In this document: positions 1 through 64,000 of the stretch, piece after piece
Layout: each line of letters begins with the position of its first letter
How positions within the stretch are numbered: the stretch's first letter is position 1
Origin: Candidatus Lloydbacteria bacterium RIFCSPHIGHO2_02_FULL_50_18
Lineage (GTDB): Bacteria > Patescibacteriota > Minisyncoccia > Phycocordibacterales > UBA6899
DNA length: 64,000 nt
Direction: 5' to 3'
Assembly: GCA_001821395.1 (NCBI GenBank)
Contig: MHLM01000014.1
Span: 160,001 to 224,000 of the forward strand
Position numbers and translations under genes: made by a program
Notes under the pieces: generated by a model
The model's input: the letters and a program-made list of their open reading frames with translations, nothing else
Database searches by the model: none
What the model was told of the DNA's origin: nothing

Positions 1-126
1 GTATCTGAGGGAGTGGAGTTACTTACTCGTTTTGGAATGACCCCAACTGAGATTGCAGATATTCTAAATACCTCAACAAACACCGTGAATGTTATGAGAT
101 CTCGTCTTAAAAATAAAAAGAAATAA
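1..126 (+). CDS. small sigma-70 region4/LuxR-type HTH protein, 5' truncated at window edge
   Basis: frame-1 ORF ending TAA 124-126; C-terminus GMTPTEIADILNTSTNTVNVMRSRLKNKKK matches the HTH motif shared by the next five ORFs. Confidence 0.5.
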   Translation, partial: VSEGVELLTRFGMTPTEIADILNTSTNTVNVMRSRLKNKKK

Positions 127-128
127 GC

Positions 129-314
129 ATGGAAAAAGAAATACTTGAACAAATCAAATATCAAAACAGTCAGCTAAGAGACATCTTTATCTTCTTACTT
201 AGCAGAGAAGGGTATAACGATTCAGAAATACGAGCCATTGTCGGAAGTGTCGATAATAATAAAATTAGAAAAATAAGTGCAGGCCTCAAAAGAATTAAGA
301 AACTTAAAAAATAG
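129..314 (+). CDS. small HTH protein (sigma-70 r4-like), paralog 2
   Basis: 61-aa ORF; motif REGYNDSEIRAIVGSV; starts 3 nt after previous stop. Confidence 0.5.
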   Translation: MEKEILEQIKYQNSQLRDIFIFLLSREGYNDSEIRAIVGSVDNNKIRKISAGLKRIKKLKK

Positions 315-315
315 C

Positions 316-486
316 ATGATTAAGAAAAATCAAAATAATGAAAGTGATCGGACATCTGACTTGGTGATGAAATTACTTATACTTGAACTCGCTAAATTCG
401 GTCTACCTCAAGGCGAAATAGCAAAGAAGCTTTGCGTAAACATTGTGGTTGTTAATGACTTTCTTAAAGGAATAAAACTTAAATAA
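316..486 (+). CDS. small HTH protein, paralog 3
   Basis: ATG at 316 two nt after stop of previous ORF (track lists longer overlapping start 277); motif KFGLPQGEIAKKL. Confidence 0.45.
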   Translation: MIKKNQNNESDRTSDLVMKLLILELAKFGLPQGEIAKKLCVNIVVVNDFLKGIKLK

Positions 487-487
487 T

Positions 488-646
488 ATGGCAAAAAAGA
501 AAAGCGAGAAACTTGAACCACTAGAAGAAATTAAAAGGCTTCTTGTATTGGGGCTAGTAAATCAAGGCGTAAAAGGGAAAGATATTGCAGCTGTTCTTGA
601 CGTTGATCCTGCAATAATTAGCCGACTTTTGTCTCCCAAAAAATAA
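488..646 (+). CDS. small HTH protein, paralog 4 (52 aa, below ORF-track cutoff)
   Basis: ATG 488 directly after TAA 484-486; translates MAKKKSEKLEPLEEIKRLLVLGLVNQGVKGKDIAAVLDVDPAIISRLLSPKK with the same G-x-x-x-x-(E/D)I-A motif. Confidence 0.45.
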   Translation: MAKKKSEKLEPLEEIKRLLVLGLVNQGVKGKDIAAVLDVDPAIISRLLSPKK

Positions 647-650
647 ATTT

Positions 651-863
651 ATGAATGAAAATACGGATATTACAAAACGTCTTGATGCAATTGCTTTGCT
701 ACTTTTAAAACTACTGCCAAAGGAAACACTTGGACCCGATCAGGACAAGATACTATTTTTTAGTAGCCTCGGCTATTCAAATACTGAAATAGCAAAGTTG
801 TTGCTCAAAACTCCAAACCAAGTTAAATCACTTCTCCACTTAGGAAAGAAGAAGAATCAATAA
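651..863 (+). CDS. small HTH protein, paralog 5 (clear sigma-70 region 4/LuxR-like HTH)
   Basis: 70 aa; FFSSLGYSNTEIAKLLLKTPNQVKSLLHLGKKK. Confidence 0.6.
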   Translation: MNENTDITKRLDAIALLLLKLLPKETLGPDQDKILFFSSLGYSNTEIAKLLLKTPNQVKSLLHLGKKKNQ

Positions 864-864
864 T

Positions 865-1443
865 ATGACAGATCGACTTAATCCTAAAATAATTGTGATT
901 CTTGAAGCCAAGTTGGGTAAAACTGCTGAACAGATAAGACCGCGATTGTCTGAGTTGCGTCGCAAACACAGCGGCTTAACGATGAATGCTGCGGCACAGA
1001 TGTACGCAATGTCTCACAACACATCTATTATGGGGAAACTTGATGTAGAAGATCGACAATCTCTAGCTACTGTTCAAGCCATTACGCAGGTGAGCGTGTC
1101 TAGTGTATCTAAGGTTGATAAGCGCACACTAAACATTAACAACTCCCCGATACACAATCTCTCATTTGGTGACCGAAACCAGGTGGGTCAAAGTGTTGTG
1201 AATATCGATAATTCCCTAGAAAAGCTATCTAAACAAATTGAAAAAAGTACAGTACTAACGGATGATGAGAAAAATGATTATAAATCCGACATAGAGACCA
1301 TCGCGAGTCAAGTTGGAAAAAGTAAACCCAACAGATCGATTATTAAAACGGCATGGGAAGGAATAAAAGCACTATCTGAATTAGAGGGTTTTGCTCAGGC
1401 TGTAGCTCACACTGGTACATTAATTCAGCACTTTATTTCATAG
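865..1443 (+). CDS. HTH protein, paralog 6 with ~130-aa C-terminal extension
   Basis: 192 aa; N-terminal LEAKLGKTAEQIRPRLSELRRK follows the same pattern; 1 nt after previous stop. Confidence 0.55.
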   Translation: MTDRLNPKIIVILEAKLGKTAEQIRPRLSELRRKHSGLTMNAAAQMYAMSHNTSIMGKLDVEDRQSLATVQAITQVSVSSVSKVDKRTLNINNSPIHNLSFGDRNQVGQSVVNIDNSLEKLSKQIEKSTVLTDDEKNDYKSDIETIASQVGKSKPNRSIIKTAWEGIKALSELEGFAQAVAHTGTLIQHFIS

Positions 1444-1508
1444 CATGTAGCTCGCTTCGCTCACTAGAGGGATCACCCCCCCCCATATTATTCCAATTTT
1501 TTTCTATA

Positions 1509-1546
1509 ATTACCATATAATACGCCATGGCGTATTATATGGTAAT
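1509..1546. promoter_or_regulatory. perfect 38-bp palindrome centred on CCATGG (candidate operator for a dimeric HTH protein)
   Basis: ATTACCATATAATACGCC|GGCGTATTATATGGTAAT is an exact reverse complement; lies between the HTH array and the next gene. Confidence 0.5.
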
Positions 1547-1619
1547 TCGAAAACCAGTACATTCATGATTGATTTTGTGAATCTGTTGGCTGATTGCTTT
1601 GTTTACCGTAAAGTATAGT

Positions 1620-1922
1620 ATGAGTCGCATGAATAAATTTCTCTTTGGGCTTGCGGTTGTTGGGCTTTTTGGCATCGTGGCGCCTGAAACATCAGCTCAT
1701 CCGGGTAATACCGCCTCCGATGGTTGTCACTACTGTCGCACAAATTGTGCCAAGTGGGGAGAGGTAGAAAATGCAAGACACTGTCATGGAAGCAGTAGTT
1801 CTGCGGGTCGCTCAAGTAGAGCTAATGATGATGGGGGTAGTGGAGGATGGCTGTGGCCCATCGCGGGCATAGCTGCTGGAGCCGGTGTTGTATATTTTGG
1901 TGGCAAGAATAAGTCTAAATAA
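1620..1922 (+). CDS. small secreted Cys/His-rich protein with C-terminal TM anchor
   Basis: signal-peptide-like N-terminus (FLFGLAVVGLFGIVAPETSA), CHYCRTNC...HCHG cluster, Gly-rich hydrophobic C-terminus; ORF track starts at TTG 1599. Confidence 0.5.
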   Translation: MSRMNKFLFGLAVVGLFGIVAPETSAHPGNTASDGCHYCRTNCAKWGEVENARHCHGSSSSAGRSSRANDDGGSGGWLWPIAGIAAGAGVVYFGGKNKSK

Positions 1923-2176
1923 AACGGAGACGAGCTCGCTAGGGGGGCAGACTCCTCCTTTTTCAAGCAATTATTTTGCGTATAAGGAAATTGGTGAAAA
2001 TTTTATGAAGCTGTTGCGCTTAGAGAAAACTGATAATATTAAATCAAGCTGTTATCGTGGCATGATTTAAGTTTAATAAAAGAAAACGGGATAAGCCCAC
2101 AACCTAAAACTTACTGATCGTATGGAATATAAATTTGGAGGTGCTCGGGTGGCGATTGTGGTGTTATAGTAAAGAC

Positions 2177-2929
2177 ATGAATAGATTGAAGCAGGCCTTC
2201 GATACTAAAGAAAAATTATTTTGGTTGGGCTATTGGATTATCAGTCTTTCCGCTATCGTTGCATTCTTTTTTCGGGTTGTTCCGATGCAAGCGCAGCATC
2301 CCGAGAGGGCTTATGAGAATAGCGCCATTTTCGTTATTCCTTTTCTGGTTCTGTTTGTTGTATTGCGTGTGTTATCTAAATTTCGTGATTTAAACAAATT
2401 TAAACAGCGTTTGATTATTGTTTATCTTATCTGTCTTTTTGGAGCGGCAGTTTTGTTCTGGCCGTCTCGAGTGGATGATGCTCAGGTGTTACTATGGCTA
2501 CTCTTAATCTCATTTATTGCAGCCACCTTACTTGTTTTTGGATATTCACTCGTAAGAATAGAAGAATCAAAAAAATCATTTTTAATGAAATTTGTTTTAA
2601 TTTGCATTCTATTTTCCCCTGCACTTTTTGTCCCTGCCGATGTATGGATAAGTAGCGGGATAAAATTTCCGCATCTTTGCGAAACACAAACCATTAATCA
2701 TCCTGGTGTTCCGATTGACTACGTTTGTACGCCAGAGATGGGACTATGTGGACGAGGTCTACCTTCCGCCGGGGAAGGGTGGTCAGATACAAAATCCATT
2801 TGTATCTGGGATTTACAAGCTGGGTTAGGTCTCATTTTCAGTACCTTGTTCAGGTTTTTTTACTCATCCTTGATCGCAATCGTAATTACCATAAAAACGG
2901 GGAAAAGTGGAGATAAGTCCTCGACCTAA
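2177..2929 (+). CDS. multi-pass membrane protein, unknown function
   Basis: several hydrophobic helices; first in-frame ATG at 2177 (track start 2135 is TTG). Confidence 0.5.
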   Translation: MNRLKQAFDTKEKLFWLGYWIISLSAIVAFFFRVVPMQAQHPERAYENSAIFVIPFLVLFVVLRVLSKFRDLNKFKQRLIIVYLICLFGAAVLFWPSRVDDAQVLLWLLLISFIAATLLVFGYSLVRIEESKKSFLMKFVLICILFSPALFVPADVWISSGIKFPHLCETQTINHPGVPIDYVCTPEMGLCGRGLPSAGEGWSDTKSICIWDLQAGLGLIFSTLFRFFYSSLIAIVITIKTGKSGDKSST

Positions 2930-2994
2930 AATTTCCCGACTGCAGGAAGCATAAATTTGGAAGTACTCTTTGTGGTGATTGATTTCTGAAACGC

Positions 2995-3022
2995 GTGGTC
3001 AAATTTGCAAAGTCCTGATGGG
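2995..3022. repeat. 28-bp intergenic repeat GTGGTCAAATTTGCAAAGTCCTGATGGG (copy 1)
   Basis: identical 28-mer at 3717-3744; variant at 5441-5467; each lies next to a minus-strand terminator hairpin. Confidence 0.8.
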
Positions 3023-3038
3023 ATATTTGTGAATAAAA

Positions 3039-3062
3039 AAAGCCCCGCGGATGCGGGGTGAA
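3039..3062 (-). terminator. rho-independent terminator of 3072..3425 gene
   Basis: CCCCGC-GGAT-GCGGGG stem followed by T-run on minus strand. Confidence 0.6.
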
Positions 3063-3071
3063 TGGCAGGAA

Positions 3072-3425
3072 TTACCGAGCCGAGGACTGTATTTTTTCTA
3101 CTTCCTCGGCGAGTTTTTGTGCGAATGTGCGCAATGCTTCGATTTCTGCCCCATCGTTAACACCAACCATGTAGACCTCGCCGCCCCAGAAATGGTTCTT
3201 TACGCGAACCTCAGTGTAGACAGTGTCCCCCTCGATCGGTTCATGTGACAATGACTCGACTGCAAAATGCATATGTCGATAAGGTGAACATACGCCAAGC
3301 ACGAATGCGGGTTTTCCGTCCGCTAAGGTTCTCTTGATGACCGCTTTGTCGCCAGCAATTGCCTTGATGGCCTCGACGATATTGCGACCCATCACGCTCT
3401 TCATCTGTACAAGATCAGATCCCAT
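3072..3425 (-). CDS. hypothetical protein (117 aa)
   Basis: clean ORF with own promoter and terminator; no family recognised. Confidence 0.5.
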   Translation of the reverse strand: MGSDLVQMKSVMGRNIVEAIKAIAGDKAVIKRTLADGKPAFVLGVCSPYRHMHFAVESLSHEPIEGDTVYTEVRVKNHFWGGEVYMVGVNDGAEIEALRTFAQKLAEEVEKIQSSAR

Positions 3426-3454
3426 AAATACCTCTTTAAATACAAAACTAACTC

Positions 3455-3485
3455 ACATAATACAAGTTAAATTGTAAATGTCAAA
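3455..3485 (-). promoter_or_regulatory. sigma-70-like promoter for 3072..3425 (TTGACA-16-TATTAT on minus strand)
   Basis: plus-strand tgtcaa at 3479-3484 and ataata at 3457-3462. Confidence 0.4.
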
Positions 3486-3716
3486 CAACATGAAAATGAG
3501 GTAAGCATGATAGAAAACGGGGATAAGCAAACGACCCCAGGATGGATTGGACGCCTTATCCGTTGATGATTTCTCCGCCATTCGGATGAAGTACTTGTCC
3601 TGTCATGAACGAAGAATCCTCTGACGCGAGAAATACGAATGATGGAGCGATTTCGCTTGGCTGTGCTGCGCGTTTCAAGATAGAATTTAAGTAAGTCCCA
3701 TTGATTCTTGATTCGT

Positions 3717-3744
3717 GTGGTCAAATTTGCAAAGTCCTGATGGG
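3717..3744. repeat. 28-bp intergenic repeat (copy 2, identical to copy 1)
   Basis: exact match to 2995-3022. Confidence 0.8.
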
Positions 3745-3754
3745 GGAGTGGTGT

Positions 3755-3785
3755 TAAAAAATGTGCCGCACATTACTGTGCGGCG
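3755..3785 (-). terminator. terminator hairpin GCCGCACA-TTACTG-TGCGGC
   Basis: stem-loop with T-run on minus strand downstream of 3795..4115 ORF. Confidence 0.45.
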
Positions 3786-3794
3786 GGGAGGGGA

Positions 3795-4115
3795 TTAGCA
3801 GGTCGGTCGACGAATCCACCAGCCTGCATATTTGTCGTCAACAAGGTGGTTACGCCAGCCGTTCGGTCCAGCGAGTTCGGTTATCCGAACTCTCAGGAAT
3901 CTGGATGAAGCATTGTCCATTTTCATTGCGTTCGGCGGGATGAAAAGGAAGCCATCCGCGCTTACCTCTGCATCGCTCGGCACCATTCCCGTCAGGAGAA
4001 GTAATAGTGCATCAAACTCCTCCCGCTTTGTTTCATTGCGCGTGCTAGATTTCATTGCAAGTCTCCTTGTTCGTGGAAAAAGATCTGACCGCGGGATAAT
4101 AGCATGAATATACAA
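3795..4115 (-). CDS. hypothetical protein (106 aa), weak
   Basis: ORF followed by terminator and 28-bp repeat; overlapping + ORF 3832-4107 makes coding strand uncertain. Confidence 0.3.
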   Translation of the reverse strand: MYIHAIIPRSDLFPRTRRLAMKSSTRNETKREEFDALLLLLTGMVPSDAEVSADGFLFIPPNAMKMDNASSRFLRVRITELAGPNGWRNHLVDDKYAGWWIRRPTC

Positions 4116-4195
4116 CTAAGTCAATAGCGCTCAGTTTCGCTCACATGGGGGTCTTGTTCCCATTCACGATTGATCTACGTGCGCAGCAAGAAAAA

Positions 4196-4220
4196 CACCC
4201 CGTTTTTTTCGGGGTGTCAC
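4196..4220 (-). terminator. terminator ACACCCCG-TTTTTTT-CGGGGTGT
   Basis: hairpin plus T-run downstream of lipoprotein gene. Confidence 0.5.
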
Positions 4221-4236
4221 AGGTTTGTCCTTCGGT

Positions 4237-4713
4237 TTATTTCTTTTGTTCAAGTATTTTTCGGATATCTTTTTCGGCAGCACGGTCTGCCGCACGCTGC
4301 TCCTGGTGAGCAAAGAGGACCCGAACCGATGAGGCCAATTCTCTTGGCTCCATTTCAATGATCGCCCCTTTTGTGCAGAGTCCAAATTTCGTCGAATCGG
4401 TGCGATGTGCAACCAGGTAATGCTGATCTTCTTTTGCATTTTCCTCAAGCATTGCCCGCGCCAAGGTTCCATTCTTGTTGTTGTGTACAGAAACAATCGG
4501 CGTCAGATACGTGACCCAGCACAGAGAAGGTGTGGTGTCTTTTCCCGACAGAATATCGTTCGCGTTCACTGTGTTCGTGAGTATCGTGTTCGGGAACAAT
4601 CCGTTGGTGCCTATGGGGGGCAGTGGCTCCATCGAGCTCTTGTACCCGCTGTCTGTACAGCCGGCGGCGATGAGTGTGGTCGTCAGGACGAGGGCGGTGG
4701 TCAGATATTTCAT
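4237..4713 (-). CDS. lipoprotein (signal peptide + lipobox LIAAGC)
   Basis: start MKYLTTALVLTTTLIAAGC at ATG 4713 with AAGGAG upstream; longer track ORF (to 4851) is upstream read-through. Confidence 0.6.
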   Translation of the reverse strand: MKYLTTALVLTTTLIAAGCTDSGYKSSMEPLPPIGTNGLFPNTILTNTVNANDILSGKDTTPSLCWVTYLTPIVSVHNNKNGTLARAMLEENAKEDQHYLVAHRTDSTKFGLCTKGAIIEMEPRELASSVRVLFAHQEQRAADRAAEKDIRKILEQKK

Positions 4714-4948
4714 TAAAGACTCCTTGCTGTTGAAAATTTTTTCTGCATGATTTCTATCACAGCAATCAACATGTGTCAAGAAAACGTAATAGTTCAATAG
4801 CTTGGACGCAAAGTATCCATTAAACTTCGCGTCATATGCCATACACAACAAACCCTGCCCTGCTCCGCGTCCGTCGCGATGCGGCTGCTATGAAAACGTG
4901 GACAGTCACAATTGATTTCTGGGGTTCACTTCGCTCGCCAGAGGAGTC

Positions 4949-5006
4949 AGCGACCAATTTTTCTTAACGGTACTCCGTCTTAGAAAAATGAAGTACTCTC
5001 CGTGGT
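4949..5006. repeat. 58-bp dispersed repeat (copy A), second copy at 38526-38583
   Basis: AGCGACCAATTTTTCTTAACGGTACTCCGTCTTAGAAAAATGAAGTACTCTCCGTGGT vs near-identical copy 33 kb away. Confidence 0.7.
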
Positions 5007-5035
5007 AAAATAATTCCTTCCTAATTCTATTCTCT

Positions 5036-5076
5036 TATTCGCGCGAATAGGCGAATAGATTACAGAGTGTTATGAT
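5036..5076 (+). promoter_or_regulatory. candidate ArsR operator (14-bp palindrome TATTCGCGCGAATA) plus extended -10 TGtTATGAT
   Basis: perfect palindrome 5036-5049 with partial third half-site GGCGAATAG, 37 bp upstream of the arsR-family gene. Confidence 0.45.
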
Positions 5077-5085
5077 GGCAATATC

Positions 5086-5346
5086 ATGAAAGAGATCGAG
5101 AAACAGATGAGGGCGCTCGCGAATGGCCGACGACTGGCCATTCTCAAGTATCTGAAAAAAATCAAGGAGGCGAACGTGGGGGAGATTTCGGAGGAGATCA
5201 AGCTTTCATTCAAGGCAACATCCAAGCACCTGGGTATCTTGTATGCGGTGGGCATAGTAGAGAAAGATCAACTCGATCTCACGATAAATTATCGGCTGGC
5301 AAAGGACCCTCATGTTGCGGTGAGACAAATCCTTTTTATTCTCTAA
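5086..5346 (+). CDS. ArsR/SmtB-family transcriptional regulator
   Basis: LANGRRLAILKYL...VGEISEEIKLSFKATSKHLGIL HTH pattern. Confidence 0.75.
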   Translation: MKEIEKQMRALANGRRLAILKYLKKIKEANVGEISEEIKLSFKATSKHLGILYAVGIVEKDQLDLTINYRLAKDPHVAVRQILFIL

Positions 5347-5440
5347 TTCCTTCCTGCGAAGGCAGGCGCGATCAAAATATCCTGAGTGAAGCGATCAGCG
5401 ATATGAAGTACTCTTATTGTGATTGATCGTGCTGGTCCGC

Positions 5441-5467
5441 GGGGTAATTTTGCACAGTCCTGATGGG
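5441..5467. repeat. 28-bp intergenic repeat family, variant copy 3
   Basis: GGGGTAATTTTGCACAGTCCTGATGGG; upstream 5403-5430 also matches copy-1 flank (GAAGTACTCTT..GATTGAT). Confidence 0.6.
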
Positions 5468-5471
5468 ATAA

Positions 5472-5505
5472 TATATTTCGATAAAAAATGAAGCGGGCGC
5501 CGTGG
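5472..5505 (-). terminator. terminator hairpin downstream of 5593..5829
   Basis: GC-rich imperfect stem AGCGGGCGCC/GGCGTCCGCT with T-run on minus strand. Confidence 0.4.
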
Positions 5506-5592
5506 CGTCCGCTGGGGATAGTGTTTTTTGAGAAGTGTGAGCTTCACCTTCGATTCATCGGACTCTCCTTTTGGTTAGGTCGTTTCAGGGCG

Positions 5593-5829
5593 TCAGCGCT
5601 TTTCGGCGGCGATGCGTCGCCCGCGCAGTTCTTCGACGGGGACAAATTTCCCGGATGCCTTGCGGTATCCCGGGTCGCCGTAGGTGGCACCATCCTGAAG
5701 CCGGCGGTGGTCGACTTGCATCGCTTCACCGTCAGCATCATAGAATGCGTTGTTCGCATCATCACTATCGCTGTCGGTTTGACCTCCGCAGCCAAAGGGC
5801 GTGTTGGTCAGAGCCTGAAAAGCATCCAT
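5593..5829 (-). CDS. hypothetical small protein (78 aa)
   Basis: ATG start; terminator plus repeat downstream; acidic N-terminus, basic C-terminus. Confidence 0.4.
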   Translation of the reverse strand: MDAFQALTNTPFGCGGQTDSDSDDANNAFYDADGEAMQVDHRRLQDGATYGDPGYRKASGKFVPVEELRGRRIAAEKR

Positions 5830-5884
5830 GTGCGGTACTCCAATTTATAAAAAGGTTAAAAAGATCTTAGATTTTAAGGATAGC

Positions 5885-6277
5885 ATGAATATTCGCTCAT
5901 GTCAATACCATTTGAAAGCTGAGATATGTGCAATTGATTTCAAAAAAGTCGGGTGGTATATTCAAAATATGACTTTGGAAAGTTTACAGACAGAAGAAGC
6001 GTCGCCCGAAAAAGAAGGAGTGATACGTGCGTTGCTTGCCAACCACGAAGACTTATCGCCACTTCATCAATTTCTCGGCTTGCGCGAAACAAGGTGTAAG
6101 AACGGGATGGATAATCTTCTTCTCTCCGTCGACCTTCTTGACATTTGTGTGGGTGCGCATCTCTATGAAGCGGCTCATGAAACGCTGAATGCCGCGCTTC
6201 TCCAAGCAGAGCAGGAGGACGCTGCGGCGATCTTTGAGTATCTTGAAGGGGTAAGGCGCCAACTGCTTCAGTGGTAA
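5885..6277 (+). CDS. hypothetical protein
   Basis: in-frame ATG 5885 preceded by AAGGAT; track ORF begins 5828. Confidence 0.4.
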   Translation: MNIRSCQYHLKAEICAIDFKKVGWYIQNMTLESLQTEEASPEKEGVIRALLANHEDLSPLHQFLGLRETRCKNGMDNLLLSVDLLDICVGAHLYEAAHETLNAALLQAEQEDAAAIFEYLEGVRRQLLQW

Positions 6278-6350
6278 TATCTGGGGAATTACCATTTTTA
6301 AATTTAAGCTCACAATAAAAGATCCCGCACCAATTGTGCGGGATGAGAGG

Positions 6351-6752
6351 CTATTTTTCGGTGCTGTTATGTCGTGCTTTTAGTTCACGATAGTCTTCGA
6401 CTTCCATCCAGATGGGTAGCGGTGTTTCTGCCCCGAATGATTTCGCGCCGTCAGGTGCGGTATCGTCAGGTACAAGCGCAAGGTCGATCAATTCGCTATA
6501 CACTTTTTTCATCATCGCTATTTTCCTCGAGACCTTTGCGCAGTCGAGCTTCCCGATACGTCTTAGGAAGACCAGATCATCGCTCGCTGTCTTGAGAAAG
6601 ACGACGAGATGTGCGTAATGTTCGTCTCCCGTCCAGTAAGGGAATAGTTTTTTGTTCTTGGAGCGTAACGACCGATAGGGATGATGCACAACGATTATTT
6701 CACGCACGAAGGTGGTGAGGGTTGTTTTGGTCTCTGCACGCACAGCATCCAT
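6351..6752 (-). CDS. hypothetical protein (133 aa)
   Basis: clean ORF; no recognised family. Confidence 0.45.
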   Translation of the reverse strand: MDAVRAETKTTLTTFVREIIVVHHPYRSLRSKNKKLFPYWTGDEHYAHLVVFLKTASDDLVFLRRIGKLDCAKVSRKIAMMKKVYSELIDLALVPDDTAPDGAKSFGAETPLPIWMEVEDYRELKARHNSTEK

Positions 6753-6904
6753 TTGCGCCTCCGGTATTTTTTATCCTTTCCCACTCTACTGCTTTATGAA
6801 GTGTTGTCAATTTCGCTCGTGACCACGTCGAAGTCCCATACTCCGGCGATCAGAGATTTCAAGTACTCTCCCGTGCAAGGCCGAATAGCCTCGTACCTGC
6901 GTTA

Positions 6905-7147
6905 TTATTTGGATTGAAGTATCAGGGAGCCTTTGCTGAAATTTTCTCCGATCCAAGAGATCTTTCCGATGAGCGGTCCGAGGATGCCGAGTGCTATCGT
7001 CGCGATAATTGCGGAACCGACAAAAAATCCTATACCGTAGATGATCCCGGTGCCGGCGATGTGTGTCACCGTGGTTTGTTTTTTGATATTGGCATTCAAC
7101 GTGATCAACTGCCTGATGATCTCGTCGTTCTGTTGTTCGATATTCAT
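6905..7147 (-). CDS. small membrane protein
   Basis: 80 aa with Gly-rich hydrophobic core GIIYGIGFFVGSAIIATIALGILGPLIG. Confidence 0.45.
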   Translation of the reverse strand: MNIEQQNDEIIRQLITLNANIKKQTTVTHIAGTGIIYGIGFFVGSAIIATIALGILGPLIGKISWIGENFSKGSLILQSK

Positions 7148-7247
7148 ATGTTAATTATACCACTCGAAAATTTAAAAGTAGCGATCTGTTGTTGCTGAGT
7201 TGAGAAATATGCGGTTGAAATGATCTGTAGGCGAGTAGGACGATACG

Positions 7248-7466
7248 CTATGTTTTGCGACCCCACTGGATATGTGCCCAGATACGTTCATGCAGATAAT
7301 AGAGTGCGGTACTGTATCCATTCACAAAGATCACGATACCGGCACTGAGTGCAGCGTCACGCGTAAAAAAGTATGCGACCGCAGAGTCAATACTGATACT
7401 TAAGAGTCGATAGCTGATCGATTTAACCCCGGTGCGTCGGTGTTTTTCTAGTGGTTTTATTTCCAT
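7248..7466 (-). CDS. DUF2061-like small membrane protein
   Basis: N-terminal HRRTGVKSISYRLLS motif typical of DUF2061. Confidence 0.45.
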   Translation of the reverse strand: MEIKPLEKHRRTGVKSISYRLLSISIDSAVAYFFTRDAALSAGIVIFVNGYSTALYYLHERIWAHIQWGRKT

Positions 7467-7608
7467 TTGCCAAGTATATCAAGGAAAATCGGAAAATAGT
7501 GCTCCTGCGGAAAAGCACGATCTTTCTGGCGGACAGGTAGGTCCGTTGATCTTTGAATGACGCAGAGGGAAATAAAAAAGCGCTACATAGATAATGTAGC
7601 GCCGTTGC

Positions 7609-7989
7609 TTATTCCTTCAGATGGTCGGGGAACAATTTGTCGCGCTCCTCGCGGAAACGATGAAGTGTAAGCGTCGACTCTTTGCGTACGCGACGTGTCA
7701 TCGAGACGTGCTCGATAAGCGATTCTTCTTGTTTATCAAGATATACCCCCACTTCTTCGAGCGTTGCGAGACGCATGTTCTCGCGCGAATCGGGTGAGTG
7801 TTCCGTCACGTCAAATTCATATGCTTGAGATTGTTCCAGCATGTCGTCAAAAGATCTGACGTAAAACAGCCTTGCCTCATTGTCGACCCTCGTAATGACG
7901 GCGGGGCAACTCCACCGGCTCATCGAGGTCGTTCCCGAATACCAAATGAATGCTCCCTGCTTCACATGTTCCGCAGTGACTTTTGCCAT
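7609..7989 (-). CDS. hypothetical protein (126 aa)
   Basis: clean ORF, no family recognised. Confidence 0.45.
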   Translation of the reverse strand: MAKVTAEHVKQGAFIWYSGTTSMSRWSCPAVITRVDNEARLFYVRSFDDMLEQSQAYEFDVTEHSPDSRENMRLATLEEVGVYLDKQEESLIEHVSMTRRVRKESTLTLHRFREERDKLFPDHLKE

Positions 7990-8138
7990 CGTCTTACTCC
8001 TATGAAAAACTCAACTCTATCGACAACCTACCATAAAGATCATATATCGCAAGGGGAAGGGGTCACAATGATCGACCATGGAAAATGAGTGAATAAAAAA
8101 TGCCCCGCACAATGTGCGGGGCATGAAGATCATTGTCG

Positions 8139-9155
8139 TTAGTTGTCGCCCCCTCCACCACCGGCAGTCGAGCCGCCGCTATCGGGGGAGCTGAATGAGT
8201 CGAAGCTGCTCGAACTGCTCCCTGAACCGGAGTCATCACTGCGCTCCCAGTTGGACGAACTCGATTGAGTAGAAGCAATTTCAACCGCAGCTACTGCCGC
8301 AGCTGCTGCCGTAGCCGCATTCGTGCGTGCACTACGCGGCGGTGCATTGGAATATGAAGCAGGTCGCGTGGGCGGACGCTCGCGCCGTGCTTCCGGTCGC
8401 TTGGTAGGCAGAGGATATGTTGTGGGGAGGTCATCCTCACTCATTCTTTTCAGCCACTCGGCATATTCTTGTTTTTCACCGCGCACACGCTCCCGCTCCG
8501 CCTCCTCGTTCTTTCGTTTATTGATGCGATAGAGGTAAAGACAGAGCAGTGTTGATCCAAGAATAGCCAGCAAAAGAGGAACGGCAAATTCGAGACTTCG
8601 GTCACCTCCCGGCTGCCTTGTCACTGTTGTTTTCGGAACGAACTCATGCTTTGTGCGCTCCATAAGTGCATCAGTGCCTCGCATAAGTCCAAGCGCATAC
8701 GCCCCCAGTGTCCCATTATGCATCGCAGGCTTCATCGTTCCTTCGGTGATATTTTTAATCGCGAGATCAGGCACCGCGCCTTCAACGCCCCGTCCCGTGA
8801 CAATGCGTATCTTGTAAGGCGGAGTCTTGCCTGCGACGATGACGAGGATACCGGAGTCGATATCTGCTTGCCCCGGCTTCCATTTGTCAAAGAGTCCGAC
8901 GCCGAGGTCGATCAGTCCGGTGGGGTAGCCATAGTCCTGTGCTGACGTGATCGTTGCGATGACGATACTGACCTTGCTCGCATCGCGAAATTTCGCGAGT
9001 TTTGCGTTCAGCTCGTTCGCTTCATTCGGGCTTATCATCGACGCAAAGTCGTTGACGAAGCGGTCGGAAAGCGCGGGGAATTCGTTTGCGCCTGCGAGGG
9101 CAGCCGAAATGCAGAGAAAGATACCGAGCAGTAAGCGGGTGAATTTCATGGACAC
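8139..9155 (-). CDS. TPM-domain (TLP18.3/Psb32/MOLO-1) protein with C-terminal TM and Gly/Ser-rich tail
   Basis: signal peptide; DFASMISPNEANELNAKLAKF...SIVIATI...DSGILVIVAGKTPPYKIRIVTGRG pattern of TPM phosphatase domain. Confidence 0.7.
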   Translation of the reverse strand: MSMKFTRLLLGIFLCISAALAGANEFPALSDRFVNDFASMISPNEANELNAKLAKFRDASKVSIVIATITSAQDYGYPTGLIDLGVGLFDKWKPGQADIDSGILVIVAGKTPPYKIRIVTGRGVEGAVPDLAIKNITEGTMKPAMHNGTLGAYALGLMRGTDALMERTKHEFVPKTTVTRQPGGDRSLEFAVPLLLAILGSTLLCLYLYRINKRKNEEAERERVRGEKQEYAEWLKRMSEDDLPTTYPLPTKRPEARRERPPTRPASYSNAPPRSARTNAATAAAAAVAAVEIASTQSSSSNWERSDDSGSGSSSSSFDSFSSPDSGGSTAGGGGGDN

Positions 9156-9494
9156 TCCTTCTTTATGTTGAGTTCAATTTGAAGAGCTAACCGTTAGCAC
9201 AATAATACAATAAACATAATTTGTCAAAATTTTCTCAATGCGATGAGATACGCAATGGAGTACTCGGTTTGAGTGCAATTTGTTCAAGCAAAACAAACAG
9301 TCATTTAAAAGCTGTCGCTGCTCCGACCGATACTCAGCCTTATGAAATAGTATAAACTATACTTTTGATGTAAAATGAAAATGTTATTTTAGAACAAGAC
9401 ACATAATCGGAATTATGTGTCTCGCGGTTGTCTCCATGCTAGCGGATGAATGATAAAGGCAAAAGTGAAATTAAAACAATAAAAATAAAGAAAT

Positions 9495-12400
9495 ATGCAT
9501 ATATTTTTCAAATCATTGGTAGTGGGTGCGCTCTCCCTCTCTATACCATTTTTTGTCTCAGCAGAGGAAATACAACCAATTGTACCAGTATCTCAAATAC
9601 TCACAGATACGAATGAGATGAAGCCTATCGTGTTAGCCACTGTCAATCTTCAGAACGCCACCTCCACCCAAGAAGGACACACTTTCACTATCTCCTTCGA
9701 TCTGACAAATCGCGTGGGTGTCCAGCCTGGAGTGAAATATAGCGTAGTACTTATTAAGGAAACAGCTGTTGGGCAGACGATCGTAGATGAGCACGTATAT
9801 GACGAAACGATCAATCTGGGTGAAAATAGTTCTGTTCATAAAGTGGTCAATTACGCGCCCCCAACGAACATAGTGGGAGAGTACCTCCTCTTTATTTCTA
9901 GTGAGAACACAAGTGGATTTCCATTTGGACAAGCGACACTTGGAAAGGTGATCCTCAAGAGGAGTGATGCAGCTCAAAACCCTATTGTTATTGATACCGT
10001 AAGTTGCTATCTCACCGTAGAAGGGGAAAAAGATCAGCCTCACTATGCGCCTCGCCAGGGAGTCGATATCTCGATCGTTGAAAAATTACAAAGCAATTGT
10101 ATCGTAGAAAATACCTCGAATGTTCCAACTACCGCCACTCCTTCTTTTGTCACTCGCACCCGTTCCAATTTTGGTGAGATAGTATCCACGCAAGGTGGTG
10201 ATATGAACGCTGTTATATTTGCGCCGAATGAAAAAAAGACAATAGTAACATCTCTTCCAATATCGCTTACTCCACAATCTTACAATGTAAATCTTAAATA
10301 TGGAGCAACGAGTAATGAGATCTCCTACCACTATGTGATACAGGGCGCAGGCGGGACGATACAGAACATTCTTTTGGACAAAGATGCGTACGTCAAAGGG
10401 GAGACCGCAAATATTTCATTCATGTGGTCGCCTTCTGCCGATGGGTTCCCATACTCTCGTCAGGGGGCAAGTACTCAATTAACAAGTCCTTCCTTTGCTA
10501 TTTCGCTTGTTGATGAAACGGGAAATTCTTGTGCCAACTCCTTTAATCAGCCTCTATTGAGTGATGATATTCTTGTCCAAGCAAAGATAGCTATTATCTC
10601 TTCTTGTATTCATCCAAGAGCGAATGTGACGCTTGCCGATGCGAAGTTGGGGGTATTGGCACAAATGTCTTTTGAAACGGCCACGACGCCATCCCCATCA
10701 ATTCCGCAAAAAGAAACAAATACAAAAAACATCCTTGCGGTGATGCTGGTTATCCTTCTATCGGTGATATTTGCTTTTTTGATCTATCGTAATAAAAAGG
10801 TTCACTCTCTTCCCGTTGGCCCGCTTGTACTTCTCTTCGTGATCGGGTTCATGTTCACTCATGCGGAGATTGCGAGAGCGGATACGTTTTATACCGGATT
10901 TACTGGTACTACTCTTGTGAACGTATCGCTTAACAAGACTTCGTATGCCCCGGGGGAGCCGATGACAATAACTGGGTCAATAACCGTTGCTGGTTGTGCA
11001 AACTCAGGAGATTGGTATCTTCTTAAATACGGTGTCGATCTAGCTGTGGGCCCCTTTACCGGAGCATACCTCATTAGTCAGCGAATCGCTGGGGGGAGCA
11101 CTATTTTTTCTTCAGCCACTGTACCTGCCCCGCTGTTGGCAGGAAGTCATAGAGTCAATTTTCTTACTACGACAGGTTGGGTTGTCAGCAAATCTTATTT
11201 CTTACCTTTCACTGTTAATACTCCTTCTTGTACTGGCGCGACTCCCTGCGGTACTCCGGGTTCTTGCTTCGCAAAATCCGGCTGCAATAACGTCTGTGGC
11301 TCTACCGCCGTCAACGACTGTGCGGGTACCTGCGGAGGAGGCGCCGTAGACTACAATGGTGCAGTTGCAGGCTGTGGTTTCCCTGCCTGTACTGGAGCGA
11401 CTCCCTGCGGTACTCCGGGTTCTTGCTTCGCAAAATCCGGTTGTGATAACGTCTGCGGCTCTACCGCCGTCAACGACTGTGCAGGTACCTGTGGAGGAAG
11501 AGCTACCGACTACAATGGTGCAGTTGCAGGCTGTGGCGGACCACTTTCCATCACCGCAAACCCTGTTGCACCGATCACGCTTCCCACCACGACATTCACC
11601 TCTACGTATTCACTTACGAACGGTACGTCCGCGAACACGAATTGTCGTTTGCTTGATAATGCAAGTAATCCGCTCACCGGATATACTCCGTGCTCGGGGA
11701 GTATCGCCTACAACACTCCTGCTTCACCCGGTGCGTATGGTTATAATGTCCAAGCATTTAAGTCCTTGACCGGTGAGATCAAGACAAGCGCATTTACCGT
11801 GACGGTGAATGGTGCTGGCTGTTCCGCTACAACGATCGAGAACTGTGCACTTCCCGCAACCGCGACCGGAGGAAATGCGGGGAGTTGTAATAGCGGATAC
11901 GTCGGTTCCTGTAATTTCTCGTGTATGAACCGCGTATGGTCCTCGAATTCAAACTCCTGTACATTGATCCCTGCTCCCATCGTTACCGCCACAATAAACG
12001 GCGCGGCGACCGCATCGATAGGCTCGGGCGCACCATTCACCCTCGCAATGACCTCAAGCGGTGTTGGAGGGGGAACATGTTCATGGAGCCGCTCATCGGT
12101 TGCAAACAATCTCGGAGGAGATTTTGGGTTCGCGGCGATCCCCACAGCGAACGGGGGACCACAACAGTTCAACACCAACAATGTATTCTCCGGATGGAGG
12201 GGCCCAACAAAAGTGACTTGGATATTCAAATGTGACAATGGGTTCGGGCTCTCCACCTCAAGGTCTGTGGAACTCACCATTGCCGCTCCTGTTCCAGCGA
12301 TAACAATCAATCCGATCAATAATCTGCTTTTCGGTGATGTTCCGCTCAATAATACTCGTATTCGGACGTTCACCATCACAAATACCGGAGACATCGGTTC

Positions 12401-12935
12401 ATGGCTTATTGGTACGGTGACGACCGGAAATCCTCGTTTTGTCTGTACGGAAAGATGTACCTACGACCTTGGTGCGGGGGAAGTACAGACTGTGACCGTT
12501 ATCTTCACCCCTGGCGTTGTCGGTCCGATCTCTGCGTCAGTACTTTTCAACGGTAATCCCTCTCCCACGTTAATCTCTTCGGGAAACGGAATCGCACCAG
12601 TCATCATTGTTCCGGCATCGGTCGATTTCGGCAATGTCCCGATTATTCGCACTAAGGACCTCAGCTTTGTCATCAAAAATATTGGTACGGTAGATCTGGG
12701 CCTCACTACTTTTTGGGGGTATAATGCGCCGTACACCTGTATCTCCATGGCGACCTGCGCTCAAAACGGGATCAATCTTGCTCCAAACGTCGTGAACACG
12801 GTCACGTTACGGTTCTCTCCGACGGCCGCCATCGTCTACCCGACGCAAATAGGTACACTTTCCGGTCAGCCGCTTTACGCCATCCCTATCAGCGGTACCG
12901 GAGTGCAGCCGGTGTTCAATGTGAAGGAGCAGTAA
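9495..12935 (+). CDS. large (1146 aa) cell-surface protein with central TM hairpin, two tandem Cys-rich repeats and C-terminal ASH/Ig-like beta domains
   Basis: N-terminal signal peptide; internal ILAVMLVILLSVIFAFLIYRNKK + LPVGPLVLLFVIGFMF hydrophobic pair; repeats CTGATPCGTPGSCFAKSGC..; C-terminal FGDVPLNNTRIRTFTITNTG.. / VDFGNVPIIRTKDLSFVIKNIG.. motifs. Confidence 0.75.
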   Translation: MHIFFKSLVVGALSLSIPFFVSAEEIQPIVPVSQILTDTNEMKPIVLATVNLQNATSTQEGHTFTISFDLTNRVGVQPGVKYSVVLIKETAVGQTIVDEHVYDETINLGENSSVHKVVNYAPPTNIVGEYLLFISSENTSGFPFGQATLGKVILKRSDAAQNPIVIDTVSCYLTVEGEKDQPHYAPRQGVDISIVEKLQSNCIVENTSNVPTTATPSFVTRTRSNFGEIVSTQGGDMNAVIFAPNEKKTIVTSLPISLTPQSYNVNLKYGATSNEISYHYVIQGAGGTIQNILLDKDAYVKGETANISFMWSPSADGFPYSRQGASTQLTSPSFAISLVDETGNSCANSFNQPLLSDDILVQAKIAIISSCIHPRANVTLADAKLGVLAQMSFETATTPSPSIPQKETNTKNILAVMLVILLSVIFAFLIYRNKKVHSLPVGPLVLLFVIGFMFTHAEIARADTFYTGFTGTTLVNVSLNKTSYAPGEPMTITGSITVAGCANSGDWYLLKYGVDLAVGPFTGAYLISQRIAGGSTIFSSATVPAPLLAGSHRVNFLTTTGWVVSKSYFLPFTVNTPSCTGATPCGTPGSCFAKSGCNNVCGSTAVNDCAGTCGGGAVDYNGAVAGCGFPACTGATPCGTPGSCFAKSGCDNVCGSTAVNDCAGTCGGRATDYNGAVAGCGGPLSITANPVAPITLPTTTFTSTYSLTNGTSANTNCRLLDNASNPLTGYTPCSGSIAYNTPASPGAYGYNVQAFKSLTGEIKTSAFTVTVNGAGCSATTIENCALPATATGGNAGSCNSGYVGSCNFSCMNRVWSSNSNSCTLIPAPIVTATINGAATASIGSGAPFTLAMTSSGVGGGTCSWSRSSVANNLGGDFGFAAIPTANGGPQQFNTNNVFSGWRGPTKVTWIFKCDNGFGLSTSRSVELTIAAPVPAITINPINNLLFGDVPLNNTRIRTFTITNTGDIGSWLIGTVTTGNPRFVCTERCTYDLGAGEVQTVTVIFTPGVVGPISASVLFNGNPSPTLISSGNGIAPVIIVPASVDFGNVPIIRTKDLSFVIKNIGTVDLGLTTFWGYNAPYTCISMATCAQNGINLAPNVVNTVTLRFSPTAAIVYPTQIGTLSGQPLYAIPISGTGVQPVFNVKEQ
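11224..11546 (+). repeat. near-identical tandem 162-bp repeat x2 (encodes 53-54 aa, 8-Cys module)
   Basis: two consecutive copies differing at a handful of nucleotides. Confidence 0.85.
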
Positions 12936-12956
12936 ACGTTCGAGTCGGGAACCAAT

Positions 12957-12990
12957 TGCAGACAGACCACGCGTTCACGTGTGGCCTGTT
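12957..12990 (+). terminator. probable terminator after surface-protein gene
   Basis: CCACGCG-TTCA-CGTGTGG imperfect stem followed by T-rich run. Confidence 0.4.
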
Positions 12991-13092
12991 TCTGCTTCAT
13001 GGCGGATCGATCATTGCTTTTAGTTTGTCTGGATACGCAAGAGTGCGGATACTATTTTTTACGCGAGAAAATGATGTAGAAAGCAGGGTATA

Positions 13093-13758
13093 TTGATCTC
13101 CAGGATATTTGCTATACTCAGTTGTATGGATAGAAGGCTTACTCTTTTTTTACTTTTCACGATTGTCATCGTATTGCTTTTTTGGTACTCGAGCGTTTTG
13201 CAGGAGCAGTTCTATGTTGTTGTTAAAATCTTCGATGCGATCGTTCTTGAGAATCGGTCGTTGGCGATAGGGGTATTCGTGTTGGCCGCGGCAGTCGCTG
13301 CCCTGATAAGCCCACTCACCAATATACCGCTTGTGCCGATCGCGGTGGCGATCTGGGGCCCTTCTTTTACGACGGCTATTTTACTTTGCGGCTGGTTTAT
13401 CGGCGATATACTGGCATATGTTATCGGACGCTATGTGGGTCGAAAGGCCGTCTCCTACTTTGTGCCGGAGGAGCGACTTGAGCGATGGAGTAGCACCGTA
13501 AAGGAACACACGAATATTATTACTGCATTTTTTCTGCGTTTGGCACTTCCCGCCGAGCTTGGTTATGCATTCGGGATCGTGCGCTACCATGCCGGGTGGT
13601 ACATATTGATCACTGTTCTTGCCGAACTTCCGTTTGCCGTCGTTGCTACTTATGCGAGTGAAGCGGTCCTTTCCGGTGATGTGATAAAGTTTTTCTGGTT
13701 CACGGCGATACTCTTCCTGCTCATATTTTTTGCATTTTTCAAAATTCGTAAAAAGTGA
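13093..13758 (+). CDS. DedA/TVP38 (SNARE-associated) family membrane protein
   Basis: multi-TM with VPIAVAIWGPS...GDILAYVIGRYVGRK...LPAELGYAFG pattern; alternative ATG at 13126. Confidence 0.65.
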   Translation: MISRIFAILSCMDRRLTLFLLFTIVIVLLFWYSSVLQEQFYVVVKIFDAIVLENRSLAIGVFVLAAAVAALISPLTNIPLVPIAVAIWGPSFTTAILLCGWFIGDILAYVIGRYVGRKAVSYFVPEERLERWSSTVKEHTNIITAFFLRLALPAELGYAFGIVRYHAGWYILITVLAELPFAVVATYASEAVLSGDVIKFFWFTAILFLLIFFAFFKIRKK

Positions 13759-13818
13759 TGCACGATTAACCACCGTGCGCTTTTGTCACACAGTGGTTGG
13801 TCCAGGTGATGATAGCTC

Positions 13819-13850
13819 AATAAAAAAGTGCGACCATTTGGGGTCGCACT
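13819..13850 (-). terminator. terminator GTGCGACC-ATTTGG-GGTCGCAC
   Basis: perfect 8-bp stem with T-run on minus strand downstream of 13883..14332. Confidence 0.5.
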
Positions 13851-13882
13851 CAATCGATGCCTCTTTCTGTGAGCGTTTCTGT

Positions 13883-14332
13883 TTATCTGCGTCGCCGGAA
13901 AGTATCGGCTGCGTCCCCAGCTTCTATGATGTCTCTCACACAATTTGAGTAGACCCATGGTATGTCCGAGAACTGCGCGCATGCCGTAAAGTAGTCGACG
14001 TGCTCCGCGGGTGCATAGTTCATGCGGGGCGGATAATATATGCGCGGTTGCGGGTAATAGACCGGCGGCGGTAGATAGTAGACGGGAGGCGGCACATAGA
14101 CCGGCGGGGGAATATAAGGCGGAGCATAATTCTCGTGAATGATATATGCCCCCAATCCGCCGATAATGAGCGGTGCGATCCAATTCCCTCGATCATGGTG
14201 CTGATATTGCGGTCTTTGCTGCGGATACTGTTCATGATGGTGCCGCGGGTTAGCTTCAGCAGTTCCGACGATCACAAGTGCAATCGCTGTGACTACTGCG
14301 TAAAAAATCAATGACTTGTTCAATGATCTCAT
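13883..14332 (-). CDS. secreted Pro/Tyr-rich repeat protein
   Basis: signal peptide MRSLNKSLIFYAVVTAIALVIVGTAEA; PPPVYVPPPVYYLPPPVYYP repeats; His/Gln-rich stretch. Confidence 0.5.
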   Translation of the reverse strand: MRSLNKSLIFYAVVTAIALVIVGTAEANPRHHHEQYPQQRPQYQHHDRGNWIAPLIIGGLGAYIIHENYAPPYIPPPVYVPPPVYYLPPPVYYPQPRIYYPPRMNYAPAEHVDYFTACAQFSDIPWVYSNCVRDIIEAGDAADTFRRRR

Positions 14333-14548
14333 GTGATACTCCTGTGTGTGACGATGGACGAACTGCAAGCATTCTACTACTAATTAGATCAATCGTCAAT
14401 TATGAACACTGGTTGGCAATACAGCTGAAGCAGGGCGTTTTCAAAAAATGCTAGACATGTTGGATGCTTATTCCGGCATAGGATGGTGGAGAAAGAAGAA
14501 TCAAAAGACACACGACAGCATCATGATGTAGCGTATCTTATGACTCGC

Positions 14549-15685
14549 TTATTTATAGTAGATGCCGCCAAGTATGCGTTTACCGCGCGCGCCCGTTGCC
14601 TTGGGAAGGTTCCCCGGTCGCCGTAGCAGCGTCTGTTCTGCAAGCCATGCGAATGCAAGCGCTTCGACGTCTTGGGTGCCGACATTGAGCTCGTCCGTCA
14701 CCGTGATCCTTGCCTCCGGAATGAGCTCGCGCAATCGATTGCGTAGGGCAGAGTTCTGCGCTCCACCTCCGCAGCAATAGACCTCTGTCGTACCGCGGCA
14801 ATAGGCGTGGATGGCGCCGGCGATGGCGTGCGCCGTAACGGCAAGTAGCGTCGCCTGCACGTCGCATGCTGTATATTCAGGCTTCAGCGCGTGTTCATAC
14901 CACGCAGCATTGAACAGGTCGCGCCCGCTCGATCTTGGCGGCTTCTTCTTGAAATAGGGGTCGGCGAGGAGCCGTGAGAGAAGAGCGGGGATGACCGTAC
15001 CCGACGCTGCCCATTTCCCGTTCTTATCGAATGCCATCTTTTTGTTCTTCCGTATCCATGAATCCATGAGCATATTACCCGGTCCGGCATCAAATCCGAT
15101 GGTCGCTTTGACGGGGTTGAGATCGGTGATATTCGCTATGCCGCCGATGTTCAGGATCACACGATGAACTCTGGGGTGACGAAACATGACATCGTGGAAT
15201 GCCGGCACAAGCGGCGCACCTTCCCCACCCGCGGCAATGTCACGGCTACGAAAGTCGGAGACAACGGTGATGCCTGTTAATTCAGCAAGGAGAGAGGGAT
15301 TATTGAGTTGCAGTGTAAAACCAAGATTCGGGCAATGCAGTATCGTCTGCCCGTGACATCCGATCGCCGAAATATTTTTGGCGGGAAGGTTGGCATTCGC
15401 GAGCACGGCGGTGATGCTTTTTGCATACAAATGCGCCAACCGGTTTGCGGTTTTCGCGGCAAGCGTGAGCGAGCCCGCTTTGTCTTCGTGGAGGAGAAGC
15501 AGCGTTTCACGGAGTCGTTTGTCGAATCGGACGAACGCTGTCGCACGCACGGTAAACGGAGACTTGCTTAAGTCGGCGAGAACGGCGTCCGCGCCATCGA
15601 GGCTCGTGCCCGACATGATGCCGATGTAGTATGCTCGTTTTGCTCGACTCATCTCTTCAGTGTACCCGCGCCAAAAGGAGCTCAC
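14549..15685 (-). CDS. anmK: anhydro-N-acetylmuramic acid kinase
   Basis: YYIGIMSGTSLDGADAVLAD signature and overall AnmK-like length; likely true start at internal MSRAKRA (15652). Confidence 0.85.
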   Translation of the reverse strand: MSSFWRGYTEEMSRAKRAYYIGIMSGTSLDGADAVLADLSKSPFTVRATAFVRFDKRLRETLLLLHEDKAGSLTLAAKTANRLAHLYAKSITAVLANANLPAKNISAIGCHGQTILHCPNLGFTLQLNNPSLLAELTGITVVSDFRSRDIAAGGEGAPLVPAFHDVMFRHPRVHRVILNIGGIANITDLNPVKATIGFDAGPGNMLMDSWIRKNKKMAFDKNGKWAASGTVIPALLSRLLADPYFKKKPPRSSGRDLFNAAWYEHALKPEYTACDVQATLLAVTAHAIAGAIHAYCRGTTEVYCCGGGAQNSALRNRLRELIPEARITVTDELNVGTQDVEALAFAWLAEQTLLRRPGNLPKATGARGKRILGGIYYK

Positions 15686-15731
15686 AAGGAGGGGTATTTC
15701 CGTTTCTCGGCGTGTGGCGAGGAAATGAGTC

Positions 15732-16295
15732 GTGTATACTGAGCAGGTGAGATCAAATTTAGAAAATTTTCAGATCGAAACGGCGCGATTACTCCTTGTT
15801 CCCATCACCATGGAATATGCCGAGGAGATCTTTCGCGTATTCGATGATGAGATAACAAGGTATATGTACCCTGCGACGCCCGGCTCGATCGAGGATACGC
15901 GAATATTCATCAGAAAAAGTATCGAAGGATTCTCAAGAGGAGAAGAGATCGTGGCGGCAATTCTCACAAAAGACGCCCGTGAATTTATCGGAAATGTGGG
16001 TATCCATGACATCAACACGAGCACGCCCGAGCTAGGGATATGGATCAAGAAGGATGCGCATGGCCACGGTTATGGAAAAGAGGCGGTGACCGGACTTAAG
16101 GAATGGGCGGATACAGCGCTTGGCTATGAATATATCAAATATCCCGTCGTTGAGGAGAATATTCCAAGTAGGGCGATCGCGGAATCGCTGAATGGGAAAG
16201 AGGTACTGCGATATCCCAAAACAAACTTAAGCGGAGTAACACACGCGATGGTCGAGTATTATATTCATCCGAATGTACCTCATGCGCATCAGTAG
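15732..16295 (+). CDS. GNAT-family N-acetyltransferase (RimJ/RimL-like)
   Basis: LLLVPITMEYAEEIF...GNVGIHDI...GHGYGKEAV acetyl-CoA binding pattern. Confidence 0.7.
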   Translation: MYTEQVRSNLENFQIETARLLLVPITMEYAEEIFRVFDDEITRYMYPATPGSIEDTRIFIRKSIEGFSRGEEIVAAILTKDAREFIGNVGIHDINTSTPELGIWIKKDAHGHGYGKEAVTGLKEWADTALGYEYIKYPVVEENIPSRAIAESLNGKEVLRYPKTNLSGVTHAMVEYYIHPNVPHAHQ

Positions 16296-16341
16296 TGTGT
16301 TGCTCTTGCAAAACATGTGTAAAATGCAGTAATGTATAGTA

Positions 16342-16854
16342 ATGACCAGTGAATCACTACATGCCGTCGAAGATGAAAGTGTGGGCCTGCAAATTACCAG
16401 GAGAGATTTCTTGAAAGGGGTGTGCGGCGGGTTGGCGCTCTCAGCGATCGGGCTTGATTCCGAGGCAGTGGAGAGTAAGGAAAAAGATGAGTCCCCGTTT
16501 GACCATGAGGTACAGAGGAGGCTATTGGGCTTTGTGGCAAAAACAATGGACGTCGTACTCGACACCGACGTCATATCGCTTCCCACCGTGGTAGAGGCGG
16601 AAACGATATCAGATGCAGATTTTAATCAGATGATAGGATTTGACACAGAAGGGCATCGTAATAATTTATTTTTTCCGCCAAGCTGCATATTGTTATTGAA
16701 GAAAAGCAAGGCGCACAGCCTCGTGCATGAATACGTGCATTATATTCAGTACAACTATAAGGGGTACACTGATGGAACGACTGACGAGGTTGAAAATCAA
16801 GCGGTACGTATTCAAAATATATTTAGAGAAACAGGGGAAGGAGTTGTTCGTTGA
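16342..16854 (+). CDS. Tat-signal protein with HExxH motif (putative small metallopeptidase-like)
   Basis: twin-arginine RRDFLKG...ALSA; LVHEYVHYIQ near C-terminus. Confidence 0.5.
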   Translation: MTSESLHAVEDESVGLQITRRDFLKGVCGGLALSAIGLDSEAVESKEKDESPFDHEVQRRLLGFVAKTMDVVLDTDVISLPTVVEAETISDADFNQMIGFDTEGHRNNLFFPPSCILLLKKSKAHSLVHEYVHYIQYNYKGYTDGTTDEVENQAVRIQNIFRETGEGVVR

Positions 16855-16999
16855 GGCGGTGTTTGCTCCAACATGTAAATGATCGTTTTGTCCCGTTTTG
16901 ACATAATGGTAGATGGTCTTCATCTGGATTGCATAAGAAACGTAGTCATGCGAGTATTGTGAAAGGTGTGTTTTTTGTTCAACACTGAGGAGGTCTGAC

Positions 17000-17389
17000 G
17001 TGACCAACATAACTGAACGACTCGTGCGCCCGGAGCATATGAATGCGGCGGGTGCGCTTTTTGGGGGAGTCATCCTTGCGTGGATCGACGAAGCGGCTGC
17101 TATCGCTGCACGAAAACTTTTTCATACAACGAACTTCGCTACGGTGGCGATAACGGGGGGTATCTATTTTCGGCGCCCTATTTTTCTTGGAGACCTCGTG
17201 TCACTCCAAAGTACGCTCGTGCGCGTGGGGAGAACATCGATCGCGTTTCAGGTCGATATCAACGTTTTCGACTCGAAAGACCCAGCGCCCGTTTGCTCGG
17301 TGCAGGAGATCGTCTTTGTGCGGAAGGATGCACAAGGCACACCTTATCCTCACGGACTCTCTCCGCTGCTCATCACTCACACGCCGTAA
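17000..17389 (+). CDS. acyl-CoA thioesterase, hotdog fold (YciA-like)
   Basis: LVRPEHMNAAGALFGGVILAWIDEAAAIAA...TSIAFQVDI. Confidence 0.75.
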   Translation: MTNITERLVRPEHMNAAGALFGGVILAWIDEAAAIAARKLFHTTNFATVAITGGIYFRRPIFLGDLVSLQSTLVRVGRTSIAFQVDINVFDSKDPAPVCSVQEIVFVRKDAQGTPYPHGLSPLLITHTP

Positions 17390-17404
17390 TATGTCGCGAA
17401 AAGT

Positions 17405-17430
17405 ACACCGACCTGCTCGGTGTTTTTTGT
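17405..17430 (+). terminator. terminator ACACCGA-CCTGC-TCGGTGT + T6
   Basis: hairpin and T-run right after thioesterase stop. Confidence 0.6.
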
Positions 17431-17539
17431 TGAAAAAATATTTTACAAATAAAAGCACACGACGTGTTGCCTCCTCGCGTGTGAACAGTATCAATCATTA
17501 TACTTTTAGGTAAAGTTAATTCTTTTGCATGTTGGGAAC

Positions 17540-17570
17540 AATAATAAACCCCACGCATGATGCGTGGGGT
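17540..17570 (-). terminator. terminator CCCCACGCA-TGA-TGCGTGGGG
   Basis: 9-bp stem, A/T run on minus strand; downstream of 17579..18142. Confidence 0.55.
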
Positions 17571-17578
17571 GCGATAAA

Positions 17579-18142
17579 CTATATTTGCCTGCGGAGGATC
17601 AGGATGATCACTCCGCTTTGGATAAAAAAGAATGCGATCGGTGTGAGTGCGTATGCGATGGTCATCGAGGGGATCGCAAGTACACCGAGTGTTGCGGCAA
17701 GGAGTCCGTAGAGCCAGCCCCTAAGCGGTTCGTTGTGCGGGTCTTTCCAGAGGTTGATCAGCATCGGTATCGAACCAACGATGTTCGCAACGACACTGAT
17801 GGTGATCGCCACGTTTGCATTACCCGAGAAATACCACCCGACCAACGCCAGGATCACGAGTCCGAAGCAGAAGCTGTCGAGCTTCTTCCACTCGATCGTC
17901 ACCTTTTTTACGCCGCAGAGGATGACGATGAGTCCGGTCCCTGCGAAGTAGACGTACATTTGCCGGACAATAGAGTCCTTCGCGATCATCCCTGCCAAAA
18001 TGACTGCATCAACGATGAGCCATGAGAGCCACGTAGAGAGAGTTGGTCTCGACGTACCACTAAGGATGGAGCGAATGTATGGGACGTATGCCCACACTAC
18101 GGCGACTATCGCCAGTGCGGTAAAGAAAGAAACACGGTCCAT
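17579..18142 (-). CDS. 7-TM-like membrane protein (possibly PnuC/PQ-loop-like), unknown
   Basis: ATG at 18142 with GGGAGA RBS; start MDRVSFFTALAIV; repeated W-containing helices; track ORF extends to 18265. Confidence 0.45.
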   Translation of the reverse strand: MDRVSFFTALAIVAVVWAYVPYIRSILSGTSRPTLSTWLSWLIVDAVILAGMIAKDSIVRQMYVYFAGTGLIVILCGVKKVTIEWKKLDSFCFGLVILALVGWYFSGNANVAITISVVANIVGSIPMLINLWKDPHNEPLRGWLYGLLAATLGVLAIPSMTIAYALTPIAFFFIQSGVIILILRRQI

Positions 18143-18286
18143 AGAGATTCTCCCTAGGTGTTGTTGTGAAGGTGCGTTTGCTTGACAATGCATTATGTAA
18201 ACGAAAAAGTCAAACATGAAAAAGTATCTGCAGGCGGACCCTGAAAGAAGAAACGCCCTGCGCATGAAGCGCAGGGCGAGGATCGA

Positions 18287-18541
18287 TCAATAAGACGTAT
18301 CACCTTTTGAATTGAGAGAAACATATTCCGGGATGAGTCCCGTTTTGCGCAGCTCTCGCGAGAGTTCCTTGAGGGTGGCGCCGCTTGCGCGCGCGAGCTC
18401 CGTCTTCTTTCCGGCTTCGTCGATCTGATAGATGACGCCTTTTTTGCCGCTACTGCCCTTGCGTCCGCCGCCGATAGCGCCGTTGCCTTTGCGTTTTGCG
18501 GTGATGGTCACAATTCTACCCAACATTGCTCGTTCGCGCAT
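18287..18541 (-). CDS. small basic hypothetical protein
   Basis: 84 aa Lys/Gly-rich; no family assigned. Confidence 0.35.
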   Translation of the reverse strand: MRERAMLGRIVTITAKRKGNGAIGGGRKGSSGKKGVIYQIDEAGKKTELARASGATLKELSRELRKTGLIPEYVSLNSKGDTSY

Positions 18542-18684
18542 TGATTACTCCTTGGTTGTACAGACTTGCTAGCCCCCATGTTACGTATTTTTGATGATTT
18601 GTCGAGCATTTCCATCAGGTGAACGTGCAGCAGAGAAGCATGCCGAAGACATACGGCAAACATATTTTTAGATGCTCGTGAATG

Positions 18685-19248
18685 CTATTTTTGTTCGATC
18701 TTCATCTTTTCGGCAAGACGAACCGGCAGCATGCGTATGAGCGTTTCGTCATGAGTAACATAGTGATGATAGAGTGCCGCGAAGACATGCACGAGAACGA
18801 GTAATACGATGATCACACCGAGCAGGGAATGCATTGCTCCGAGCTGTGGCGCCGATATCCCGGGAATGATAAGCGGAGAAAAAGAATAGAGTCCAAAAAA
18901 ACTGACGGCCAATGCCCGAGAGGATGCCCATGCCCACCCCAAAATAGGCATAGCTATTAGTGAAATATAAAGGGCGTAGTGCATCGCATTCGCGAGTGGT
19001 TCAGTATGTATGCTCACGTCAGACTTACTCGTTACGAATGGACGTAAGTGTATAATGGCCCACATCCCGCGCAACATGATCACCCCGATAATAAGCAGCC
19101 CAAAAGAGAAGTGCAGATCGGTGAGCGTGCTCACGTCAGTTTCGCCGCGCATTTCAGGCATGGCCGCTGCGACGAGAAATTCAATTGCTACAAGTAAAAA
19201 AACAAGCCAGTGAAACATCTTTGAAATTGGGTCGTATTTTTCTTTCAT
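18685..19248 (-). CDS. cytochrome b561 family protein
   Basis: MFHWLVFLLVAIEFLVA... 4 TM with conserved His; MLRGMWAI. Confidence 0.7.
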   Translation of the reverse strand: MKEKYDPISKMFHWLVFLLVAIEFLVAAAMPEMRGETDVSTLTDLHFSFGLLIIGVIMLRGMWAIIHLRPFVTSKSDVSIHTEPLANAMHYALYISLIAMPILGWAWASSRALAVSFFGLYSFSPLIIPGISAPQLGAMHSLLGVIIVLLVLVHVFAALYHHYVTHDETLIRMLPVRLAEKMKIEQK

Positions 19249-19340
19249 ATTATTATAGTGTTACGCTTCATTATATCACTGATCTTCTCTTGAAGTCTCT
19301 CCTGTATTGTGAAAAATCTCGGTCGGTGTATTATGCATTC

Positions 19341-19781
19341 ATGAACAAAGAGATGCAGGGATCGGAGGTGGACGCGAATGAGCTACCAGAGGAAACGGCC
19401 GCAATTATTGAGCGCGAGCCGCCTTATTCGTATGAGGGGTATATCGCACTGGGCGGACGTATCGACGAAGAGAATTATCAGCGAGTGATGAAAAGGGCGA
19501 GCGAAGAGTCGAGTCATTTCAGAGTGAACCAACTGAGAGATCAAACTAGGTCTACTGCGGACGTCTCCGGAATTTCTCTTGATGTGGTCCGGGATGAGGC
19601 CGGTATTGATCCGAGGTGTATATACGAAATTTTAAGATATGACGTGAAGCCTGCTGACGTGAAAGACCATCATAGTCAAATGTGCGACCAGCAACTCTTG
19701 GTAGAATCGCTCCGTATGTTGGAGCAAGGGAGTGCAGCACAGGCGATCATCGATAGGCACCCACACATTTCTTTTAACTGA
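19341..19781 (+). CDS. hypothetical protein (146 aa)
   Basis: first ATG 19341 after in-frame upstream stretch overlapping neighbour; acidic protein. Confidence 0.4.
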   Translation: MNKEMQGSEVDANELPEETAAIIEREPPYSYEGYIALGGRIDEENYQRVMKRASEESSHFRVNQLRDQTRSTADVSGISLDVVRDEAGIDPRCIYEILRYDVKPADVKDHHSQMCDQQLLVESLRMLEQGSAAQAIIDRHPHISFN

Positions 19782-19819
19782 TCGGGAATTCGCTCCGTAC
19801 TTGTTTGGACGCAATGAGA

Positions 19820-19850
19820 AACCCCGCAATATTGGCGGGGCTTTCTTTTG
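19820..19850 (+). terminator. terminator CCCCGC-AATATTG-GCGGGG + T-run
   Basis: hairpin after 19781 stop. Confidence 0.55.
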
Positions 19851-19899
19851 TGCGAAAACGCACGGTTCACGGTGAGAGAAAATTCTTTGTGACAGGTGG

Positions 19900-20367
19900 C
19901 TACTTCCGTGCGAAGTGCTTTGTCTCATGGTACGTATCGTAATCGGCGGTCAGCTCTTCGCCTGCTTTCACGTCGCGCATCGTGATGAAGGTTTCACCCT
20001 TGTCGAGGGTCGTCATGTTCGGCTTTTTTGAGTGATTGAGAAAATAGTTTTTTGTCAGCGCATCAATTCCGTAGTCCGGTACGAAATAAACACCATCTTG
20101 CAGTGCGCAAAAATCGCGCACGAGTTCCTTTGCTTCCTCCGGCGCGTCAAATCGATCAAGGTCGCACTTGGGGATCTTGAGTACGTCGCCGCAAGGGTCC
20201 GCATTTTTGAAGGGGTCTGTTCCTTTAGGAATCATGCGAATGGCAACCACTCCGACACCGTGCTTGGTGATCCCGAGCCGGCAATACACATCACGGAGCG
20301 CAGTGAGGAACGACTTTTTATTCATGAGATAGAGTATACCGTAATTGAGAAAAGAGAGAACAGACAT
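19900..20367 (-). CDS. SET-domain protein (putative protein-lysine methyltransferase)
   Basis: FLNHSKKPNM (NHSxxPN) and GEELTADYD motifs. Confidence 0.65.
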   Translation of the reverse strand: MSVLSFLNYGILYLMNKKSFLTALRDVYCRLGITKHGVGVVAIRMIPKGTDPFKNADPCGDVLKIPKCDLDRFDAPEEAKELVRDFCALQDGVYFVPDYGIDALTKNYFLNHSKKPNMTTLDKGETFITMRDVKAGEELTADYDTYHETKHFARK

Positions 20368-20381
20368 GATACAATCTTTTT

Positions 20382-20618
20382 ATGTACGAGCCATCAAAAC
20401 ATCCGAACAATCCGTTGCACGGAAAAACGCTGCAGATGGTACTTGAGTATCTCCTTGAACAGTACGGCTGGGAGGAACTGGGAAAACGCATCAGTATCAA
20501 GTGCTTTATGTTGAATCCGAGTATCAAATCGAGTCTGACATTCTTGCGCAAGACCCCATGGGCACGGGAAAAAGTTGAAGGACTCTATTTGGAGACGGTT
20601 AGCAGGAATTATCAATGA
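20382..20618 (+). CDS. VF530/DUF2132-like small protein
   Basis: [52 protein letters not shown] pattern. Confidence 0.45.
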
Positions 20619-20672
20619 TCCTCCTGCGGCGTTTGTGCACGGTGCTTGCATAAATAAAAAAAGTAGGAAAGA

Positions 20673-21002
20673 ATGGAGCATATGTCAAAGAACCCAGGTG
20701 AATCGGTACCCGAGGAAGTCCCCAAAGCAAAGCGTGATATGACGAGTAAGCTCGATATTCTTAATACGCAGATCAATGGACAACTCACTGAGGGGAACCC
20801 TGATGCGGAGCTTGATGTTGAAGATTGCGTCAGAGCGGCGGAAGATATGCTCGATCTCCTCGAGGCTGAAAACGCTGAGGGTCGCAAACCTTATAAGGAT
20901 GATGTTGATGCGATCTTGAAGAAACTGAATACCGCGATCGCTATTTCCAACGAACCCTACGCGCGTGAATTGCGCAAGAGGCTTTTGATGCGATTTGGCT
21001 AG
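20673..21002 (+). CDS. acidic hypothetical protein upstream of sufB
   Basis: 109-aa ORF. Confidence 0.4.
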   Translation: MEHMSKNPGESVPEEVPKAKRDMTSKLDILNTQINGQLTEGNPDAELDVEDCVRAAEDMLDLLEAENAEGRKPYKDDVDAILKKLNTAIAISNEPYARELRKRLLMRFG

Positions 21003-21150
21003 CAAGAATGATGACGATATTGAGGGGGATGTCCCTTTTAGTCTGCCGTCATTTTTCATTGGCGGTTGCCAGGCCACGATGTCGCAACCCACTTTTCGGG
21101 GTGATTTCGGTTGCAAAATTACATTAAATCCGTATACTGTCAAGCACAAT

Positions 21151-22515
21151 ATGCCTAAAACAAATGCGGCAAAGAACAATACACTGAGCGATGTCGGACC
21201 GACGGAGGCGCTTGTTCGGCAGATATCCGCGACAAAAAAAGAGCCCGATTGGATGCTCGAGCTGCGTCTTCGCGCTCTTGCGCTATGGCGTGAGACAGCG
21301 ATGCCGAACTGGGGACCTGATCTTTCCGGGCTCGACCTCGACGGGATGACCTACTATGCGGATCCGAACGTGAAAGAGACTGACGACTGGAAAGAACTGC
21401 CGAAAGAGATCACCGATACATTCGAAAAATTGGGTATCCCGAAAGCGGAGCGGGATTACTTGGGAGGGGTTGGTGCACAATTCGACTCAGGAATCGTTTA
21501 CCATCGTATCCAAGACTCGCTCGCAAAGAAGGGGGTGATTTTTGAGAACATGGATGTCGCACTACAAAAGTATCCCGAAATGGTGAAGGAGCATTTTATG
21601 ACGAAGTGTGTTCCGATCAATGACCACAAGTTCATCATGCTTCACGCTGCCGTTTGGAGCGGTGGGACATTCATCTATGTGCCGAAGGGCGTGTCAGTCG
21701 AGCTTCCGCTCCAAGCATATTTTCGCATGAACAAAGCGCGCTCGGCGCAGTTTGAGCATACGCTCATCATCGCCGACGAAGGTTCCGAGATCACGTATAT
21801 CGAGGGGTGTTCCGCGCCGCAATACACCGAGTCGTCACTCCATGCCGGTTGTGTAGAGCTATGGGTGAAGAAGAATGCGAAGATCAAATACATCAGCGTC
21901 GAGAACTGGTCCAAGAACACCTATAATTTGAATACAAAAAAAGCGCTCGTATTCGAGCGGGGACTTGTGGAGTGGGTGAACGGAAATATGGGTTCGCGTG
22001 CGACAATGCTCTATCCCTCATCGGTCCTATTGGAACGCGGTGCGCGCTGTGAATCGCTCGGCATCGTGATGGCCAATGCGGGGCAGGTGCAAGACACGGG
22101 GTCGAAGGCGACACACGTTGGGCCCGAGACGGTTTCCGTCATTCGTTCGAAATCAGTTTCGAAGGGTGGGGGAGTGTCCAATTATCGAGGAATTGTAAAA
22201 ATTTTACCCGGTGCGACGGACGCACAGTCGAGCGTCTCATGTGATGCGCTCATCCTGGACGATCTTTCTATTTCAAACACCTATCCGTCGATGAAAAACC
22301 AGAACGAAACCGCCGACCTTTCTCATGAAGCGCGTGTTGGACGTATTGGTGAAGAGGAAGTATTTTATTTACGCTCTCGCGGTTATTCGGAAGATGAAGC
22401 CCTCCGCCTCATCGTCGGGGGGTTCATGGAGCCGATCGTCAAAGCCCTTCCGCTCGAATATGCGGTAGAACTCAATAAATTAATAGAATTAGAAATGGAT
22501 AACAGTGTCGGATAA
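21151..22515 (+). CDS. sufB: Fe-S cluster assembly protein SufB
   Basis: EPDWMLELRLRALALW..., TLIIADEGSEITYIEGCSAP; ATG 21151 gives canonical ~454 aa; track ORF starts earlier. Confidence 0.9.
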   Translation: MPKTNAAKNNTLSDVGPTEALVRQISATKKEPDWMLELRLRALALWRETAMPNWGPDLSGLDLDGMTYYADPNVKETDDWKELPKEITDTFEKLGIPKAERDYLGGVGAQFDSGIVYHRIQDSLAKKGVIFENMDVALQKYPEMVKEHFMTKCVPINDHKFIMLHAAVWSGGTFIYVPKGVSVELPLQAYFRMNKARSAQFEHTLIIADEGSEITYIEGCSAPQYTESSLHAGCVELWVKKNAKIKYISVENWSKNTYNLNTKKALVFERGLVEWVNGNMGSRATMLYPSSVLLERGARCESLGIVMANAGQVQDTGSKATHVGPETVSVIRSKSVSKGGGVSNYRGIVKILPGATDAQSSVSCDALILDDLSISNTYPSMKNQNETADLSHEARVGRIGEEEVFYLRSRGYSEDEALRLIVGGFMEPIVKALPLEYAVELNKLIELEMDNSVG

Positions 22516-23704
22516 TATTTTACAGCTTACAAATATTTCAAGCGCACTCAAAGAACCTGAGTGGCTTTTGGCTTGGCGGAAAAAGCAGACGACACTTTCG
22601 TCAGTACTTCCGAAAGCCATTAAGCATGGCATTGGCATTTCCGCGCTATTTCCAGAGATCGAGCCCGACTTCAGTGCAGTTGCGGACTATCATGTCGATA
22701 CGACGAAGGGTCTTGAGATCTATACATGGAGTGAGGCCGTGACTCAAGAGGAAGTCGAGCCGATACTCAAAGGTCTTTTGGAGAGTGCATTCTTTCCCGC
22801 ACCGAAAGACTTTTTCCGCGCGAAAGGGCAGGCGCTCTTTGCGTCGGGGCTTGTGGTCTACGTCCAGCCCAATATGGCGGATGACGGAACATTCATTACG
22901 GAAAAACTTACACTTGATACGATGCTTCCAACAGGCTCATCCTCGGATATCATCGTGGTTATCATAAAAGAAGGGGCGAAGTGCGATCTCACGCTCAATA
23001 CGAGCGGAGGAGCATTCGGGAGTATGCATTCACGGACGCTTGTTGTGGTGACCGAGGCGGATAGTATCGTGCGTGTCACAAAGAATGATCGGCTGGAGTC
23101 CGGAGCGATGGCGATGCATTTTTCGCGCGGAGTGGTCGCGGGTAATTCGCATATCGTTTGGCGTGAAATCCTCGGTGGGGATATGCTCGTGTCTTCCGTT
23201 ACGAATAATCTCCTCATCGGAAGCGGGGCAAACGCAACAGTACTTCAGGCGCTCATTGCGCGTGACCACGGCGAGTTTGACGTTGATGTCTCCGCGGAGC
23301 ATTTGGCGGATGATACGCATTCAGCAATCTGTACCGCAGGAACGGGCGCTGATACATCGAAGATCCTTTACCGAGGACTTGTTTCCATGAAAGAGGGTGT
23401 ACATAGGGTGGCGGGTGCACAAGAGGCAAAATTCCTCATGCTTACGCCGGGAGCGAAGATCGATGCGATACCTTCGCTCGATGTGGCGTCGAATGACGTT
23501 GCGTGTGCCCATAAGCTTTCGATATCGCACGTACGCGAAGGGGATATGTTCTATCCGAAACTGCGCGGACTTGGTGACGATGAGAGCCGCGCACTCTTTT
23601 TGGAAGCGCATTTTGCGCATGTATTCTCAGGGGAAGAAAATGCGGATATACTGAATATCATCACACCACTCTTTTTGGGAGGATCATCATCACATGCCGC
23701 TTGA
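22505..23704 (+). CDS. sufD: Fe-S cluster assembly protein SufD
   Basis: overlaps sufB stop; SufBD-fold C-terminal region. Confidence 0.8.
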   Translation: MSDNILQLTNISSALKEPEWLLAWRKKQTTLSSVLPKAIKHGIGISALFPEIEPDFSAVADYHVDTTKGLEIYTWSEAVTQEEVEPILKGLLESAFFPAPKDFFRAKGQALFASGLVVYVQPNMADDGTFITEKLTLDTMLPTGSSSDIIVVIIKEGAKCDLTLNTSGGAFGSMHSRTLVVVTEADSIVRVTKNDRLESGAMAMHFSRGVVAGNSHIVWREILGGDMLVSSVTNNLLIGSGANATVLQALIARDHGEFDVDVSAEHLADDTHSAICTAGTGADTSKILYRGLVSMKEGVHRVAGAQEAKFLMLTPGAKIDAIPSLDVASNDVACAHKLSISHVREGDMFYPKLRGLGDDESRALFLEAHFAHVFSGEENADILNIITPLFLGGSSSHAA

Positions 23705-24905
23705 TACGTTGAAAATTAAAAAAGAATTTCCCCCGATACCGGACGGGGTCTATCTTGATAGTGCGGCGACATCGCTCACACCGCTAGCGGTTATGGACGC
23801 CGAGCTCGAGTACTACACCGATTTTCGTGCCAATGTGCATCGTGGATTCTTTAAAGAAGCGGTGCGTGCTACCGAGCGGTACGAGGAAGTACGAAAGCGA
23901 GTCGCCGCATTCATTCATGCGGATCCTGAGGAGATCATATTCACGTCCGGCGCGACCGAGTCCTCCAATATGTTCGTGCGCATGATCGATGAATCCGCCG
24001 TCGTTGCCGGTGAACGGATGGAAATCTTGAGTACGGTGATGGAGCATCATGCCGGTCTTGTGCCCCTCCAGCAATTCGCACGGCGACGAGGACTTCCGCT
24101 CCGCCTTATCCCGATGAAGGGAGTAGCGCTCGACTATGAAGAGGGCGCGCAAATGATCACCAAGAAGACCGCACTCCTCTCCGTTATGCTCGCGTCAAAC
24201 GTGTCCGGTGCCATCAATGATGTGCATCTCCTTGCCGGCCTTGCGCATCGTGAGGGAGCGATCGTGGTCGTTGATGCGACCGCGGCGGCGGGACATATTC
24301 CCATCGATGTGCAGCAACTTGGGTGCGATGCACTTTATTTTTCCGGTCACAAGATGTTCGCACCGACCGGAGTGGGCGTGCTTTTTGTGAAGCGGGAACT
24401 TCTCGAAAAACTTTCACCATCAGTGTTCGGAGGACATATGATATCGCACGTAGGGGAACAGGTATCGGAATGGGCCGAAATTCCATCCCGTTTTGAAGCG
24501 GGAACCAAGAACATCGCCGGAGTAATCGGGCTTGGTGCCGCGATCGACTTTCTCGAAAGGCACGATGTGAATGAGATCCATGGGCATGTAAAAGAATTGG
24601 TTACCTATGCCGTAATCGAGCTGGAAAAGATCCCCGGTGTCACGGTGATAGCGGAGAAGGATCCTGAGAAGAATATCGGTATCGTGAGTTTTGTATGTGC
24701 ATGGGCACATCCGCACGATGTCGCTGAGATCCTTGCGCGCGACAACGTCGCAGTACGTCCCGGCCACCACTGTGCGATATTGCTTCATGCGGCACTCCGA
24801 ATTCCCGCAAGCACGCGTGCAAGTTTTCATCTTTATAATTCGAAGAACGATGTCGATATGCTTGTCGAGAGTGTAAAGAAAGCATGCGCGATATTTACTC
24901 AATGA
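23694..24905 (+). CDS. sufS: cysteine desulfurase SufS (class V aminotransferase)
   Basis: SGHKMFAPTGVGVLFVKRELLEKL PLP-lysine motif; RPGHHCA near C-terminus. Confidence 0.85.
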   Translation: MPLDTLKIKKEFPPIPDGVYLDSAATSLTPLAVMDAELEYYTDFRANVHRGFFKEAVRATERYEEVRKRVAAFIHADPEEIIFTSGATESSNMFVRMIDESAVVAGERMEILSTVMEHHAGLVPLQQFARRRGLPLRLIPMKGVALDYEEGAQMITKKTALLSVMLASNVSGAINDVHLLAGLAHREGAIVVVDATAAAGHIPIDVQQLGCDALYFSGHKMFAPTGVGVLFVKRELLEKLSPSVFGGHMISHVGEQVSEWAEIPSRFEAGTKNIAGVIGLGAAIDFLERHDVNEIHGHVKELVTYAVIELEKIPGVTVIAEKDPEKNIGIVSFVCAWAHPHDVAEILARDNVAVRPGHHCAILLHAALRIPASTRASFHLYNSKNDVDMLVESVKKACAIFTQ

Positions 24906-24915
24906 TGTTGCTTAT

Positions 24916-25209
24916 ATGAAATTCCTTTTACATGCGGTAGTGCGAATGGTCGTCCTGGGTAGTTTCATCATCTTGGTTGCTTTCGGTCTTTTTCAACATC
25001 CGACGTTCGCTCAAAAGATCGGAGCTGCAGGAGTTATTTTTGTCTTCAATAGCTTTGCGGTCTATTTAAGTATAAAGGAAGTCGATTGGAAGAATGTTCG
25101 ACTTACGTCATCGTTGCCGCCCATCATTGTCATTGCAATCGTGCCGTTTTGCGTCATGATCGTATCCGGTCTCGGGTTGATCTTTATTATCTGGAAGAAT
25201 TATTTTTAA
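24916..25209 (+). CDS. small 3-TM membrane protein
   Basis: 97-aa hydrophobic ORF between sufS and sufU. Confidence 0.4.
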   Translation: MKFLLHAVVRMVVLGSFIILVAFGLFQHPTFAQKIGAAGVIFVFNSFAVYLSIKEVDWKNVRLTSSLPPIIVIAIVPFCVMIVSGLGLIFIIWKNYF

Positions 25210-25212
25210 GCT

Positions 25213-25587
25213 ATGGATCCGCTTTACCAAGAACATATTCTCGAACATTACAAACATCCGCACAACAGGGGTTTGATGGAGGGTTTTGATGTGAAGAAAA
25301 AAGGAGAGAACATTTCGTGCGGCGACGATCTTACGCTGTATCTGAAATGGAACCTGGCTGCGCAGGCAGGCGGAGATACGCTTTTAGATATTTCCTTTGA
25401 GGGTTTCGGTTGTGCGATATCGCAATCGGGCGCATCGATGCTTACGGATAAGGTGAAGGGGATGATGCGGGCTGATATCGCGAAACTCACGGAAAAGGAT
25501 ATGTATGAGCTCTACGGCACAGTCATTTCCCCGCAGCGTGAAAAGTGCGCACTGCTCGCTCTGTCTACGCTTCATTCGGCGCTTTAG
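25213..25587 (+). CDS. sufU: SUF scaffold SufU (NifU/IscU N-terminal-like)
   Basis: YQEHILEHYKHPHNRG...CGDDLTLYLK...GCAISQSGASM. Confidence 0.8.
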   Translation: MDPLYQEHILEHYKHPHNRGLMEGFDVKKKGENISCGDDLTLYLKWNLAAQAGGDTLLDISFEGFGCAISQSGASMLTDKVKGMMRADIAKLTEKDMYELYGTVISPQREKCALLALSTLHSAL

Positions 25588-25594
25588 TAATAAA

Positions 25595-25618
25595 AACCCG
25601 CCTTATGCGGCGGGTATG
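25595..25618. terminator. bidirectional terminator CCCGCC-TTATGC-GGCGGG whose loop contains the stop codon of 25603..26247
   Basis: hairpin flanked by A-run on plus and T-run on minus. Confidence 0.5.
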
Positions 25619-26247
25619 TGTCGTTGCTCAATGCGTTTGAGGAGTTGCTGGAGCACGCGCATTTCCTCGGTAATCGCACAACCTTTTGGCCATCCGGTGA
25701 GTGTGTATGCTTGTATCTCGTCGAGAAGTACTGTTTTTGAATAGCGCTCCAATATCCATGATCGTAATTCAGCAATAGGGAAACATGCGATGATCTCGAT
25801 CATGGCATTGTGATACTCTCTGTTGAGTGCAAACAACGCATGTCGGTACTCATGTTCAAAGTATGCTTTCGCGCCACGTTTGTTTCCGATGAGGTAAAAT
25901 TGATCCTCATGAAATGCTCCCTGTTTTGTTAATTCATCAAAGAGCCACAACTCTTTCGCTGAGTGTCCGGTAAAGGTTTCGCAGACCGCGCGTACCGCCA
26001 CCTCTGGAACATTGAATGCCGACCAATCAGATGCATAGGTGAATGCGCCGTAGGGCTTTTTTGTTTTTGAATATTCCCGCACATACCAGTCCATATACGT
26101 TTCAAGAGAAAAGACTTTTCCTTGAAATAGCGGATTCGGACTTTCGTAATATTCTTCGATCCGCAGGAACGTCATCGCCAGATCCCATCGGTCATCAGAT
26201 TCGACATGCCAAATGGGGTAGTTGGGAAGTTTTCGTATAGTGAGCAT
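25603..26247 (-). CDS. hypothetical protein (214 aa)
   Basis: ATG at 26247; no family recognised; interrupts suf locus. Confidence 0.45.
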   Translation of the reverse strand: MLTIRKLPNYPIWHVESDDRWDLAMTFLRIEEYYESPNPLFQGKVFSLETYMDWYVREYSKTKKPYGAFTYASDWSAFNVPEVAVRAVCETFTGHSAKELWLFDELTKQGAFHEDQFYLIGNKRGAKAYFEHEYRHALFALNREYHNAMIEIIACFPIAELRSWILERYSKTVLLDEIQAYTLTGWPKGCAITEEMRVLQQLLKRIEQRHIPAA

Positions 26248-26416
26248 CAGTATCCCTAAGGAAAGGAATCTGTGTCCAATATTGCATGGAGCAGCCGCTT
26301 CTGCAAGGAGACGATCTTTGTTTCCAGTGCGCTTCTTTTGCGTACAAAAACTCATTGTTTTTCTCGGGTTCCTGTGCTAAACCGAAGGGAGATTCTTTGA
26401 GTATTGGAGGACAATT

Positions 26417-28030
26417 ATGGATCAAAAAAATATCGTGGTCATTGGTGGCGGGCATAACGGACTCGTCGCGGCGGCATATCTGGCGAAAGCAGGACACAAC
26501 GTGACCGTGCTTGAGTCTCGACGGGTGGTCGGGGGTGCGGCATCAACAGATACAACAACATTTCCGGGATATAAAATATCGACCGCATCATATCTGAATA
26601 GTCTGTTTTTGCCGGAGGTCATCGCAGACCTTGAGCTTGAGCGCTTTGGGTACGAGATGCTTCCCCGAGAACCTTCTTCGTTCACACCTCTTCCGTGTGG
26701 TACGAAGTCGCTGCTCATGGGTAGCGACATGGAGTACAACCAGATGCAGATCGAGCAATTCTCAGCGCATGATGCGGTAGCGTATCAGCGTTACGAGCAT
26801 GAGCTTGGTGAGATCGCCGCATGGATGTCACAGATGATGACGATGACCCCGCCGAATATTCCGCCGCGCAATATGCGTGATGTGAAAAATATTCTGAAGG
26901 TCGCGCGTCATGGACTGCGTTTAACGCCCGTGCAAATGTATCGAATGGGAAAATTGCTTTTGAGCGATCCCGTCGAATATTTGAACGAATGGTTCGAGTC
27001 GGATGTATTGAAGGCGACCTTGCTCACCGATGCCTTGATCGGTGCGACAGCATTGAACGGTTACGTTCTTTTGCATCATGTGATGGGTGAAGCCGGCAGT
27101 GCACGCGGAGTATGGGGATATATGCGTGGAGGCATGGGCGGCATATCGGAAGCGCTCGCCAAGGCCTGTACTGAATTTGGAGCGGAGGTCATACTCAATG
27201 CTGAGGCAGACCGAATAATTGCTCGGAATGGCCGTGTGATCGCTGTGTTGGCGATGGCAAAAGATCTCGAAGGACGCCACGCCCCGATGTGGAAATACGT
27301 TTATGCGGACATTGTCATTTCCGCGGTTGATCCGACGATCACATTTGCGAAACTATTGAGGTCATCACACCTCGTGGATGGTGTCCGCAAAAAAGTCGTT
27401 GCACGTGATACAAAAAGTGCTTCGATGAAGATCAATCTGACGCTCTCCGGTCTTCCTGATTTTCGTGCGAAACCGGGCGTCACTCCCGGACCGCAGCATA
27501 AGGGGACGGTGCATATTGCTCCCTCGGTGGCGCATATCCTTGATGCATTAGAGGACCTGAAGAAGGGCTGCCCATCCTCTCGTCCGATTCTTGAGCTCAC
27601 GATACCAAGTGTGGTCGATGACACATTGGCGCCACCAGGATGCCATGTGATGAACATCTTCCTGCAGTTCGTTCCATACAAACATCCGTTCGGAGACTGG
27701 CAAAAAGAGAAGGATGGATACTTTCAAAATGTCGTCCTTCCGCTCCTGCGCGAGTACATCACGAACATTGATGCGATCGTCACAGGGGTCCAGATATTCA
27801 CTCCGGAGGATATCGAGCGCGAGTTCGGTATGGTTGGAGGAAATATCTTCAGCGGCGGCATGGGGCTTTCGCAATTGTTCTCCGGTCGGCCCATCAGGGG
27901 TATGGCGGATTATCGGACTCCGATCAAGGGTCTCTATCTCTCCGGTGCGGGAACGCATCCGGGTGGGGGAGTGACCGGCGCTTGCGGGTACAATGCCGCA
28001 CGTGAAGTCCTTGCTGATATTGGCTTGTAG
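26417..28030 (+). CDS. FAD/NAD(P)-dependent oxidoreductase, phytoene desaturase (CrtI)-like
   Basis: N-terminal IVVIGGGHNGLVAAAYLAKAGHNVTVLE dinucleotide-binding motif; 537 aa. Confidence 0.75.
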   Translation: MDQKNIVVIGGGHNGLVAAAYLAKAGHNVTVLESRRVVGGAASTDTTTFPGYKISTASYLNSLFLPEVIADLELERFGYEMLPREPSSFTPLPCGTKSLLMGSDMEYNQMQIEQFSAHDAVAYQRYEHELGEIAAWMSQMMTMTPPNIPPRNMRDVKNILKVARHGLRLTPVQMYRMGKLLLSDPVEYLNEWFESDVLKATLLTDALIGATALNGYVLLHHVMGEAGSARGVWGYMRGGMGGISEALAKACTEFGAEVILNAEADRIIARNGRVIAVLAMAKDLEGRHAPMWKYVYADIVISAVDPTITFAKLLRSSHLVDGVRKKVVARDTKSASMKINLTLSGLPDFRAKPGVTPGPQHKGTVHIAPSVAHILDALEDLKKGCPSSRPILELTIPSVVDDTLAPPGCHVMNIFLQFVPYKHPFGDWQKEKDGYFQNVVLPLLREYITNIDAIVTGVQIFTPEDIEREFGMVGGNIFSGGMGLSQLFSGRPIRGMADYRTPIKGLYLSGAGTHPGGGVTGACGYNAAREVLADIGL

Positions 28031-28038
28031 GTTTGATA

Positions 28039-28066
28039 AGATGCATCTTCCGATGCATCTTTTTTG
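28039..28066 (+). terminator. terminator AGATGCATC-TTCC-GATGCATCT + T6
   Basis: perfect 9-bp stem after oxidoreductase stop. Confidence 0.6.
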
Positions 28067-28109
28067 TTGCCTTTTTTCGGATTTTAGTGTCTAATACACA
28101 AACAAATAT

Positions 28110-28844
28110 ATGAGCGAACTGACCATCAACAATGTCACGGTGCGAACGAGCGATAAGATCGTCGTTGACGGTGCATCGCTTACGATCAAAAGCGGAGAGA
28201 TCCATGTGCTGATGGGGCCGAACGGATCGGGGAAATCGTCTCTCCTCAACGCCATCATGGGACATCCGAAATATGAAATTAGGGGCGGCTCGGTGATGCT
28301 CGACGGAGAAGATATCACGACACTTGCCACGGAAAAGAAGGCGCGTGCGGGGATATTCCTTTCGCTCCAGCATTTGCCCGAGATTGCGGGTGTGACGCTC
28401 ACGAATTTTCTTTTCCGCGCACACAAAAGCATGAAGCCAGAAAGCGAGGTCACGCCGCTTGAATTTTTTAAACTGATGGAGGCAAAGGCAAAAGAGTTTG
28501 GGATCGATCCGTCGTATCTGCGCAAACATTTGAATGCCGGACTTTCGGGAGGTGAGAAGAAACAATCCGAAGTGCTCCAACTCCTTGCGCTCGAACCCAA
28601 ATTCGCACTCTTGGATGAGATCGACTCCGGGGTTGATATTGATGCCTTGAAGCGAGTCTTTGCGGTCATTAGCGCGCTCCGTGATCGTGGGATGGGATTT
28701 CTGCTCGTGACCCACTACAGCAAGCTTTTGGAACACATTACTCCTGATGCGGTCACCGTCATCAAGGAGGGAAGAGTTGTCGCATCGGGTAAGGGTGAGC
28801 TTGTCGAGAAGATCGCGAAAGAGGGATTTGAATCCCTCATCTGA
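28110..28844 (+). CDS. sufC: Fe-S cluster assembly ATPase SufC
   Basis: GPNGSGKSSL Walker A, LSGGEKK signature, ALLDEIDSGVD Walker B. Confidence 0.9.
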   Translation: MSELTINNVTVRTSDKIVVDGASLTIKSGEIHVLMGPNGSGKSSLLNAIMGHPKYEIRGGSVMLDGEDITTLATEKKARAGIFLSLQHLPEIAGVTLTNFLFRAHKSMKPESEVTPLEFFKLMEAKAKEFGIDPSYLRKHLNAGLSGGEKKQSEVLQLLALEPKFALLDEIDSGVDIDALKRVFAVISALRDRGMGFLLVTHYSKLLEHITPDAVTVIKEGRVVASGKGELVEKIAKEGFESLI

Positions 28845-28846
28845 CC

Positions 28847-29128
28847 ATGCTTACGAAAGATGACATCATTAAGGCGCTCAAGACCGTCGAAGATCCCGAA
28901 ATACATATTGATGTGTATACACTTGGACTTATCTACAATATCGACATCAATGATGCGGGGATAGACATCTTGATGACGCTCACGACGCCTTTTTGTCCGT
29001 ATGGCAATCAGATCGTGCAGGCCGTCGAGAAAGCACTCAAGCCATTCGGACTTGAGGTACGCGTTGAGATCACGTTTGAGCCCGAGTGGGTTCCACCTGA
29101 GGATGTAAGAATAGCCCTGGGGATATAA
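28847..29128 (+). CDS. sufT: DUF59/MIP18-family Fe-S assembly protein (SufT-like)
   Basis: VEDPEIHIDVYTLGLIYNIDI...PFCP. Confidence 0.7.
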   Translation: MLTKDDIIKALKTVEDPEIHIDVYTLGLIYNIDINDAGIDILMTLTTPFCPYGNQIVQAVEKALKPFGLEVRVEITFEPEWVPPEDVRIALGI

Positions 29129-29198
29129 TAATTTGACAAAAGCATAAAAAGAAGTCTAACTAGTACTAGAAGTTGTACTCGTTGACGATGATGTGAAT

Positions 29199-29249
29199 TT
29201 GCCATAGCCAAAAGTCCTTTGATGAGCTCAGGATTTCTGGCTGTGGCAA
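29199..29249 (+). promoter_or_regulatory. conserved long imperfect hairpin (copy 1), candidate structured 5'-UTR element
   Basis: TTGCCATAGCCAAAAGTCC-[TTTGATGAGCTCA]-GGATTTCTGGCTGTGGCAA; 43 nt identical to copy at 30088-30130. Confidence 0.6.
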
Positions 29250-29300
29250 ATCTCAATTCCGAGAAACCAGAGCAGTGCGACCTCATTTGAGGGAGCAATT

Positions 29301-29909
29301 TTGAAAAGGAGACCCATCATGGGGAAACTTATCACAGAGACACCGTACTCGGAGATTACTGCAACGATGGAGTTGCTCGATTCTTTTGGTGTGTCACGGG
29401 AAGATCTGACTCGGTTCAGGAAGGCTTCGTGGGAATTGAAGACGAGGGTGGCTGGCCTCATCATCCATGGCGTCTCTCACAGCGCCACAATATCCGTCGA
29501 CTACAATATGCCTCTCAAGGCAATGATTGTCTCCGGGCTTTACGATTGGGTGAACAAGAATATCACTGAAGAACACTTCCCGATTGCGGAAAGTGGAGTG
29601 GCAAATATCACGGTTGAGCTGGTGCAGTTTGGTCGAAAGATTTTATTCGATGATGCCGTCGCCGAATTGCGTCGTCGCGATTTACGCCCCGCAACCCTGG
29701 CCGAGCTCCTTGCGTTCGGTAATGCGTTCCCCATGGAGCAGTGTAGGTACCCTATTGTGGCGCTTGGCTCCGATGCGATCGTCGACCGCCTTCGGTACGT
29801 CGCATTTATCAGCAAAGAGGGTTCGGATCGGGTTCTCGACCTCGAGTCTACGTTCGGTTATTTTTTTGGCAACGCTCGTTTTCTTGCCGTGTGCAACAAA
29901 GATCTATGA
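29301..29909 (+). CDS. hypothetical protein, cassette paralog A (202 aa)
   Basis: AAAAGGAG RBS; weak similarity to 30200..30799 product. Confidence 0.55.
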   Translation: MKRRPIMGKLITETPYSEITATMELLDSFGVSREDLTRFRKASWELKTRVAGLIIHGVSHSATISVDYNMPLKAMIVSGLYDWVNKNITEEHFPIAESGVANITVELVQFGRKILFDDAVAELRRRDLRPATLAELLAFGNAFPMEQCRYPIVALGSDAIVDRLRYVAFISKEGSDRVLDLESTFGYFFGNARFLAVCNKDL

Positions 29910-29955
29910 TCCTCGTTTCTCGGGTCTACTTTGTAACCTATTGACCGTCAATATC

Positions 29956-29997
29956 GTCCCGCGCATGTATGCAAATACAGCGCGGGACTTTTAAATT
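29956..29997 (+). terminator. cassette terminator (copy 1), loop ATGTATGCAAATACA
   Basis: GTCCCGCGC/GCGCGGGAC 9-bp stem + T-run. Confidence 0.7.
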
Positions 29998-30082
29998 GAC
30001 AAAAGTGCCACTTGGATTAGGTTGAAGGTATTGTTCTTGGTTTTTTAATGCAGGCGTGCATTCCTGTATGGGGTAGGTCGGT

Positions 30083-30131
30083 GGTCATAGCCAAAAGTCC
30101 TTTGATGAGCTCAGGATTTCTGGCTGTGACC
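30083..30131 (+). promoter_or_regulatory. conserved long hairpin (copy 2)
   Basis: GGTCATAGCCAAAAGTCC-[TTTGATGAGCTCA]-GGATTTCTGGCTGTGACC; outer bases covary with copy 1. Confidence 0.6.
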
Positions 30132-30199
30132 AACGTAGGCCACAGCTCCACCTCGGATGAGAGGAAAATCTACGCACAATTGAGTGCAAGGAGAATGAT

Positions 30200-30799
30200 A
30201 TGATTAGAGAAAGATTGGCGATCGCTGATGTCACTGGTGGGCAATTGAATGCCATCGTCAAAAAGATCAAAAAAGCTGGCGGAGTTGATGGCGTCCAACG
30301 CTTCTTGTCCGACGAACTCATCGTCACCGCAAAGGAAGACACCATCATCCGCATCACGCGTCCGGTCAAACCGACCTACCCCGACTGGGTGAAACAGGTG
30401 ATGCACCCAGAACTAGAAGACGTGGGTCCAGGCGAGTACGATCTCGCTTCCATCGACCTATGGCTCGATGAGCGACAGATGAAGAGTAGTGACTACATGA
30501 GACAGATGGGGCGGGTCTACGGAAGCGTTATCTACGAAGATTTCAAACACAACGACAGACTTAAAACCTGTCTCGGCCTCCGAGATGCCGAGGAGATCCA
30601 AAAGAAGGGCCCCGCCGTTTTCCGCCGATGCTTCGGCAAGAAAGCGTTGTGCTTTTGGAAGTCGGTTGTCTGCAGCACGGATCTTAATCTCCACGTCCCG
30701 TGTATCTACGTGTTAAATGATGATGTGGTGATAAGTTGGTACCGGCTCGACCTTCACTGGTCGAGCGACGACAACCTTGCGGCGCGTTTCACAAGTTAG
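30200..30799 (+). CDS. hypothetical protein, cassette paralog B (199 aa)
   Basis: CAAGGAG RBS; shares short motifs with paralog A. Confidence 0.55.
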   Translation: MIRERLAIADVTGGQLNAIVKKIKKAGGVDGVQRFLSDELIVTAKEDTIIRITRPVKPTYPDWVKQVMHPELEDVGPGEYDLASIDLWLDERQMKSSDYMRQMGRVYGSVIYEDFKHNDRLKTCLGLRDAEEIQKKGPAVFRRCFGKKALCFWKSVVCSTDLNLHVPCIYVLNDDVVISWYRLDLHWSSDDNLAARFTS

Positions 30800-30849
30800 T
30801 TCTTTGGGTTCGGTCACTATGTCTTTGTGATATTCTGACCCTCGATATC

Positions 30850-30894
30850 GCCCCGCGCATGTATGCAAATACACCGCGGGGCTTTTTGTTTTTA
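30850..30894 (+). terminator. cassette terminator (copy 2), same loop
   Basis: GCCCCGCG/CGCGGGGC stem, T-run; stem differs from copy 1 by compensatory T-A to C-G change. Confidence 0.7.
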
Positions 30895-30966
30895 CCCCCC
30901 ATGATTCATTTTTGGGATAAAAAATCTCCGCGATCGCGGAGATATTTTAATTTATAGAATTCCTTG

Positions 30967-31749
30967 CTACTTCGCCGAAGGGGCGGCGATAATACCATCA
31001 AGCAAAGATTTCACATTTTCGAACGGATAGGCTCCGTTCATTGATACCTGCTTTCCGGTCTTCCTGTTCCAGATGATCGAGTAGGGGGTTCCGCGAACGC
31101 CGACGCTCGCGCCGTTCTCAAAATCACGCTGTACGCGAGGAGCATATTTCCCGCTACTCAAACAGGTGGTGAACTTTGCAACATCGACTCCGACCATGCC
31201 GGCGATCTGTGGAAGCATTGTAGCGTCAAGTCCATTGTTACCAGGGGTGATCTCGAATATCTTATCAGCGTATTTCCAGAATGCATCATTACCGCCGAGT
31301 TCATTTGCGCATTCAAGCGCCTCAGCTTCTTTGCGAGCTTTCGGATGCATATCGAGCGGGAAGTGACGATACACCCATGCGACCTGTCCTGATGTACCAT
31401 ATTCCCCGGCGACGAGAAGCATCGTCTCATGGAGTCGCTTGCAGAATGGGCATTCGGTATCCGAATATTCGATGACCACAACATCAGCATCGGGGTTTCC
31501 AAGAATGTGGTCGTCGTTCGTGAGCTTAAGCAGGTTGACGTCGACATTGGCGACCGGGGCGTCTGCTGCGGGTGGGGGTACCCCGCCGGCGGCTAGTGTT
31601 GGTGTTCCTACTGCGGTCTTATTCGAAAAAATGATCGAACCCGCAATGAGTATTCCGGCAAAAACGATCGCGATAGGTATGTTGAGACTGTCATCTCTCT
31701 TGGTGTGGGTAACATGATGCGTGGCCGGCGTTTGATTTTCTTTTTCCAT
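30967..31749 (-). CDS. DsbA-like thiol:disulfide oxidoreductase, membrane-anchored
   Basis: N-terminal TM; CPFC active site in thioredoxin fold. Confidence 0.75.
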   Translation of the reverse strand: MEKENQTPATHHVTHTKRDDSLNIPIAIVFAGILIAGSIIFSNKTAVGTPTLAAGGVPPPAADAPVANVDVNLLKLTNDDHILGNPDADVVVIEYSDTECPFCKRLHETMLLVAGEYGTSGQVAWVYRHFPLDMHPKARKEAEALECANELGGNDAFWKYADKIFEITPGNNGLDATMLPQIAGMVGVDVAKFTTCLSSGKYAPRVQRDFENGASVGVRGTPYSIIWNRKTGKQVSMNGAYPFENVKSLLDGIIAAPSAK

Positions 31750-31879
31750 AAATTTGGCGTATGTGAATAAGCGCTTAAGGTTTGTATTGCGAGTATAACA
31801 TGACAGGGTTATTCACATGAGTTGACAAAAGTGTCTTATCGTGAATAATTATTGCAGGTCTACCAAAAGGAGCATCGTT

Positions 31880-32089
31880 GTGAGCATTCTTACGTTCATC
31901 GAAGAGGCTGTCCGTCGTATGGAGCAAACGGGAGAAGAGTTTTGCGTATCATGCGGGCGTGGCATGGGATTTTCCGCAATGAATACACATGTCGACCATC
32001 CCGTACGATATGAGAATGGCGCCCGCTATGTTGAGGGTAGTGGCCAAGTTTGTGGCGATTGCGCTGCAAAAGAAGACGCAAAGAAGTAA
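31880..32089 (+). CDS. small zinc-ribbon protein (GTG start)
   Basis: AAGGAG 7 nt upstream of GTG 31880; CVSCG...CGDC. Confidence 0.4.
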   Translation: MSILTFIEEAVRRMEQTGEEFCVSCGRGMGFSAMNTHVDHPVRYENGARYVEGSGQVCGDCAAKEDAKK

Positions 32090-32214
32090 TCGGCTCGAGA
32101 AAACCGCATTGATGCGGTTTTTTTATACGGAAGTATTGCCGTTGGGCTGTCCAGTAAAATGTGTTCAGTCGACGAGTAGTTGATTTTATGTCGTAATGGT
32201 ATTAGTATGCAGGA

Positions 32215-32883
32215 ATGCAACGCAACTCAAAACCAAAGAAAAAGCCGTCAGCCAAGCTGCTGCTTCCGCCGAAGACGACGAAGCACTTTAAACCCCAGAC
32301 GGCCTCCGGTGTGCAGGTAAAGTTCAGCCGCGGGATAAGGGGCACGGATAGCATTCTCTTGGACTCAAAGCCTCAGATCGCTTTTGTCGGACGCTCAAAT
32401 GTGGGGAAATCCTCCACTATCAATGCGATATTAGGAGCGGTCGTCGCACGCACGAGTTCGACCCCGGGGAAGACGCAAGAGATCAATTTCTTTGAGGTAG
32501 GAGGAAAGGGGTATTTTGTCGATCTTCCGGGCTACGGCTACGCACGGATGACCGATGACGCTAAGGATAAGATCAGGAAGCACATCGCGTGGTATATCAC
32601 GAGTGGCGAGGCAAAGCCGAAGCTCCTCGTGCTTATTTTGGATGCGCGCGTCGGCGCGACCGAACACGACTATGAGCTTGTTTCACTTGCGCGGCAGGAA
32701 GGACACCCATTGCTCATTATTGCCAACAAGATTGATAAACTTTCCGGTAACGATCGTCCGAAGGTCATGGCAAAGCTCGTCGAAGAATTTCCCGATGCCG
32801 ACATCATCCAATTCTCGGCATCAAAGAAAGAGAATGTCACACTCGTGCGTAAAATACTTTTTGGTCTCCTTGGGATCAAGTGA
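32215..32883 (+). CDS. engB: ribosome biogenesis GTPase EngB (YihA/YsxC)
   Basis: IAFVGRSNVGKSSTINAILG...TPGKTQEINFF...FVDLPGYGYA; basic N-terminal extension. Confidence 0.85.
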   Translation: MQRNSKPKKKPSAKLLLPPKTTKHFKPQTASGVQVKFSRGIRGTDSILLDSKPQIAFVGRSNVGKSSTINAILGAVVARTSSTPGKTQEINFFEVGGKGYFVDLPGYGYARMTDDAKDKIRKHIAWYITSGEAKPKLLVLILDARVGATEHDYELVSLARQEGHPLLIIANKIDKLSGNDRPKVMAKLVEEFPDADIIQFSASKKENVTLVRKILFGLLGIK

Positions 32884-33057
32884 GCACTTGCTCCCTTCGC
32901 CCTACGTCGTTCGCGTCGAAAACTTTTTGCTATTTTCTGACAAATAGCTCAATAGGGTTTCTTTTTGCGAAGCTGTCAAGCTAGGCATTTATCCAATCGC
33001 GCTTAGAATGGGGGGAGTTATAGTTCATTGAGAACAACTCTCTAAAGGAGAAATGGT

Positions 33058-34698
33058 ATGAGCACGAAAAAAACTGATGCTCCGCACACTGATGCGAAGC
33101 CTGAGTCAAGTGGTCATGGTTTTTGCCCGAAGTGTGGGAATGGCTGGCTCGTAAAGGACGGTCAGACCACGAACACTGGTAGTGAAAAACAGCGCTACCG
33201 ATGCAGTGCATGTGCGCATAAGACAACTGCACCTTCCGCAGAACATCCTGCCGACGTAGTGACGATGCGCAGTAGTTTGCCGACGGCAAAACGCTACATC
33301 ATCACCGCTGCACAAAATGCGACGCCAATTCATAGGCCGACGTGGCTATCACTTCTTTGTGCGGCAAAGTATTACGATGCCGAACTCGTTGTGATCCCCG
33401 GTCGGTATAAGAATCCGACCAGTCAGTGGACGCAAAACAATAAGGACCATGAATGGTGGGATGAGGCGGTTGTGCCATATTTGTGCAACGGATGGATCGC
33501 GCTCAATGACCGACTGTTGATCCTTGGTGACGTGAAGGTACAGTGGGCGGCACGTCAGCCGCTTGTTGGACTGGACGCACTCACCAAAGACAAGAGCGGC
33601 ATTGTTGGCCACGGCTCTCGCGGAATGCGATCCGTTGCAACTCCGCAACACAAGCATCCCAAGATCATGATGACGACGGGAGCATGTACGGTGCGCAATT
33701 ACACCGATACGAAGCAAGGCAAGCTCGGAAAGTTCGCTCACTGCCTCGGTGCTTTGATCGTTGAAGTGGACATCGATGATGTATTTCACATCCGTCAGTT
33801 GAATGCGACCAAGCAGGGGAGTTTCATTGATCTTGATATGGAATTCACTCCCGAAGGAGCCCGTCCCGCGAAGCCCGCCCTGTCGATCTCGATGGGTGAT
33901 ATTCACCAGCGATGGATCTTACCTGATGTGGTCAAGGCAACCTTTACTGCACCGGATAGTCTGGTGAAGATGATCAATCCGCGTTATCTCTTTTGGCATG
34001 ACACGGTTGATTTTCATTCGCGCAACCATCATCATCAAGATGATTGGATCACCAAATTCGCAAAGTGGAAATATGGGATCGAGTGTGTGCGCACTGAGGT
34101 TGAGGATGCGATACGTTTTGTGAATAAGCACACGACGCAAGGGCGCAAGTCGGTTGTCGTATCGAGCAATCATGATCGTGCGATCGCGCGGTGGTTGAAG
34201 GATGCTGATTTCCGAAATGATCCGGTGAATGCGCAGTTCTATCTCGAATGTGCGTATCGCGCAACGGAGAGTGCGCGACTGACCGAGGGCGGCGTCGCGT
34301 TTGATGACCCCTATGTGTCCTATGCACAAATGTTTGCGAAACCAAACGTGCAGTTCTTAAAGCCCGGGGAAAGCAAGGTGCTTGCTCAGGTCGAGTATGG
34401 ATTCCACGGTGACATTGGTCCCAATGGTTCGCGCGGGACGACCAAGAATCTCTCCAAGCTTGGAGTGAAGGTCACGAAGGGGCACAGCCACACGGCCGAG
34501 ATCATCGACGGATGCTACAGTGCCGGCAAATCGACCGGCATGCTCGAGTATGAGCATGGCGGACCGAGTAGCCACACCAACTCCCACGTTGTGCAGTATG
34601 CCAACGGTAAGCGAGCAATTATCATCATCATCAATGGACGGTATTGCTTGAAGCGTCCAAAGAGGGTAATGGTGAAATTATCTACGAAGCCTGTTTGA
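33058..34698 (+). CDS. fusion protein: IS1595/IS1-type transposase zinc-ribbon + calcineurin-like metallophosphoesterase
   Basis: N-terminal CPKCGNGWLVKDGQT..QRYRCSACAHKT; phosphoesterase motifs GDIHQ, SSNHD, GFHGD, GHSH. Confidence 0.65.
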   Translation: MSTKKTDAPHTDAKPESSGHGFCPKCGNGWLVKDGQTTNTGSEKQRYRCSACAHKTTAPSAEHPADVVTMRSSLPTAKRYIITAAQNATPIHRPTWLSLLCAAKYYDAELVVIPGRYKNPTSQWTQNNKDHEWWDEAVVPYLCNGWIALNDRLLILGDVKVQWAARQPLVGLDALTKDKSGIVGHGSRGMRSVATPQHKHPKIMMTTGACTVRNYTDTKQGKLGKFAHCLGALIVEVDIDDVFHIRQLNATKQGSFIDLDMEFTPEGARPAKPALSISMGDIHQRWILPDVVKATFTAPDSLVKMINPRYLFWHDTVDFHSRNHHHQDDWITKFAKWKYGIECVRTEVEDAIRFVNKHTTQGRKSVVVSSNHDRAIARWLKDADFRNDPVNAQFYLECAYRATESARLTEGGVAFDDPYVSYAQMFAKPNVQFLKPGESKVLAQVEYGFHGDIGPNGSRGTTKNLSKLGVKVTKGHSHTAEIIDGCYSAGKSTGMLEYEHGGPSSHTNSHVVQYANGKRAIIIIINGRYCLKRPKRVMVKLSTKPV

Positions 34699-34703
34699 AA
34701 GTA

Positions 34704-34734
34704 ATCCCGCGTCAATGACGCGGGGTTTTTGTTT
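34704..34734 (+). terminator. terminator CCCGCGTCA-A-TGACGCGGG + T-run
   Basis: directly after 34698 stop. Confidence 0.6.
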
Positions 34735-34771
34735 CACGGTGTTTAAAAACATGATATTGGGAAATTTTGTA

Positions 34772-34797
34772 AAAAAACACCCGCACGGGGGTGTTTA
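34772..34797 (-). terminator. probable terminator for ClpP-like gene
   Basis: ACACCCG..CGGGGGTGT imperfect stem, T-run on minus strand. Confidence 0.4.
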
Positions 34798-35463
34798 TTG
34801 GTATTGCGCGACTTCGTCAGCGAGTCCGATCTCAACCGCTTCTTCCGGGGTGATGAACCAGTCGAACTTCATTTTTTCTTTGAGTCGGCTACGTGACCAT
34901 GGTTTTTTCCCGAGGGCTTTAGCTTTCTCATTGATCTTATAAAGGTAGATGTCCTCCATGCTCGTGTTGATACGGTCAGATTCCTGTGCGTGTTTCTGAA
35001 AATCTTTTGAGTGTCCGTAGAAGCCGTCGTTTCCATAGTGGAGGAGCATCGTCGTGTTCGGTGCGATCACGCGCTTGTCCCCAGCTTGATAAATGACGGT
35101 TGCCGCACTCATGAGGTAGCCGTACGCTTCGATGGTGATGTGGTGTCCAGATCGTCTGATGCGGTCATAAATACCAAACATGTGATATGCATCACCTCCC
35201 GGATTGTTGATCTCAATGGTGATGCCAGGGTCCTGTCCTTCTAGGACCGGCCATCGTTCAAGTACCGAGAGTCCGGTTGCGAGTCGTTTCCACATGTCCG
35301 CATCGACGCCGGATTCACCGGAGTCAATGTCTACGGTGGCGCTTGCGAGAATGATCCGCCTTGTCGCGGGATTCACTCCATATTCAAAAAAGAGTTTCAG
35401 CTCATCATCTTTTGTGAGCGGCTTATTAAGAGACTTAGCGAGCGGTTTGCGTCGTTCTGTCAT
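34795..35463 (-). CDS. ClpP-family (S14) serine peptidase-like protein
   Basis: IEINNPGGD, GYLMSAATV (Ser), MLLHYG (His) aligned to ClpP INSPGG/GQAASMG/MIHQP. Confidence 0.65.
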   Translation of the reverse strand: MTERRKPLAKSLNKPLTKDDELKLFFEYGVNPATRRIILASATVDIDSGESGVDADMWKRLATGLSVLERWPVLEGQDPGITIEINNPGGDAYHMFGIYDRIRRSGHHITIEAYGYLMSAATVIYQAGDKRVIAPNTTMLLHYGNDGFYGHSKDFQKHAQESDRINTSMEDIYLYKINEKAKALGKKPWSRSRLKEKMKFDWFITPEEAVEIGLADEVAQYQ

Positions 35464-35580
35464 TTTTTGCTCCCGTTATTTCAGTTATTACATCTCATAT
35501 CACTATACGTACCTTTGTGTAGTTTGCAAACGAATCTGTTGTTCACATGATCAGGGGATACACATTCGTTCGAACGCGCA

Positions 35581-35865
35581 TTGGGCTATATAATGGTGGG
35601 AATGAAGCAGGTTACACTTGAAGTCCTCACCTCACCCGGCTGCGCGCCCTGTCATGATTTTTTGGACTATTGGAAAACAATTGCCGGCGAGTGGACGAAT
35701 GTCAGCATGGAAGAGTGCTCACTCTCGACATCAGAAGGAATGACGCTCGCAGCGAAGCATCGGGTCTTTGCGGTACCGGCGGTCATTCTGAACGGAACAC
35801 TCTTTGCGTCGGGAGCGATTGACACGAGATCGTTCGTCGCTTCACTCAGCGATCTCTCCGAGTAA
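35581..35865 (+). CDS. thioredoxin-like small protein (CAPC)
   Basis: SPGCAPCHDF motif, ~90 aa. Confidence 0.5.
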   Translation: MGYIMVGMKQVTLEVLTSPGCAPCHDFLDYWKTIAGEWTNVSMEECSLSTSEGMTLAAKHRVFAVPAVILNGTLFASGAIDTRSFVASLSDLSE

Positions 35866-35880
35866 AATAATTATTAGGTA

Positions 35881-37242
35881 TTGAGCACACATATGGCACA
35901 ACGATCAACGGGGCTTTTAAGAAAGATCATTATTTTATCGGTTGCAGCCGTCACCATGGTGATCGCGGTCGACGTGCTGCGTGCACTCTTCCCACTACCC
36001 CAATCGTTCGCATCGGGAAGTCTCGGGTGGTATCTTTTCTCGTTCATATCGGGACTCTCTATGATCGTGCTTCCGTGCTCGCTTCCGCTCTTGTTCATCA
36101 TCTTGCCGCTCTCCCAGGGGAAGAGGCCAATGGCGGGTCTTTCGCTCGCACTTGCTTTCGGACTCGGTGTTGCGGTCATGCTCTCTTTGTATGGTGTGTT
36201 CGTCGCACTCTTGGGTGAAACGATCTTTTCGTTCGCGCACATTGAGGCCGATGATATCAAGAATGGTGTCTATTTTATTTCGGGATTTTTTGCGTACCTG
36301 TTTGCGCTCGGAGAGATCGGTCTCATCAACTTTCGCATGCCCTCCTACGTCGGTGTGACGCCCCGCGCTTTTCAAAAACACAACGGCCTCGCACGTGCAT
36401 TTTTTCTCGGTTTATTCCTTGGAAATATCGGTATCGGAAGTCCGCATCCCGCAATGCCGCTCCTCTTGATCGAGAGTGCGTCCTCCGCCGACCTGTTCTA
36501 CGGATGGTCTCTTTTTCTTACTCATGCGATTGGGCGTGTTCTCCCGCTCGTCTTACTCTCTCTTCTCGCGATGTACGGGATGAATAGTGCAGAATGGCTC
36601 CTCACTCGCAAGGAGAGGATCGTGAGCGCAAGCGGGTGGGCAATGGTCTTTGTTGCGGGATTCATTCTCACGCTTGGTCTTTTTTCGCATGATTGGTTCA
36701 CGAACTCAGGGCAGCCGTACGTACTTGAACGAATCACCGGCGGGGAGGTTTCCGGGCTCTCCCTGCATGGTGAGGTTGGGCTGCAGACCATAGGGCGACC
36801 GAATGCCGTTGCGAATGCGGTAGGAATTTTTGGGCAGCCTGCCGCGTGGGGGAACTGGTTCCTTGTTTTTCTTTGGATCATGCCGCTCGTCGCATATTAT
36901 CGTCGTGAAAAACTTCGGGTTTTCCGAACTCCCGCATTTCAAATACAAAAACTCGAACGAGAACTACTTCGCATTGAAGAAGAGCGAAGAGGGATCGAAG
37001 CGGTACTCCATATTCCTCATGGTGTGCAGGGCGCGCGGGTAAAGGAGCTTGAACATCAAATGGATGGTCTCATGAAAGAACGAACCGTGCTTGAGGAAGC
37101 GATGCGCTTCGGAACAAAAAGCGGGATCCGCGATACGGCGTCACAGCGTTATGAAGAGCAGCTCCTTCGTATGCGCCGTAACTGGTACATCACGCTCGCA
37201 CTCTTGCTTGTTCTTACCTTCGCAATATTCTTGCCGCTTTGA
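35881..37242 (+). CDS. CcdA/DsbD-type thiol-disulfide transporter TM domain with C-terminal coiled-coil extension
   Basis: MIVLPCSLPLLF TM cysteine motif; 453 aa multi-TM. Confidence 0.6.
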   Translation: MSTHMAQRSTGLLRKIIILSVAAVTMVIAVDVLRALFPLPQSFASGSLGWYLFSFISGLSMIVLPCSLPLLFIILPLSQGKRPMAGLSLALAFGLGVAVMLSLYGVFVALLGETIFSFAHIEADDIKNGVYFISGFFAYLFALGEIGLINFRMPSYVGVTPRAFQKHNGLARAFFLGLFLGNIGIGSPHPAMPLLLIESASSADLFYGWSLFLTHAIGRVLPLVLLSLLAMYGMNSAEWLLTRKERIVSASGWAMVFVAGFILTLGLFSHDWFTNSGQPYVLERITGGEVSGLSLHGEVGLQTIGRPNAVANAVGIFGQPAAWGNWFLVFLWIMPLVAYYRREKLRVFRTPAFQIQKLERELLRIEEERRGIEAVLHIPHGVQGARVKELEHQMDGLMKERTVLEEAMRFGTKSGIRDTASQRYEEQLLRMRRNWYITLALLLVLTFAIFLPL

Positions 37243-37330
37243 TCCACAAAGAGGGTGTTTCGGTAAGTGATAAAAAAACCACCCAAGTCATCCGCTCATA
37301 CGGATCACTCGGGTGGTATTTTGCCTTGCA

Positions 37331-37687
37331 TTAAATTTGCCCTCGCGTTTGTTTCCAATTCGACCATTCGTGGATGAGACTGATGTCATTCTGTGCATCT
37401 CCGTCACTCGCGGCAGTTCGCCAGGCCACCAACTTGTGCGCATCATCCCGTTTGATCTGCTCGAAAAAAAGGTCAAATTGTTTTCCATTCTTTTCTATCC
37501 AGTCGAAAATGGCCTCATCCGGGAATGCCGGTTGGTCCTCGTTTTCTTTTTGGCAGAGAAATGTCTGGAGGTCATTTTTCAGACTCACCCATTTCTCTCG
37601 CTCTTCTGCACTGGGGATCTCTTCCTCTCCGGTGGGTGTTGCTCTCACCTCCACCTGGTCGGTGTCGTAGACAGTCTCAGCATTCAT
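37331..37687 (-). CDS. acidic hypothetical protein
   Basis: 118-aa ORF. Confidence 0.4.
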   Translation of the reverse strand: MNAETVYDTDQVEVRATPTGEEEIPSAEEREKWVSLKNDLQTFLCQKENEDQPAFPDEAIFDWIEKNGKQFDLFFEQIKRDDAHKLVAWRTAASDGDAQNDISLIHEWSNWKQTRGQI

Positions 37688-37704
37688 GATGTTTGCCCTA
37701 TAGC

Positions 37705-38124
37705 TTAGCGGTTAAAAACTCCCGTAGCTATGATACGCCCAAATTCTTTTTTATCAATGACATTTGTGAGAAGGTCGGGGACAGCGTCGGGAGGGATCCA
37801 GAGCGCTTCAGGATTCATCGGGTCTTCCGGTTGGAGATTGTCCCATTCCGTCGCAAAAAGGTATAGCGTAATATCGCGGACCTCATCGGTGTCCCACTCG
37901 CGGACCTTGATGCGCTGGCGGGTGTAGTGTGCGATCTCGCCAACAAGCTTGAGCGACGTCTCAGGAATACCCGATTCTTCGCGTATCTCTCGCATCGCGG
38001 CGGGGAGTGTTTTTTCTCCCTCTTCAACGTGTCCTTTTGGCAGCGACCAAGAGTTGTGGTTCTGGTTGACCACGACAACCCCTTTATTCCTGTTCCAAAC
38101 GACTCCTCCTGCGATCTGGATCAT
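37705..38124 (-). CDS. NUDIX hydrolase
   Basis: Nudix box GHVEEGEKTLPAAMREIREESG. Confidence 0.8.
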   Translation of the reverse strand: MIQIAGGVVWNRNKGVVVVNQNHNSWSLPKGHVEEGEKTLPAAMREIREESGIPETSLKLVGEIAHYTRQRIKVREWDTDEVRDITLYLFATEWDNLQPEDPMNPEALWIPPDAVPDLLTNVIDKKEFGRIIATGVFNR

Positions 38125-38445
38125 GTGTACATTATATCAGTGACATGTTCTTATTCGCGTGGTGCCCTTTATGCAACTGAGGATTCAGGGTGGATAACTT
38201 TCTTCGAAAGCAGAAAACACTGTAAACAAAAGACCTTTCGAACATCGTTGTCCACAGGGGTATTGTCATCTGTACCGATGTCTCGTACAATACATGTAGT
38301 TCATCGTTCTTGTTGGTTTTGTTTCCGTTTCTTGGGCATAAAAGAAGACGACCCGTGGTACTAGCTTGCGCTATACCATGGGTTTATTCATTTACCGTTT
38401 TCTTACGGTGTGCAAATTGAGCGCATTGCATTGTCGCCATCGGGA

Positions 38446-38472
38446 AACAAAGCAAATGGAGTTATTTTGCAG
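38446..38472. repeat. 27-bp direct repeat AACAAAGCAAATGGAGTTATTTTGCAG (copy 1)
   Basis: identical copy at 38628-38654 overlapping 3' end of receiver gene. Confidence 0.8.
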
Positions 38473-38525
38473 ATATTCATTCCTGCCAGAAATAGCTCCA
38501 GTTGCGCGGCGTGGAGAAAGCAACG

Positions 38526-38583
38526 AGCGACTAATTTTTCTTAACGGTAACCCGTTTTAGAAAAATGAAGTACTCTCTGTGGT
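38526..38583. repeat. 58-bp dispersed repeat (copy B)
   Basis: matches 4949-5006. Confidence 0.7.
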
Positions 38584-38627
38584 GGAAAGCATATTCCCAT
38601 ATGTTGACTGAGTTGCAGAGGCTCCAC

Positions 38628-38654
38628 AACAAAGCAAATGGAGTTATTTTGCAG
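38628..38654. repeat. 27-bp direct repeat (copy 2)
   Basis: see 38446-38472. Confidence 0.8.
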
Positions 38655-39033
38655 GAATGAGTTTTTCGCGGATGCGGGCGACTAGTGCCTCAAGGCTCCA
38701 CTCAGCCTTGATAAGAAAATCCGTATCTCCAAAACTCGAAACACGAGCGATAGTTTGTGCGTCGGTTGAATTCGTGAGCACGATGACATGCACGTGCTTG
38801 CCCCATGCGTCCTCGCTGCGCAGTTTAGAAAGCATGGTAATGCCATCCATGCGCGGCATAAAGATATCGAGCAGAATGATCGCCGGATGTTTCTCCAGTG
38901 CGACCTTGAGTCCCTCCAGTCCATCGACTGCCTCAAGAGCGACGAATCCCTCGTCAGTGAGTTTGTCGACGAGCACCTTGCGAAGGGCGATGTCGTCTTC
39001 AACGATAAGAACAGATTTATTTTCTATATCCAT
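38644..39033 (-). CDS. stand-alone response-regulator receiver domain (CheY-like)
   Basis: VLIVEDD...LLDIFMPRMDG...VIVLT. Confidence 0.8.
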   Translation of the reverse strand: MDIENKSVLIVEDDIALRKVLVDKLTDEGFVALEAVDGLEGLKVALEKHPAIILLDIFMPRMDGITMLSKLRSEDAWGKHVHVIVLTNSTDAQTIARVSSFGDTDFLIKAEWSLEALVARIREKLIPAK

Positions 39034-39042
39034 ATTTTTTGA

Positions 39043-39426
39043 TTATTTCTTTTTTTTGAGTACTTCCTTAACGCGCGTGACGACGTCATTGAGTCCTGTC
39101 TCGGCCTTCACGAGATATGCGGTGAGGTTGAGATCATTGAGTCGCCCTTCTTCCTCGTTGCTGTTCTGGTTGGTAAGCGCAATGATGTTGACCTTTTCAC
39201 CCCATTCACCGGATTGGCGGATCTGTTTTGCCATTTCGAGGCCGTCGACAGGGAACATCACGATGTCCGTGATGATCATGTCGGGTTTTTGATCGAGGGC
39301 GATCTTCGCGCCTTCTCCTCCTCCGTTCGCTTCAAGGACGGTGAATTTTTCATTGCGCAGCATTTCTGCAAGGACTTTTCTGAGCGGCTCGCTGTCTTCG
39401 ACCACGAGTATCTTGTGTTCTGTCAT
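39043..39426 (-). CDS. stand-alone response-regulator receiver domain
   Basis: ATG 39426; ILVVEDSEPLRK...MIITDIVMFPVDG...IIALT. Confidence 0.8.
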   Translation of the reverse strand: MTEHKILVVEDSEPLRKVLAEMLRNEKFTVLEANGGGEGAKIALDQKPDMIITDIVMFPVDGLEMAKQIRQSGEWGEKVNIIALTNQNSNEEEGRLNDLNLTAYLVKAETGLNDVVTRVKEVLKKKK

Positions 39427-39543
39427 ATGGGAAAAGTATAACATGTTCCTGTTTTTTGTGTACGGGTACAATATCGTCCATTTTTGTTCCTTACGTTATG
39501 CCGTATTTTTGACCGACATCCTCCTTTGGTATACGATGGGGAC

Positions 39544-40590
39544 ATGGCCAAAGTCATTATTTGTACGGGGATTTCGGGATCTCGTCGAAAAGAATATCTC
39601 GATCGATTTGTGGAATATTCGATGAGACTTGGGAAGAGGGTCAAGGTCTATCATGTGGGGCAGCTCATGCTCGAGCGCGCAAAACGCGACGGATTGAACA
39701 TCTCGTCGAAGAATATTTTAAATACGAATAAACACACGATGCAGGCGCTCCGCGGCGGAGTGTACGAGAGTATCTTGCGCAGTTTCAAGGAAGACCATAA
39801 GAATTATGACGTGATCATCGTTTCGATCCACGGATTTTTCTATTGGAAGAAGACGTTCCATCACTCATTTGACCATCATTACATCAGCCGATTCAAGCCG
39901 GAGATGTTCATCACGATCATGCGCGACCCGGTAGATATCACTGAAACGCTGAAGGAGCGCGAGCAGTGGAAGAGGGAACGCCTGAACGAACAGGAAATAT
40001 CGCTGTGGCAGAATGTCGAGACGGAAGTGATCGCAACGTGGGCGGAATTGCTTAAGTGCCCCTACTTTGCGTTCTATGACCTGCAGCGCATGTGTACGCT
40101 CTATAAGCTGGCGTTCATCCCGGAAATGGAGACAACGTATATTTCGATGCCCATGACGCACGTGATGGATGGACCCAATCGCAGGAAGATCGATAATTTC
40201 ATCAAAAAGCTCGAGGAGTATTTCGTCGTATTTGTGCCGATGATCACCAAAGGAAAATTGCCGGAGGTCAGTCAGGCACTTTCCAAGAAAAATCACACCG
40301 AATACACTAACTCCTATCAGCTCGTGAAGATCGATCTTGATATCCTCCTGCACCAGTCGAAACGCATCATCGTCTTTTTCCCCAAGCCTGCAGCAAGTCC
40401 CGGCGTGGTCAATGAACTTCGCGAGGCGCACGAAACGAATAAAGAGGCGTGGCTCATTTACCCCTCAAAGCTTGCGAGCCCTTTCCTTATCTATTACTAT
40501 GACCGTTCATTCTTAAATGAAAAACAGTTCTTCGCATTTCTTGCGAACGAAAAGAAGGGAACGCCACGGTTCACACAAAAACTGGATTAA
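39544..40590 (+). CDS. hypothetical two-domain protein with degenerate P-loop (CTGISGSRRKE)
   Basis: ATG 39544; no confident family. Confidence 0.45.
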   Translation: MAKVIICTGISGSRRKEYLDRFVEYSMRLGKRVKVYHVGQLMLERAKRDGLNISSKNILNTNKHTMQALRGGVYESILRSFKEDHKNYDVIIVSIHGFFYWKKTFHHSFDHHYISRFKPEMFITIMRDPVDITETLKEREQWKRERLNEQEISLWQNVETEVIATWAELLKCPYFAFYDLQRMCTLYKLAFIPEMETTYISMPMTHVMDGPNRRKIDNFIKKLEEYFVVFVPMITKGKLPEVSQALSKKNHTEYTNSYQLVKIDLDILLHQSKRIIVFFPKPAASPGVVNELREAHETNKEAWLIYPSKLASPFLIYYYDRSFLNEKQFFAFLANEKKGTPRFTQKLD

Positions 40591-40605
40591 CAACTATTTA
40601 TTTCT

Positions 40606-41094
40606 ATGAACGACAAAAGTATCATCGGCGGGGTCATCATTATCATTTTGGCGGTCGGAGGAATTCTCTTTGCCACGAGTAAAGGGGGGGATAGTGGAAG
40701 CAGTACGGTGACCACACCCGGGGGAGAGGTCGTGTTGGGCGATGCCCCCAAGGGTGCGCTTGAGTTGGCGCAATGTCTGAGTGCGAAAGGCGCCACCTTT
40801 TACGGTGCTTTTTGGTGTTCTCATTGTCGAACACAAAAGGCACTTTTCGGCACGGCTGCTTCGGCGTTGCCGTATGTCGAGTGTTCGACTCCGGATGGCA
40901 ACAATCAAACACCTGCATGTAAAGACAAAAAGATCATCAGCTATCCGACTTGGGTATTTGAGGGAGGGGATGAGCTGACCGGCGAACAGTCATTCACCGT
41001 TCTTGCGAATAAGACCGGCTGTATCGATCCTACGCTTGGTGAGACCAAGGTATCGGGGACGGAGGCTACTGCGACAACCCAACTTCCCAAGTGA
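40606..41094 (+). CDS. membrane-anchored thioredoxin-like protein (CSHC), BdbD/DsbA-like partner of DsbB
   Basis: N-terminal TM; FYGAFWCSHCRTQK. Confidence 0.6.
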   Translation: MNDKSIIGGVIIIILAVGGILFATSKGGDSGSSTVTTPGGEVVLGDAPKGALELAQCLSAKGATFYGAFWCSHCRTQKALFGTAASALPYVECSTPDGNNQTPACKDKKIISYPTWVFEGGDELTGEQSFTVLANKTGCIDPTLGETKVSGTEATATTQLPK

Positions 41095-41116
41095 TCAATT
41101 AGCGAAAAATATTTTT

Positions 41117-41668
41117 ATGGACCTCGGAACACTTTTCACCAAAGCGATCGCACTCTGCACGCTATTCGGTAACGCATTCATTCTTGCGCTTTTGCTCGCA
41201 TTTATCATCGCGAGGCCGATACAGGTGCTCATCATGCGGTTTGCGGCTCGCAATGCACTCTGCCTTGGACTTCTTGTTTCCGCCGCCTCGACAATCGGCA
41301 GTCTGCTCTATTCGGAAGTCGTGGGTTTTCCCGCCTGCATCCTTTGCTGGACGCAGCGCATCTTCATGTACCCGCTGATGTTCCTGTTCGCCTTGGCGCT
41401 TGTGCGAAAAGAAAAACACATCATTCCTTACGCGTTCATGCTCTCGGTCATTGGTGCTCTTGTTGCCGCCTATCAATGGGTGAAGGACATGCTGCTCGTC
41501 TATAGTCACGTGACCATCCCGTGTCCTGCGGTCACCTCGCTTCCGTCATGTGACAAGATCTACGTGCTCGAGTACGGGTACATCACCATCCCGATGTTCT
41601 CATTGAACGCGTTTGTCCTGATCGCAATCCTCACATACGCAGCAATGCGCATACAGAAAGAAGCATAG
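41117..41668 (+). CDS. dsbB: disulfide bond formation protein B (DsbB/BdbC family)
   Basis: CILCWTQRIFMYP matches BdbC CxxCWYQRIxMYP; 4 TM. Confidence 0.7.
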   Translation: MDLGTLFTKAIALCTLFGNAFILALLLAFIIARPIQVLIMRFAARNALCLGLLVSAASTIGSLLYSEVVGFPACILCWTQRIFMYPLMFLFALALVRKEKHIIPYAFMLSVIGALVAAYQWVKDMLLVYSHVTIPCPAVTSLPSCDKIYVLEYGYITIPMFSLNAFVLIAILTYAAMRIQKEA

Positions 41669-41788
41669 TCGCGCAATAAGAATAACAATCGAAGAACTCT
41701 AATGCGGAGAGGTGATTTAATGATCACTTGCATTTTGTGTAGTTGCTGATAGTTTGAAAATATTACCAAGTATTTTTGAAACTACTTT

Positions 41789-44563
41789 ATGCGCCCACTC
41801 TCCGCAATCGCGCTACTTCTCTTCATGTTCGTATTTGTTCCCACCACCTCCTCAGCGATGATGATCTTCTATTTCCCTGTCCTGACGCCAAGTGAAGAGC
41901 TTGGATATGCGGGTGATGTGGTGAGTGATGGTGTCGAACCGAATACGAGTTCTGGCACACCATTCACATTTAAAATCATTTCTACCTCACATTACAATAC
42001 GGCAAATGAGGTTGACCTCCTCGTCAGTGACGGAACGACAACTACTACATACATCATGCAGCGTGATCTCACCACCGCATCAACGACACTTATCGATGGT
42101 GACTACATAAATGGGGAACAGTATTTCTATACCGGCACATTTCCCACAGGAAACTATACCTATCACTTCGAAACATTCGGTACCCAGTATCCTGAGATGG
42201 GGGAGGAGACATTTAGTGTGAGTGCCGGACCAGTGGATATTTGCGCGGGAGTCGAGAATTGCAACTCCAATGTGCTGTTTCTCCCCGGAATCATGGGCTC
42301 ACGCCTGTTTGAAAATTCATTCGTCTGCGGAATACTTACCAATGAAAAAGAACGATGGGTTTCAACTTTGGATTGTGACCAGGCGCGCCTTGCACTTCGC
42401 GTAAATGGAACAAGTGTAAACCAAATATATACGAAAGAAGGGGAGGTTGGAGTCATCAATGAGGCCTATTCGTTCAACCTCTATAAATCATTTATGAGTG
42501 ATTTGAAAAAGTGGAAGGAGACAGACAAGATCATCGCAGACTACGCCCTTATCCCCTATGACTGGCGCCTTTCACTTGAGGATGTTCTTCAAAATGGTGC
42601 GACTTCAACCGACGGAACATTTTCCTATGGCGCAAGCCAAGGATTTGCCAATTCCCATATCTACAGAAAGCTGACTGAGATGGTCGCGTCGTCACGGACA
42701 AAGAAAGTTACCATTATCGCACACTCCAATGGCGGACTGGTGACCAAGGCTTTAATTCAGAAACTCAAAGAAACCCATGACCCGCTTTATGACAAAATAG
42801 ACAAGATCATATTCGTTGCAGTCCCTCAGACAGGAACACCTGAGGCAATAAGTAATATCCTCCATGGCGATCAGATCGGCCCCATGGGTTCGATTATGAG
42901 TGCCAATCGCCTTCGTGACCTTACACAAAACATGCCGGGAGCATACCACCTCCTACCCTCCGCAGCATATTTCGCAGGAGAAGGCGCAACTGTCCCTACG
43001 CCCATTGTCACGTTTGAGGATGGTACTGCAACGCAGCCGTTCATCAATCTGTATGGACATTCAATCGCGAATGCGTCTGACTTGAAACGCTTCTTGCTTG
43101 GTGAAGATGGGAGACCAACTCCGACATATGATGATCTCGAAGATCCCACAAAGCTTAATTTCGCCCTTCTTTCCTACGCCGAAAATCTGCATCAGCAACT
43201 CGACGATAACTGGGAAGTATCTTCGTCAACCAATATATATCAGATCGCGGGATGGGGTGTGGGAACACTCGCGAATATCAACTATCGCACAGTGCCGCAC
43301 TGTGACCGCGTGGATTCAGTGATTATTCAAGGTGCACGAAATATCTATTGTGGTCTCTGGGGGAGTCGTCTCACCTTTGACCCCAACAAAGTGATTGATG
43401 GAGATGGTACCGTGGTGATGCCAAGTGCGCTTGCGATGAGTACGAGTTCGGATAAGGTGACGAGGTATTGGGTGGATTTGGATAGGTATGGGAAAAGTGG
43501 ACTTTTTAACTCAACAATCAATCGTGTTCATAAAGATATTCTTGAGGTTCCACAGCTGTGTGATTTTATTCATAATATCATTTCGTTTTCTCTGGACACA
43601 CTTCCTGTATATATTTCAACCTCAACACCACCATCAACCAACTACACAGATCGCCTCACCTTCACGCTCCACTCCCCGCTCACCCTCGAATTCACCGACA
43701 CCGAAGGTCGCCATGTTGGACCATCAACGAGCACTCCGGACACATTCGACTCAAATGTCCCAGGAGCAACATATGAGCGCTATGGAGAAGTGCGGCTTCT
43801 CTCAATCCCAAAGACTGCCACAGGTACCCTTACGCTTCATGGTGTTGCGTCCGGCTCCTTCACGCTCGATCTCGCAGAAGAGAACGGAAACATCACCATT
43901 GCAACAACATCATTTGAAGGAATCACCTCTGCGACAAGTACGGTGGTGACGATGACCATTGATCCCATATCATCTCCAATCACAAACGGCATACTTACGG
44001 TAGACACGAATGGTGATGGTACCACCATCGAAATCCTCCACGCGCACGAAGGTGAAACAGTGTTTTCTGACACCACTCCTCCCGAGGCACGGATTGGCTT
44101 CAGTACCTCTACCCAGCAACTGCGAACAATTGGTCTCGATGTATCGCCGACCAATGCGTATAAAACCGCCACCACAACCACGGTCATCGATAGTGTGGGA
44201 AATGTCACCATCATTCATTTTTCCTCATACAAAGCAGGAAATCACAGTATTAAGGCAAAAATAGACTCCATCAGTTATAATGGGGTAGCAACCGTAGTGA
44301 GTGCTGAGCTTTCCTATAAGTGGAGCATGAACAAGAAGGGGGAATATACGATGTTTGCCGCATATATAAAAACAGCAACAGGAATAGTCGAATCTCATTA
44401 CCGCCCCAAGAAGAATCAAACGATCATCATGACAAAGGCACAGGACTTCGACGATGAGGATAATGATGACGAGTGCGACAAAAGAGCGACAAGCTCAAAA
44501 GTATCTGGTATGGTCATCCCTGGATTGGTGACCAATCAGGGGAAGATTAACGTTAATTATTAG
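41789..44563 (+). CDS. large secreted alpha/beta-hydrolase (lipase/PGAP1-like) with C-terminal beta-rich domains
   Basis: signal peptide; FLPGIMGSRL and IIAHSNGG (GxSxG). Confidence 0.65.
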   Translation: MRPLSAIALLLFMFVFVPTTSSAMMIFYFPVLTPSEELGYAGDVVSDGVEPNTSSGTPFTFKIISTSHYNTANEVDLLVSDGTTTTTYIMQRDLTTASTTLIDGDYINGEQYFYTGTFPTGNYTYHFETFGTQYPEMGEETFSVSAGPVDICAGVENCNSNVLFLPGIMGSRLFENSFVCGILTNEKERWVSTLDCDQARLALRVNGTSVNQIYTKEGEVGVINEAYSFNLYKSFMSDLKKWKETDKIIADYALIPYDWRLSLEDVLQNGATSTDGTFSYGASQGFANSHIYRKLTEMVASSRTKKVTIIAHSNGGLVTKALIQKLKETHDPLYDKIDKIIFVAVPQTGTPEAISNILHGDQIGPMGSIMSANRLRDLTQNMPGAYHLLPSAAYFAGEGATVPTPIVTFEDGTATQPFINLYGHSIANASDLKRFLLGEDGRPTPTYDDLEDPTKLNFALLSYAENLHQQLDDNWEVSSSTNIYQIAGWGVGTLANINYRTVPHCDRVDSVIIQGARNIYCGLWGSRLTFDPNKVIDGDGTVVMPSALAMSTSSDKVTRYWVDLDRYGKSGLFNSTINRVHKDILEVPQLCDFIHNIISFSLDTLPVYISTSTPPSTNYTDRLTFTLHSPLTLEFTDTEGRHVGPSTSTPDTFDSNVPGATYERYGEVRLLSIPKTATGTLTLHGVASGSFTLDLAEENGNITIATTSFEGITSATSTVVTMTIDPISSPITNGILTVDTNGDGTTIEILHAHEGETVFSDTTPPEARIGFSTSTQQLRTIGLDVSPTNAYKTATTTTVIDSVGNVTIIHFSSYKAGNHSIKAKIDSISYNGVATVVSAELSYKWSMNKKGEYTMFAAYIKTATGIVESHYRPKKNQTIIMTKAQDFDDEDNDDECDKRATSSKVSGMVIPGLVTNQGKINVNY

Positions 44564-44581
44564 TTCTTTAATTTAGGGAAT

Positions 44582-45019
44582 ATGGGGACAAAAAAAAACA
44601 TTATCATTGTTTCAGCCCTAGCTCTCGTTGCGGTGTTTGTCGTGACAAATCCTCTCATTTTTGGTTTTTGTCGTGGCGTGTCGTCATGGAGTGATGGCAC
44701 AAAATATTGTTATTCTAGCATTACAGATGACATTCCAGAGACATTCATATTATCAACAGGATTGATCGCGACCTTACTACTGATATTTACATTTCTCACC
44801 TACCGCATGCGCGACGAAGTCTTCCGTGCATGGTGGAACTTCGCAAGATGGATGGTGCCGGTCATTATTCTTGCCACCCTCGCGGTCAACGCCATACCCT
44901 CCAATGGTGGATTCTTCAACATGGATGCCCTCGCATACCCCTTATTCCTCGGACCCCTATATATTATCCTTATTTTCGCTTCACTCTGGAAAATTGTGCG
45001 AGCGTATAGGAAGAAGTAA
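44582..45019 (+). CDS. membrane protein (145 aa)
   Basis: 4 hydrophobic helices. Confidence 0.5.
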   Translation: MGTKKNIIIVSALALVAVFVVTNPLIFGFCRGVSSWSDGTKYCYSSITDDIPETFILSTGLIATLLLIFTFLTYRMRDEVFRAWWNFARWMVPVIILATLAVNAIPSNGGFFNMDALAYPLFLGPLYIILIFASLWKIVRAYRKK

Positions 45020-45095
45020 TTTGTATTCCCACTGCAAAGGTCTGAACTTTGTAGTCTACGAGTGGAGCATCAACAAGAGATTCGTAGCGGTTGCG

Positions 45096-45170
45096 ATGTC
45101 CATCCTTTTTGCAATCCTGAGCACGGTAATCATTCTCACGGCATTCGTTGCGTTGAGGAAGAAAAAATAG
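45096..45170 (+). CDS. candidate 24-aa hydrophobic peptide MSILFAILSTVIILTAFVALRKKK
   Basis: short ORF; paralogous to 45254-45328; weak RBS. Confidence 0.2.
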   Translation: MSILFAILSTVIILTAFVALRKKK

Positions 45171-45253
45171 ACTCCATCAAGTTATAGTGGGCTACCTGTC
45201 AATTACGTAGTGGGTCACTCGTTCCTATCGACAAGAGTCGTGTCTCACTCTTT

Positions 45254-45328
45254 ATGAACAGCCTCTTCCTTATTGTTTCCCTGATAATCGTCGCTTGGAA
45301 ATGGTTTTCGCTGCGGGAGAAGAAATAA
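45254..45328 (+). CDS. candidate 24-aa hydrophobic peptide MNSLFLIVSLIIVAWKWFSLREKK
   Basis: short ORF similar in length/pattern to previous. Confidence 0.2.
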   Translation: MNSLFLIVSLIIVAWKWFSLREKK

Positions 45329-45360
45329 GTTGTATCGTTCTGGTTCATAAGTAGCTTCGA

Positions 45361-46176
45361 ATGATATGCTTGATATCAAGTATAAATATACAATTAACGA
45401 TCATGCAAAAAAGACTTATTCAATCAGGGCGGACGCGTTTTGCCAACGATATCATCGCGGAGTTTTGGATGCCGAAAAAAGCATCGGGGCGGGCGATCAT
45501 CCTGTGTGACGGGTGTCCGACGGTTCCATCGAAGCGGAGACTGGGAGAATTTCTGGCGCGAAAGGGCTATTGGGTCTTCCATCTGCGCTATCGCGGGTCC
45601 TGGGAGTCAGGCGGTGAGTTCTTGAAGTACGCTCCACGGGAGGACGTGCTGCTTGTTGCCGAAGGACTGAATAAGGGATTCATTGAAATATGGAGCGGGG
45701 TGACATATTTTCTTGATATATCGGATATCACCGTTGTCGGGGCGTCATTCGGAGGGGCAGCCGCACTGCTCTCATCGCTCGACCCGCGCATCTCGCGCGC
45801 TGTCACACTTGCCCCTGCCGTAGATTTTTGCTACGGGAAAAGCGGCGAGTCATTTGCTGAATTCGAGCGTCAGGTGAAGGAAGGATTCGCCGGCGCATAC
45901 CGCGGACCAACAAAGAATTATGCCAAATTGAAGACCGGAAAATTCTACAATCCTATCGCGCACGCCAAGGCATTTGATCCGACAAAGATATTCATTGTGC
46001 ATGCGAAGGATGACAAGGTGGTCCCGCTTGCTTCCGTGCGTATGTTTGCCGGAGCTACGAAACTTCCTAAGAAAAATTTTCAGGTCTTGAAAGAAGGCGG
46101 GCATTTGTCGACAAATATCGCTACAGAGCAGAATGTCTGGAAAAATATCGCACGATTCATCGCAACGAGTAAGTAG
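45361..46176 (+). CDS. alpha/beta hydrolase (dienelactone hydrolase/S9-like)
   Basis: VVGASFGGAAALL GxSxG; C-terminal His. Confidence 0.65.
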   Translation: MICLISSINIQLTIMQKRLIQSGRTRFANDIIAEFWMPKKASGRAIILCDGCPTVPSKRRLGEFLARKGYWVFHLRYRGSWESGGEFLKYAPREDVLLVAEGLNKGFIEIWSGVTYFLDISDITVVGASFGGAAALLSSLDPRISRAVTLAPAVDFCYGKSGESFAEFERQVKEGFAGAYRGPTKNYAKLKTGKFYNPIAHAKAFDPTKIFIVHAKDDKVVPLASVRMFAGATKLPKKNFQVLKEGGHLSTNIATEQNVWKNIARFIATSK

Positions 46177-46246
46177 ATGGAAGAGGGAACAGATAAGCGG
46201 TCACTATTCACAGCACCGCTTTTTTGTTGTCTTGAAACGTGAGATA

Positions 46247-47800
46247 ATGTCCGCAATGACCACTCTTCTTCAATACACGAAAGCGCATAAGTTTTTGATG
46301 ATCTTGCTCGTACTTGCCATCGCCGGTGTTGGGTATTATTTTACGCGTCCTCCTGCCGCGCCGAATTACGAGACAACCCTTGTAAAAAAAGGGAACGTGA
46401 TACAGGAAGTTTCGATCACAGGAAAAGTAGAGTCCGATAGCGTCGTCTCGCTGGCATTTGAGCGCGGCGGGCGTGTGGTGAGCGAGCCTATTCCCGTCGG
46501 TGCGCACGTAAGGCGCGGGGATCCATTGGTTCGGCTGGATACAAAAGAATTGGATGCACTTCGTTTGCAGGCACAAGCGAACCTCGATGTCGAGCTGGCA
46601 AATCTGGCACAACTCAAAAGCGGGACCAGAAGCGAAGATATTGCGGTATCCGAAGCACAAGTGAGAAGCGCGCAGTCCGCCGTCACCGATGCGCACGCCT
46701 CATTGCAAGACAAGCTTGCCTCTGCAGGTACGACCGCTGATGATGCTATCTTTAACAAGACTGATTATCTCTTTGAGAATCCCCGTACGGCAAATCCGCG
46801 TTCAATCTTCCCGGTCGCTGATCAACAGCTGGTGGCCAGAATTGAGCAGGAGCGCGAGCAGCTGACGCAAGCATTGAAGCAGCTAACGCCCTCGGGTGGT
46901 GATTTTGAGGCGGATCTCTCTCTGCATAAGACCTATTTCAATGATGTGAAGGTCTATCTTGATGACCTTGCCTCGGCGATCAACGCGGTCACCCCTTCCT
47001 CACTGTTTTCTCAGACAACCATCGACGGATGGAAGGCGAATGTATCGATCGCTCGGACAAATATGAATACGGTGATGTCCGCATTGCTTTCCTCCGAACA
47101 GGCTTATCGCGCAGCAGACGCGGCGCTTGTCATCGCGAACAATCAGCTGGCGCTTAAAAAAGCGGGAGCGACACCGGAGGCAGTGAGTGCGGAAGAGGCA
47201 AAGATAAGGTCGGTCAGTGCAACGATCGCAAACTACGATGCACAGATGACAAAGTCGGTCATCAGCGCACCGTTCTCGGGGACGGTGACGACTCAGAATG
47301 CAAAGCTTGGGGAAACTGTCGCGCCAAATGTTCCTGTCGTTGCGCTCATGAGTGACGGCGTATTCAAGATCACTGCGAACATTCCCGAAGTGGATGTTGC
47401 GAAGCTTACGGTGGGTGATAGTGCGAGGGTCACACTCGATGCATACGGTGCGGACGTGCTTTTTAAGGCAACGGTTTCAAGTATCGACCCAGCGGAGACG
47501 GTCATTGAGGGCGTCTCAACCTATAAGGCGACATTACGATTTGAAGGCAGAGACGCGCGTATTCGCTCGGGCATGACGGCCAATATCGACATCTCAACCG
47601 ACAAACGTGAAAATGTACTCTATGTTCCGGCGCGATCTGTTTTTAACAAGGATGGTAAAAAATACGTGAGAGTTCCCGATGGTCAGACGCTTACTGTCGA
47701 TACGGAGGTCACAACCGGTCTTCGGGGTTCTGATGGGTCGATCGAGGTCCTCAGTGGGCTTAGCGAGGGGCAGACCATCGTGACATTCCAGGCGAAATAG
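46247..47800 (+). CDS. HlyD-family periplasmic adaptor (MacA-like)
   Basis: ATG 46247; N-terminal TM, long coiled-coil, C-terminal beta-barrel; upstream of ABC ATPase+FtsX permease. Confidence 0.7.
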   Translation: MSAMTTLLQYTKAHKFLMILLVLAIAGVGYYFTRPPAAPNYETTLVKKGNVIQEVSITGKVESDSVVSLAFERGGRVVSEPIPVGAHVRRGDPLVRLDTKELDALRLQAQANLDVELANLAQLKSGTRSEDIAVSEAQVRSAQSAVTDAHASLQDKLASAGTTADDAIFNKTDYLFENPRTANPRSIFPVADQQLVARIEQEREQLTQALKQLTPSGGDFEADLSLHKTYFNDVKVYLDDLASAINAVTPSSLFSQTTIDGWKANVSIARTNMNTVMSALLSSEQAYRAADAALVIANNQLALKKAGATPEAVSAEEAKIRSVSATIANYDAQMTKSVISAPFSGTVTTQNAKLGETVAPNVPVVALMSDGVFKITANIPEVDVAKLTVGDSARVTLDAYGADVLFKATVSSIDPAETVIEGVSTYKATLRFEGRDARIRSGMTANIDISTDKRENVLYVPARSVFNKDGKKYVRVPDGQTLTVDTEVTTGLRGSDGSIEVLSGLSEGQTIVTFQAK

Positions 47801-47807
47801 ACGGAGA

Positions 47808-48515
47808 TTGATCGTCATGGCACTTATCGAAACAAAGGGTATTGAGAAGGTCTTCGGGGGAGAAACGCCCACGGTGGCATTGCGTAACATAAATTTTATC
47901 GTTGATCGGGGTGAATTTGTTTCGATCGTCGGGCCGTCCGGTTCGGGTAAGTCAACCTTGCTGCAGATCCTCGGGCTTCTTGATTCTCCGACGGCCGGAA
48001 GTTATTTTCTTGATGGGAAAGATACTTCAACGCTCTCTGATGAAGAGTTGGCAAAGTTGCGCAATCGCACACTTGGTTTTGTGTTTCAATCATTCAACCT
48101 ACTGGCGCGGACGTCGGTGCTTGAGAACGTGAAACTTCCGCTTGCTTACTCAAATTTTCCCTCACGTTCGTGGGATAAAATGGCAATGGCGCAGATCGAG
48201 GCGGTTGGGTTGTTGAAGCGTGTGTATCATGAACCATCGCAGCTTTCCGGAGGAGAGCGTCAGCGTGTGGCAATAGCGCGCGCGCTTGTTACAAACCCTG
48301 AGATCATCTTTGCTGATGAGCCGACGGGGAACCTTGATTCTGCGTCCGGCAAGGTAGTGATGGACACATTGACACGACTGCATCACGAAGGGAAAACCGT
48401 TATCCTCATCACACATGATCGCAATGTTGCGCGACGTGCCCACCGTGCAGTTTTGTGCAGAGATGGTGCGATCGTATGGGAAGGAGACGTTAATGATATT
48501 CCGGAAATTTCATAA
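47808..48515 (+). CDS. ABC transporter ATP-binding protein (MacB/LolD-type)
   Basis: GPSGSGKST, LSGGERQRVAIARAL, IIFADEPTGNLD. Confidence 0.9.
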   Translation: MIVMALIETKGIEKVFGGETPTVALRNINFIVDRGEFVSIVGPSGSGKSTLLQILGLLDSPTAGSYFLDGKDTSTLSDEELAKLRNRTLGFVFQSFNLLARTSVLENVKLPLAYSNFPSRSWDKMAMAQIEAVGLLKRVYHEPSQLSGGERQRVAIARALVTNPEIIFADEPTGNLDSASGKVVMDTLTRLHHEGKTVILITHDRNVARRAHRAVLCRDGAIVWEGDVNDIPEIS

Positions 48516-48517
48516 TT

Positions 48518-49762
48518 ATGTCTTCATTTTTTTACACAGCAAGATCAGCAAGTCGCGCCGTCGGTGCCAACCGGGTCCGTTCCGGTCTTACGGTCCTCGG
48601 TATCGTGATCGGTGTCACGTCGATCATCCTTATCGTCTCGATCGGTGAGGGTGCGCAGTCGCTCATCCTGGGGCAAATTCAAGGCTTGGGAGCTGAGACC
48701 ATCGTGATACGCCCGGGGAGAAAGCCGTCCGGTCCGACGGATATGGCGCAGACATTATTTGCGGACTCCATCAAGCAGCGAGAGGTTGACGCATTGAAAC
48801 GTAAGGAAAACGTACCCGACTATGTCTCCTCAGCACCGCTGCTCATGGTGTCGGATTCAGTGACCTACGGTTCCAACATTGAGCATCCTACGATCTACGG
48901 TTGGTCTGCAGAGTTCATGGTAAGCATGATAAAAGCAAAGATAAGAGTCGGAACTATTTTTGATGAGGAGGATATAAAACAGGAAGCGGCGGTTGCGGTG
49001 CTTGGGAGTCAGATTTCCGATGATCTGTTCGCGGGTGATGATCCTATCGGGAAGTCTATTCGCATTGGGACGAAAAATTTTCGCGTTGTCGCAGTGCTTC
49101 AAGGGGGTGGGGGAGGGCTTTTGAACACAGACAAGATGGTGGTGATCCCGTACTCTACTGCGCTTACGTACCTCTCGTCAGGGAAACATTACAATGAGGT
49201 CATGTTGAAGGTCTCTTCGCCGGAAGCTGTGGCGCGTTCCGTTGAGGACATCAAAGCGACGCTTCGGGAACTGCACAGCATTACCGATCCTGCGAAAGAT
49301 GATTTTTATGTCGAGACACAGCAGGCGGCGATAGATCAGATCGGTACCATACTTTCGGTGCTCACTGCATTTCTTTCCGCGGTGGTCGCGATATCGCTCG
49401 TCGTCGGCGGCATCGGCGTGATGAATGTCATGCTCGTATCGGTCACCGAGCGTACAAAAGAGATTGGTCTGCGAAAGGCGCTCGGTGCGACCAATAGTGA
49501 TATTTTGACGCAATTCTTGCTCGAGGCGGTGCTCCTCACTATGGTGGGAGGTGCGATCGGCATTGTCCTCGGGGTCCTGTTCGGTTATGGCGCATCTATT
49601 GCCTTATCGCAAAATCTTAATGTCGATTGGGCGTTCGCATTCCCATGGAGAGCGGCGCTCATCGGTCTTGGTGTTTCCGGCGGCGTGGGTATCGTCTTTG
49701 GGATCTATCCTGCACGGCAGGCTTCACAGAAGAGTCCGATCGAGGCGCTCCGTTACGAGTAA
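48518..49762 (+). CDS. ABC transporter permease, FtsX/MacB-type
   Basis: N-terminal TM + periplasmic domain + C-terminal 3-TM FtsX pattern. Confidence 0.8.
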   Translation: MSSFFYTARSASRAVGANRVRSGLTVLGIVIGVTSIILIVSIGEGAQSLILGQIQGLGAETIVIRPGRKPSGPTDMAQTLFADSIKQREVDALKRKENVPDYVSSAPLLMVSDSVTYGSNIEHPTIYGWSAEFMVSMIKAKIRVGTIFDEEDIKQEAAVAVLGSQISDDLFAGDDPIGKSIRIGTKNFRVVAVLQGGGGGLLNTDKMVVIPYSTALTYLSSGKHYNEVMLKVSSPEAVARSVEDIKATLRELHSITDPAKDDFYVETQQAAIDQIGTILSVLTAFLSAVVAISLVVGGIGVMNVMLVSVTERTKEIGLRKALGATNSDILTQFLLEAVLLTMVGGAIGIVLGVLFGYGASIALSQNLNVDWAFAFPWRAALIGLGVSGGVGIVFGIYPARQASQKSPIEALRYE

Positions 49763-49771
49763 GTCCCGCTC

Positions 49772-49903
49772 GGGTTTTCTTCTTTTGAAAGGCACACAGT
49801 CGGCCCCTCCTGCGGGGGCCGCTGTCACTCTCGGCCAATTGCCCCATCAGAATGGGGACCAAGCCAATTGTCCTCCGAGAGGCCTTTCAAAAGAAGAAAA
49901 CCC
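49772..49903. repeat. 132-bp element with 22-bp perfect terminal inverted repeats and nested internal hairpins (MITE-like / structured element)
   Basis: GGGTTTTCTTCTTTTGAAAGGC ... GCCTTTCAAAAGAAGAAAACCC; internal GGCCCC/GGGGCC, CTCTCGG/CCGAGAG, CCCCA/TGGGG stems; CCAATTG repeated. Confidence 0.6.
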
Positions 49904-50145
49904 TCGCCTCAGAGGAGCGGCGTTTGAGTTTGGTGCCCGCAGGTGGAGAAGAAACACTTGGCAGAATAGCTAGTTAGTGCGAGTATGTTTAGTAACTCGT
50001 GACCGAGTTCTCGGGAGGAAACGAGCGAAATTAGAATACGCAAAACATGAATATAGTGTATTTATCCCCATTCTCAGAGACTTGGGTTGCAAAGGGCTTG
50101 CAGGCTGAGTATTTTCAACTCCTAAACGAGTTTAAAAAATAAAAT

Positions 50146-50505
50146 ATGAATATAAATATAAAAGCATTACATTTTTTGGGATTACCGATTAAAAGAGAAA
50201 TCTATACAAAAGCAATTTGCTCACTCTTCGGAATACTCATTTTATTTTTTGTTGTACTGGTCGTCGTGCCTTCGGTGGTTTGGCAGGCAGTACCATATTT
50301 GCTTTGGGCAATTATAATTATGTATGTTTTCTATATCGGAATTGCTCTCATTGTCTCTTTTTATCTCATAAGTCGAAGACTTAAAACCTTGGGATATTCC
50401 ACGCTGTGGATGATACTGATGTTCTTTCCAATCTTTTTTGTTTTTGTGGTGCTCGGTCTTATGGCACCAAGTGATGAAAAAATAGTTTACAAAATTTCAG
50501 CCTAG
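50146..50505 (+). CDS. DUF805-family inner-membrane protein
   Basis: ISRRLKTLGYSTLWMILMFFPIFFVFVVLG resembles DUF805 RRLHDxGxSGWW motif; in AT-rich islet. Confidence 0.5.
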   Translation: MNINIKALHFLGLPIKREIYTKAICSLFGILILFFVVLVVVPSVVWQAVPYLLWAIIIMYVFYIGIALIVSFYLISRRLKTLGYSTLWMILMFFPIFFVFVVLGLMAPSDEKIVYKISA

Positions 50506-50546
50506 TTTGGGGCAATCACACTGACCCCAGTGGACCAAAGTTGGGA

Positions 50547-51218
50547 ATGTGGATTATTGCATTATTTGGAGGAAACAAAATCCTCACCCATATGAAATCA
50601 AAGAAGAAGCCCGTAATAGAGCACAAAAGAAAGATACGAAACATAAGTGACTATGTTTATGACTGCCTCAACCGCCTGCGTGACCACGCTGACCTCATTT
50701 TATATCTTGGTAAACACAAGGACGACTTTGCCGGGGGTACACCAAAACAAAGCCTCTCTATAATTATTTCAATGATCGACGTCTATTCAAGGGATGCCAT
50801 TGTTATTTTCGGCACAATTTTTGATAAGAATAGGCAGACATCATCACTTTATACGATGGTTGACCACATAAAAGATGAGAAGAAGCGGAAGCGTTATCAG
50901 AAGAGGCTAGATAATATAAAAACATCTATAAATCAAATAGTCCGTGCCAGAGGAAATCAGGTTGGTCATTTCAATACAAAACTGAATATCCACGACAACC
51001 ACGACAATGGCTTTATTCATATCAACGGTGTTTTTCAGGTGGACCCACGCTTTACAAAAAAGATAGCAAATAGAATAGAGCGATTTTACTGGGATATTAG
51101 AGAAGAGCTTGGGGTTGAAGGAACTTTTGTTTTTCACAAAGGAGAACCAACCGCAAAGTCATTTGCCAGATTGGTCGGCAAGGCACCCAAGCGCTTGAGT
51201 GGTGGTATAAAAACTTAA
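50547..51218 (+). CDS. hypothetical protein with HEPN-like Rx5H motif (possible Abi-like)
   Basis: RARGNQVGH motif in predicted helical protein; AT-rich context; start uncertain (TTG 50541/ATG 50547/ATG 50592). Confidence 0.35.
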   Translation: MWIIALFGGNKILTHMKSKKKPVIEHKRKIRNISDYVYDCLNRLRDHADLILYLGKHKDDFAGGTPKQSLSIIISMIDVYSRDAIVIFGTIFDKNRQTSSLYTMVDHIKDEKKRKRYQKRLDNIKTSINQIVRARGNQVGHFNTKLNIHDNHDNGFIHINGVFQVDPRFTKKIANRIERFYWDIREELGVEGTFVFHKGEPTAKSFARLVGKAPKRLSGGIKT

Positions 51219-51395
51219 ACCTTGATACCCAATGTAGTGGGGTAGGGTGTGGGAATATAGATTGTCGCATCATTTAATCGTTCAAACACAGTTCTAACGT
51301 CCTCTACGACGCGACGGCTGGTCTTGGGCGAGTAAATAGACAGACGATATGCAAATTGCTAGGGTGGAGGCAGTTGTTCAATACAAGGAGTTTTT

Positions 51396-52169
51396 ATGAG
51401 GCCATATATTGGTATTTGCGACTTTACCGCACCGGAACAAGCGCATCGCCTGCTCCAGTTGATCCCTCACGGATTTTCTCATGACCTTATGGTCGGCGTG
51501 ATGATGAGCTATAAAACGCTCAATAATCTTCCGACAAAATGGGCAAGGGTGTTTCCTGCGAAAAAGAATATTCGATCGATCTTCGTCGATGATCCGCGCG
51601 TCTTGAATACCATTCATTATGCCGATTATGCCACAGGGGTTGATGCCGATCGACAGCTCGCGTATACGCTGGCCAAGGTGGAGATCTACGGCGGAGCGTG
51701 TCTTGGGGCGATCCAGCTCGATATGATCTGGCCGGATCCGGATGAGCTCAAGAAGTTTCGCGAGCACTGTAATATCCCCATCATCCTGCAGGTTGGTGCG
51801 AATGCGATGCGCGAATGCGGCGATGACCCCATTGCAACCTGTGAGCGATTGAAGACGTATGGCACTACGATCAATGCCGTACTTTTTGATAAAAGCATGG
51901 GTCGCGGGGTGGGGATGGATGCCGCGCTCTTGGCGAAGTATGCGGGAGTGCTTTCGTTCGACTGCCCGCATCTTGCACCCGCAGTGGCCGGGGGGCTTGG
52001 TCCGTCATCAATGGACCTCGTGGCACCGCTCATTCGAGCGTTTCCCGATCTTTCGATCGACGCACAGGGGCGGCTGCGTAAGAGCGGCAACATGAAAGAC
52101 CCGATCGATTGGTCGATGGCGGAAGATTATTTCACGCAAGCGGTGGCACTGTTTTCCAAACAACCGTAA
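51396..52169 (+). CDS. phosphoribosylanthranilate isomerase (TrpF)-like TIM-barrel protein
   Basis: LFDKSMGRGVGMDAALL and VAGGLGPSSMDL resemble TrpF GGSG..FDW / LAGGL motifs. Confidence 0.5.
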   Translation: MRPYIGICDFTAPEQAHRLLQLIPHGFSHDLMVGVMMSYKTLNNLPTKWARVFPAKKNIRSIFVDDPRVLNTIHYADYATGVDADRQLAYTLAKVEIYGGACLGAIQLDMIWPDPDELKKFREHCNIPIILQVGANAMRECGDDPIATCERLKTYGTTINAVLFDKSMGRGVGMDAALLAKYAGVLSFDCPHLAPAVAGGLGPSSMDLVAPLIRAFPDLSIDAQGRLRKSGNMKDPIDWSMAEDYFTQAVALFSKQP

Positions 52170-52265
52170 TGACCCGAGGCCCCGCAGAAGCGGGGCCTTT
52201 CTTTTTTGAATAATGATCGATGAATGGTATACTCTTTCCGTATTATTGACGGTAATTTTTTAATC

Positions 52266-52979
52266 ATGAATCAAACAACGTGGATCATTGGGGGTGGAGT
52301 TGTCATCGTGGCAATCGCCGCATTGCTCTATTTATCAAGCGGAAGCGGTACACCAAAGACTGAGCCGACAACCATTCCCGCAGCGGAAATAACGGTAGAC
52401 GATAAACCTATCGCAACCTCAACTTCGGTTGAAGCCCCAACGGATATTACTCGAACATCACAAGGAAATATGGAACAAAAAACAAATGAATCAAGCAGTG
52501 CGACACTGCACACAAGCATGGGCGACATCACGCTTAAATTTTACGCGAGTGATGCGCCAAAGACGGTCGAAAACTTTCTCAAACTTGCACAGTCGGGTTT
52601 TTATGACGGCGTGAAGTTTCACCGCGTGATTAAAGGATTCATGATCCAGACCGGTGACCCGCTTTCAAAGGATGACACGATGATGTCACGATGGGGCACC
52701 GGTGGACCGGGGTACCAGTTTGCCGATGAAATCGTGCCCGCGAGTGCGCTCTATCAGAAAGGGTACAAGCATGGTGTTCTTGCCATGGCGAACTCCGGAG
52801 CAAATACGAACGGAAGCCAGTTCTTCATTATGGCTGCCGATTATCCGCTTCCACCGCTCTACACGATCTTCGGGGAGGTGACGAGTGGGCTACCCGTTGT
52901 TGATGCGATAGACGCGGTGCCGACGTCACAGGACCGACCGCTTACTTCCGTGGTTATCAAGTCAGTCGAAGTCAAATAG
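52266..52979 (+). CDS. cyclophilin-type peptidyl-prolyl isomerase with N-terminal TM anchor
   Basis: HTSMGDITLKFYASDAPKTVENFLKLA...FHRVIKGFMIQTGDP...LAMANSGANTNGSQFFI. Confidence 0.8.
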   Translation: MNQTTWIIGGGVVIVAIAALLYLSSGSGTPKTEPTTIPAAEITVDDKPIATSTSVEAPTDITRTSQGNMEQKTNESSSATLHTSMGDITLKFYASDAPKTVENFLKLAQSGFYDGVKFHRVIKGFMIQTGDPLSKDDTMMSRWGTGGPGYQFADEIVPASALYQKGYKHGVLAMANSGANTNGSQFFIMAADYPLPPLYTIFGEVTSGLPVVDAIDAVPTSQDRPLTSVVIKSVEVK

Positions 52980-53110
52980 TTGGATTCCACGCAAATGGTG
53001 AACTTCTTTGTTGCGGGGCCCCTATGATTCGGTCACCATATAAGAATATGCCTTCCTCGTCACTTTCCCCGCGTCTCGAATTTCATCCATTTGTATGAAA
53101 TCCAGTCGAT

Positions 53111-53141
53111 AAAAAAAGACCCTGCAAAGGGTCTTTTTTTA
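53111..53141. terminator. bidirectional terminator GACCCT-GCAAA-AGGGTC flanked by A7/T7
   Basis: between convergent genes. Confidence 0.65.
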
Positions 53142-53148
53142 TATGATG

Positions 53149-53337
53149 TTATCGTTTCTTTGAAATGAGAAAGTGTGCCGCAAAATAGAGCAAGAGTCCC
53201 GGGAGTATCCCCGTAAGGACCATAAGGACGATGTAGCCGACACGGAGTATGCCGGGGCTGACTTCCATCCATTCACCTAAACCTCCGAATATGCCGCTGG
53301 CAACCTTGGAGTCATCACTTTTATGCAGTTTTTTCAT
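53149..53337 (-). CDS. PspC-domain small membrane protein
   Basis: KVASGIFGGLGEWMEVSPGILRVGYIVLMVLTG. Confidence 0.55.
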   Translation of the reverse strand: MKKLHKSDDSKVASGIFGGLGEWMEVSPGILRVGYIVLMVLTGILPGLLLYFAAHFLISKKR

Positions 53338-53360
53338 ATGAGCTATTGTATCGCAGACGA

Positions 53361-54194
53361 TCAGCGAAATGCAAACTTCTTTTGCAGGCTTTTGAGAAAA
53401 TAATTATCTTCAAACTCCGCAAAAGTGATGATATGTTTTGACTTCGTGACCTCGACGCGGTCTTTTTCGTGAAGAGGGAAGAGGTCCATATCATCGGCGG
53501 TAAGCACCGCATCAATGGGTTCATTGGTTTGTGTGATTGCGAGAATTCCTCTTTTGCGCACTTCGGTGATGTCGATGTACACGGTCTTTGTGTTTTTGAG
53601 GACAAGAGACGGTGTCGGAATATTGTGATCAAGCAACTCCGTGACAATCATGCAGTGCATGTCCGGAGTGACGATCGGCCCGTGCGCCGAGAGATTGTAT
53701 GCGGTAGAACCGGTCGGAGTCGCGATGATCACCCCCGAGCCGTGTACATATTGGAGCGGATGCCCATCAACGGATATCGTCATTCTGATCGTACCCATGA
53801 TGCCTTGCGCGGTGACTTCATTCAGGCAGTCGGTGGTGTGGACGAGGGCTCCGCCGCGAAATACTTTTGCGGTAAGCATCATGCGATGTGTCGTGACGAA
53901 CGATCCTGAAAGGAGGGCGTCAACTGCACCGATGAATTGATCCGGTCTTCGAGCGGATGCTAAAAAACCGACATGACCAAGATTAAGACCGAGGAATATC
54001 GGTGCGTTTTTTTGAAAGTATCGTGCGCTTTCCAGTATCGTTCCGTCACCGCCGAGGGTGATCACAAAATTGGGTTTTTCCGTTACGATCAGAACACGCG
54101 GATGGTGTGCGGCGATGTGTGCGATGATCTTCTTTTTCCAGTTCAGTGCGCGCCGGTTGTCGGCTCGGCAAAATAGTGCGACTCGTGTTTTCAT
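53361..54194 (-). CDS. nadK: NAD(+) kinase
   Basis: VITLGGDGTILESARYF GGDGT motif; overall NadK pattern. Confidence 0.85.
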   Translation of the reverse strand: MKTRVALFCRADNRRALNWKKKIIAHIAAHHPRVLIVTEKPNFVITLGGDGTILESARYFQKNAPIFLGLNLGHVGFLASARRPDQFIGAVDALLSGSFVTTHRMMLTAKVFRGGALVHTTDCLNEVTAQGIMGTIRMTISVDGHPLQYVHGSGVIIATPTGSTAYNLSAHGPIVTPDMHCMIVTELLDHNIPTPSLVLKNTKTVYIDITEVRKRGILAITQTNEPIDAVLTADDMDLFPLHEKDRVEVTKSKHIITFAEFEDNYFLKSLQKKFAFR

Positions 54195-54291
54195 GGTCTG
54201 GTCATTTTTGTTGCAAGAATAATGTTGAAGAGCGACATGAAGCGATCATGTGGTCTTAGACGGATCGCATCAAACGATAATGGATACAGGA

Positions 54292-55584
54292 TTAGTCGCC
54301 ACGGTCAGTATCTGCGTCATGTTCGTTTTCCAGTACGTACGCAGTGATGGGCTTCTTGCCTCTTTCACTCAACTGTTCATGATGTGTGTTGCTACGCAGT
54401 GCGGAATAGATCCCGCCGGTCAGTCGTTGAAAATCGATCGCCAGTGCCTGCAGCTGTTGCGCAGCTGCAGCGACCTGTTGATTCGCGGCACTTTGTTGTT
54501 GTGCCGATGCGGAAAGCTGCTCGGAGCTTTCGGAATTTTGGACGGCAACGCTCGCGATCGCGTCCATGCTTTCCGCAATATGCTTCACAAGCGTCGTTTG
54601 CTTCTCTGTTCGCTCGGAGATCTCTTTGATGCGCGCAGAGAGTTTCTGGATCGCGCCGGACATGTTTTGCAGATCGACGAGCGATTCGTTCACTACTTTT
54701 GCATTTTCGTCGGCGTGTTCGAGCCCCTTTTCTGCTGCGAGCACGGTGTCGCCTATTTGCAGTAGCATGATCTCAACTTGCCCCTTTATTTCTTCTGCTG
54801 CGCCGGCTGATTGCTCTGCAAGCTTTCGGATCTCGTCAGCGACGACGGAGAAACCTCGTCCCGCGTCTCCTGCACGTGCCGCTTCGATCGCGGCATTCAA
54901 TGAAAGAAGGTTTGTTTGCTCGGCGATCTTTGTGATCGTATCAACAATGGTACGGATCTCACGAGAGCGGTTGCCTGTCGTACGTGCGATCACCGCGGTG
55001 TCGGTGGTCATTTTTCTGATCTGGTCGAGACTTTTTTGCGATTGCTCTCCCTTCGCACCTGCTTGTTGTGTGACCTGAGAGACTTCTTTCGCCATGAGTG
55101 ATGCCTCCTCTGCGGTAACGAGCATTTCATGCGCTCCACCCGCCAGCTCAGCGATCGAGCGTGCGATAGACTCCGCTTGGGTCGATTGGGTCACGGCCCC
55201 TTGGGCAACTTGTTCTGCAATACCCGCATTGTTTTGCGCTGCTGCGGCGACCTGCTGGGATGTTGCGGCGAGCGATGATCCCGCTTGAGATATCTGGTCG
55301 CCTGCATTACGAAGCGGAATAAAAAGCCAGCGGAGGTTCATCGTTGCCAAAAAAAGCGAGAATGCCATGAGTCCGAGGAAAAGAATGAGCGCAATGCCAA
55401 AATTGAGTGCATGAGTGCCGTAGAGGTATCCTGTGAATGCGACCAAGATGATCGGCACAACGATGCCGAATAGGAGTTGTATCGTCACCTTGCGCGCACC
55501 GGTTGCACTGGTGAAAAATGAGCTTACTGTTGCCATTTGTTCATCATAGCAGATAGCGCGATTGTCTGCTTTCTGTTTATGCAC
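54292..55584 (-). CDS. methyl-accepting chemotaxis protein (2 TM, HAMP, MCP signalling domain)
   Basis: [38 protein letters not shown] highly conserved MCP core. Confidence 0.85.
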
Positions 55585-55625
55585 AAAAAACCCGCCGGAA
55601 GTGGCGGGGTGAGCTGTTGCTTTTC

Positions 55626-56186
55626 TTATGCGTTTGACGCTCTCCAGACGTCGATATGGTGCACGATCTTTTCCAGAGTATTCGCGAGATCGATGTTTTG
55701 CACATAGAGTGCAAATTCATGCCGAAGGCGAATTTCCGAATTTCGCGTTTTCATGCGTTTGGCGATCATCATCTTATCATCACCTCGTGCAACGAGCCGC
55801 CGCAACAGCTCCTTTTTCGGTGCATCGACGAAAATCGTTCGTGCGTCCGGGTATTGCTGAAGGATTGCATGTGCGCCGAACGGGTCCATGATGGAAATGA
55901 CGAGATCGTGGCGGTTTCGTGCGTCGGCGAGGTCGAGATGTCGCGTGCCGTAAAGAAATCCATGCACGTTCATGTGTTCGATGAATTCGCCAAGCGCGAG
56001 TCGTTGTTCGAATTCTTCCGTTGAGAAAAAATGATAGGCGATACCGTCCACCTCACCCGGCCGCGGTGGTCGGGTCGTTGAGGTCACGACCTTTCCTGAA
56101 TCGGGAAAATGCGCGCGTATGCCTTTTGTCAGAACATCTTTTCCGGCACCCGATGCACCGGTGATGATCACCCATGTATGGAACAT
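55626..56186 (-). CDS. gmk: guanylate kinase
   Basis: GASGAGKD P-loop, [15 protein letters not shown]. Confidence 0.85.
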
Positions 56187-56455
56187 TTTTGACCTCCTAG
56201 GGTACAGATACTTCTGCCTCCGTTATAGCGTGAGGGCACACTGGCCGCTACTTGCAAAGTTGCGCTTAGTGTTCCATAATTATGTCAGTAGGCAATAAGG
56301 AACAGTCGTTCATTGCCAGTCCGAGAAATAACAGACTTCAGCCTCCCCGCATGCGTGAGAGCGGTTCTTTCATATCCGGGGAGGGTCGGGATACGCTTAG
56401 TGATCCCAGGTCTTGTTGTCGAACAAGATATCTCTCCCTTAAACGAACAAAAGCT

Positions 56456-56611
56456 ATGGGTATCTTTCGCGCAATAGGCTTGGGTCTCACGATCGTCATT
56501 CTGAAGCTTCTTCTCCCGGACGTGATGTCCGGATTTGAGGGAACCCTCGCTCAGTTCTTTGGACTCACCGAGACGATATTGTCGAACGTGCAGTCGAACA
56601 TCGCCGGGTGA
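56456..56611 (+). CDS. candidate 51-aa membrane peptide
   Basis: MGIFRAIGLGLTIVILKLLL..; preceded by ~260-nt structured leader and followed by terminator; weak. Confidence 0.3.
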   Translation: MGIFRAIGLGLTIVILKLLLPDVMSGFEGTLAQFFGLTETILSNVQSNIAG

Positions 56612-56633
56612 GCAGCAGTTCTTTCTCAATTCA

Positions 56634-56670
56634 AAACCCGCCACTCTTAGGAGTATGGCGGGTTTTTTGC
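56634..56670. terminator. terminator CCCGCCA-..-TGGCGGG + T6 (functions for both convergent units)
   Basis: hairpin with A-run upstream and T-run downstream. Confidence 0.6.
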
Positions 56671-56693
56671 TCCCGCTTACGCATTCCCGCGCA

Positions 56694-57224
56694 TCAGAAT
56701 TCAAAGATATGCTTTGAAGCCGGAACGATGTTTGCCCCGATGACGTTGTTGGGGTAGAGGTCATAGAGAATACGGATCACTCCGCGATGGGTGACGAGCA
56801 TGACGCTGGACTCTTTCTTTGTTTTGAGCGATTCGACGAATTCCCGCACCCGCTTCGTGACCTCCTCGACCGATTCACCCCCGTAGGGTCGGTAATCGTA
56901 GTGACCCTCAAGGTCGTCCAAGATGATCTGCTGGTCAACCTCACAGCGTGGTTTATCAGACAATGTACCGAAGTTGCGCTCCCGAATTTCCGGAACAGTG
57001 ACGATGGGTACCTGAAAACGCTTATTTAATATTTGTGCTGTTTCCTGTGTACGTACGAGGGGGGATGCATAGATGACCTCAGGAGATATCAATAGGTCCT
57101 TGCTGAGTTGCTCTACCATCGTTTGCCCCGCAGCGTTCAGCGGGAGGTTCACGCCCTCCGACCCCTGCAGCCTGTTCTCTTTATTGAGATCGGTCTCTCC
57201 GTGACGTATGACGATGAGTTTCAT
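56694..57224 (-). CDS. histidine phosphatase (phosphoglycerate mutase) family protein
   Basis: LIVIRHGETDLN RHG motif. Confidence 0.75.
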   Translation of the reverse strand: MKLIVIRHGETDLNKENRLQGSEGVNLPLNAAGQTMVEQLSKDLLISPEVIYASPLVRTQETAQILNKRFQVPIVTVPEIRERNFGTLSDKPRCEVDQQIILDDLEGHYDYRPYGGESVEEVTKRVREFVESLKTKKESSVMLVTHRGVIRILYDLYPNNVIGANIVPASKHIFEF

Positions 57225-57522
57225 GAGATCAGTATAGCATCTTGAAAAACAAAAAACGCGGGGCTAGCCGCGCTTAGTTCATTCGGGTTTTTAGTCCCAA
57301 ATTGCTCCCGTGACAAGAAGTGCGCCAATAACCATCCCTCCAGCGCCTCCTCCGCTCAGTATGTCGAACGAATGAAACATGTAGCAGAGTACTACGGTTC
57401 CCGCCCAAATCGCTACGGTAGCCAGCCCCTTCCCATTGCTCATTGTAATCGCCCTCGAAGAAGAATCCGAATATTATTCTCTATCTATTTGCAAAAATGT
57501 CAAGTTCGCGTAGTCTTACTGC

Positions 57523-58815
57523 ATGCAAAAAGTATTCACGATGAAGGCGGAACGGATCGCGCACGACGGCGCGGCAGAAGGACTCTATGAAGGTGGTGCA
57601 GTGCGCGTGCACGGTATGCTTCCCGGCGAAGAGGCGATCATTGAGGCGACAAAGAAACATGGCATATACATTGGGGTCATAAAGGAGATCATTTCGGGCT
57701 CACCGTCCCGCAAGAATCCCGAGGAGACGCATTATCTTTCCTGCAGTCCGTGGCAGATCGCAGACTATGCGCTGCAGATCGCGCTCAAGCATGAGATACT
57801 CGTATCGCTGTGGGGCTATTATGACAATGCGCCAAAGCCGACATTCGTTCCCGCGGATAAATTTTACGGTTACCGCACCAAAGTTGAGTTCAGTTTTACC
57901 GACAGGGACGGGGACAGAGAACTCCCTCTTTCGTTAGCTTTCCATGAGCGTGGAGGGGGAAGCAGGAGACTTGCCCTCGAGAAGGGTTGTGCGCTCGTAT
58001 CCGACGGAATGAATCGTGTCGCTCTTGCTCTCTGTGAAAAGTTGAGAGCAGAGGAGTATACGACAAAAGAGCTAAAGACGCTCGTGGTGCGCGAAAGTAA
58101 GTCAACCGGAAAACTCCTCGCGATACTCTATGCCAAGGCTGAGAAGCTCCCGAAATTTCCCGTGGACGATATACCGGGGCTCACCGGATTCCTTGTTTTT
58201 CATTCGACGGAAAAATCTCCCGCATCGGTGCCGACCAAAGAGTTGTGGCGAACGGGAGAGGACTTTCTGCATGAATCGATCCTAGGAACGGAGATCACAT
58301 ATTCGTGGGACTCTTTTTTTCAAAATAATATCCCGGTTTTTGAGACTGCAATGAAAGTAATGCAGGATGCCATACCTCCGAATGCGAATATTCTCGAACT
58401 GTATTCGGGTGTCGGGACGATCGGACTGTTGCTGGCTAAAGTGGCGAAGCACGTGCACGGAGTGGAAATCGTCCAAGGTGCGGTGGATTCGGCAGGGCGC
58501 AATGCGGAGCGGGCGAAGCTTGCGAATTATGTCGCTGAATGTATCCCCGCAGAGAAGATGGATGCGCGTCTCCTTGATAAGCGCGACGTGCTCGTACTTG
58601 ATCCGCCACGTTCCGGACTTCATCCGAAGGTGATCGGTATGATCATTGAAAAGAGGCCGCCAACGATCGTCTATTTGTCCTGTAATCCCGAGACGCAGGC
58701 GCGTGATTATTCGTCCCTTAAAGAGTACTACACCGTAGAGCGGATTACGGGTTTTGACTTTTATCCTGAAACGCCACACTTGGAAGCGTTGGCGATATTG
58801 AAATTAAGAGCGTAA
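57523..58815 (+). CDS. RNA (uracil-5-)-methyltransferase, TRAM + SAM-MTase (RlmD/TrmA family)
   Basis: C-terminal LELYSGVGTIG, VLDPPRSG, YLSCNP motifs. Confidence 0.75.
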   Translation: MQKVFTMKAERIAHDGAAEGLYEGGAVRVHGMLPGEEAIIEATKKHGIYIGVIKEIISGSPSRKNPEETHYLSCSPWQIADYALQIALKHEILVSLWGYYDNAPKPTFVPADKFYGYRTKVEFSFTDRDGDRELPLSLAFHERGGGSRRLALEKGCALVSDGMNRVALALCEKLRAEEYTTKELKTLVVRESKSTGKLLAILYAKAEKLPKFPVDDIPGLTGFLVFHSTEKSPASVPTKELWRTGEDFLHESILGTEITYSWDSFFQNNIPVFETAMKVMQDAIPPNANILELYSGVGTIGLLLAKVAKHVHGVEIVQGAVDSAGRNAERAKLANYVAECIPAEKMDARLLDKRDVLVLDPPRSGLHPKVIGMIIEKRPPTIVYLSCNPETQARDYSSLKEYYTVERITGFDFYPETPHLEALAILKLRA

Positions 58816-58922
58816 TAAGGTAGATTGTCCCCATGGCAAATAAAAAAGAAAAAGCATCTCAGCGCAAGAAGTCACATCGCGCAGGGAAGGAGGTCAGCGC
58901 CCGACATCGCTAAGCATCAGAC

Positions 58923-58954
58923 TAAAAAAAGACCCGCTTAGGCGGGTCTTTTTT
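58923..58954. terminator. bidirectional terminator GACCCGC-TTAG-GCGGGTC flanked by A7/T6
   Basis: between convergent genes. Confidence 0.65.
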
Positions 58955-58962
58955 GTTTTGGT

Positions 58963-59562
58963 CTATTCGAGTACTTGATCCGGCTTGCGCTCTTTTTTGA
59001 ATACGATCGGTGCGTCAAGAAATCGCTCCCATTCTTTTATTGCGTAGACAAGCTCGAGATTCTTGAAAGCGAGGAGTGAAAGGGCCTCCCACAGGAAGAC
59101 CCAGCCGCCAATGAAGAGGCCCTGGCCAAAAATACCAAAAAGCACGTTAGCTTCGAGTGCGCGTTCGAACGTTACTGCAATCGCGAGGAAGGCTGCGCCG
59201 AACATGAAGTATTTTAATGCGCTCTTACGTGAGGCTTTGAGTTCTTTCTCCGCAAGGTAGTGGTTGAATTGAAAAAAATTGCGCAAACCCTCCTCGCATT
59301 TTAGCTGTTTCTCCGGATCGATCTCCGCTTTGGGGATGAAAAAAGCGATCGCGATCTTGTGTCGGATCGATATCTCCTCGGAGCATTCTTCGAGAAATGT
59401 GCGCAGGTCCGGATCGATCGCACGACGCTTGAATGGAGCGGGGTCCCATTCACTGAACATATCCTCATAGTTATCGAGAGCAACCTCTATCATGAGTCTG
59501 TTTGTGTCTTCGAATTTACGATATATTTGAGCGGTTTTCGTCTTTTTTGTATTGCCTGCCAT
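58963..59562 (-). CDS. hypothetical protein with C-terminal TM helices
   Basis: 199-aa ORF. Confidence 0.45.
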   Translation of the reverse strand: MAGNTKKTKTAQIYRKFEDTNRLMIEVALDNYEDMFSEWDPAPFKRRAIDPDLRTFLEECSEEISIRHKIAIAFFIPKAEIDPEKQLKCEEGLRNFFQFNHYLAEKELKASRKSALKYFMFGAAFLAIAVTFERALEANVLFGIFGQGLFIGGWVFLWEALSLLAFKNLELVYAIKEWERFLDAPIVFKKERKPDQVLE

Positions 59563-59614
59563 TCGCGCATTTTACCACACGTGCGGTGATTGGCGACAGG
59601 TTTCAGAAGCCCCG

Positions 59615-60373
59615 CTATTTTCTGAGTATGAGAAATCGGATCTGATCGTATTGGTCGAGCCAGAACTCATGTTTCCAGGGGGTGCCCACCAGGAGCTCTT
59701 CGATCCATTCGCGCTGGTGCGCGTCGCATTCGACGTAGAATGTACCGCCCTCGTTCAGGAATTTCCTGCCTTCATTGATGATGATCTTGACATAGTCGAG
59801 ACCGCGGTCGCCGGCAAAGAGCGAGAGGTGGGGTTCGAAGTTGATGACGCTTTCGTCCATTTCAGGAATCGCCTTCGGGTCGATGTACGGGGGATTCGCG
59901 AAAATGGCGTCGTAGGTACCCGTGAGCCCCTCCAGAGCATTTCCGGCCCAGCATTTCGCGCGCGATTCATCGATGCCGTTCAGTCGGACGTTGATGCGCA
60001 GTTGCTCCGTCAATTTCGGATCGAATTCACTGATGTCGACCGTGGCATTCGGGAGGTGCTTCAGGAGCGCGACGCCGATGCATCCGGAGCCGGAAAAGGT
60101 GTCTGCGAGGCGAAGCATCGGCTTTCCGAGCGCCGTGAGTTCCGCGACCGCGCGTTCGACCCAGAATTCCGTTTCCGGGCGGGGGATCATGGGATGCAGC
60201 GAGACGTCAATCTTGCAGTCGTAAAAAGGTATCCAGCCGATGACGTAAGCAAGCGGTTCGCCCTTCTTGAGACGCAGGACATCCGCCTCGAATTCAGGGG
60301 TTTCTTTGCCGTTGTATTTTTCCCTGAGCAGCCATTCAACTTCCTTTGAATCAAGCGGTGGTATCATCGCCAC
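59615..60373 (-). CDS. prmC: release-factor glutamine N5-methyltransferase PrmC (HemK)
   Basis: NPPY motif (IFANPPYI), DTFSGSGCIGVAL SAM-binding. Confidence 0.8.
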   Translation of the reverse strand: MAMIPPLDSKEVEWLLREKYNGKETPEFEADVLRLKKGEPLAYVIGWIPFYDCKIDVSLHPMIPRPETEFWVERAVAELTALGKPMLRLADTFSGSGCIGVALLKHLPNATVDISEFDPKLTEQLRINVRLNGIDESRAKCWAGNALEGLTGTYDAIFANPPYIDPKAIPEMDESVINFEPHLSLFAGDRGLDYVKIIINEGRKFLNEGGTFYVECDAHQREWIEELLVGTPWKHEFWLDQYDQIRFLILRK

Positions 60374-60432
60374 AGTCTAGCGATTTATCACACTTTTGCA
60401 AACGCGCGGCGTATGGCTATACTGCTGTGTAC

Positions 60433-60504
60433 GTCCTTGTCGTTCAATGGATAGGATATCTCCCTCCGAAGGAGATGATGCTGGTTCGATTCCAGCCAAG
60501 GGCA
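60433..60504 (+). tRNA. tRNA-Arg (anticodon CCG)
   Basis: cloverleaf folded by hand: acceptor GTCCTTG/CAAGGGC (one G-U), D-loop AATGGATA, anticodon stem TCTCC/GGAGA with loop CTCCGAA, T-arm GCTGG-TTCGATT-CCAGC, discriminator A. Confidence 0.8.
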
Positions 60505-60581
60505 CTATTGTTGCGTTGCATTTTTGTATAGCTTCGCTTAGTATCGGGTAAGCTTGTACAAAGAACACTCAGGAGTGGGAC

Positions 60582-61187
60582 GTGAAAAGAACGAAACCGG
60601 TATTTGGAGTTGACGTTGATGACACGCTCATCCATTGCGCTGCGGCGATGTGTGCCTATTTGAACAGGGTGCATGGCTATACGATCGAGAAGAGTGACAT
60701 GACAACTTTTTATTTCGGTGACCTACTTGGATTAAGCCGTCAGGAAGCACGCGCCATGATCTACCCGTTCCACTTTTCGAAAGAGCACGAGAACATCAGT
60801 CCGATCAGCGGCGCACATGAGGCGCTCTCCACGTTGTCGTTGCGTTACACGCCAATTGCGATCACTGCGCGATCCCCAACTACGCGTATTCCGACCGTTA
60901 CGCTTGTCGAGCGGCACTTTCCCGGGATCTTCAAAGAAGTGCTTTTTACCGGCTATGTTCCGGGGCAACCGTATCGCTCAAAGGGTGATGTCTGTGCAGA
61001 TCTCGGGGTAGCATTCATGGTTGAAGACGCCTTGCACAATGCCGTGTCTGTCGGCGAAAGGGGAATCACTGTTTATCTTCTTGATACCCCGTGGAATCAG
61101 GGGGCACTTCCTCCGAATACGATCCGCGTCGCTTGCTGGGATGATATCGTGAGGCATGTGACGGACGGTGCTCTGTGCAGAAAATAA
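60582..61187 (+). CDS. HAD-superfamily hydrolase (5'(3')-deoxyribonucleotidase-like)
   Basis: FGVDVDDTL DxDxT motif. Confidence 0.6.
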   Translation: MKRTKPVFGVDVDDTLIHCAAAMCAYLNRVHGYTIEKSDMTTFYFGDLLGLSRQEARAMIYPFHFSKEHENISPISGAHEALSTLSLRYTPIAITARSPTTRIPTVTLVERHFPGIFKEVLFTGYVPGQPYRSKGDVCADLGVAFMVEDALHNAVSVGERGITVYLLDTPWNQGALPPNTIRVACWDDIVRHVTDGALCRK

Positions 61188-61247
61188 AAAAGAAATAGCC
61201 GCGTGAGACACGCGGCTTTTTATTTCTTGTTCTCTTTCGGGTGAGCA

Positions 61248-61712
61248 TCACCGCGTCTGTTCGGTGACGTATTTCCACATCACGATGTCTCCGGGTTTGA
61301 GGTAGTACTTACTCGCAATGCGCGGCTCGTAGGTATTATTGATCCAGTACTGCCATCGTACGGTCGAGGTGCCCTTGGTCGTATTTGCAAAGCCGTCGAT
61401 CGATGCGACGTAACGATCGTTGTTCATATTATTCTTTGTGAGCAGGACGATCTCTTTTGCCGATGCAACTGTCTCGAGAAGATTTAATACGGACATCGAT
61501 TCATGCCACGAGATCGTGTTCCACGTTCTGATGGTACCGTCGCCATGGTCAATCATCAGGTTGACCGAGCTCATTGCCGCGGGCGTATCTGGGGTGCCTT
61601 CACGGACGACGACTGTTTCTTTGTGAAAAAATGCTCCAATCAAGACACCGGAAAGTATCGAGAGGATCGTAACGGCAATGATCAATTTTGAACGGAGTAA
61701 TCGCTGTTTCAT
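61248..61712 (-). CDS. secreted DUF4430-like protein
   Basis: ATG 61712; N-terminal TM/signal; WQYWINNTYEPRIASKYYLKPGDIVMWKY resembles DUF4430 W.Y.VNG...Y.LKDGD.I.W.Y. Confidence 0.5.
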   Translation of the reverse strand: MKQRLLRSKLIIAVTILSILSGVLIGAFFHKETVVVREGTPDTPAAMSSVNLMIDHGDGTIRTWNTISWHESMSVLNLLETVASAKEIVLLTKNNMNNDRYVASIDGFANTTKGTSTVRWQYWINNTYEPRIASKYYLKPGDIVMWKYVTEQTR

Positions 61713-61786
61713 ATATGTCGGTAAGTTGATTCTATCCCGTACACAAGTAGTGATGCAAGGAGTATAATATCGGAAACGACAGCACC

Positions 61787-62494
61787 ATGAGACGTATTGA
61801 ACGAAATGATGAACGCGGAACAAGTGACCTCGGATGGCTGCTTTCGCGCTTCTCCTATAGTTTTGCGGAGTACGAAAATTCCTCTCGTATGGGTTTCGGA
61901 GCATTGCGCGTGGTGAATGATGACACGATAGCGCCGCAAAAAGGTTTTCCATTGCATCATCATGAACAGATGGAGATCGTGACGATCATGCTTGAGGGAA
62001 CCCTCACGCATCACGATACATTAGGGAATACTAAAGACCTGAAAGAGGGAGAAGTGCAAACCATGACTGCCGGTACCGGGGTAAGCCATGGTGAATGGAA
62101 TAATGACAAAACAACTCCGGCAAAGTTGCTTCAGGTGTGGATATACCCCAAAGAGCGCTCTTTGGTGCCCCGCTATACGCAGATGAAATTTGATGAGACT
62201 GGTCGACATAATATTTTTCAAATATTGGCGTGTGGAGAACACCGGGATGGGATGCTTTTTGTGCATCAAGACGTGACCTTAGCTCGTGTGCTCATCGAGG
62301 GTGGGAGGTCGGCTTCCTATACGCTTGCAAACCCCATGCACGGAGTATTTGTCTTTGTCGTCAGTGGAAAGGTGGAGGTCGGTACCGATATGCTTTCGAG
62401 CAGGGATTCAATGGAGGTCACCCAAGAAGAAAAACTGACCTTCAATGCACAAGAACGATCTGACGTCATCGTGATCGAGGTCTCAATGGGGTGA
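61787..62494 (+). CDS. pirin-family protein (cupin)
   Basis: GFPLHHHEQMEIVTIMLEGTLTHHD pirin N-terminal motif. Confidence 0.85.
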   Translation: MRRIERNDERGTSDLGWLLSRFSYSFAEYENSSRMGFGALRVVNDDTIAPQKGFPLHHHEQMEIVTIMLEGTLTHHDTLGNTKDLKEGEVQTMTAGTGVSHGEWNNDKTTPAKLLQVWIYPKERSLVPRYTQMKFDETGRHNIFQILACGEHRDGMLFVHQDVTLARVLIEGGRSASYTLANPMHGVFVFVVSGKVEVGTDMLSSRDSMEVTQEEKLTFNAQERSDVIVIEVSMG

Positions 62495-62540
62495 TCTAAA
62501 AAAGAACCCCCGCATTACTGCGAGGGTGTCAATTGTTGAT

Positions 62541-62993
62541 CTATAGATGTGTTGCGACTTGCGCTACGAGAGTTCTTTTTTGATCAAAAAAATATTTGAA
62601 TACGTCCACGAGGCCGACAAGATCCTCGTTGACGCTTATGGCTCGGCGCAATTCCTGGAATTCCGTGTCGCTTAAGGAGTGCTGTCCGATCTGTGCAACG
62701 CAGGCGCGAAACACGAATGTTTCGACGAGGCCCTTGTCGAACAATTTCTTGAGGAGCAGATAACGTTCATGCTGAGTCTTTGCGTGCAAGAGCGCGTCGT
62801 TATATTCATGGCGATATCCCAGTGCTTCTGCGCGCTCGATGTACTGCAATTCACTAAACCCTAGGACCGCGCAATTGTGGCGTACGCTTGCGAGGGATTT
62901 TTCCTTTTTGCAGTAGCGCGTCGGGTCAAAATGATGCGCTGCATCTACAGAGGCAAGAAATGAAGGTCGCTTTACAGCGAGCGTGGTTTGCAT
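62541..62993 (-). CDS. hypothetical protein (150 aa)
   Basis: clean ORF. Confidence 0.4.
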   Translation of the reverse strand: MQTTLAVKRPSFLASVDAAHHFDPTRYCKKEKSLASVRHNCAVLGFSELQYIERAEALGYRHEYNDALLHAKTQHERYLLLKKLFDKGLVETFVFRACVAQIGQHSLSDTEFQELRRAISVNEDLVGLVDVFKYFFDQKRTLVAQVATHL

Positions 62994-63069
62994 ATTTTCT
63001 CCTTGATTGGAACAGTTTTTCCTTCTGCAAACTACACTATATTTTTATTTTGTCAAAGGCAGCTCCGGC

Positions 63070-63585
63070 CTATTGGAGTAAAACGGGGATTGCGATCGAG
63101 TCGTCATACTCTGGTAGACCGGAGGGATTGTCGCGTTTCAGGATGAGTACTCCGCTTGTTGCGACGGTGCTCGTGCTCGACCAAGTGAGGATAGTGTTGA
63201 AGGGAACGAAGTCGTCGGTCATCCAGTCTCCTTGTGCTTGTGCGGGGACCTGTGCAAGCGTGACACCATTCGCATCAACAAGCATGATTGGAAATGATGC
63301 TTCAAAATACCAATTGCCGCGCGCATTACCCGAGACAGTCAGCGGACTTCGTGCGATAGTTTCCGGAAGCGGAGTATCGACAGTGATCCGCGTCGCAGCA
63401 GTTTCCGACGTGACGGGCAAAACGGGTGCGACGGAAGCCACCTCGGTCGTCGTTGTAAGCGGTATATCACTTATGGTCGGTGCCAATACGATCGGAGCAT
63501 TCACGGTCGTATAAAGTAGATATCCTAGTGCGGAGAGTACCAGTGTGAGTATTATTCCGCTAAAGATGTATATGCGGTTATTCAT
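63070..63585 (-). CDS. Gmad2 Ig-like domain secreted protein
   Basis: ATG 63585; N-terminal TM; GNARGNWYFEASFPIMLVDANG...GDWMTDDFVPF. Confidence 0.55.
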   Translation of the reverse strand: MNNRIYIFSGIILTLVLSALGYLLYTTVNAPIVLAPTISDIPLTTTTEVASVAPVLPVTSETAATRITVDTPLPETIARSPLTVSGNARGNWYFEASFPIMLVDANGVTLAQVPAQAQGDWMTDDFVPFNTILTWSSTSTVATSGVLILKRDNPSGLPEYDDSIAIPVLLQ

Positions 63586-63689
63586 AGTGGAAGTATAGCA
63601 GACAGTCGACCGATAAAAAAATAGGGGAATAGAGATGTTTGTACGGGAATAAAAAGCACCCTCCATGGGAAGGCGCATTTATCGAATGA

Positions 63690-63965
63690 TCAGTTTGGTT
63701 GGATCTCCCAATCCCCAGTGCGGGGATTTCTACACGCAACACCGCGAGTTGTCGCAACTTCAGAGCGTCCGTCCATCTTCACAATAACTTCTTGCGTGAA
63801 TGACTTGCAGTTTCGATCGTACCCCCTTGGCGCGGGTGCTGGATACACGTTGCTTTCGTATTGTCGCGCATCGTGCTCCCATTGGTGCGATTGATAGCCG
63901 TTGGTCGGACCATTGAGTCCAGAGCGCAGCGTTTCCTCGGTTTGACGATGGTCTTCTGCATCCAT
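63690..63965 (-). CDS. hypothetical small protein
   Basis: 91-aa ORF near window end. Confidence 0.3.
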   Translation of the reverse strand: MDAEDHRQTEETLRSGLNGPTNGYQSHQWEHDARQYESNVYPAPAPRGYDRNCKSFTQEVIVKMDGRSEVATTRGVACRNPRTGDWEIQPN

Positions 63966-64000
63966 CGATCTCCCGACGGACGATCCTGCCCATGCGCCCG

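Follow-up and report, generated by a model that had tools for sequence, protein, structure and literature searches.

Short intergenic modules around a 28-mer motif in a Patescibacteria genome: a lineage-specific unit beside terminators and a widely dispersed hairpin element

CPR bacteria (Patescibacteria) have very small genomes packed with genes, and the general view is that these contain few repeats and little mobile DNA. The BOX elements of Streptococcus pneumoniae are modular boxA-boxB-boxC intergenic repeats. REP sequences end on one side in an unpaired GTAG or CGTC tag (PMC3733652); their copy number usually exceeds 100 per genome, and in REP/RAYT systems two inverted cognate REPs enclose the RAYT gene (PMC2817692). 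Here, we describe a mosaic of three modules, designated U, m and K, in a 64-kb stretch of a Lloydbacteria genome (64,000 nt, referred to below as the window).

An earlier note on this DNA had reported a 28-mer, GTGGTCAAATTTGCAAAGTCCTGATGGG, present in two identical copies and one variant, each with a minus-strand terminator hairpin to its right. Our analysis bears out both observations: the first two copies are exact, the third matches at 24 of 28 positions, 100 shuffled controls gave 0 matches, and the gaps between the 28-mer and a minus-strand terminator-like hairpin are 20, 20 and 24 nt. The motif copies, the larger unit U to which they belong and the adjoining hairpins are:

2995–3022, plus strand: 28-mer copy 1, core of unit U (exact match)
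3717–3744, plus strand: 28-mer copy 2, core of unit U (exact; identical in sister contigs L011, L027 and L028)
5441–5467, plus strand: 28-mer copy 3, a variant (24/28, one base deleted; by alignment)
2979–3040, plus strand: unit U copy 1 (repeat family D3; alignment A4; nhmmer E = 1e-18, a circular value because copy 1 itself is in the profile)
3692–3762, plus strand: unit U copy 2, without hairpin element m (homology with L011 and L027 begins at 3692)
5423–5488, plus strand: unit U copy 3 (repeat families D3 and D5; nhmmer)
3043–3058, minus strand: terminator hairpin of gene 3072–3425(−), called by the terminator scan
3765–3784, minus strand: terminator hairpin of gene 3795–4055(−), called by the terminator scan
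5492–5513, minus strand: terminator-like hairpin, then TCATTTTTT on the minus strand, read from the sequence

All three copies of the 28-mer in the window lie on the plus strand. Copy 3 reads GGGGT-AATTTTGCACAGTCCTGATGGG, and the 19-nt core TTTGCAMAGTCCTGATGGG was observed three times against 0.01 expected. Copies 1 and 2 match at 28/28 positions, while the preceding 10 nt agree at only 5/10 and the downstream sequence diverges. Neutral simple duplication does not predict such identity amid diverged flanks; it points either to constraint on the site or to a short patch of gene conversion. Unit U measures about 65 nt, contains the 28-mer and extends to the A-run preceding the hairpin; in copy 1, ATTGATT and 10 variable nt precede the 28-mer, after which come about 12 nt and the A-run, which is the T-tract of the minus-strand terminator. 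The plus strand of U has stop codons in all frames, and the minus strand is open but without a start codon; coding of a small protein was rejected.

The earlier proposal of a full unit of about 60 bp has to be replaced by a longer, modular arrangement, in which copies 1 and 3 consist of a hairpin element of 57–62 nt, m, followed by U, and copy 2 lacks m. The upstream segment said to be common to copies 1 and 3 was recovered (2960–2985 versus 5405–5428), and this segment, GAAGTACTCT..GTGG, turned out to be the 3' tail of m. No 10-mer of the window is more over-represented than its first part, GAAGTACTCT, which was found 4 times, each time on the plus strand, versus ~0.05 expected.

All three hairpins beside the motif combine a G+C-rich stem-loop with a T-run, as intrinsic terminators do; the one at 5492–5513 was missed by the scan because its T-run begins 3 nt past the stem. 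The placement after terminators is real for the three copies, but as a general rule it is not shown, since the homology of U itself enters the A-run flank of the hairpins and since other minus-strand terminators (4194–4218, 6322–6344 and 8104–8124) carry no 28-mer. Alignment A4 was suggestive of U-like remnants at terminators 4157 and 8062, but these were rejected, as GTCCCATTGATT with up to 3 mismatches was found 55 times versus 67 expected. The genes adjoining the motif are unrelated small ORFs of unknown function.

Element m consists of GCGACC, an A/U-based hairpin and then GAAGTACTCYNNGTGGTG. In the window, it occurs with the short module K as follows:

2917–2978, plus strand: m fused to U copy 1 (TCGACC, hairpin, GGAAGTACTCTTTGTGGTG; covariance model R1 23.8 bits, E = 4e-4; 86% identity over 50 nt with an element in GCA_043743715.1)
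5364–5422, plus strand: probable copy of m, a weak match, fused to U copy 3 (GCGATC, AAAATATC-CTGA..TCAG-GATAT, GAAGTACTCTTATTGTG; R1 15.5 bits, E = 0.08; nhmmer E = 0.002)
4946–5008, plus strand: canonical type-I m, upstream of the ArsR operator and gene (R1 87.4 bits)
38523–38585, plus strand: canonical type-I m (R1 85.8 bits; repeat family D4; 91% identical to 4949–5006), whose flanking context recurs in Lloydbacteria loci L076, L087 and L125
2090–2152, plus strand: degenerate K+m segment, upstream of gene 2177–2929 (repeat family D6; 74% identity to 2912–2968; not detected by R1)
6846–6869, plus strand: partial m-like piece, GCGATCAGAGATTTCAAGTACTCT (repeat family D13; 88% identical to 5391–5414)
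2895–2923, plus strand: module K, AAACGGGGA..GATAAGTCC, immediately to the left of m in copy 1
3515–3527, plus strand: solitary module K (pattern match, weak on its own)

Module K at 2895–2923 supplies the last codons of ORF 2177–2929, and in L027 its counterpart AAACGGGGATAAGTCC adjoins U on the left. On its own, K is weakly enriched (3 matches versus 1.1 expected).

A scan of GTDB representative genomes with the pattern AAATN{0,3}GAAGTACTCYNNGTGGT returned 93 loci, 83 of which had the full architecture on inspection, with record titles naming Lloydbacteria, Kaiserbacteria, Parcubacteria, Paceibacterota, Saccharibacteria and Patescibacteria. Several loci occur per MAG, at times in tandem: counted in 8-kb pieces around exact matches, the JAYTUL MAG has at least 10 loci, and the window itself has 4–6 copies. 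Model R1 found 108 copies in 661 kb. Of 85 copies of the element, 90% or more begin with GCGACC, and its 19-nt 3' tail is almost invariant across Lloydbacteria, Kaiserbacteria and Saccharibacteria records. Since the types of m differ in hairpin length, the stem was evaluated with a hand-set structure and a covariance model instead of RNAalifold on the raw MAFFT alignment. Both-side changes were seen in 12 of 13 pairs of the covariance-model alignment, a count biased toward the model structure, and 92% of stem cells were paired, versus 72% in shuffled controls and 43–60% with the partner columns slid. An independent MAFFT alignment of type-I m gave covariation in 5 of 13 pairs, with 96.5% of cells paired.

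Copies of m lie mostly between ORFs, and their orientation is unbiased with respect to neighbouring genes (21, 16, 13 and 13 in the four classes) and to GC skew (45 to 48). Since the stems of m covary and its orientation does not follow that of the genes around it, a role as a promoter, 5'-leader or terminator was rejected. Tiny ORFs after GGAAG..GTG range from 2 to 36 codons and are not conserved, and were likewise rejected as coding. The counts of G-U versus A-C in m (16 to 10) do not decide the strand of action, and no protein family was associated with m at the loci examined.

Matching sites with and without m were compared in four cases, and no target duplication was seen: L095 was set against L084, window position 38636 against L122 and L065, and L027, with a single C between GATAAGTCC and ATTGATT, against copy 1 of the window, which has m there. 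Being inserted or missing at matching sites, m looks like mobile or recombining DNA. Its left flanks vary (AGCA, ACGA, TGTA, GTCC), the flanks are mutually complementary beyond mismatched controls (p = 5e-5), and inverted doublets or tandems occur in L059, L131, L083 and L112. Neither m nor U had a match in phage, plasmid or viral collections. Element m corresponds to no Rfam family, and no description of such a CPR element was found in the literature searched; it is apparently a previously undescribed small hairpin element.

Unit U was absent from GTDB genomes, viral contigs, phages, plasmids and 748 kb of m-bearing CPR loci. Among the collections searched, its relatives were found only in contigs of the same groundwater population, and U appears confined to this Rifle groundwater lineage. 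The 28-mer itself had no match in GTDB representative genomes, viral contigs or the 748 kb of other CPR loci, which speaks against the earlier suggestion of a conserved regulatory site.

Comparison with sister contigs places changes of synteny at the left edge of U copy 2, which abuts a gene remnant:

3556–3678, minus strand: short-chain dehydrogenase remnant, last 37 residues (Pfam adh_short_C2, profile positions 198–234 of 236, E = 1.3e-8)

Homology with L011 and L027 begins at this edge (3692), contig L025 ends at 3692 and contig L022 at 3700. The homology with L027 spans only 3692–4153 at 93% identity, with different neighbours on both sides, and this 462-bp block comprises U, the terminator, an 86-aa gene and the promoter of that gene. 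Contigs L029 and L030 part ways directly after AAACGGGGATAA. At the K/U junction, three different continuations were found among the contigs compared, and the junctions share only ~3 nt (TAA). Judging from the truncated dehydrogenase gene, the other neighbours in sister contigs and the assembly breaks, the 5' edge of U is a rearrangement breakpoint, and the recombination hotspot proposed earlier thereby gains support for the 28-mer unit. Between the window and its 93%-identical relative, U (53 nt) shows 0 differences and the next 73 nt show 5, which may be taken as weak evidence of constraint (P ~0.03–0.04 by estimate).

The explanation that we prefer, with a probability of roughly 0.55, is that U and m represent mosaic DNA between genes, selfish or recombinogenic, that marks shuffled small-gene cassettes and has no signal function. 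The 28-mer would be the best-conserved block of the lineage-specific, non-coding U in a variable small-gene region of a Patescibacteria genome. Element m, dispersed through many CPR genomes, behaves like a small non-autonomous mobile element: it keeps its stem by compensatory changes and both single-stranded ends almost unchanged, and in many cases the tip of an older palindrome is where it sits. The junctions of exchanged promoter-gene-terminator cassettes and truncated genes are occupied by U, m and K; the 28-mer would have been copied along with the terminator flank, via duplication or inter-module recombination, and would now serve mainly as portable homology and breakpoint. Its position beside terminators could arise because the A-run flank of the hairpin was copied as part of the unit and because, in a genome so dense in genes, such DNA is tolerated in the short gaps behind gene ends. 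Beyond the observed repeat structure, distribution, covariation, filled and empty sites and breakpoints, we infer mobility in trans, a copying mechanism and the lack of function. Several observations count against the mosaic explanation: the 28/28 identity of copies 1 and 2 amid diverged flanks, the nearly fixed motif-to-hairpin distance of 20–24 nt, the unchanged 53 nt of U as a weak sign of constraint, and the fact that no enzyme capable of moving m or U was found in the sequence examined.

A Y1 transposase gene adjoins U in L011 and L027, and none is encoded in the window. A link between Y1 and m was rejected, as genes of the Y1 family occupy conserved core-gene neighbourhoods, carry flanking repeats of their own and show no enrichment near m (a Y1 gene within 8 kb of m at 1 of 83 loci). 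The Y1 genes in L032/L095 are flanked by two identical 21-nt inverted copies of AGGGGTCAGACCCTCCTAAAA, and the one in L034 by two similar inverted hairpin copies, AGGGGACAGTCCCTC and GGGGGACAGTCCCTC; these repeats had no further copy in ~750 kb, and no m was found next to Y1 genes.

A possible, though tentative, alternative is that m is a new superphylum-wide structured repeat of Patescibacteria, whose invariant single-stranded ends are read by a conserved host or domesticated protein. Under this reading, copies of m could form a population of vertically inherited, REP-like replicators that are recognised by a new logic: tip and ends stay conserved, the arms vary freely, and the loops of existing palindromes take up the insertions. 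Or m could act as a functional module of RNA or DNA, for instance in processing or insulation, which CPR genomes reuse at many loci. In that view, the 28-mer unit would extend m in one lineage.

That the 28-mer is a protein-binding site beyond terminators (an operator or a termination/insulation site) held by selection appears unlikely. The identity of copies 1 and 2 between diverged flanks, the fixed hairpin distance and the lack of substitutions in U against the 93%-identical relative all agree with it, as do an 8-bp palindrome within the motif (TTTGCAAA) and six tandem small HTH genes 2 kb away. However, copy 3 does not preserve the palindrome (TTTGCACA), only three copies of the motif occur in the window and none in the other genomes searched, the adjacent genes are unrelated, other nearby terminators lack it, and the ArsR gene beside copy 3 has its own clear operator palindrome, separately, at 5026–5059.

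It is improbable that U is a plus-strand small RNA gene of ~90–125 nt ending at the hairpin and antisense to the convergent mRNA 3' end, starting near the m tail or, for copy 2, from a TTGGCT-18-TAGAAT site. This promoter-like site (3657–3686) does lie just upstream of U copy 2, the fold of the plus strand of copy 1 is slightly more stable than in shuffled sequence (z = −2.1), and a plus-strand T-run comes after the copy 3 hairpin; but such a run is missing at copies 1 and 2, and the copy 2 promoter lies in window-specific sequence absent from L027. No fold is conserved across the three copies of U (consensus energy −4.9 kcal/mol, with an unfavourable covariation term). At gathering thresholds, Rfam detected a tRNA-Arg alone in the whole window, and at E ≤ 10 it gave nothing meaningful in window positions 1900–5700 or in L033 8900–9479. 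A sigma-70 scan (−35/−10 hexamers, 16–18 nt spacing, ≥9/12) called copy 3 only (9/12, plus strand, 5449–5477) and left 28-mer copies 1 and 2 uncalled on either strand; U contains no convincing promoter. With no conserved fold, Rfam match or consistent promoter, the earlier suggestion of a small-RNA terminus is not supported.

It is also doubtful that U and K form an attC-like recombination site at cassette 3' ends, used by a site-specific recombinase. Such a system would suit the 462-bp U-terminator-ORF-promoter block shared with L027 between differing neighbours, the three continuations at the K/U junction and the genes truncated at module edges. Against it, Pfam annotation revealed no recombinase or integrase within ~10 kb either side of the motif, complementary RYYYAAC/GTTRRRY core sites were not seen on reading the sequence, U-like remnants at other terminators do not exceed expectation, and the ~3-nt junctions fit illegitimate better than site-specific recombination.

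Very improbable is a minus-strand promoter in the reverse complement of the 28-mer that restarts transcription past the terminator: copies 1 and 2 can be read as TTGCAA, 17 nt, and AGAAAT or AAGAAT, but these fall under the scan threshold, whereas the genuine promoters of this region in the promoter scan are near-consensus TTGACA/TATTAT; copy 3 has no −10 element, and downstream lie only the antisense of a plus-strand gene (copy 1) and a pseudogene (copy 2), replaced in L027 by an unrelated gene in antisense. A sigma-54 promoter, a hammerhead core (CUGAUGA), box C/D, a CtsR box, a dif/XerCD site and a tRNA-like fragment were each dismissed on reading the 28-mer, as spacings or key bases misfit, and ARAGORN and Rfam gave nothing.

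In annotating the window, the 28-mer should not carry a regulatory-site label; it marks the junctions of shuffled cassettes and truncated genes. Element m would serve well to mark genome dynamics in uncultured CPR bacteria, and would also be a cause of assembly breaks and a lead to whichever conserved protein reads it.

Among known systems, integron attC sites resemble U in its location at the 3' end of small ORFs in a mostly co-oriented array, in its inclusion of a variable hairpin, and in cassette-like blocks that differ between relatives. Unlike integron cassettes, these blocks carry their own promoters and terminators, neither U nor m has RYYYAAC/GTTRRRY core pairs, no integrase is nearby, and the conserved block of U lies on one side of the hairpin only. 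Like MITEs and the palindrome-associated elements derived from IS200/IS605 (PATEs), m is small, non-coding, hairpin-bearing and insertion-polymorphic, and it shares the lack of target-site duplication with IS200/IS605 derivatives. In contrast to MITEs, it has neither terminal inverted repeats (GCGACC and GTGGTG are not inverted copies) nor target duplication; in contrast to IS200/IS605 elements, it has no fixed 5' target tetranucleotide and no GC-skew strand bias. No autonomous element matching m was found.

The likeness to REP, BIME and REPINs (PMC2817692, PMC3733652) is closer, as m is also a short extragenic imperfect palindrome with conserved unpaired ends. By the definition of REP as an imperfect extragenic palindrome of 20–40 bp, m qualifies (13-pair stem, 92–96% paired), and U is not palindromic. 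Element m is also present several times per genome and insertion-polymorphic without target duplication, and m-bearing genomes encode single-copy RAYT-like Y1 proteins (P0001 and P0042: NF047646 59–75 bits, cut-off 80; IS200 21–24 bits). Unlike REP, it has no GTAG/CGTC tag but GCGACC at the 5' end and a 19-nt invariant 3' tail; the REPIN pattern is reversed, with tip and ends conserved and arms varying; it is conserved across CPR groups (Parcubacteria-type lineages, Saccharibacteria), whereas REP is species-specific; it does not avoid divergent intergenic regions; and the copies seen in 8-kb pieces around matches number tens rather than hundreds. The RAYT-like genes of CPR bacteria have, on either side, 21-nt inverted hairpin repeats of their own instead of m. 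The earlier suggestion of a REP-like site is supported for the behaviour of the upstream segment, which is dispersed, stem-conserving and present or absent at matching sites, and not for the features that define REP/RAYT, which m does not show.

BOX elements differ from the present repeats in sequence, to which there is no similarity, and in their far higher copy number, and also in that here module m is superphylum-wide and module U limited to one strain lineage. What the two share is their construction: K, m and U form a mosaic of short modules, occurring in full, partial and rearranged combinations near gene ends.

The 28-mer described in the earlier note occurs exactly at 2995-3022 and 3717-3744 (0 matches in 100 shuffles), and its variant third copy at 5441-5467 matches at 24/28 positions and lacks one base; a 19-nt core is found three times against 0.01 expected. 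A G+C-rich hairpin with a T-run on the minus strand does lie to the right of every copy, at 20–24 nt from the 28-mer; two of these hairpins were called by a terminator scan and one by eye. The other minus-strand terminators of the region are without the 28-mer. Copies 1 and 2 are perfectly identical despite diverged flanks, and the motif is unchanged against a 93%-identical relative and keeps nearly the same spacing from the hairpin. These features could reflect a binding site under constraint or, equally, a patch of recent conversion; on the whole, we regard the binding-site reading as improbable. Taken alone, the 28-mer is a modest finding; the notable result is the hairpin element that accompanies it.

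The repeat is built of modules: U, the unit with the 28-mer as its core; m, the hairpin element; and K, a short module to the left of m or U. U consists, in order, of ATTGATT, 10–13 variable nt, the 28-mer, about 12 nt, and an A-run that is the T-tract of the minus-strand terminator. The upstream segment which the earlier note saw shared by copies 1 and 3 is real, but it is the 3' tail of m, a module of 57–62 nt separate from U. No other 10-mer of the window is as over-represented as GAAGTACTCT, whose four copies are all on the plus strand.

Copies of m and K in the window
2090-2152, degenerate K+m copy
2917-2978, m directly before U copy 1
3515-3527, solitary K
4946-5008, further m copy
5364-5422, m directly before U copy 3
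6846-6869, partial m-like piece
38523-38585, further m copy

U copy 2 is without m and is preceded by TAAGTCC. In the related contig L027, AAACGGGGATAAGTCC (module K) stands before U; the window has this module before the m of copy 1 as well, so K-[m]-U in copy 1 and K-U in L027 form a filled/empty pair.

No copy of U turned up in GTDB genomes, viral contigs, or 748 kb of m-containing loci of CPR (Patescibacteria). A metagenome scan gave one true relative, L011, with longer versions (L027 and L028) from the same aquifer; ten other matches were due to chance. A stretch 100% identical to the window is present in a Rifle groundwater MAG (GCA_001818945.1, contig MHLI01000006.1), and some twenty near-identical contigs of that site added no divergence, several of them ending exactly at motif copy 2. 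No conserved secondary structure, promoter holding for all copies, or coding potential was found in U.

Around copy 2, L027 matches the window only over 3692-4153 (93% identity), a block comprising U, the terminator, an 86-aa gene and its promoter, and flanked left and right by different neighbours. Directly before 3692, all that the window has of a short-chain dehydrogenase is its last 37 codons; the equivalent place in L027 holds a 39-codon ORF, which terminates within the repeat modules and lies beside a gene for a Y1 (transposase-type) protein. This ORF had no match in Pfam and, by its N-terminal sequence, can be read as a putative truncated nucleotidyltransferase-like gene. Yet another continuation after AAACGGGGATAA is seen in L029 and L030, which implies at least three haplotypes at the junction in the aquifer population; in these contigs this third arrangement (968-1120) lies downstream of the Y1 gene, and the 39-codon ORF runs into unrelated sequence after that point. 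The ORF at 2177-2929 ends inside K+m. Together, the truncated ORFs and differing neighbours identify the module edges as rearrangement junctions, which have only about 3 nt of overlap in common.

Scanning one genome per GTDB species with the pattern AAATN{0,3}GAAGTACTCYNNGTGGT yielded 93 loci. On inspection, 83 share the full m architecture, namely GCGACC(W)A, a hairpin with an A/U-rich base, and then (G)GAAGTACTCYNNGTGGTG(C); the remaining 10 were chance matches within genes of unrelated bacteria. The 83 loci come from records with the titles Lloydbacteria, Kaiserbacteria, Parcubacteria group, Paceibacterota, Patescibacteria group or Saccharibacteria; the conservation of m between CPR groups, as named in these titles, is unusual. 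Several MAGs carry 3–10 loci each, and Lloydbacteria MAGs share the conserved flanks of one repeat copy. The hairpin exists in three types, one with tandem G-A pairs (CGAC/GGAG) and another in which the strands of that hairpin are swapped. On Saccharibacteria contigs (L059 and L131), m forms head-to-tail arrays with the junction GTGGTGCGACC. These arrays (L059, about 2700-2823; L131, 2570-2800; contig CAZLUD010000001.1 and another) alternate hairpin types with a period of about 54 nt and bear a superficial likeness to a repeat-spacer array.

With 24 type-I copies as its basis, a covariance model recovered 108 copies of m in 661 kb. In the model-fitted alignment, 12 of the 13 stem pairs are changed on both sides and 92% of cells are paired, compared with 72% in shuffles and 43–60% with slid partners; in a model-independent type-I alignment, 5/13 pairs covary and 96.5% of cells pair. 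The element had no match in Rfam, was not found in viral contigs, phages or plasmids, and has no published description in the literature searched.

The orientation of m is independent of flanking genes (21, 16, 13 and 13 across four classes) and of GC skew (45 to 48), and no recurrent protein family adjoins it. Corresponding sites hold m in one genome and lack it in another, and the target is not duplicated in any of these pairs: GGAAGGACAA joined to GTAGTGCG in L095 and GGAAGGACGA[m]GTAGTGCG in L084; CAACAAAGCA joined to AATGGAGTTATT at window position 38636 and CAACAAAGCA[m]GGTGGGGTTATT in L122 and L065; GCTGTA joined to GT.. in L084 and GCTGTA[m]GTAG.. in L064 and L095; and the K-U and K-[m]-U pair of L027 and copy 1. 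The flanks of m are mutually complementary above mismatched controls (p=5e-5), with 19/83 loci beyond the 5% tail of these controls, so that a larger palindrome often has m at its tip; some of the palindrome arms recur within one genome, e.g., MHLS01. In all these respects, m behaves as a small non-autonomous mobile or copy-and-insert element does.

Several MAGs (L064 1290-1500, minus strand; L084 7100-7260; L095 330-470) share a second palindromic element that is conserved (GGTGTTCGAGAAGCTGTAG..CTACTGCTTCCGAAC.., then GGGAAGGACGA / GTAGTGCGCCAAA) and into which m is inserted at two defined positions. In the window, a perfect 27-nt direct repeat (38446-38472 and 38628-38654) encloses 155 nt with m and a small hairpin and includes the stop codon of a response-regulator gene (38644-39033, minus strand); it looks like a local duplication or else an insertion whose duplicated target is unusually long. 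In both the window and L027, m lies just upstream of the region of an ArsR-family gene and a 34-nt palindrome (TCTATTCTCTTATTCGCGCGAATAGGCGAATAGA), which is likely the operator of that gene. The palindrome occupies 5026-5059 in the window, upstream of the gene at 5086-5346, and 1879-1912 and 2301-2336 in L027, the second copy following the gene.

Elsewhere, a segment repeated at ~890 bp spacing (29203-29250/30086-30133 and 29929-29992/30823-30886) contains two neighbouring ORFs of about 200 aa (29301-29909 and 30200-30799). It includes a 64-nt repeat (84% identity) that surrounds a hairpin (CCCGCGC..GCGCGGG) with TTTT after it, and it resembles a local tandem duplication that has no relation to U and m. 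Window 129-863, with further cases in L013/L021, holds six or seven tandem paralogous genes for HTH proteins of 52-74 aa (Sigma70_r4_2, HTH_23), directly downstream of rpoD, dnaG and rpoC and adjoining the variable region. A 1146-aa Cys-rich surface-type protein (9495-12935) contains a 159-nt tandem duplication (repeat 11223-11536); its called length ranges from 428 to 1199 aa across L013, L021 and L022, which points to repeat-number variation or assembly collapse.

Overall, mosaic selfish or recombinogenic intergenic DNA is the best explanation, with a probability of roughly 0.55. Its parts would be U, which is lineage-specific and holds the 28-mer, and m, a CPR-wide hairpin element with conserved structure and polymorphic insertion; m is an element of the REP/MITE kind.

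CPR genomes encode single-copy Y1 proteins nearer to the RAYT model than to IS200, but under the cut-off, and their genes are bracketed by their own inverted hairpin-forming repeats, not by m. The Y1 gene of L032/L095 has two identical 21-nt inverted copies (AGGGGTCAGACCCTCCTAAAA; L032 9954-9974 and about 10676-10696), and that of L034 two inverted copies that are similar, not identical (AGGGGACAGTCCCTC / GGGGGACAGTCCCTC; 9954-9968 and about 10655-10670); no other copy of these repeats was found in about 750 kb of CPR sequence, and Y1 genes are not enriched near m. A GTAG or CGTC tag belongs to the definition of REPs (PMC3733652), whereas m has no such tag. Cognate REPs must flank the RAYT gene (PMC2817692), while m does not lie beside the CPR Y1 genes. 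The element m is REP-like in its working, yet it falls outside the REPs.

Follow-up and report, generated by a model that had tools for sequence, protein, structure and literature searches.

The DNA analysed here, a 64-kb stretch that we refer to as the window, carries an operon for an HlyD-like protein, an ABC ATPase and, as its final gene, a MacB_PCD/FtsX-type permease. Directly behind this last gene lies a short palindromic element (Table 1). The permease gene ends with a TAA codon at 49760-49762 and the element starts 9 nt downstream, a placement already recognised in the initial annotation. An identical permease is encoded by a Candidatus Lloydbacteria MAG (Parcubacteria, candidate phyla radiation [CPR]; GCA_001818945.1, contig MHLI01000022.1), and the same locus is present in several ENA and Logan assemblies; four of these contigs (L003-L006) stop inside the element. 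No recombinase, integrase, nickase, replication gene or transposase was found among the neighbouring genes, and a simple scan detected no promoter-like site preceding the element. Further downstream, at 51396-52169, is a gene for a 257-aa protein that has no match in Pfam, NCBIfam, PHROG or PADLOC. Close to 700 homologues of this protein occur across Patescibacteria, including Yanofskybacteria and Berkelbacteria, the best-scoring of them with 47-65% identity; it forms a conserved CPR protein family, and its gene has a conserved upstream region (GACAG...TTGCTAGGGTGGAG...GTTGTTCA).

Table 1. Features of the permease locus and of the palindromic element, in window coordinates
Feature	Position	Strand	Basis and remarks
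MacB_PCD/FtsX-type ABC permease gene	48518..49762	+	ORF list; Pfam MacB_PCD 1.3e-38, FtsX 5.9e-20
Outer helix P0, 5' strand CCGCTC	49766..49771	+	Consensus fold; pairs with 49915-49920
Stem P1, 5' arm (left terminal inverted repeat)	49772..49793	+	Repeat search, fold, covariation
Hairpin 1, CGGCCCC / GGGGCCG, loop UCCUGCG	49796..49825	+	Folds, covariation
Hairpin 2	49828..49881	+	Folds; basal, middle and apical helices and a 3' bulge
Stem P1, 3' arm (right terminal inverted repeat)	49882..49903	+	Repeat search, covariation
Conserved 3' flank	49904..49933	+	Alignments; most columns identical between window and L104
AT-rich islet (approximate borders)	49935..51335	+	Composition; separate insertion outside the element

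Sequence and predicted fold of the element

The left arm of the element, GGGTTTTCTTCTTTTGAAAGGC, is the exact 22-nt reverse complement of the right arm, which bears out the perfect 22-bp terminal inverted repeats described initially. The arm sequence is confined to these two places in the 64-kb window, even when up to three mismatches are allowed, and matched in none of 100 shuffles; the arm pair is also the longest inverted repeat within 400 nt in the whole 64 kb. With a total of 132 bp, the element is short, non-coding and bounded by 22-nt perfect terminal repeats, and in this respect resembles a miniature inverted-repeat transposable element (MITE).

Folding of 151 nt of RNA around the element gave a three-way junction composed of stem P1 and hairpins 1 and 2, and the interior of this computed fold agrees with the nested hairpins of the initial annotation. 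The minimum free energy of the + strand was -81.4 kcal/mol versus -47.9 ± 4.2 for dinucleotide shuffles (z = -8.0; none of 200 as good), and the minus strand folded roughly equally well (-83.2, z = -6.5). Hairpin 1 has a 7-nt loop (49808-49814) with a possible closing U.G pair. Hairpin 2 is built from a basal helix (CTCTCGG/CCGAGAG), a middle helix (CAATTG/CAATTG) and an apical hairpin (CCCCAT-CAGA-ATGGGG), with a 7-nt bulge on its 3' side (ACCAAGC, 49858-49864); copies of GCCAATTG lie at 49834 and 49863. In the flank beyond P1, a linker (TCGCCTCAGAG) leads to the 3' strand of P0 (GAGCGG, 49915-49920), which is followed by a tail moderately rich in U (CGTTTGAGTTTGG, 49921-49933). Hairpin 2 is also complementary over 10 nt to 50065-50074, a match no better than expected by chance.

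The curated structured RNA families of Rfam are defined by covarying multi-helix folds with conserved loops, such as the element has. However, no family of Rfam 15 overlapped it in a search of 49500-50300 with permissive filters (E up to 10), and the sole match at the gathering threshold in the whole window was a tRNA elsewhere. Neither a hammerhead-like nor any other conserved junction core was visible in the fold, and no conserved junction nucleotides hint at the core of a ribozyme or riboswitch.

Orthologous loci and covariation of the stems

Orthologous loci, a comparison that had been proposed with the initial annotation, were retrieved through homologues of the permease and of the downstream 257-aa gene, and the site after the ftsX-type stop codon proved to be occupied in several species. 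L104 (GCA_043719805.1), whose permease is 85-86% identical, carries a complete 142-nt element at exactly the same position, and L108 (Logan SRR22388089) a complete 139-nt element directly after the orthologous stop codon. Two further Logan contigs, L099 and L105, hold left halves and end a few dozen nucleotides into the element; L111 (Logan SRR22198353) is partial and begins within the right half, which matches the 3' side of hairpin 2 in L108. In L107, with a permease 79% identical, there is a remnant with a 12-mer of the window's left arm, followed by the upstream region of the next gene. Lacking both the remaining element and the 257-aa gene, this remnant looks like a deletion. Its sequence after the stop codon (L107:4919-4970, GGGGTTTTCTTCT...GCAC...AGCCCCCGCC) corresponds to the left arm in the window and to the beginning of hairpin 1. 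The more distant relatives L100, L102, L106 and L110 have no element, and their intergenic DNA is too diverged for a clean empty site to be read; folding does not favour a CACTC/GAGTG repeat in L110, and this repeat overlaps a promoter-like site. The ftsX orthologue of GCA_043719805.1 is split into two overlapping ORFs of 114 and 305 aa (L104:9675-10918), either by a frameshift or by an assembly error.

The complete copies (window, L104 and L108) share one architecture, with a P1 of 21-23 bp, a hairpin 1 loop of UCCWGCG and a 7-nt bulge, and the interior has the same orientation in the window, L104, L105 and L108. The loop reads UCCUGCG in the window and L104 and UCCAGCG in L108, on a stem that covaries. 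The bulge is ACCAAGC in the window, CCCAAGC in L104 and ACCGATC in L108; beyond the base of hairpin 2, this three-species match is a reading by hand, and the minimum-energy fold of L108 pairs the region differently. The flanks carry CCGCTC upstream and CCCTCGCYT.AGAG.AGYGGCGTT downstream. Loop, bulge and flanks are conserved around stems whose sequences have heavily changed.

Between the window and L104, 19 of the 43 consensus pairs have changed on both sides. Among all three species, that is in three complete sequences of a single locus, this number rises to 24, a value reached in none of 500 shuffles. In the model-based alignment of the three species, 96.9% of cells were paired versus 48-65% when the partners were slid by 1-3 columns. 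A covariance model made from the window and L104 alone found L108 with 63.5 bits (E = 6e-13). Compensatory changes in independent lineages are a general mark of structured functional RNAs, although constraint on the DNA would give the same pattern.

Stems P1 and P0 have changed in different ways. In P1, 16 of 21 pairs have changed on both sides among the three species, about half of these double changes are transversion-type flips, G.U occurs in none of the 63 cells and mismatches number 0 or 1 per species. The six pairs of P0 are formed in every species (100%), and the two that vary do so on one side only, each yielding G.U or U.G. Among the element-bearing species, identity at four-fold degenerate ftsX sites is only 46-58%; unselected stems would therefore carry many mismatches, and hence the pairing must be actively maintained, either by selection or by a homogenising process. 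The change of stem pairs on both sides in the absence of G.U intermediates points to one arm serving as template for correction of the other. The two strands have folds of similar stability, and that of the minus strand is the better one in L108; thermodynamics thus does not mark the + strand RNA as the functional form. The arms of L104 show essentially no relation to the arms of L099, its nearest relative, although the two permeases are 93% identical. As synonymous sites between these two are about 50% diverged, drift with compensation could have occurred; steady drift in situ nevertheless explains the difference less easily than replacement does, and the arms may have been replaced by recombination.

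Further copies were not found. The covariance model detected none in 186 kb of Lloydbacteria DNA that included the whole window (itself about 6% of an assumed genome of ~1 Mb), and a minus-strand match at 36455-36529 (E = 1.2) was noise. Scans with the arms (20-mers for genome contigs and 19-mers for metagenome contigs, in collections without the source genome) returned single-arm chance matches in unrelated organisms. Phage and plasmid collections gave no blastn match to the element, and a six-frame translation, used to reveal ORFs wrongly predicted in further copies, had no relatives among 5.8 billion proteins, which is weak negative evidence. To judge from the sequences compared, the element is real, non-random and conserved in structure, and as far as seen is confined to one locus in a small Lloydbacteria clade.

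Variable DNA downstream of the element

An AT-rich stretch of ~1.4 kb had been noted after the element, and GC content indeed falls to 0.34-0.43 between ~50000 and 51200, as against ~0.5-0.58 on either side. This islet contains ORFs at 50146-50505 and 50541-51218. The first encodes a 119-aa multi-pass membrane protein with weak, sub-threshold matches to ABC2_membrane_2 and DUF805, and the second a 225-aa protein with a weak, sub-threshold match to an AbiU2-type HEPN family; neither has a confident family assignment. In L108 the upstream region of the conserved 257-aa gene (GACAGACGATATGCAAATTGCTAGGGTGGAG...) begins ~20 nt after the element, while in the window it lies 1.4 kb further on. The islet is absent from L108, L102 and L110, which makes it an insertion between the end of the operon and the region upstream of the next gene. 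As L108 has the element without the islet, the islet is a separate insertion of which the element is independent. The apparent link between the two is thus coincidental, and the idea that the element is a border or attachment site of the islet was rejected on the same grounds.

Other lineages differ at this spot as well. L104 has a different islet of about 0.55 kb with a 95-aa ORF, and L111 has about 75 extra nt downstream. A further contig, L112 (sample ERZ4903070), matches the window at 99% identity over 3.8 kb that start at 50053, and its left 139 nt are unrelated and AT-rich; position 50052/50053 (L112:139/140) is a strain-level breakpoint, due to rearrangement or insertion, in the left part of the islet. 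These alignments indicate that structural changes and small insertions, also between strains, concentrate in a hotspot just behind the element.

Seven contigs break inside the element: L003, L004, L005, L006, L099 and L105 at their ends and L111 at its start. Both the samples and the assemblers (Logan k=31, MEGAHIT k141) were independent, and L006 ends in garbled homopolymer runs. Poor reads across a hairpin of about -80 kcal/mol, or else population heterogeneity, probably explain the breaks. In practice, the element is an assembly hazard. Flip-flop inversion between the 22-bp repeats was considered as the cause and rejected as unsupported: all contigs that extend into the interior from the ftsX side share one orientation, and the breaks are scattered and do not lie at the repeat edge.

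Candidate roles of the element

We tentatively favour a role of the element, in one subclade of Candidatus Lloydbacteria, as a lineage-specific structured module at the 3' end of the mRNA from the HlyD/ABC/FtsX operon. Today it behaves as a vertically inherited, selected structure of a single locus, and we infer that the functional form is RNA. A role at the RNA level is favoured by the site of the element between the stop codon and a conserved helix with a U-rich tail, by its fixed orientation and conserved specific unpaired residues, and by the tolerance of G.U on the + strand in P0, as would be anticipated of an RNA helix. RNA polymerase would transcribe the element together with the permease gene, and the transcript would fold into a bulky structure at the 3' terminus of the mRNA, which may aid termination, block 3' exonucleases or do both. 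Substrates of RNase III are typically about two turns of duplex in length. Stem P1, as perfect duplex of about two helical turns, would be a plausible site for processing by this enzyme, and the hairpin 1 loop and hairpin 2 bulge may be contact points for a factor. The lack of G.U pairs and the transversion flips in P1 are, however, unusual for an RNA helix.

The element may have arisen when a palindromic, MITE-like sequence inserted into a small hairpin behind the stop codon. The insert-free hairpin that we reconstructed has a free energy of -9 to -10.6 kcal/mol and a z score of about 0. The flanks prompted the idea that an ancestral canonical terminator received the element in its loop. This idea is weakened: the insert-free hairpins are no better than their shuffles, and the supposed empty site in L110 is unconvincing. 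We also considered a small ORF after an SD-like GAGGAG in the 3' flank; by eye, the short ORFs are unconserved between species.

Several known systems resemble this structure in part. Like intrinsic terminators, including the SPRITE-type terminator-like repeats, the element lies directly after the last gene of an operon, has a G+C-rich helix (P0) followed by a U-containing tail and has stems that drift by compensatory change. However, at ~155 nt it is large and branched, versus 20-40 nt for intrinsic terminators, its U tract is poor (CGUUUGAGUUUGG), and between P0 and P1 there is an asymmetric loop of 11 nt. P0 and its tail were not called by a simple terminator scan. Positions 49904-49933 may represent the 3' half of an intrinsic terminator, but the insert-free hairpin is unremarkable. 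Taken by itself, a reading as a terminator is weak. If the element proved to be only an oversized terminator, its interest would be restricted to one small clade.

The Correia elements of Neisseria and the ERIC elements of enterobacteria share with our element a size of 100-150 bp, long terminal inverted repeats and the formation of a long hairpin when co-transcribed with an upstream gene. RNase III cleaves Correia transcripts within the repeats, and mRNA decay is altered by ERIC copies at the 3' ends of genes (PMC10969869). A 22-bp perfect stem just past a stop codon could, by analogy, act in the same way. The differences are that Correia and ERIC elements are dispersed in tens to hundreds of copies per genome with a family consensus, whereas here one locus is known, and that in our element the stems differ between species with the fold kept, the interior is a three-way junction and loop residues are conserved.

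An alternative to a role in the transcript is that the functional form is DNA, a near-perfect palindrome that forms a hairpin or cruciform when single-stranded or supercoiled, whose arms are kept perfect by intramolecular template switching and which destabilises the adjacent DNA, leading to breakage, insertion and rearrangement. The Watson-Crick-only pairing of P1, with no G.U in 63 cells and with many transversion-type double changes, is consistent with this, as is the equal folding of both strands. The variable DNA downstream (1.4 kb in the window, ~0.55 kb in L104, ~75 nt in L111 and nothing in L108, besides the strain breakpoint at 50052/50053) and the seven contigs that break inside the element in independent assemblies would also fit. 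Nevertheless, we consider this alternative unlikely. Against it stand an asymmetric interior held in a fixed orientation across species, the conservation of specific unpaired residues and a P0 that tolerates G.U on the + strand only, and there is no adjacent recombinase, nickase or replication gene. The contig breaks, moreover, can also result from poor sequencing of a -80 kcal/mol hairpin, as the garbled end of L006 illustrates.

It may also be that the element is an sRNA gene or gives rise to a 3'-UTR-derived sRNA, such that RNase III cutting in P1 or termination after P0 releases a stable RNA of ~100-170 nt that acts in trans, its UCCWGCG loop and bulge being bound to a protein or to a target RNA. 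Conserved loop and bulge sequences on covarying stems, the constant length of P1 (21-23 bp) and the conservation of the flanks as far as the U-rich tail point in this direction. We regard such a role as quite unlikely, however, as no promoter-like site lies ahead of the element, no complementary target was found and the element occurs at one locus in one small clade with no relative in Rfam.

The initial annotation had listed a MITE, an elaborate terminator or attenuator and a structured sRNA as possible identities. The strong covariation appears to fit the structural options among these, and the MITE option is left without positive support. In its most explicit form, this option would hold that the element belongs to a family of dispersed palindromic repeats that is still or was recently mobile, and that the L104 arms mark the replacement of one copy by another family member at a preferred target. 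Perfect terminal inverted repeats are present, bacterial MITEs, ERIC and Correia among them, are typically of this size (PMC10969869), the L104 arms are unrelated to those of L099 and contigs frequently break at the element. If the repeat is read as 21 bp, it is flanked on both sides by CTCG (49769-49772 and 49903-49906), and the same is seen in L104; in L108 the flanks are CTCA and CTCG. This candidate 4-bp target-site duplication is the only trait of the kind, and it is weak: it is short, overlaps P0, is imperfect in L108 and is shared by descent, so that it would record one event at most. Set against these traits are the lack of a second copy in the 64-kb window or in the 186 kb of related DNA, of any translated trace among 5.8 billion proteins and of a transposase nearby. 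Furthermore, one orthologous site has been inherited in several species; it is filled in five lineages and its stems remain paired despite ~50% neutral divergence, whereas dead MITE copies decay. In the DNA compared, present mobility of this kind is unsupported, and we regard the MITE reading as rather improbable.

It is conceivable, if improbable, that the element stands for a new class of CPR module, being either a branched, Watson-Crick-perfect palindrome with arm-to-arm correction that acts as a fragile or landing site and captures small ORF islets directly downstream, or a protein-binding sRNA that RNase III cuts out of the 3' end of an mRNA. Should either the fragile-site or the RNase III-excised sRNA reading be true, the element would be neither a relic of the ERIC/Correia type nor an oversized terminator. 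Non-coding structure in CPR bacteria is almost unexplored, and the literature that we searched contains no description of such an element in these organisms. With a selected fold, a defined site and conserved loop residues, the element is a concrete example of what may be a new RNA (or DNA-hairpin) motif, and nature provides in it a test of how persistent a long perfect palindrome is.

The least probable of the roles that we considered is that of a docking site for small gene cassettes, in the manner of a phage attachment site or of an integron attC in its folded form, and we view it as most improbable. Integron attC sites are imperfect palindromes of 57-141 bp that are conserved in structure and not in sequence, are sometimes branched distally and lie beside variable ORFs. 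A structure that is kept while its sequence varies and a downstream cargo that differs between lineages are reminiscent of attC, and a docking site would explain the differing ORF islets. However, the element ends in GGGTTTT / AAAACCC in place of the R'/R'' cores (RYYYAAC / GTTRRRY), its stem is perfect with no extrahelical bases, and there is neither an integrase or recombinase in the neighbourhood nor an array, a second element being absent after the cargo ORFs. In addition, the islets begin past the U-rich tail and thus outside the element, and L108 has the element without cargo. A retron ncRNA, a type III antitoxin array and attC were likewise set aside, there being no reverse transcriptase, tandem repeats or integrase nearby.

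Other hairpins occur in the same DNA. Between the convergent cyclophilin and PspC genes, positions 53109-53142 form a perfect 15-bp hairpin with A7/T7 flanks, a textbook bidirectional intrinsic terminator that provides a canonical contrast to the element from the same genome. A perfect palindrome of 40 bp, whose arms abut directly (AATTACCATATAATACGCCA / TGGCGTATTATATGGTAATT), lies at 1508-1547.

Follow-up and report, generated by a model that had tools for sequence, protein, structure and literature searches.

Does the short AT-rich islet in this 64,000-nucleotide stretch of Candidatus Lloydbacteria DNA (hereafter the window) derive from elsewhere, and if so, what might its genes do for their host? 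From the limits of blastn homology to a related contig (L014), we placed the islet proper at 50069-51322 of the forward strand. Homology to L014 ends at 50068 and restarts at 51323, and the flanks are common to related Lloydbacteria and Parcubacteria contigs. The 1.25 kb of variable cargo between them holds two ORFs on the same strand, and its GC content is 0.390 versus 0.489 over the whole window, with values of 0.356 and 0.400 in the 500-nucleotide intervals 50001-50500 and 50501-51000 and about 0.50-0.55 on either flank. GC is as low in 1.15% of equal-length segments slid along the whole window, and one other region, at the start of the window, is equally low. The genes themselves share this bias (ORF1, GC 0.344 and GC3 0.350, z = -4.6 and -3.1; ORF2, GC 0.397 and GC3 0.416, z = -3.1 and -2.1; both relative to 23 long ORFs, mean GC3 for comparison 0.55). 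An earlier sequence-only reading had described an AT-rich islet with two ORFs and a compositional skew, and both descriptions were confirmed, the skew also by GC3. A possible sigma-70-like promoter for the forward strand can be read upstream of ORF1, where the cargo begins (50087-50115; TTGCAA, a 17-nucleotide spacer and TATTTT); it agrees at 8 of 12 positions and falls under the promoter-scan threshold.

Low GC could in principle reflect local constraint, with hydrophobic or Lys-rich coding and intergenic DNA accounting for it and no foreign origin involved. Ile, Leu, Phe and Val are indeed abundant in ORF1 and Lys in ORF2, and both biases favour AT-rich codons. However, GC3 is low as well (0.35 and 0.42 against 0.55), and comparison of the insertion site among related genomes effectively refutes this explanation, which we regard as very improbable. 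The site lies between a macB-type ABC exporter operon (FtsX) and a conserved 257-aa gene (p257). It is empty in L017 and L027, where the FtsX-p257 gap measures 63 and ∼90 nucleotides, and the gap in L028 is ∼305 nucleotides. L015 and L014/L024 carry other cargo, of low GC in L014 and L015; in L014/L024 both flanks are kept and the cargo is instead a 568-aa ATPase (PADLOC AriA, 3.7e-30; Old, 8.6e-23) with a GC content of 0.361 versus 0.484 for its flanks. Because related genomes have the site either empty or occupied by different low-GC cargo, the comparisons indicate that 50069-51322 was acquired horizontally and that the site is a defence hotspot. The proposal of horizontal acquisition is further borne out by the HEPN genes of the family, which have a GC content of 0.32-0.42 (local host GC 0.32-0.525), low even where the GC of the host is higher, and which in L009 and L010 are 79% identical versus 52% for FtsZ and TrxB. 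After an identical protein (P0001), the closest listed homologue of ORF2 (P0002, 88%) is encoded at a different locus, adjoining trxB-ftsZ.

The borders of the cargo were searched for direct repeats and terminal inverted repeats and none were found, nor was an integrase among the ORFs adjoining the islet (46133-54194) or in the syntenic loci. A tRNA-linked island was rejected because the window has a single tRNA, located at 60433. The gene at 51396-52169 had been labelled 'trpF-like', a name that finds no support in Pfam, NCBIfam or PDB sequence searches, and p257 has no NCBIfam match.

A nearby inverted repeat had been taken as a sign of mobility, and this interpretation did not survive comparison with other strains. 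Its two 22-nucleotide arms (49772-49793 and 49882-49903) both lie upstream of the cargo, within a flank that is common to the strain carrying different cargo, and conservation with L014 runs 165 nucleotides beyond the repeat. The same structure recurs at the L028 site, which has no cargo. The window contains one copy of it, and in ∼306 kb searched it was found at this locus only; Rfam holds no family for it or for anything else in 49700-51450. A transposon or MITE was rejected on the grounds that the arms fail to flank the cargo, the element is single-copy and the borders have no direct repeats. An integron attC site and a retron ncRNA were rejected for the repeat on position, copy number and the lack of an integrase or reverse transcriptase, and an integron cassette on the lack of an integrase and of an attC at the boundary, the flank being conserved past the repeat. 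The inverted repeat is a locus-specific structured element and not a transposon end.

ORF2 had been read as 50547-51218, which corresponds to the public GenBank/UniRef entry for this cluster, a protein of 223 aa. The end at 51218 and the peptide RARGNQVGH both stand, but the start does not: because all 20 aligned homologues begin at the equivalent of the ATG at 50592 (MKSKKKP...), this is most likely the true start, giving a 208-aa protein (50592-51218, forward strand). UniRef names the product 'HEPN AbiU2-like domain-containing protein' and that of ORF1 'DUF805 domain-containing protein', so the public databases already carry both labels. The AbiU2 family was described by Anantharaman et al. 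2013 (PMC3710099). Against Pfam HEPN_AbiU2 (PF18734; gathering threshold 26.8 bits) ORF2 scored below threshold (16.8 bits, E = 0.0048), as did the 18 of its 20 close relatives that matched. Two further relatives exceed the cut-off (P0028, 28.4 bits; P0039, 33.1 bits), and an exhaustive profile search ties them to the ORF2 family with E-values of 2.4e-49 and 2.7e-06, linking ORF2 to AbiU2 by transitive homology. A search of 1.84 billion proteins found 17 representatives of the subfamily at E ≤ 1e-3. Every member with a source name is from Patescibacteria, and the family appears to be a small one of that group. No relatives were found in phage or plasmid collections (tblastn) or in IMG/VR (scan). 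ORF2 has no NCBIfam match and no Abi or HEPN match in PADLOC, where it matched only, and weakly, the C-terminal end of one type IIG restriction-modification (RM) model (E = 8.7e-4), and the family alignment found nothing meaningful when run as a profile against PDB sequences.

An Rx4-6H match is by itself uninformative, being present in ∼90% of residue shuffles of ORF2 and in 26 of the 38 long ORFs of the window; its weight comes from invariance within the family and from position in the fold. The predicted catalytic Rx5H motif, R120-G-N-Q-V-G-H126 (codons at 50949-50969, forward strand; R120 at 50949-50951, H126 at 50967-50969), is invariant at R120 and H126 in 32 sequences with identities down to 18%, and the only other invariant columns of the family are S66 and D78. 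In HEPN proteins the residue after the conserved arginine is usually N, D or H. Here it is G121, and the position is occupied by G, S, A, N, H or Y across the family with no conservation of N, D or H; an N at +2 from the motif arginine is common. A second conserved block, D63-V-Y-S66-R67-D68 through D78, is encoded at 50778-50825 (forward strand), with D63, Y65, R67 and D68 at least 90% conserved in the 32-sequence alignment. D63-x3-R67 lies inside helix 2 and D78 just past it, and the block is a candidate for the acidic/basic equivalent of the HEPN Ex3[KR] element.

An AlphaFold model of ORF2 (pLDDT 81, pTM 0.78) has four long helices, of which helix 2 spans residues 53-76 and helix 3 is kinked (residues 96-112 and 115-124). 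Helix 3 carries the motif at its C-terminal end, which is where PMC3710099 places the HEPN active-site motif, and the fold is compatible with that of HEPN proteins. A Foldseek search of the model against the PDB gave no match at E < 0.2, with HEPN entries at non-significant ranks 27-40. One feature is peculiar to the window copy: a 9-nucleotide tandem duplication, two copies of CCACGACAA (50990-51007, forward strand; TRF and alignment), adds three residues (HDN) to the loop between helices 3 and 4, giving NIHDNHDNG where all other aligned members have NI---HENG.

Could ORF2 nevertheless be a helical bundle with no catalytic activity, perhaps serving in binding or regulation, that merely resembles HEPN, leaving the islet with no defence role? 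The sub-threshold Pfam score, the ubiquity of four-helix bundles and the expectation of an Rx4-6H match by chance would all allow this. Yet the 32 divergent sequences have only four invariant columns, among them R120 and H126. The AbiU2 cut-off is exceeded by two members of the family and the genes recur in defence islands, and we judge a non-catalytic bundle quite improbable. The suggestion that ORF2 is HEPN-like thus held up: transitive homology, motif invariance and a compatible fold support a HEPN-type, AbiU2-like protein.

The earlier link to defence held up for the relatives of ORF2, which sit in defence islands. HEPN homologues lie beside type II/III RM genes, among others: they are found near a type III RM system and Nhi/AbiO (7.5e-155) in L001, near AriAB/PARIS (1.9e-115) and a GajB-like UvrD helicase in L009, near HpaII RM in L010, near Drt2 (1.9e-113) and a serine recombinase in L013, and near REase_III, GajB-like and PDC-S02 genes in L039. 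At L012 and L041 no recognisable defence genes surround the homologue. AbiU2 has itself been found in R-M operons (PMC3710099). In our literature search we found no mention of HEPN or AbiU in the paper on the aquifer defensome, and no biochemical characterisation of an AbiU2-family protein in the papers searched and read.

HEPN genes are also known from toxin-antitoxin pairs, and a small reading frame at the start of ORF2 bears on this. In L001, L009 and L039 an intact mini-ORF of 53-56 aa overlaps the HEPN start and is conserved at the peptide level, with the consensus W[ST]xEExxxIVGxFxxLLKxDKKxNPHLY; this 'NPHLY' peptide is a real family of 59 clusters. Comparison with these intact versions reveals a degenerate remnant of the same small overlapping upstream ORF in the window (50525-50650, forward strand; PQWTKVGNVDYCIIWRKQNPHPYE...), in another frame than the HEPN gene and with no ATG. 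ORF2 might accordingly be the toxin of an addiction pair that stabilises islands, with the 'NPHLY' ORF as its usual antitoxin; the antitoxin having decayed here, the window copy would be inactive or differently controlled, and phage defence would not be its role as such. The intact overlapping frames, the size of the peptide family and the remnant in the window fit this proposal. Against it, the mini-ORF also occurs without any HEPN gene in L043 and L044, and the window, L012, L013, L040 and L041 either lack it or have it in degenerate form, although their HEPN genes are intact and keep all invariant residues. In addition, no MNT nucleotidyltransferase was found in ORF1 or any neighbour (∼ten loci), nor any other known HEPN antitoxin nearby, and upstream of ORF2 no tandem repeats of the type III toxin-antitoxin kind were found, TRF returning only a 6-nucleotide AT-rich run and the intragenic 9-nucleotide duplication. 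We consider an addiction pair unlikely and prefer a solo HEPN protein, for which no antitoxin or sensor partner was evident, a point against it, since a constitutive RNase would somehow have to be tolerated. A bolder idea, to which we assign a low probability, is that the Patescibacteria-restricted solo AbiU2-like HEPN gene and the widespread overlapping 'NPHLY' mini-ORF form an undescribed toxin/regulator defence module. As a separate part of this idea, the inverted repeat following the macB operon, as a covarying three-way-junction element, would be a structured RNA of a new kind, marking or regulating the insertion site of Lloydbacteria defence cargo.

The remaining candidate for a partner is ORF1 (50146-50505, forward strand), a 119-aa membrane protein containing SRRLKTLGYSTLWMILMFFPIFF. 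It had been described as DUF805-type, and it is weakly DUF805-like. Hydropathy gives three hydrophobic segments, and alignment with the E. coli DUF805 proteins YhaH and YhaI (121 and 118 aa) shows a similar length and a shared RRL..S..W..L..P at the same position. We took the DUF805 signature as ∼120 aa, three transmembrane segments and RRLHDxxxSGWW before the last of them. In ORF1 this signature is partial (RRLKTLGYSTLW), with KT in place of HD, and the match to Pfam DUF805 (PF05656; E = 2.9e-4, profile positions 10-100 of 111) scores 21.7 bits against a gathering threshold of 25.7 bits. No homologue was detectable: ORF1 matched itself alone among 5.8 billion clusters, has no NCBIfam match and gave nothing in PADLOC. 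We know of no function for the DUF805 family, and our literature search found no characterised case linking it to phage defence.

Even so, ORF1 and ORF2 might constitute a two-gene module in which the membrane protein is coupled to the HEPN RNase and serves as its sensor, antitoxin or effector. The genes lie on the same strand 86 nucleotides apart, share low GC, belong to one cargo and may share one promoter. Moreover, two or three other contexts also have a membrane protein, not homologous to ORF1, next to the HEPN gene: in L013 a 189-aa multi-TM protein lies 36 nucleotides upstream of it, and L012 and the P0016 contig each have a divergent DUF6804 protein. However, the gene directly before most HEPN homologues is an RM or helicase gene or a small soluble ORF, and all-against-all BLAST of the flanking genes at nine loci revealed no relative of ORF1 at any other HEPN locus. 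With no homologue in sequence collections either, the expectation that this gene pair recurs in defence islands was not borne out. A two-gene module therefore seems unlikely, and we conclude that ORF1 is a co-resident orphan, weakly DUF805-like, and no conserved partner of ORF2.

Taken together, we think it probable that the cargo was acquired horizontally at the variable macB-p257 site of Candidatus Lloydbacteria and that its functional core is a solo AbiU2-family HEPN protein, with a predicted role in RNase-based defence. By analogy with characterised HEPN enzymes, ORF2 would form a dimer in which R120 and H126, with N122 and the helix-2 residues D63, S66, R67 and D78, build a metal-independent endoribonuclease site. 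Triggered on infection, it would cut RNA of the host, the phage or both in the style of abortive infection, some restraint presumably keeping its toxicity in check, and the resulting anti-phage response may back up neighbouring restriction-modification systems. Bacteria of the Candidate Phyla Radiation largely do without CRISPR-Cas, and restriction-modification and abortive-infection genes are reported to be their mainstay (PMC4742961). The locus offers a clean minimal example, with one predicted HEPN RNase gene in a strain-variable site where a sister strain holds an OLD/AriA-like gene, and the AbiU2 family gains from it a small branch that is apparently specific to Patescibacteria. Otherwise the islet is ordinary defence-island cargo that changes no concept, its domain labels being already in UniRef.

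Among known systems, the AbiU2 HEPN family is the one that ORF2 resembles: both are small standalone proteins predicted as four-helix bundles, with R-x(4-6)-H ending helix 3 and an association with R-M operons or defence islands, and two members of the ORF2 subfamily lie over the Pfam cut-off. ORF2 differs in its own 16.8-bit score, its very small subfamily, the Rx5H spacing, a G for N/D/H after the arginine and the lack of a Sel1-repeat partner. The HEPN-MNT (HepT/MntA) type II/VII toxin-antitoxin systems have an adjacent MNT gene, which is missing in the window and at the homologous loci, and the integron-cassette HEPN protein Vpc_cass2 (PDB 3jrt) shares 7% sequence identity with ORF2, which has no attC or integrase beside it. 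In comparison with defence hotspots of interchangeable cargo, the macB-p257 site is very small, accommodating one or two genes, and no integrase, tRNA or direct repeats were detected at its borders. It nevertheless shares with them a conserved flanking gene pair around strain-variable, low-GC defence cargo, which is the HEPN gene here and an AriA/OLD-like ATPase in L014.

The low-GC islet at 50069–51322, bounded by comparison with related contigs, lies between the FtsX end of a macB-type exporter operon and a conserved 257-aa gene (p257), and carries as hotspot cargo an intact AbiU2-type HEPN gene (ORF2) that keeps every family-invariant residue. As the sequence-only reading had proposed, the islet is AT-rich: its GC is 39.0% versus 48.9% for the whole window and so lies below the window mean rather than at a genome average. 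In 500-nt windows GC is 35.6% (50001–50500) and 40.0% (50501–51000) against 50–55% on both flanks, and just 1.15% of equal-length sliding windows are as low, the remainder of these all at the extreme window start. GC3 is also depressed (ORF1 0.35, ORF2 0.42, versus 0.55 ± 0.065 for 23 long ORFs), so the low GC is not mere amino-acid bias. Elsewhere in the window, low-GC stretches at 1–1800 (0.33–0.40; ORFs of 192, 107 and 264 aa) and 9000–11000 (0.40–0.44) may likewise have been acquired.

Related MAGs share the gene order around the site (upstream, the RND-adaptor/ABC/FtsX operon; downstream, p257, a cyclophilin, PspC and NAD kinase), and the FtsX–p257 gap varies in content. It is empty in loci L017 (63 nt) and L027 (about 90 nt), holds only a structured element in L028 (about 305 nt), the element plus a 95-aa ORF without Pfam or PADLOC match in L015 (about 800 nt), and an AriA/OLD-like ATPase in L014/L024 (about 2300 nt); in the window its 1633 nt contain the element, ORF1 and the HEPN gene. 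The nearest relative with other cargo, L014 (Parcubacteria GW2011_GWA2_47_7; p257 91% identical), loses homology with the window at 50068 and regains it at 51323. Its cargo is a 568-aa AAA_15/AAA_21 ATPase (L014 4191–5897; also in L024/L025) matched in PADLOC by AriA (3.7e-30) and Old (8.6e-23), with GC of 0.361 versus 0.484 in the flanks. HEPN genes have 32–42% GC irrespective of local host GC (32–52.5%), and the HEPN proteins of loci L009 and L010 share 79% identity, against just 52% for FtsZ and TrxB. Taken together, the empty or differently filled site, the low GC and this identity contrast make horizontal acquisition into a defence hotspot well supported, largely as first suggested.

The downstream neighbour p257 (51396–52169) is 37–92% identical across Lloydbacteria, Jorgensenbacteria, Paceibacterota and other Patescibacteria MAGs, with a relative in one MAG labelled Bdellovibrionales. 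It has no match in Pfam, NCBIfam or PDB sequence searches, leaving its earlier label 'trpF-like' without a counterpart there; it is an uncharacterised conserved family.

The adjacent inverted repeat had been called a TIR and taken as a sign of mobility, wrongly. Its perfect 22-nt arms (49772–49793 and 49882–49903) close a three-way junction (z = -5.3 versus shuffles) within an element at 49768–49919 that begins ~10 nt past the FtsX stop. The same architecture occupies the same place, with other arm sequences, in L015 (5211–5372; z = -9.4) and cargo-free L028 (941–1101); L014 has a rearranged version (3707–3880), L026 also carries the element (1–110), and L017 and L027 lack it. The closing stem (~20 bp) varies in sequence among genomes while pairing is kept, with compensatory changes in 27 of 50 predicted pairs across the three sequences compared. 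Conserved features are a CCUGCG loop, a ACCAAGCC segment and then a CCUCGC...GAGGAG hairpin. Because a covariance model found it at this locus alone (about 306 kb searched, whole window included) and Rfam gave no match, the inverted repeat is a locus-specific structured element. A transposon end was rejected, as the element is confined to the locus, is present at cargo-free L028, and is followed by 165 nt, to 50068, still conserved with L014. Possible identities are a structured RNA not yet described, an elaborate terminator or a terminator complex. The ~150 non-coding nt between element and cargo (49920–50068), common to the differently filled L014, may serve any cargo at the site as promoter or leader.

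Both ORFs are present as originally called, and the ORF2 stop at 51218 is correct. Its start most likely is not: all homologues have theirs at the position matching ATG 50592 (MKSKKKP..., 208 aa), rather than at 50547, which the public 223-aa protein fits (A0A1G2CTH1; GenBank OGZ04695.1; UniRef name "HEPN AbiU2-like domain-containing protein"). The family is tiny, with only 25 relatives among 5.8 billion clusters (word-indexed search) and only 17 matches at E<=1e-3 among 1.84 billion representatives (exhaustive HMM search); named sources are Candidatus Lloydbacteria and Candidatus Nomurabacteria. ORF2 scores 16.8 bits against Pfam HEPN_AbiU2, under the cut-off of 26.8; the model is matched by 18 of 20 close relatives, and two remoter members exceed the cut-off (P0028, 28.4 bits; P0039, 33.1 bits). 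On its own the Rx4-6H pattern is uninformative, because it arises in ~90% of ORF2 shuffles and in 26 of the 38 long window ORFs. In a 32-sequence alignment reaching down to 18% identity, however, only S66, D78, R120 and H126 are invariant, so the RARGNQVGH motif noticed initially holds an invariant R-x5-H. An AlphaFold2 model from this alignment (pLDDT 81, pTM 0.78) has four long helices (11–41, 53–76, 96–124 with a kink at 113–114, and 152–173), with R120 in the final turn of the third helix and H126 directly past it, the position that PMC3710099 gives for the HEPN motif. The second conserved acidic residue of HEPN domains is assigned to helix 2 (Anantharaman et al., PMC3710099); in the model D63-x3-R67 lies within helix 2 and D78 just past it. 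The invariant motif, the HEPN_AbiU2 link through relatives and the four-helix model thus leave the HEPN assignment largely right. Within the gene, 50990–51007 consists of two perfect tandem copies of the 9-nt CCACGACAA, a duplication that adds HDN to the loop after the predicted catalytic motif in this copy only among 20 aligned homologues.

The suspected defence association also largely holds. In L001 the homologue follows a type III RM pair and precedes an Nhi/AbiO gene (PADLOC 7.5e-155). In L009 it has a GajB-like UvrD helicase on one side and a fused AriAB/PARIS gene (1.9e-115) on the other, and in L010 it comes after the genes for M.HpaII and R.HpaII. In L013 it precedes a Drt2 reverse transcriptase (1.9e-113), and a serine recombinase is close by; in L039 REase_III and a GajB-like helicase come ahead of it and a PDC-S02 NucS-like gene follows. 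No recognisable defence genes surround the homologues in L012 and L041, and searches of phage, plasmid and IMG/VR collections turned up no relatives. In other Patescibacteria, trxB-ftsZ-ftsA adjoins three of these islands (L001, L009, L010), and its side is a recurrent defence hotspot. Type II/III RM, Nhi/AbiO, AriAB and GajB-like helicase genes occur there in differing combinations, with the HEPN gene last or second-to-last ahead of trxB.

Neither an MNT antitoxin nor a tandem-repeat RNA antitoxin is present. In L001, L009 and L039 a 53–56-aa ORF (W[ST]xEExxxIVGxFxxLLKxDKKxNPHLY) begins just upstream of the HEPN gene and runs across its start in a different frame, and 50525–50650 of the window is only its decayed remnant. 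A role as dedicated antitoxin is doubtful, because the peptide also occurs without HEPN (L043, L044). Its family (53–60 aa, consensus W[ST]xEERDRIVGFFALLLKxDKKxNPHLYE, 59 clusters) has no Pfam match and one named source, a Patescibacteria group bacterium; in L043 its neighbour is a pP_pnuc_1 gene, and the locus also has AAA_13 and MTase genes.

A recurring DUF805–HEPN pair had been envisaged, mistakenly: no other HEPN locus compared has a relative of ORF1 (50146–50505), so the pair is non-recurrent. In L013, L012 and the P0016 contig, small membrane proteins unrelated to ORF1 adjoin the HEPN gene, and a membrane-protein partner is a minor alternative. ORF1 (119 aa, three hydrophobic segments; UniRef "DUF805 domain-containing protein") has no database match besides itself, and its DUF805 call is weak, at 21.7 bits (cut-off 25.7; profile positions 10–100 of 111). 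It is like E. coli YhaH/YhaI in length and in the RRL...S..W..L..P motif, but has KT in place of the HD of their RRLHD signature.

Both domain labels were already in public annotation, and ORF2 is an uncharacterised member of the AbiU2-type HEPN kind. By analogy with established HEPN biochemistry (KEN/RNase L, PrrC and RloC, summarised in PMC3710099), it would be a dimer-dependent, metal-independent endoribonuclease, with H126 as predicted general base and R120 stabilising the transition state. On infection, RNA cleavage by ORF2 would abort phage replication, as a putative second line behind RM systems.
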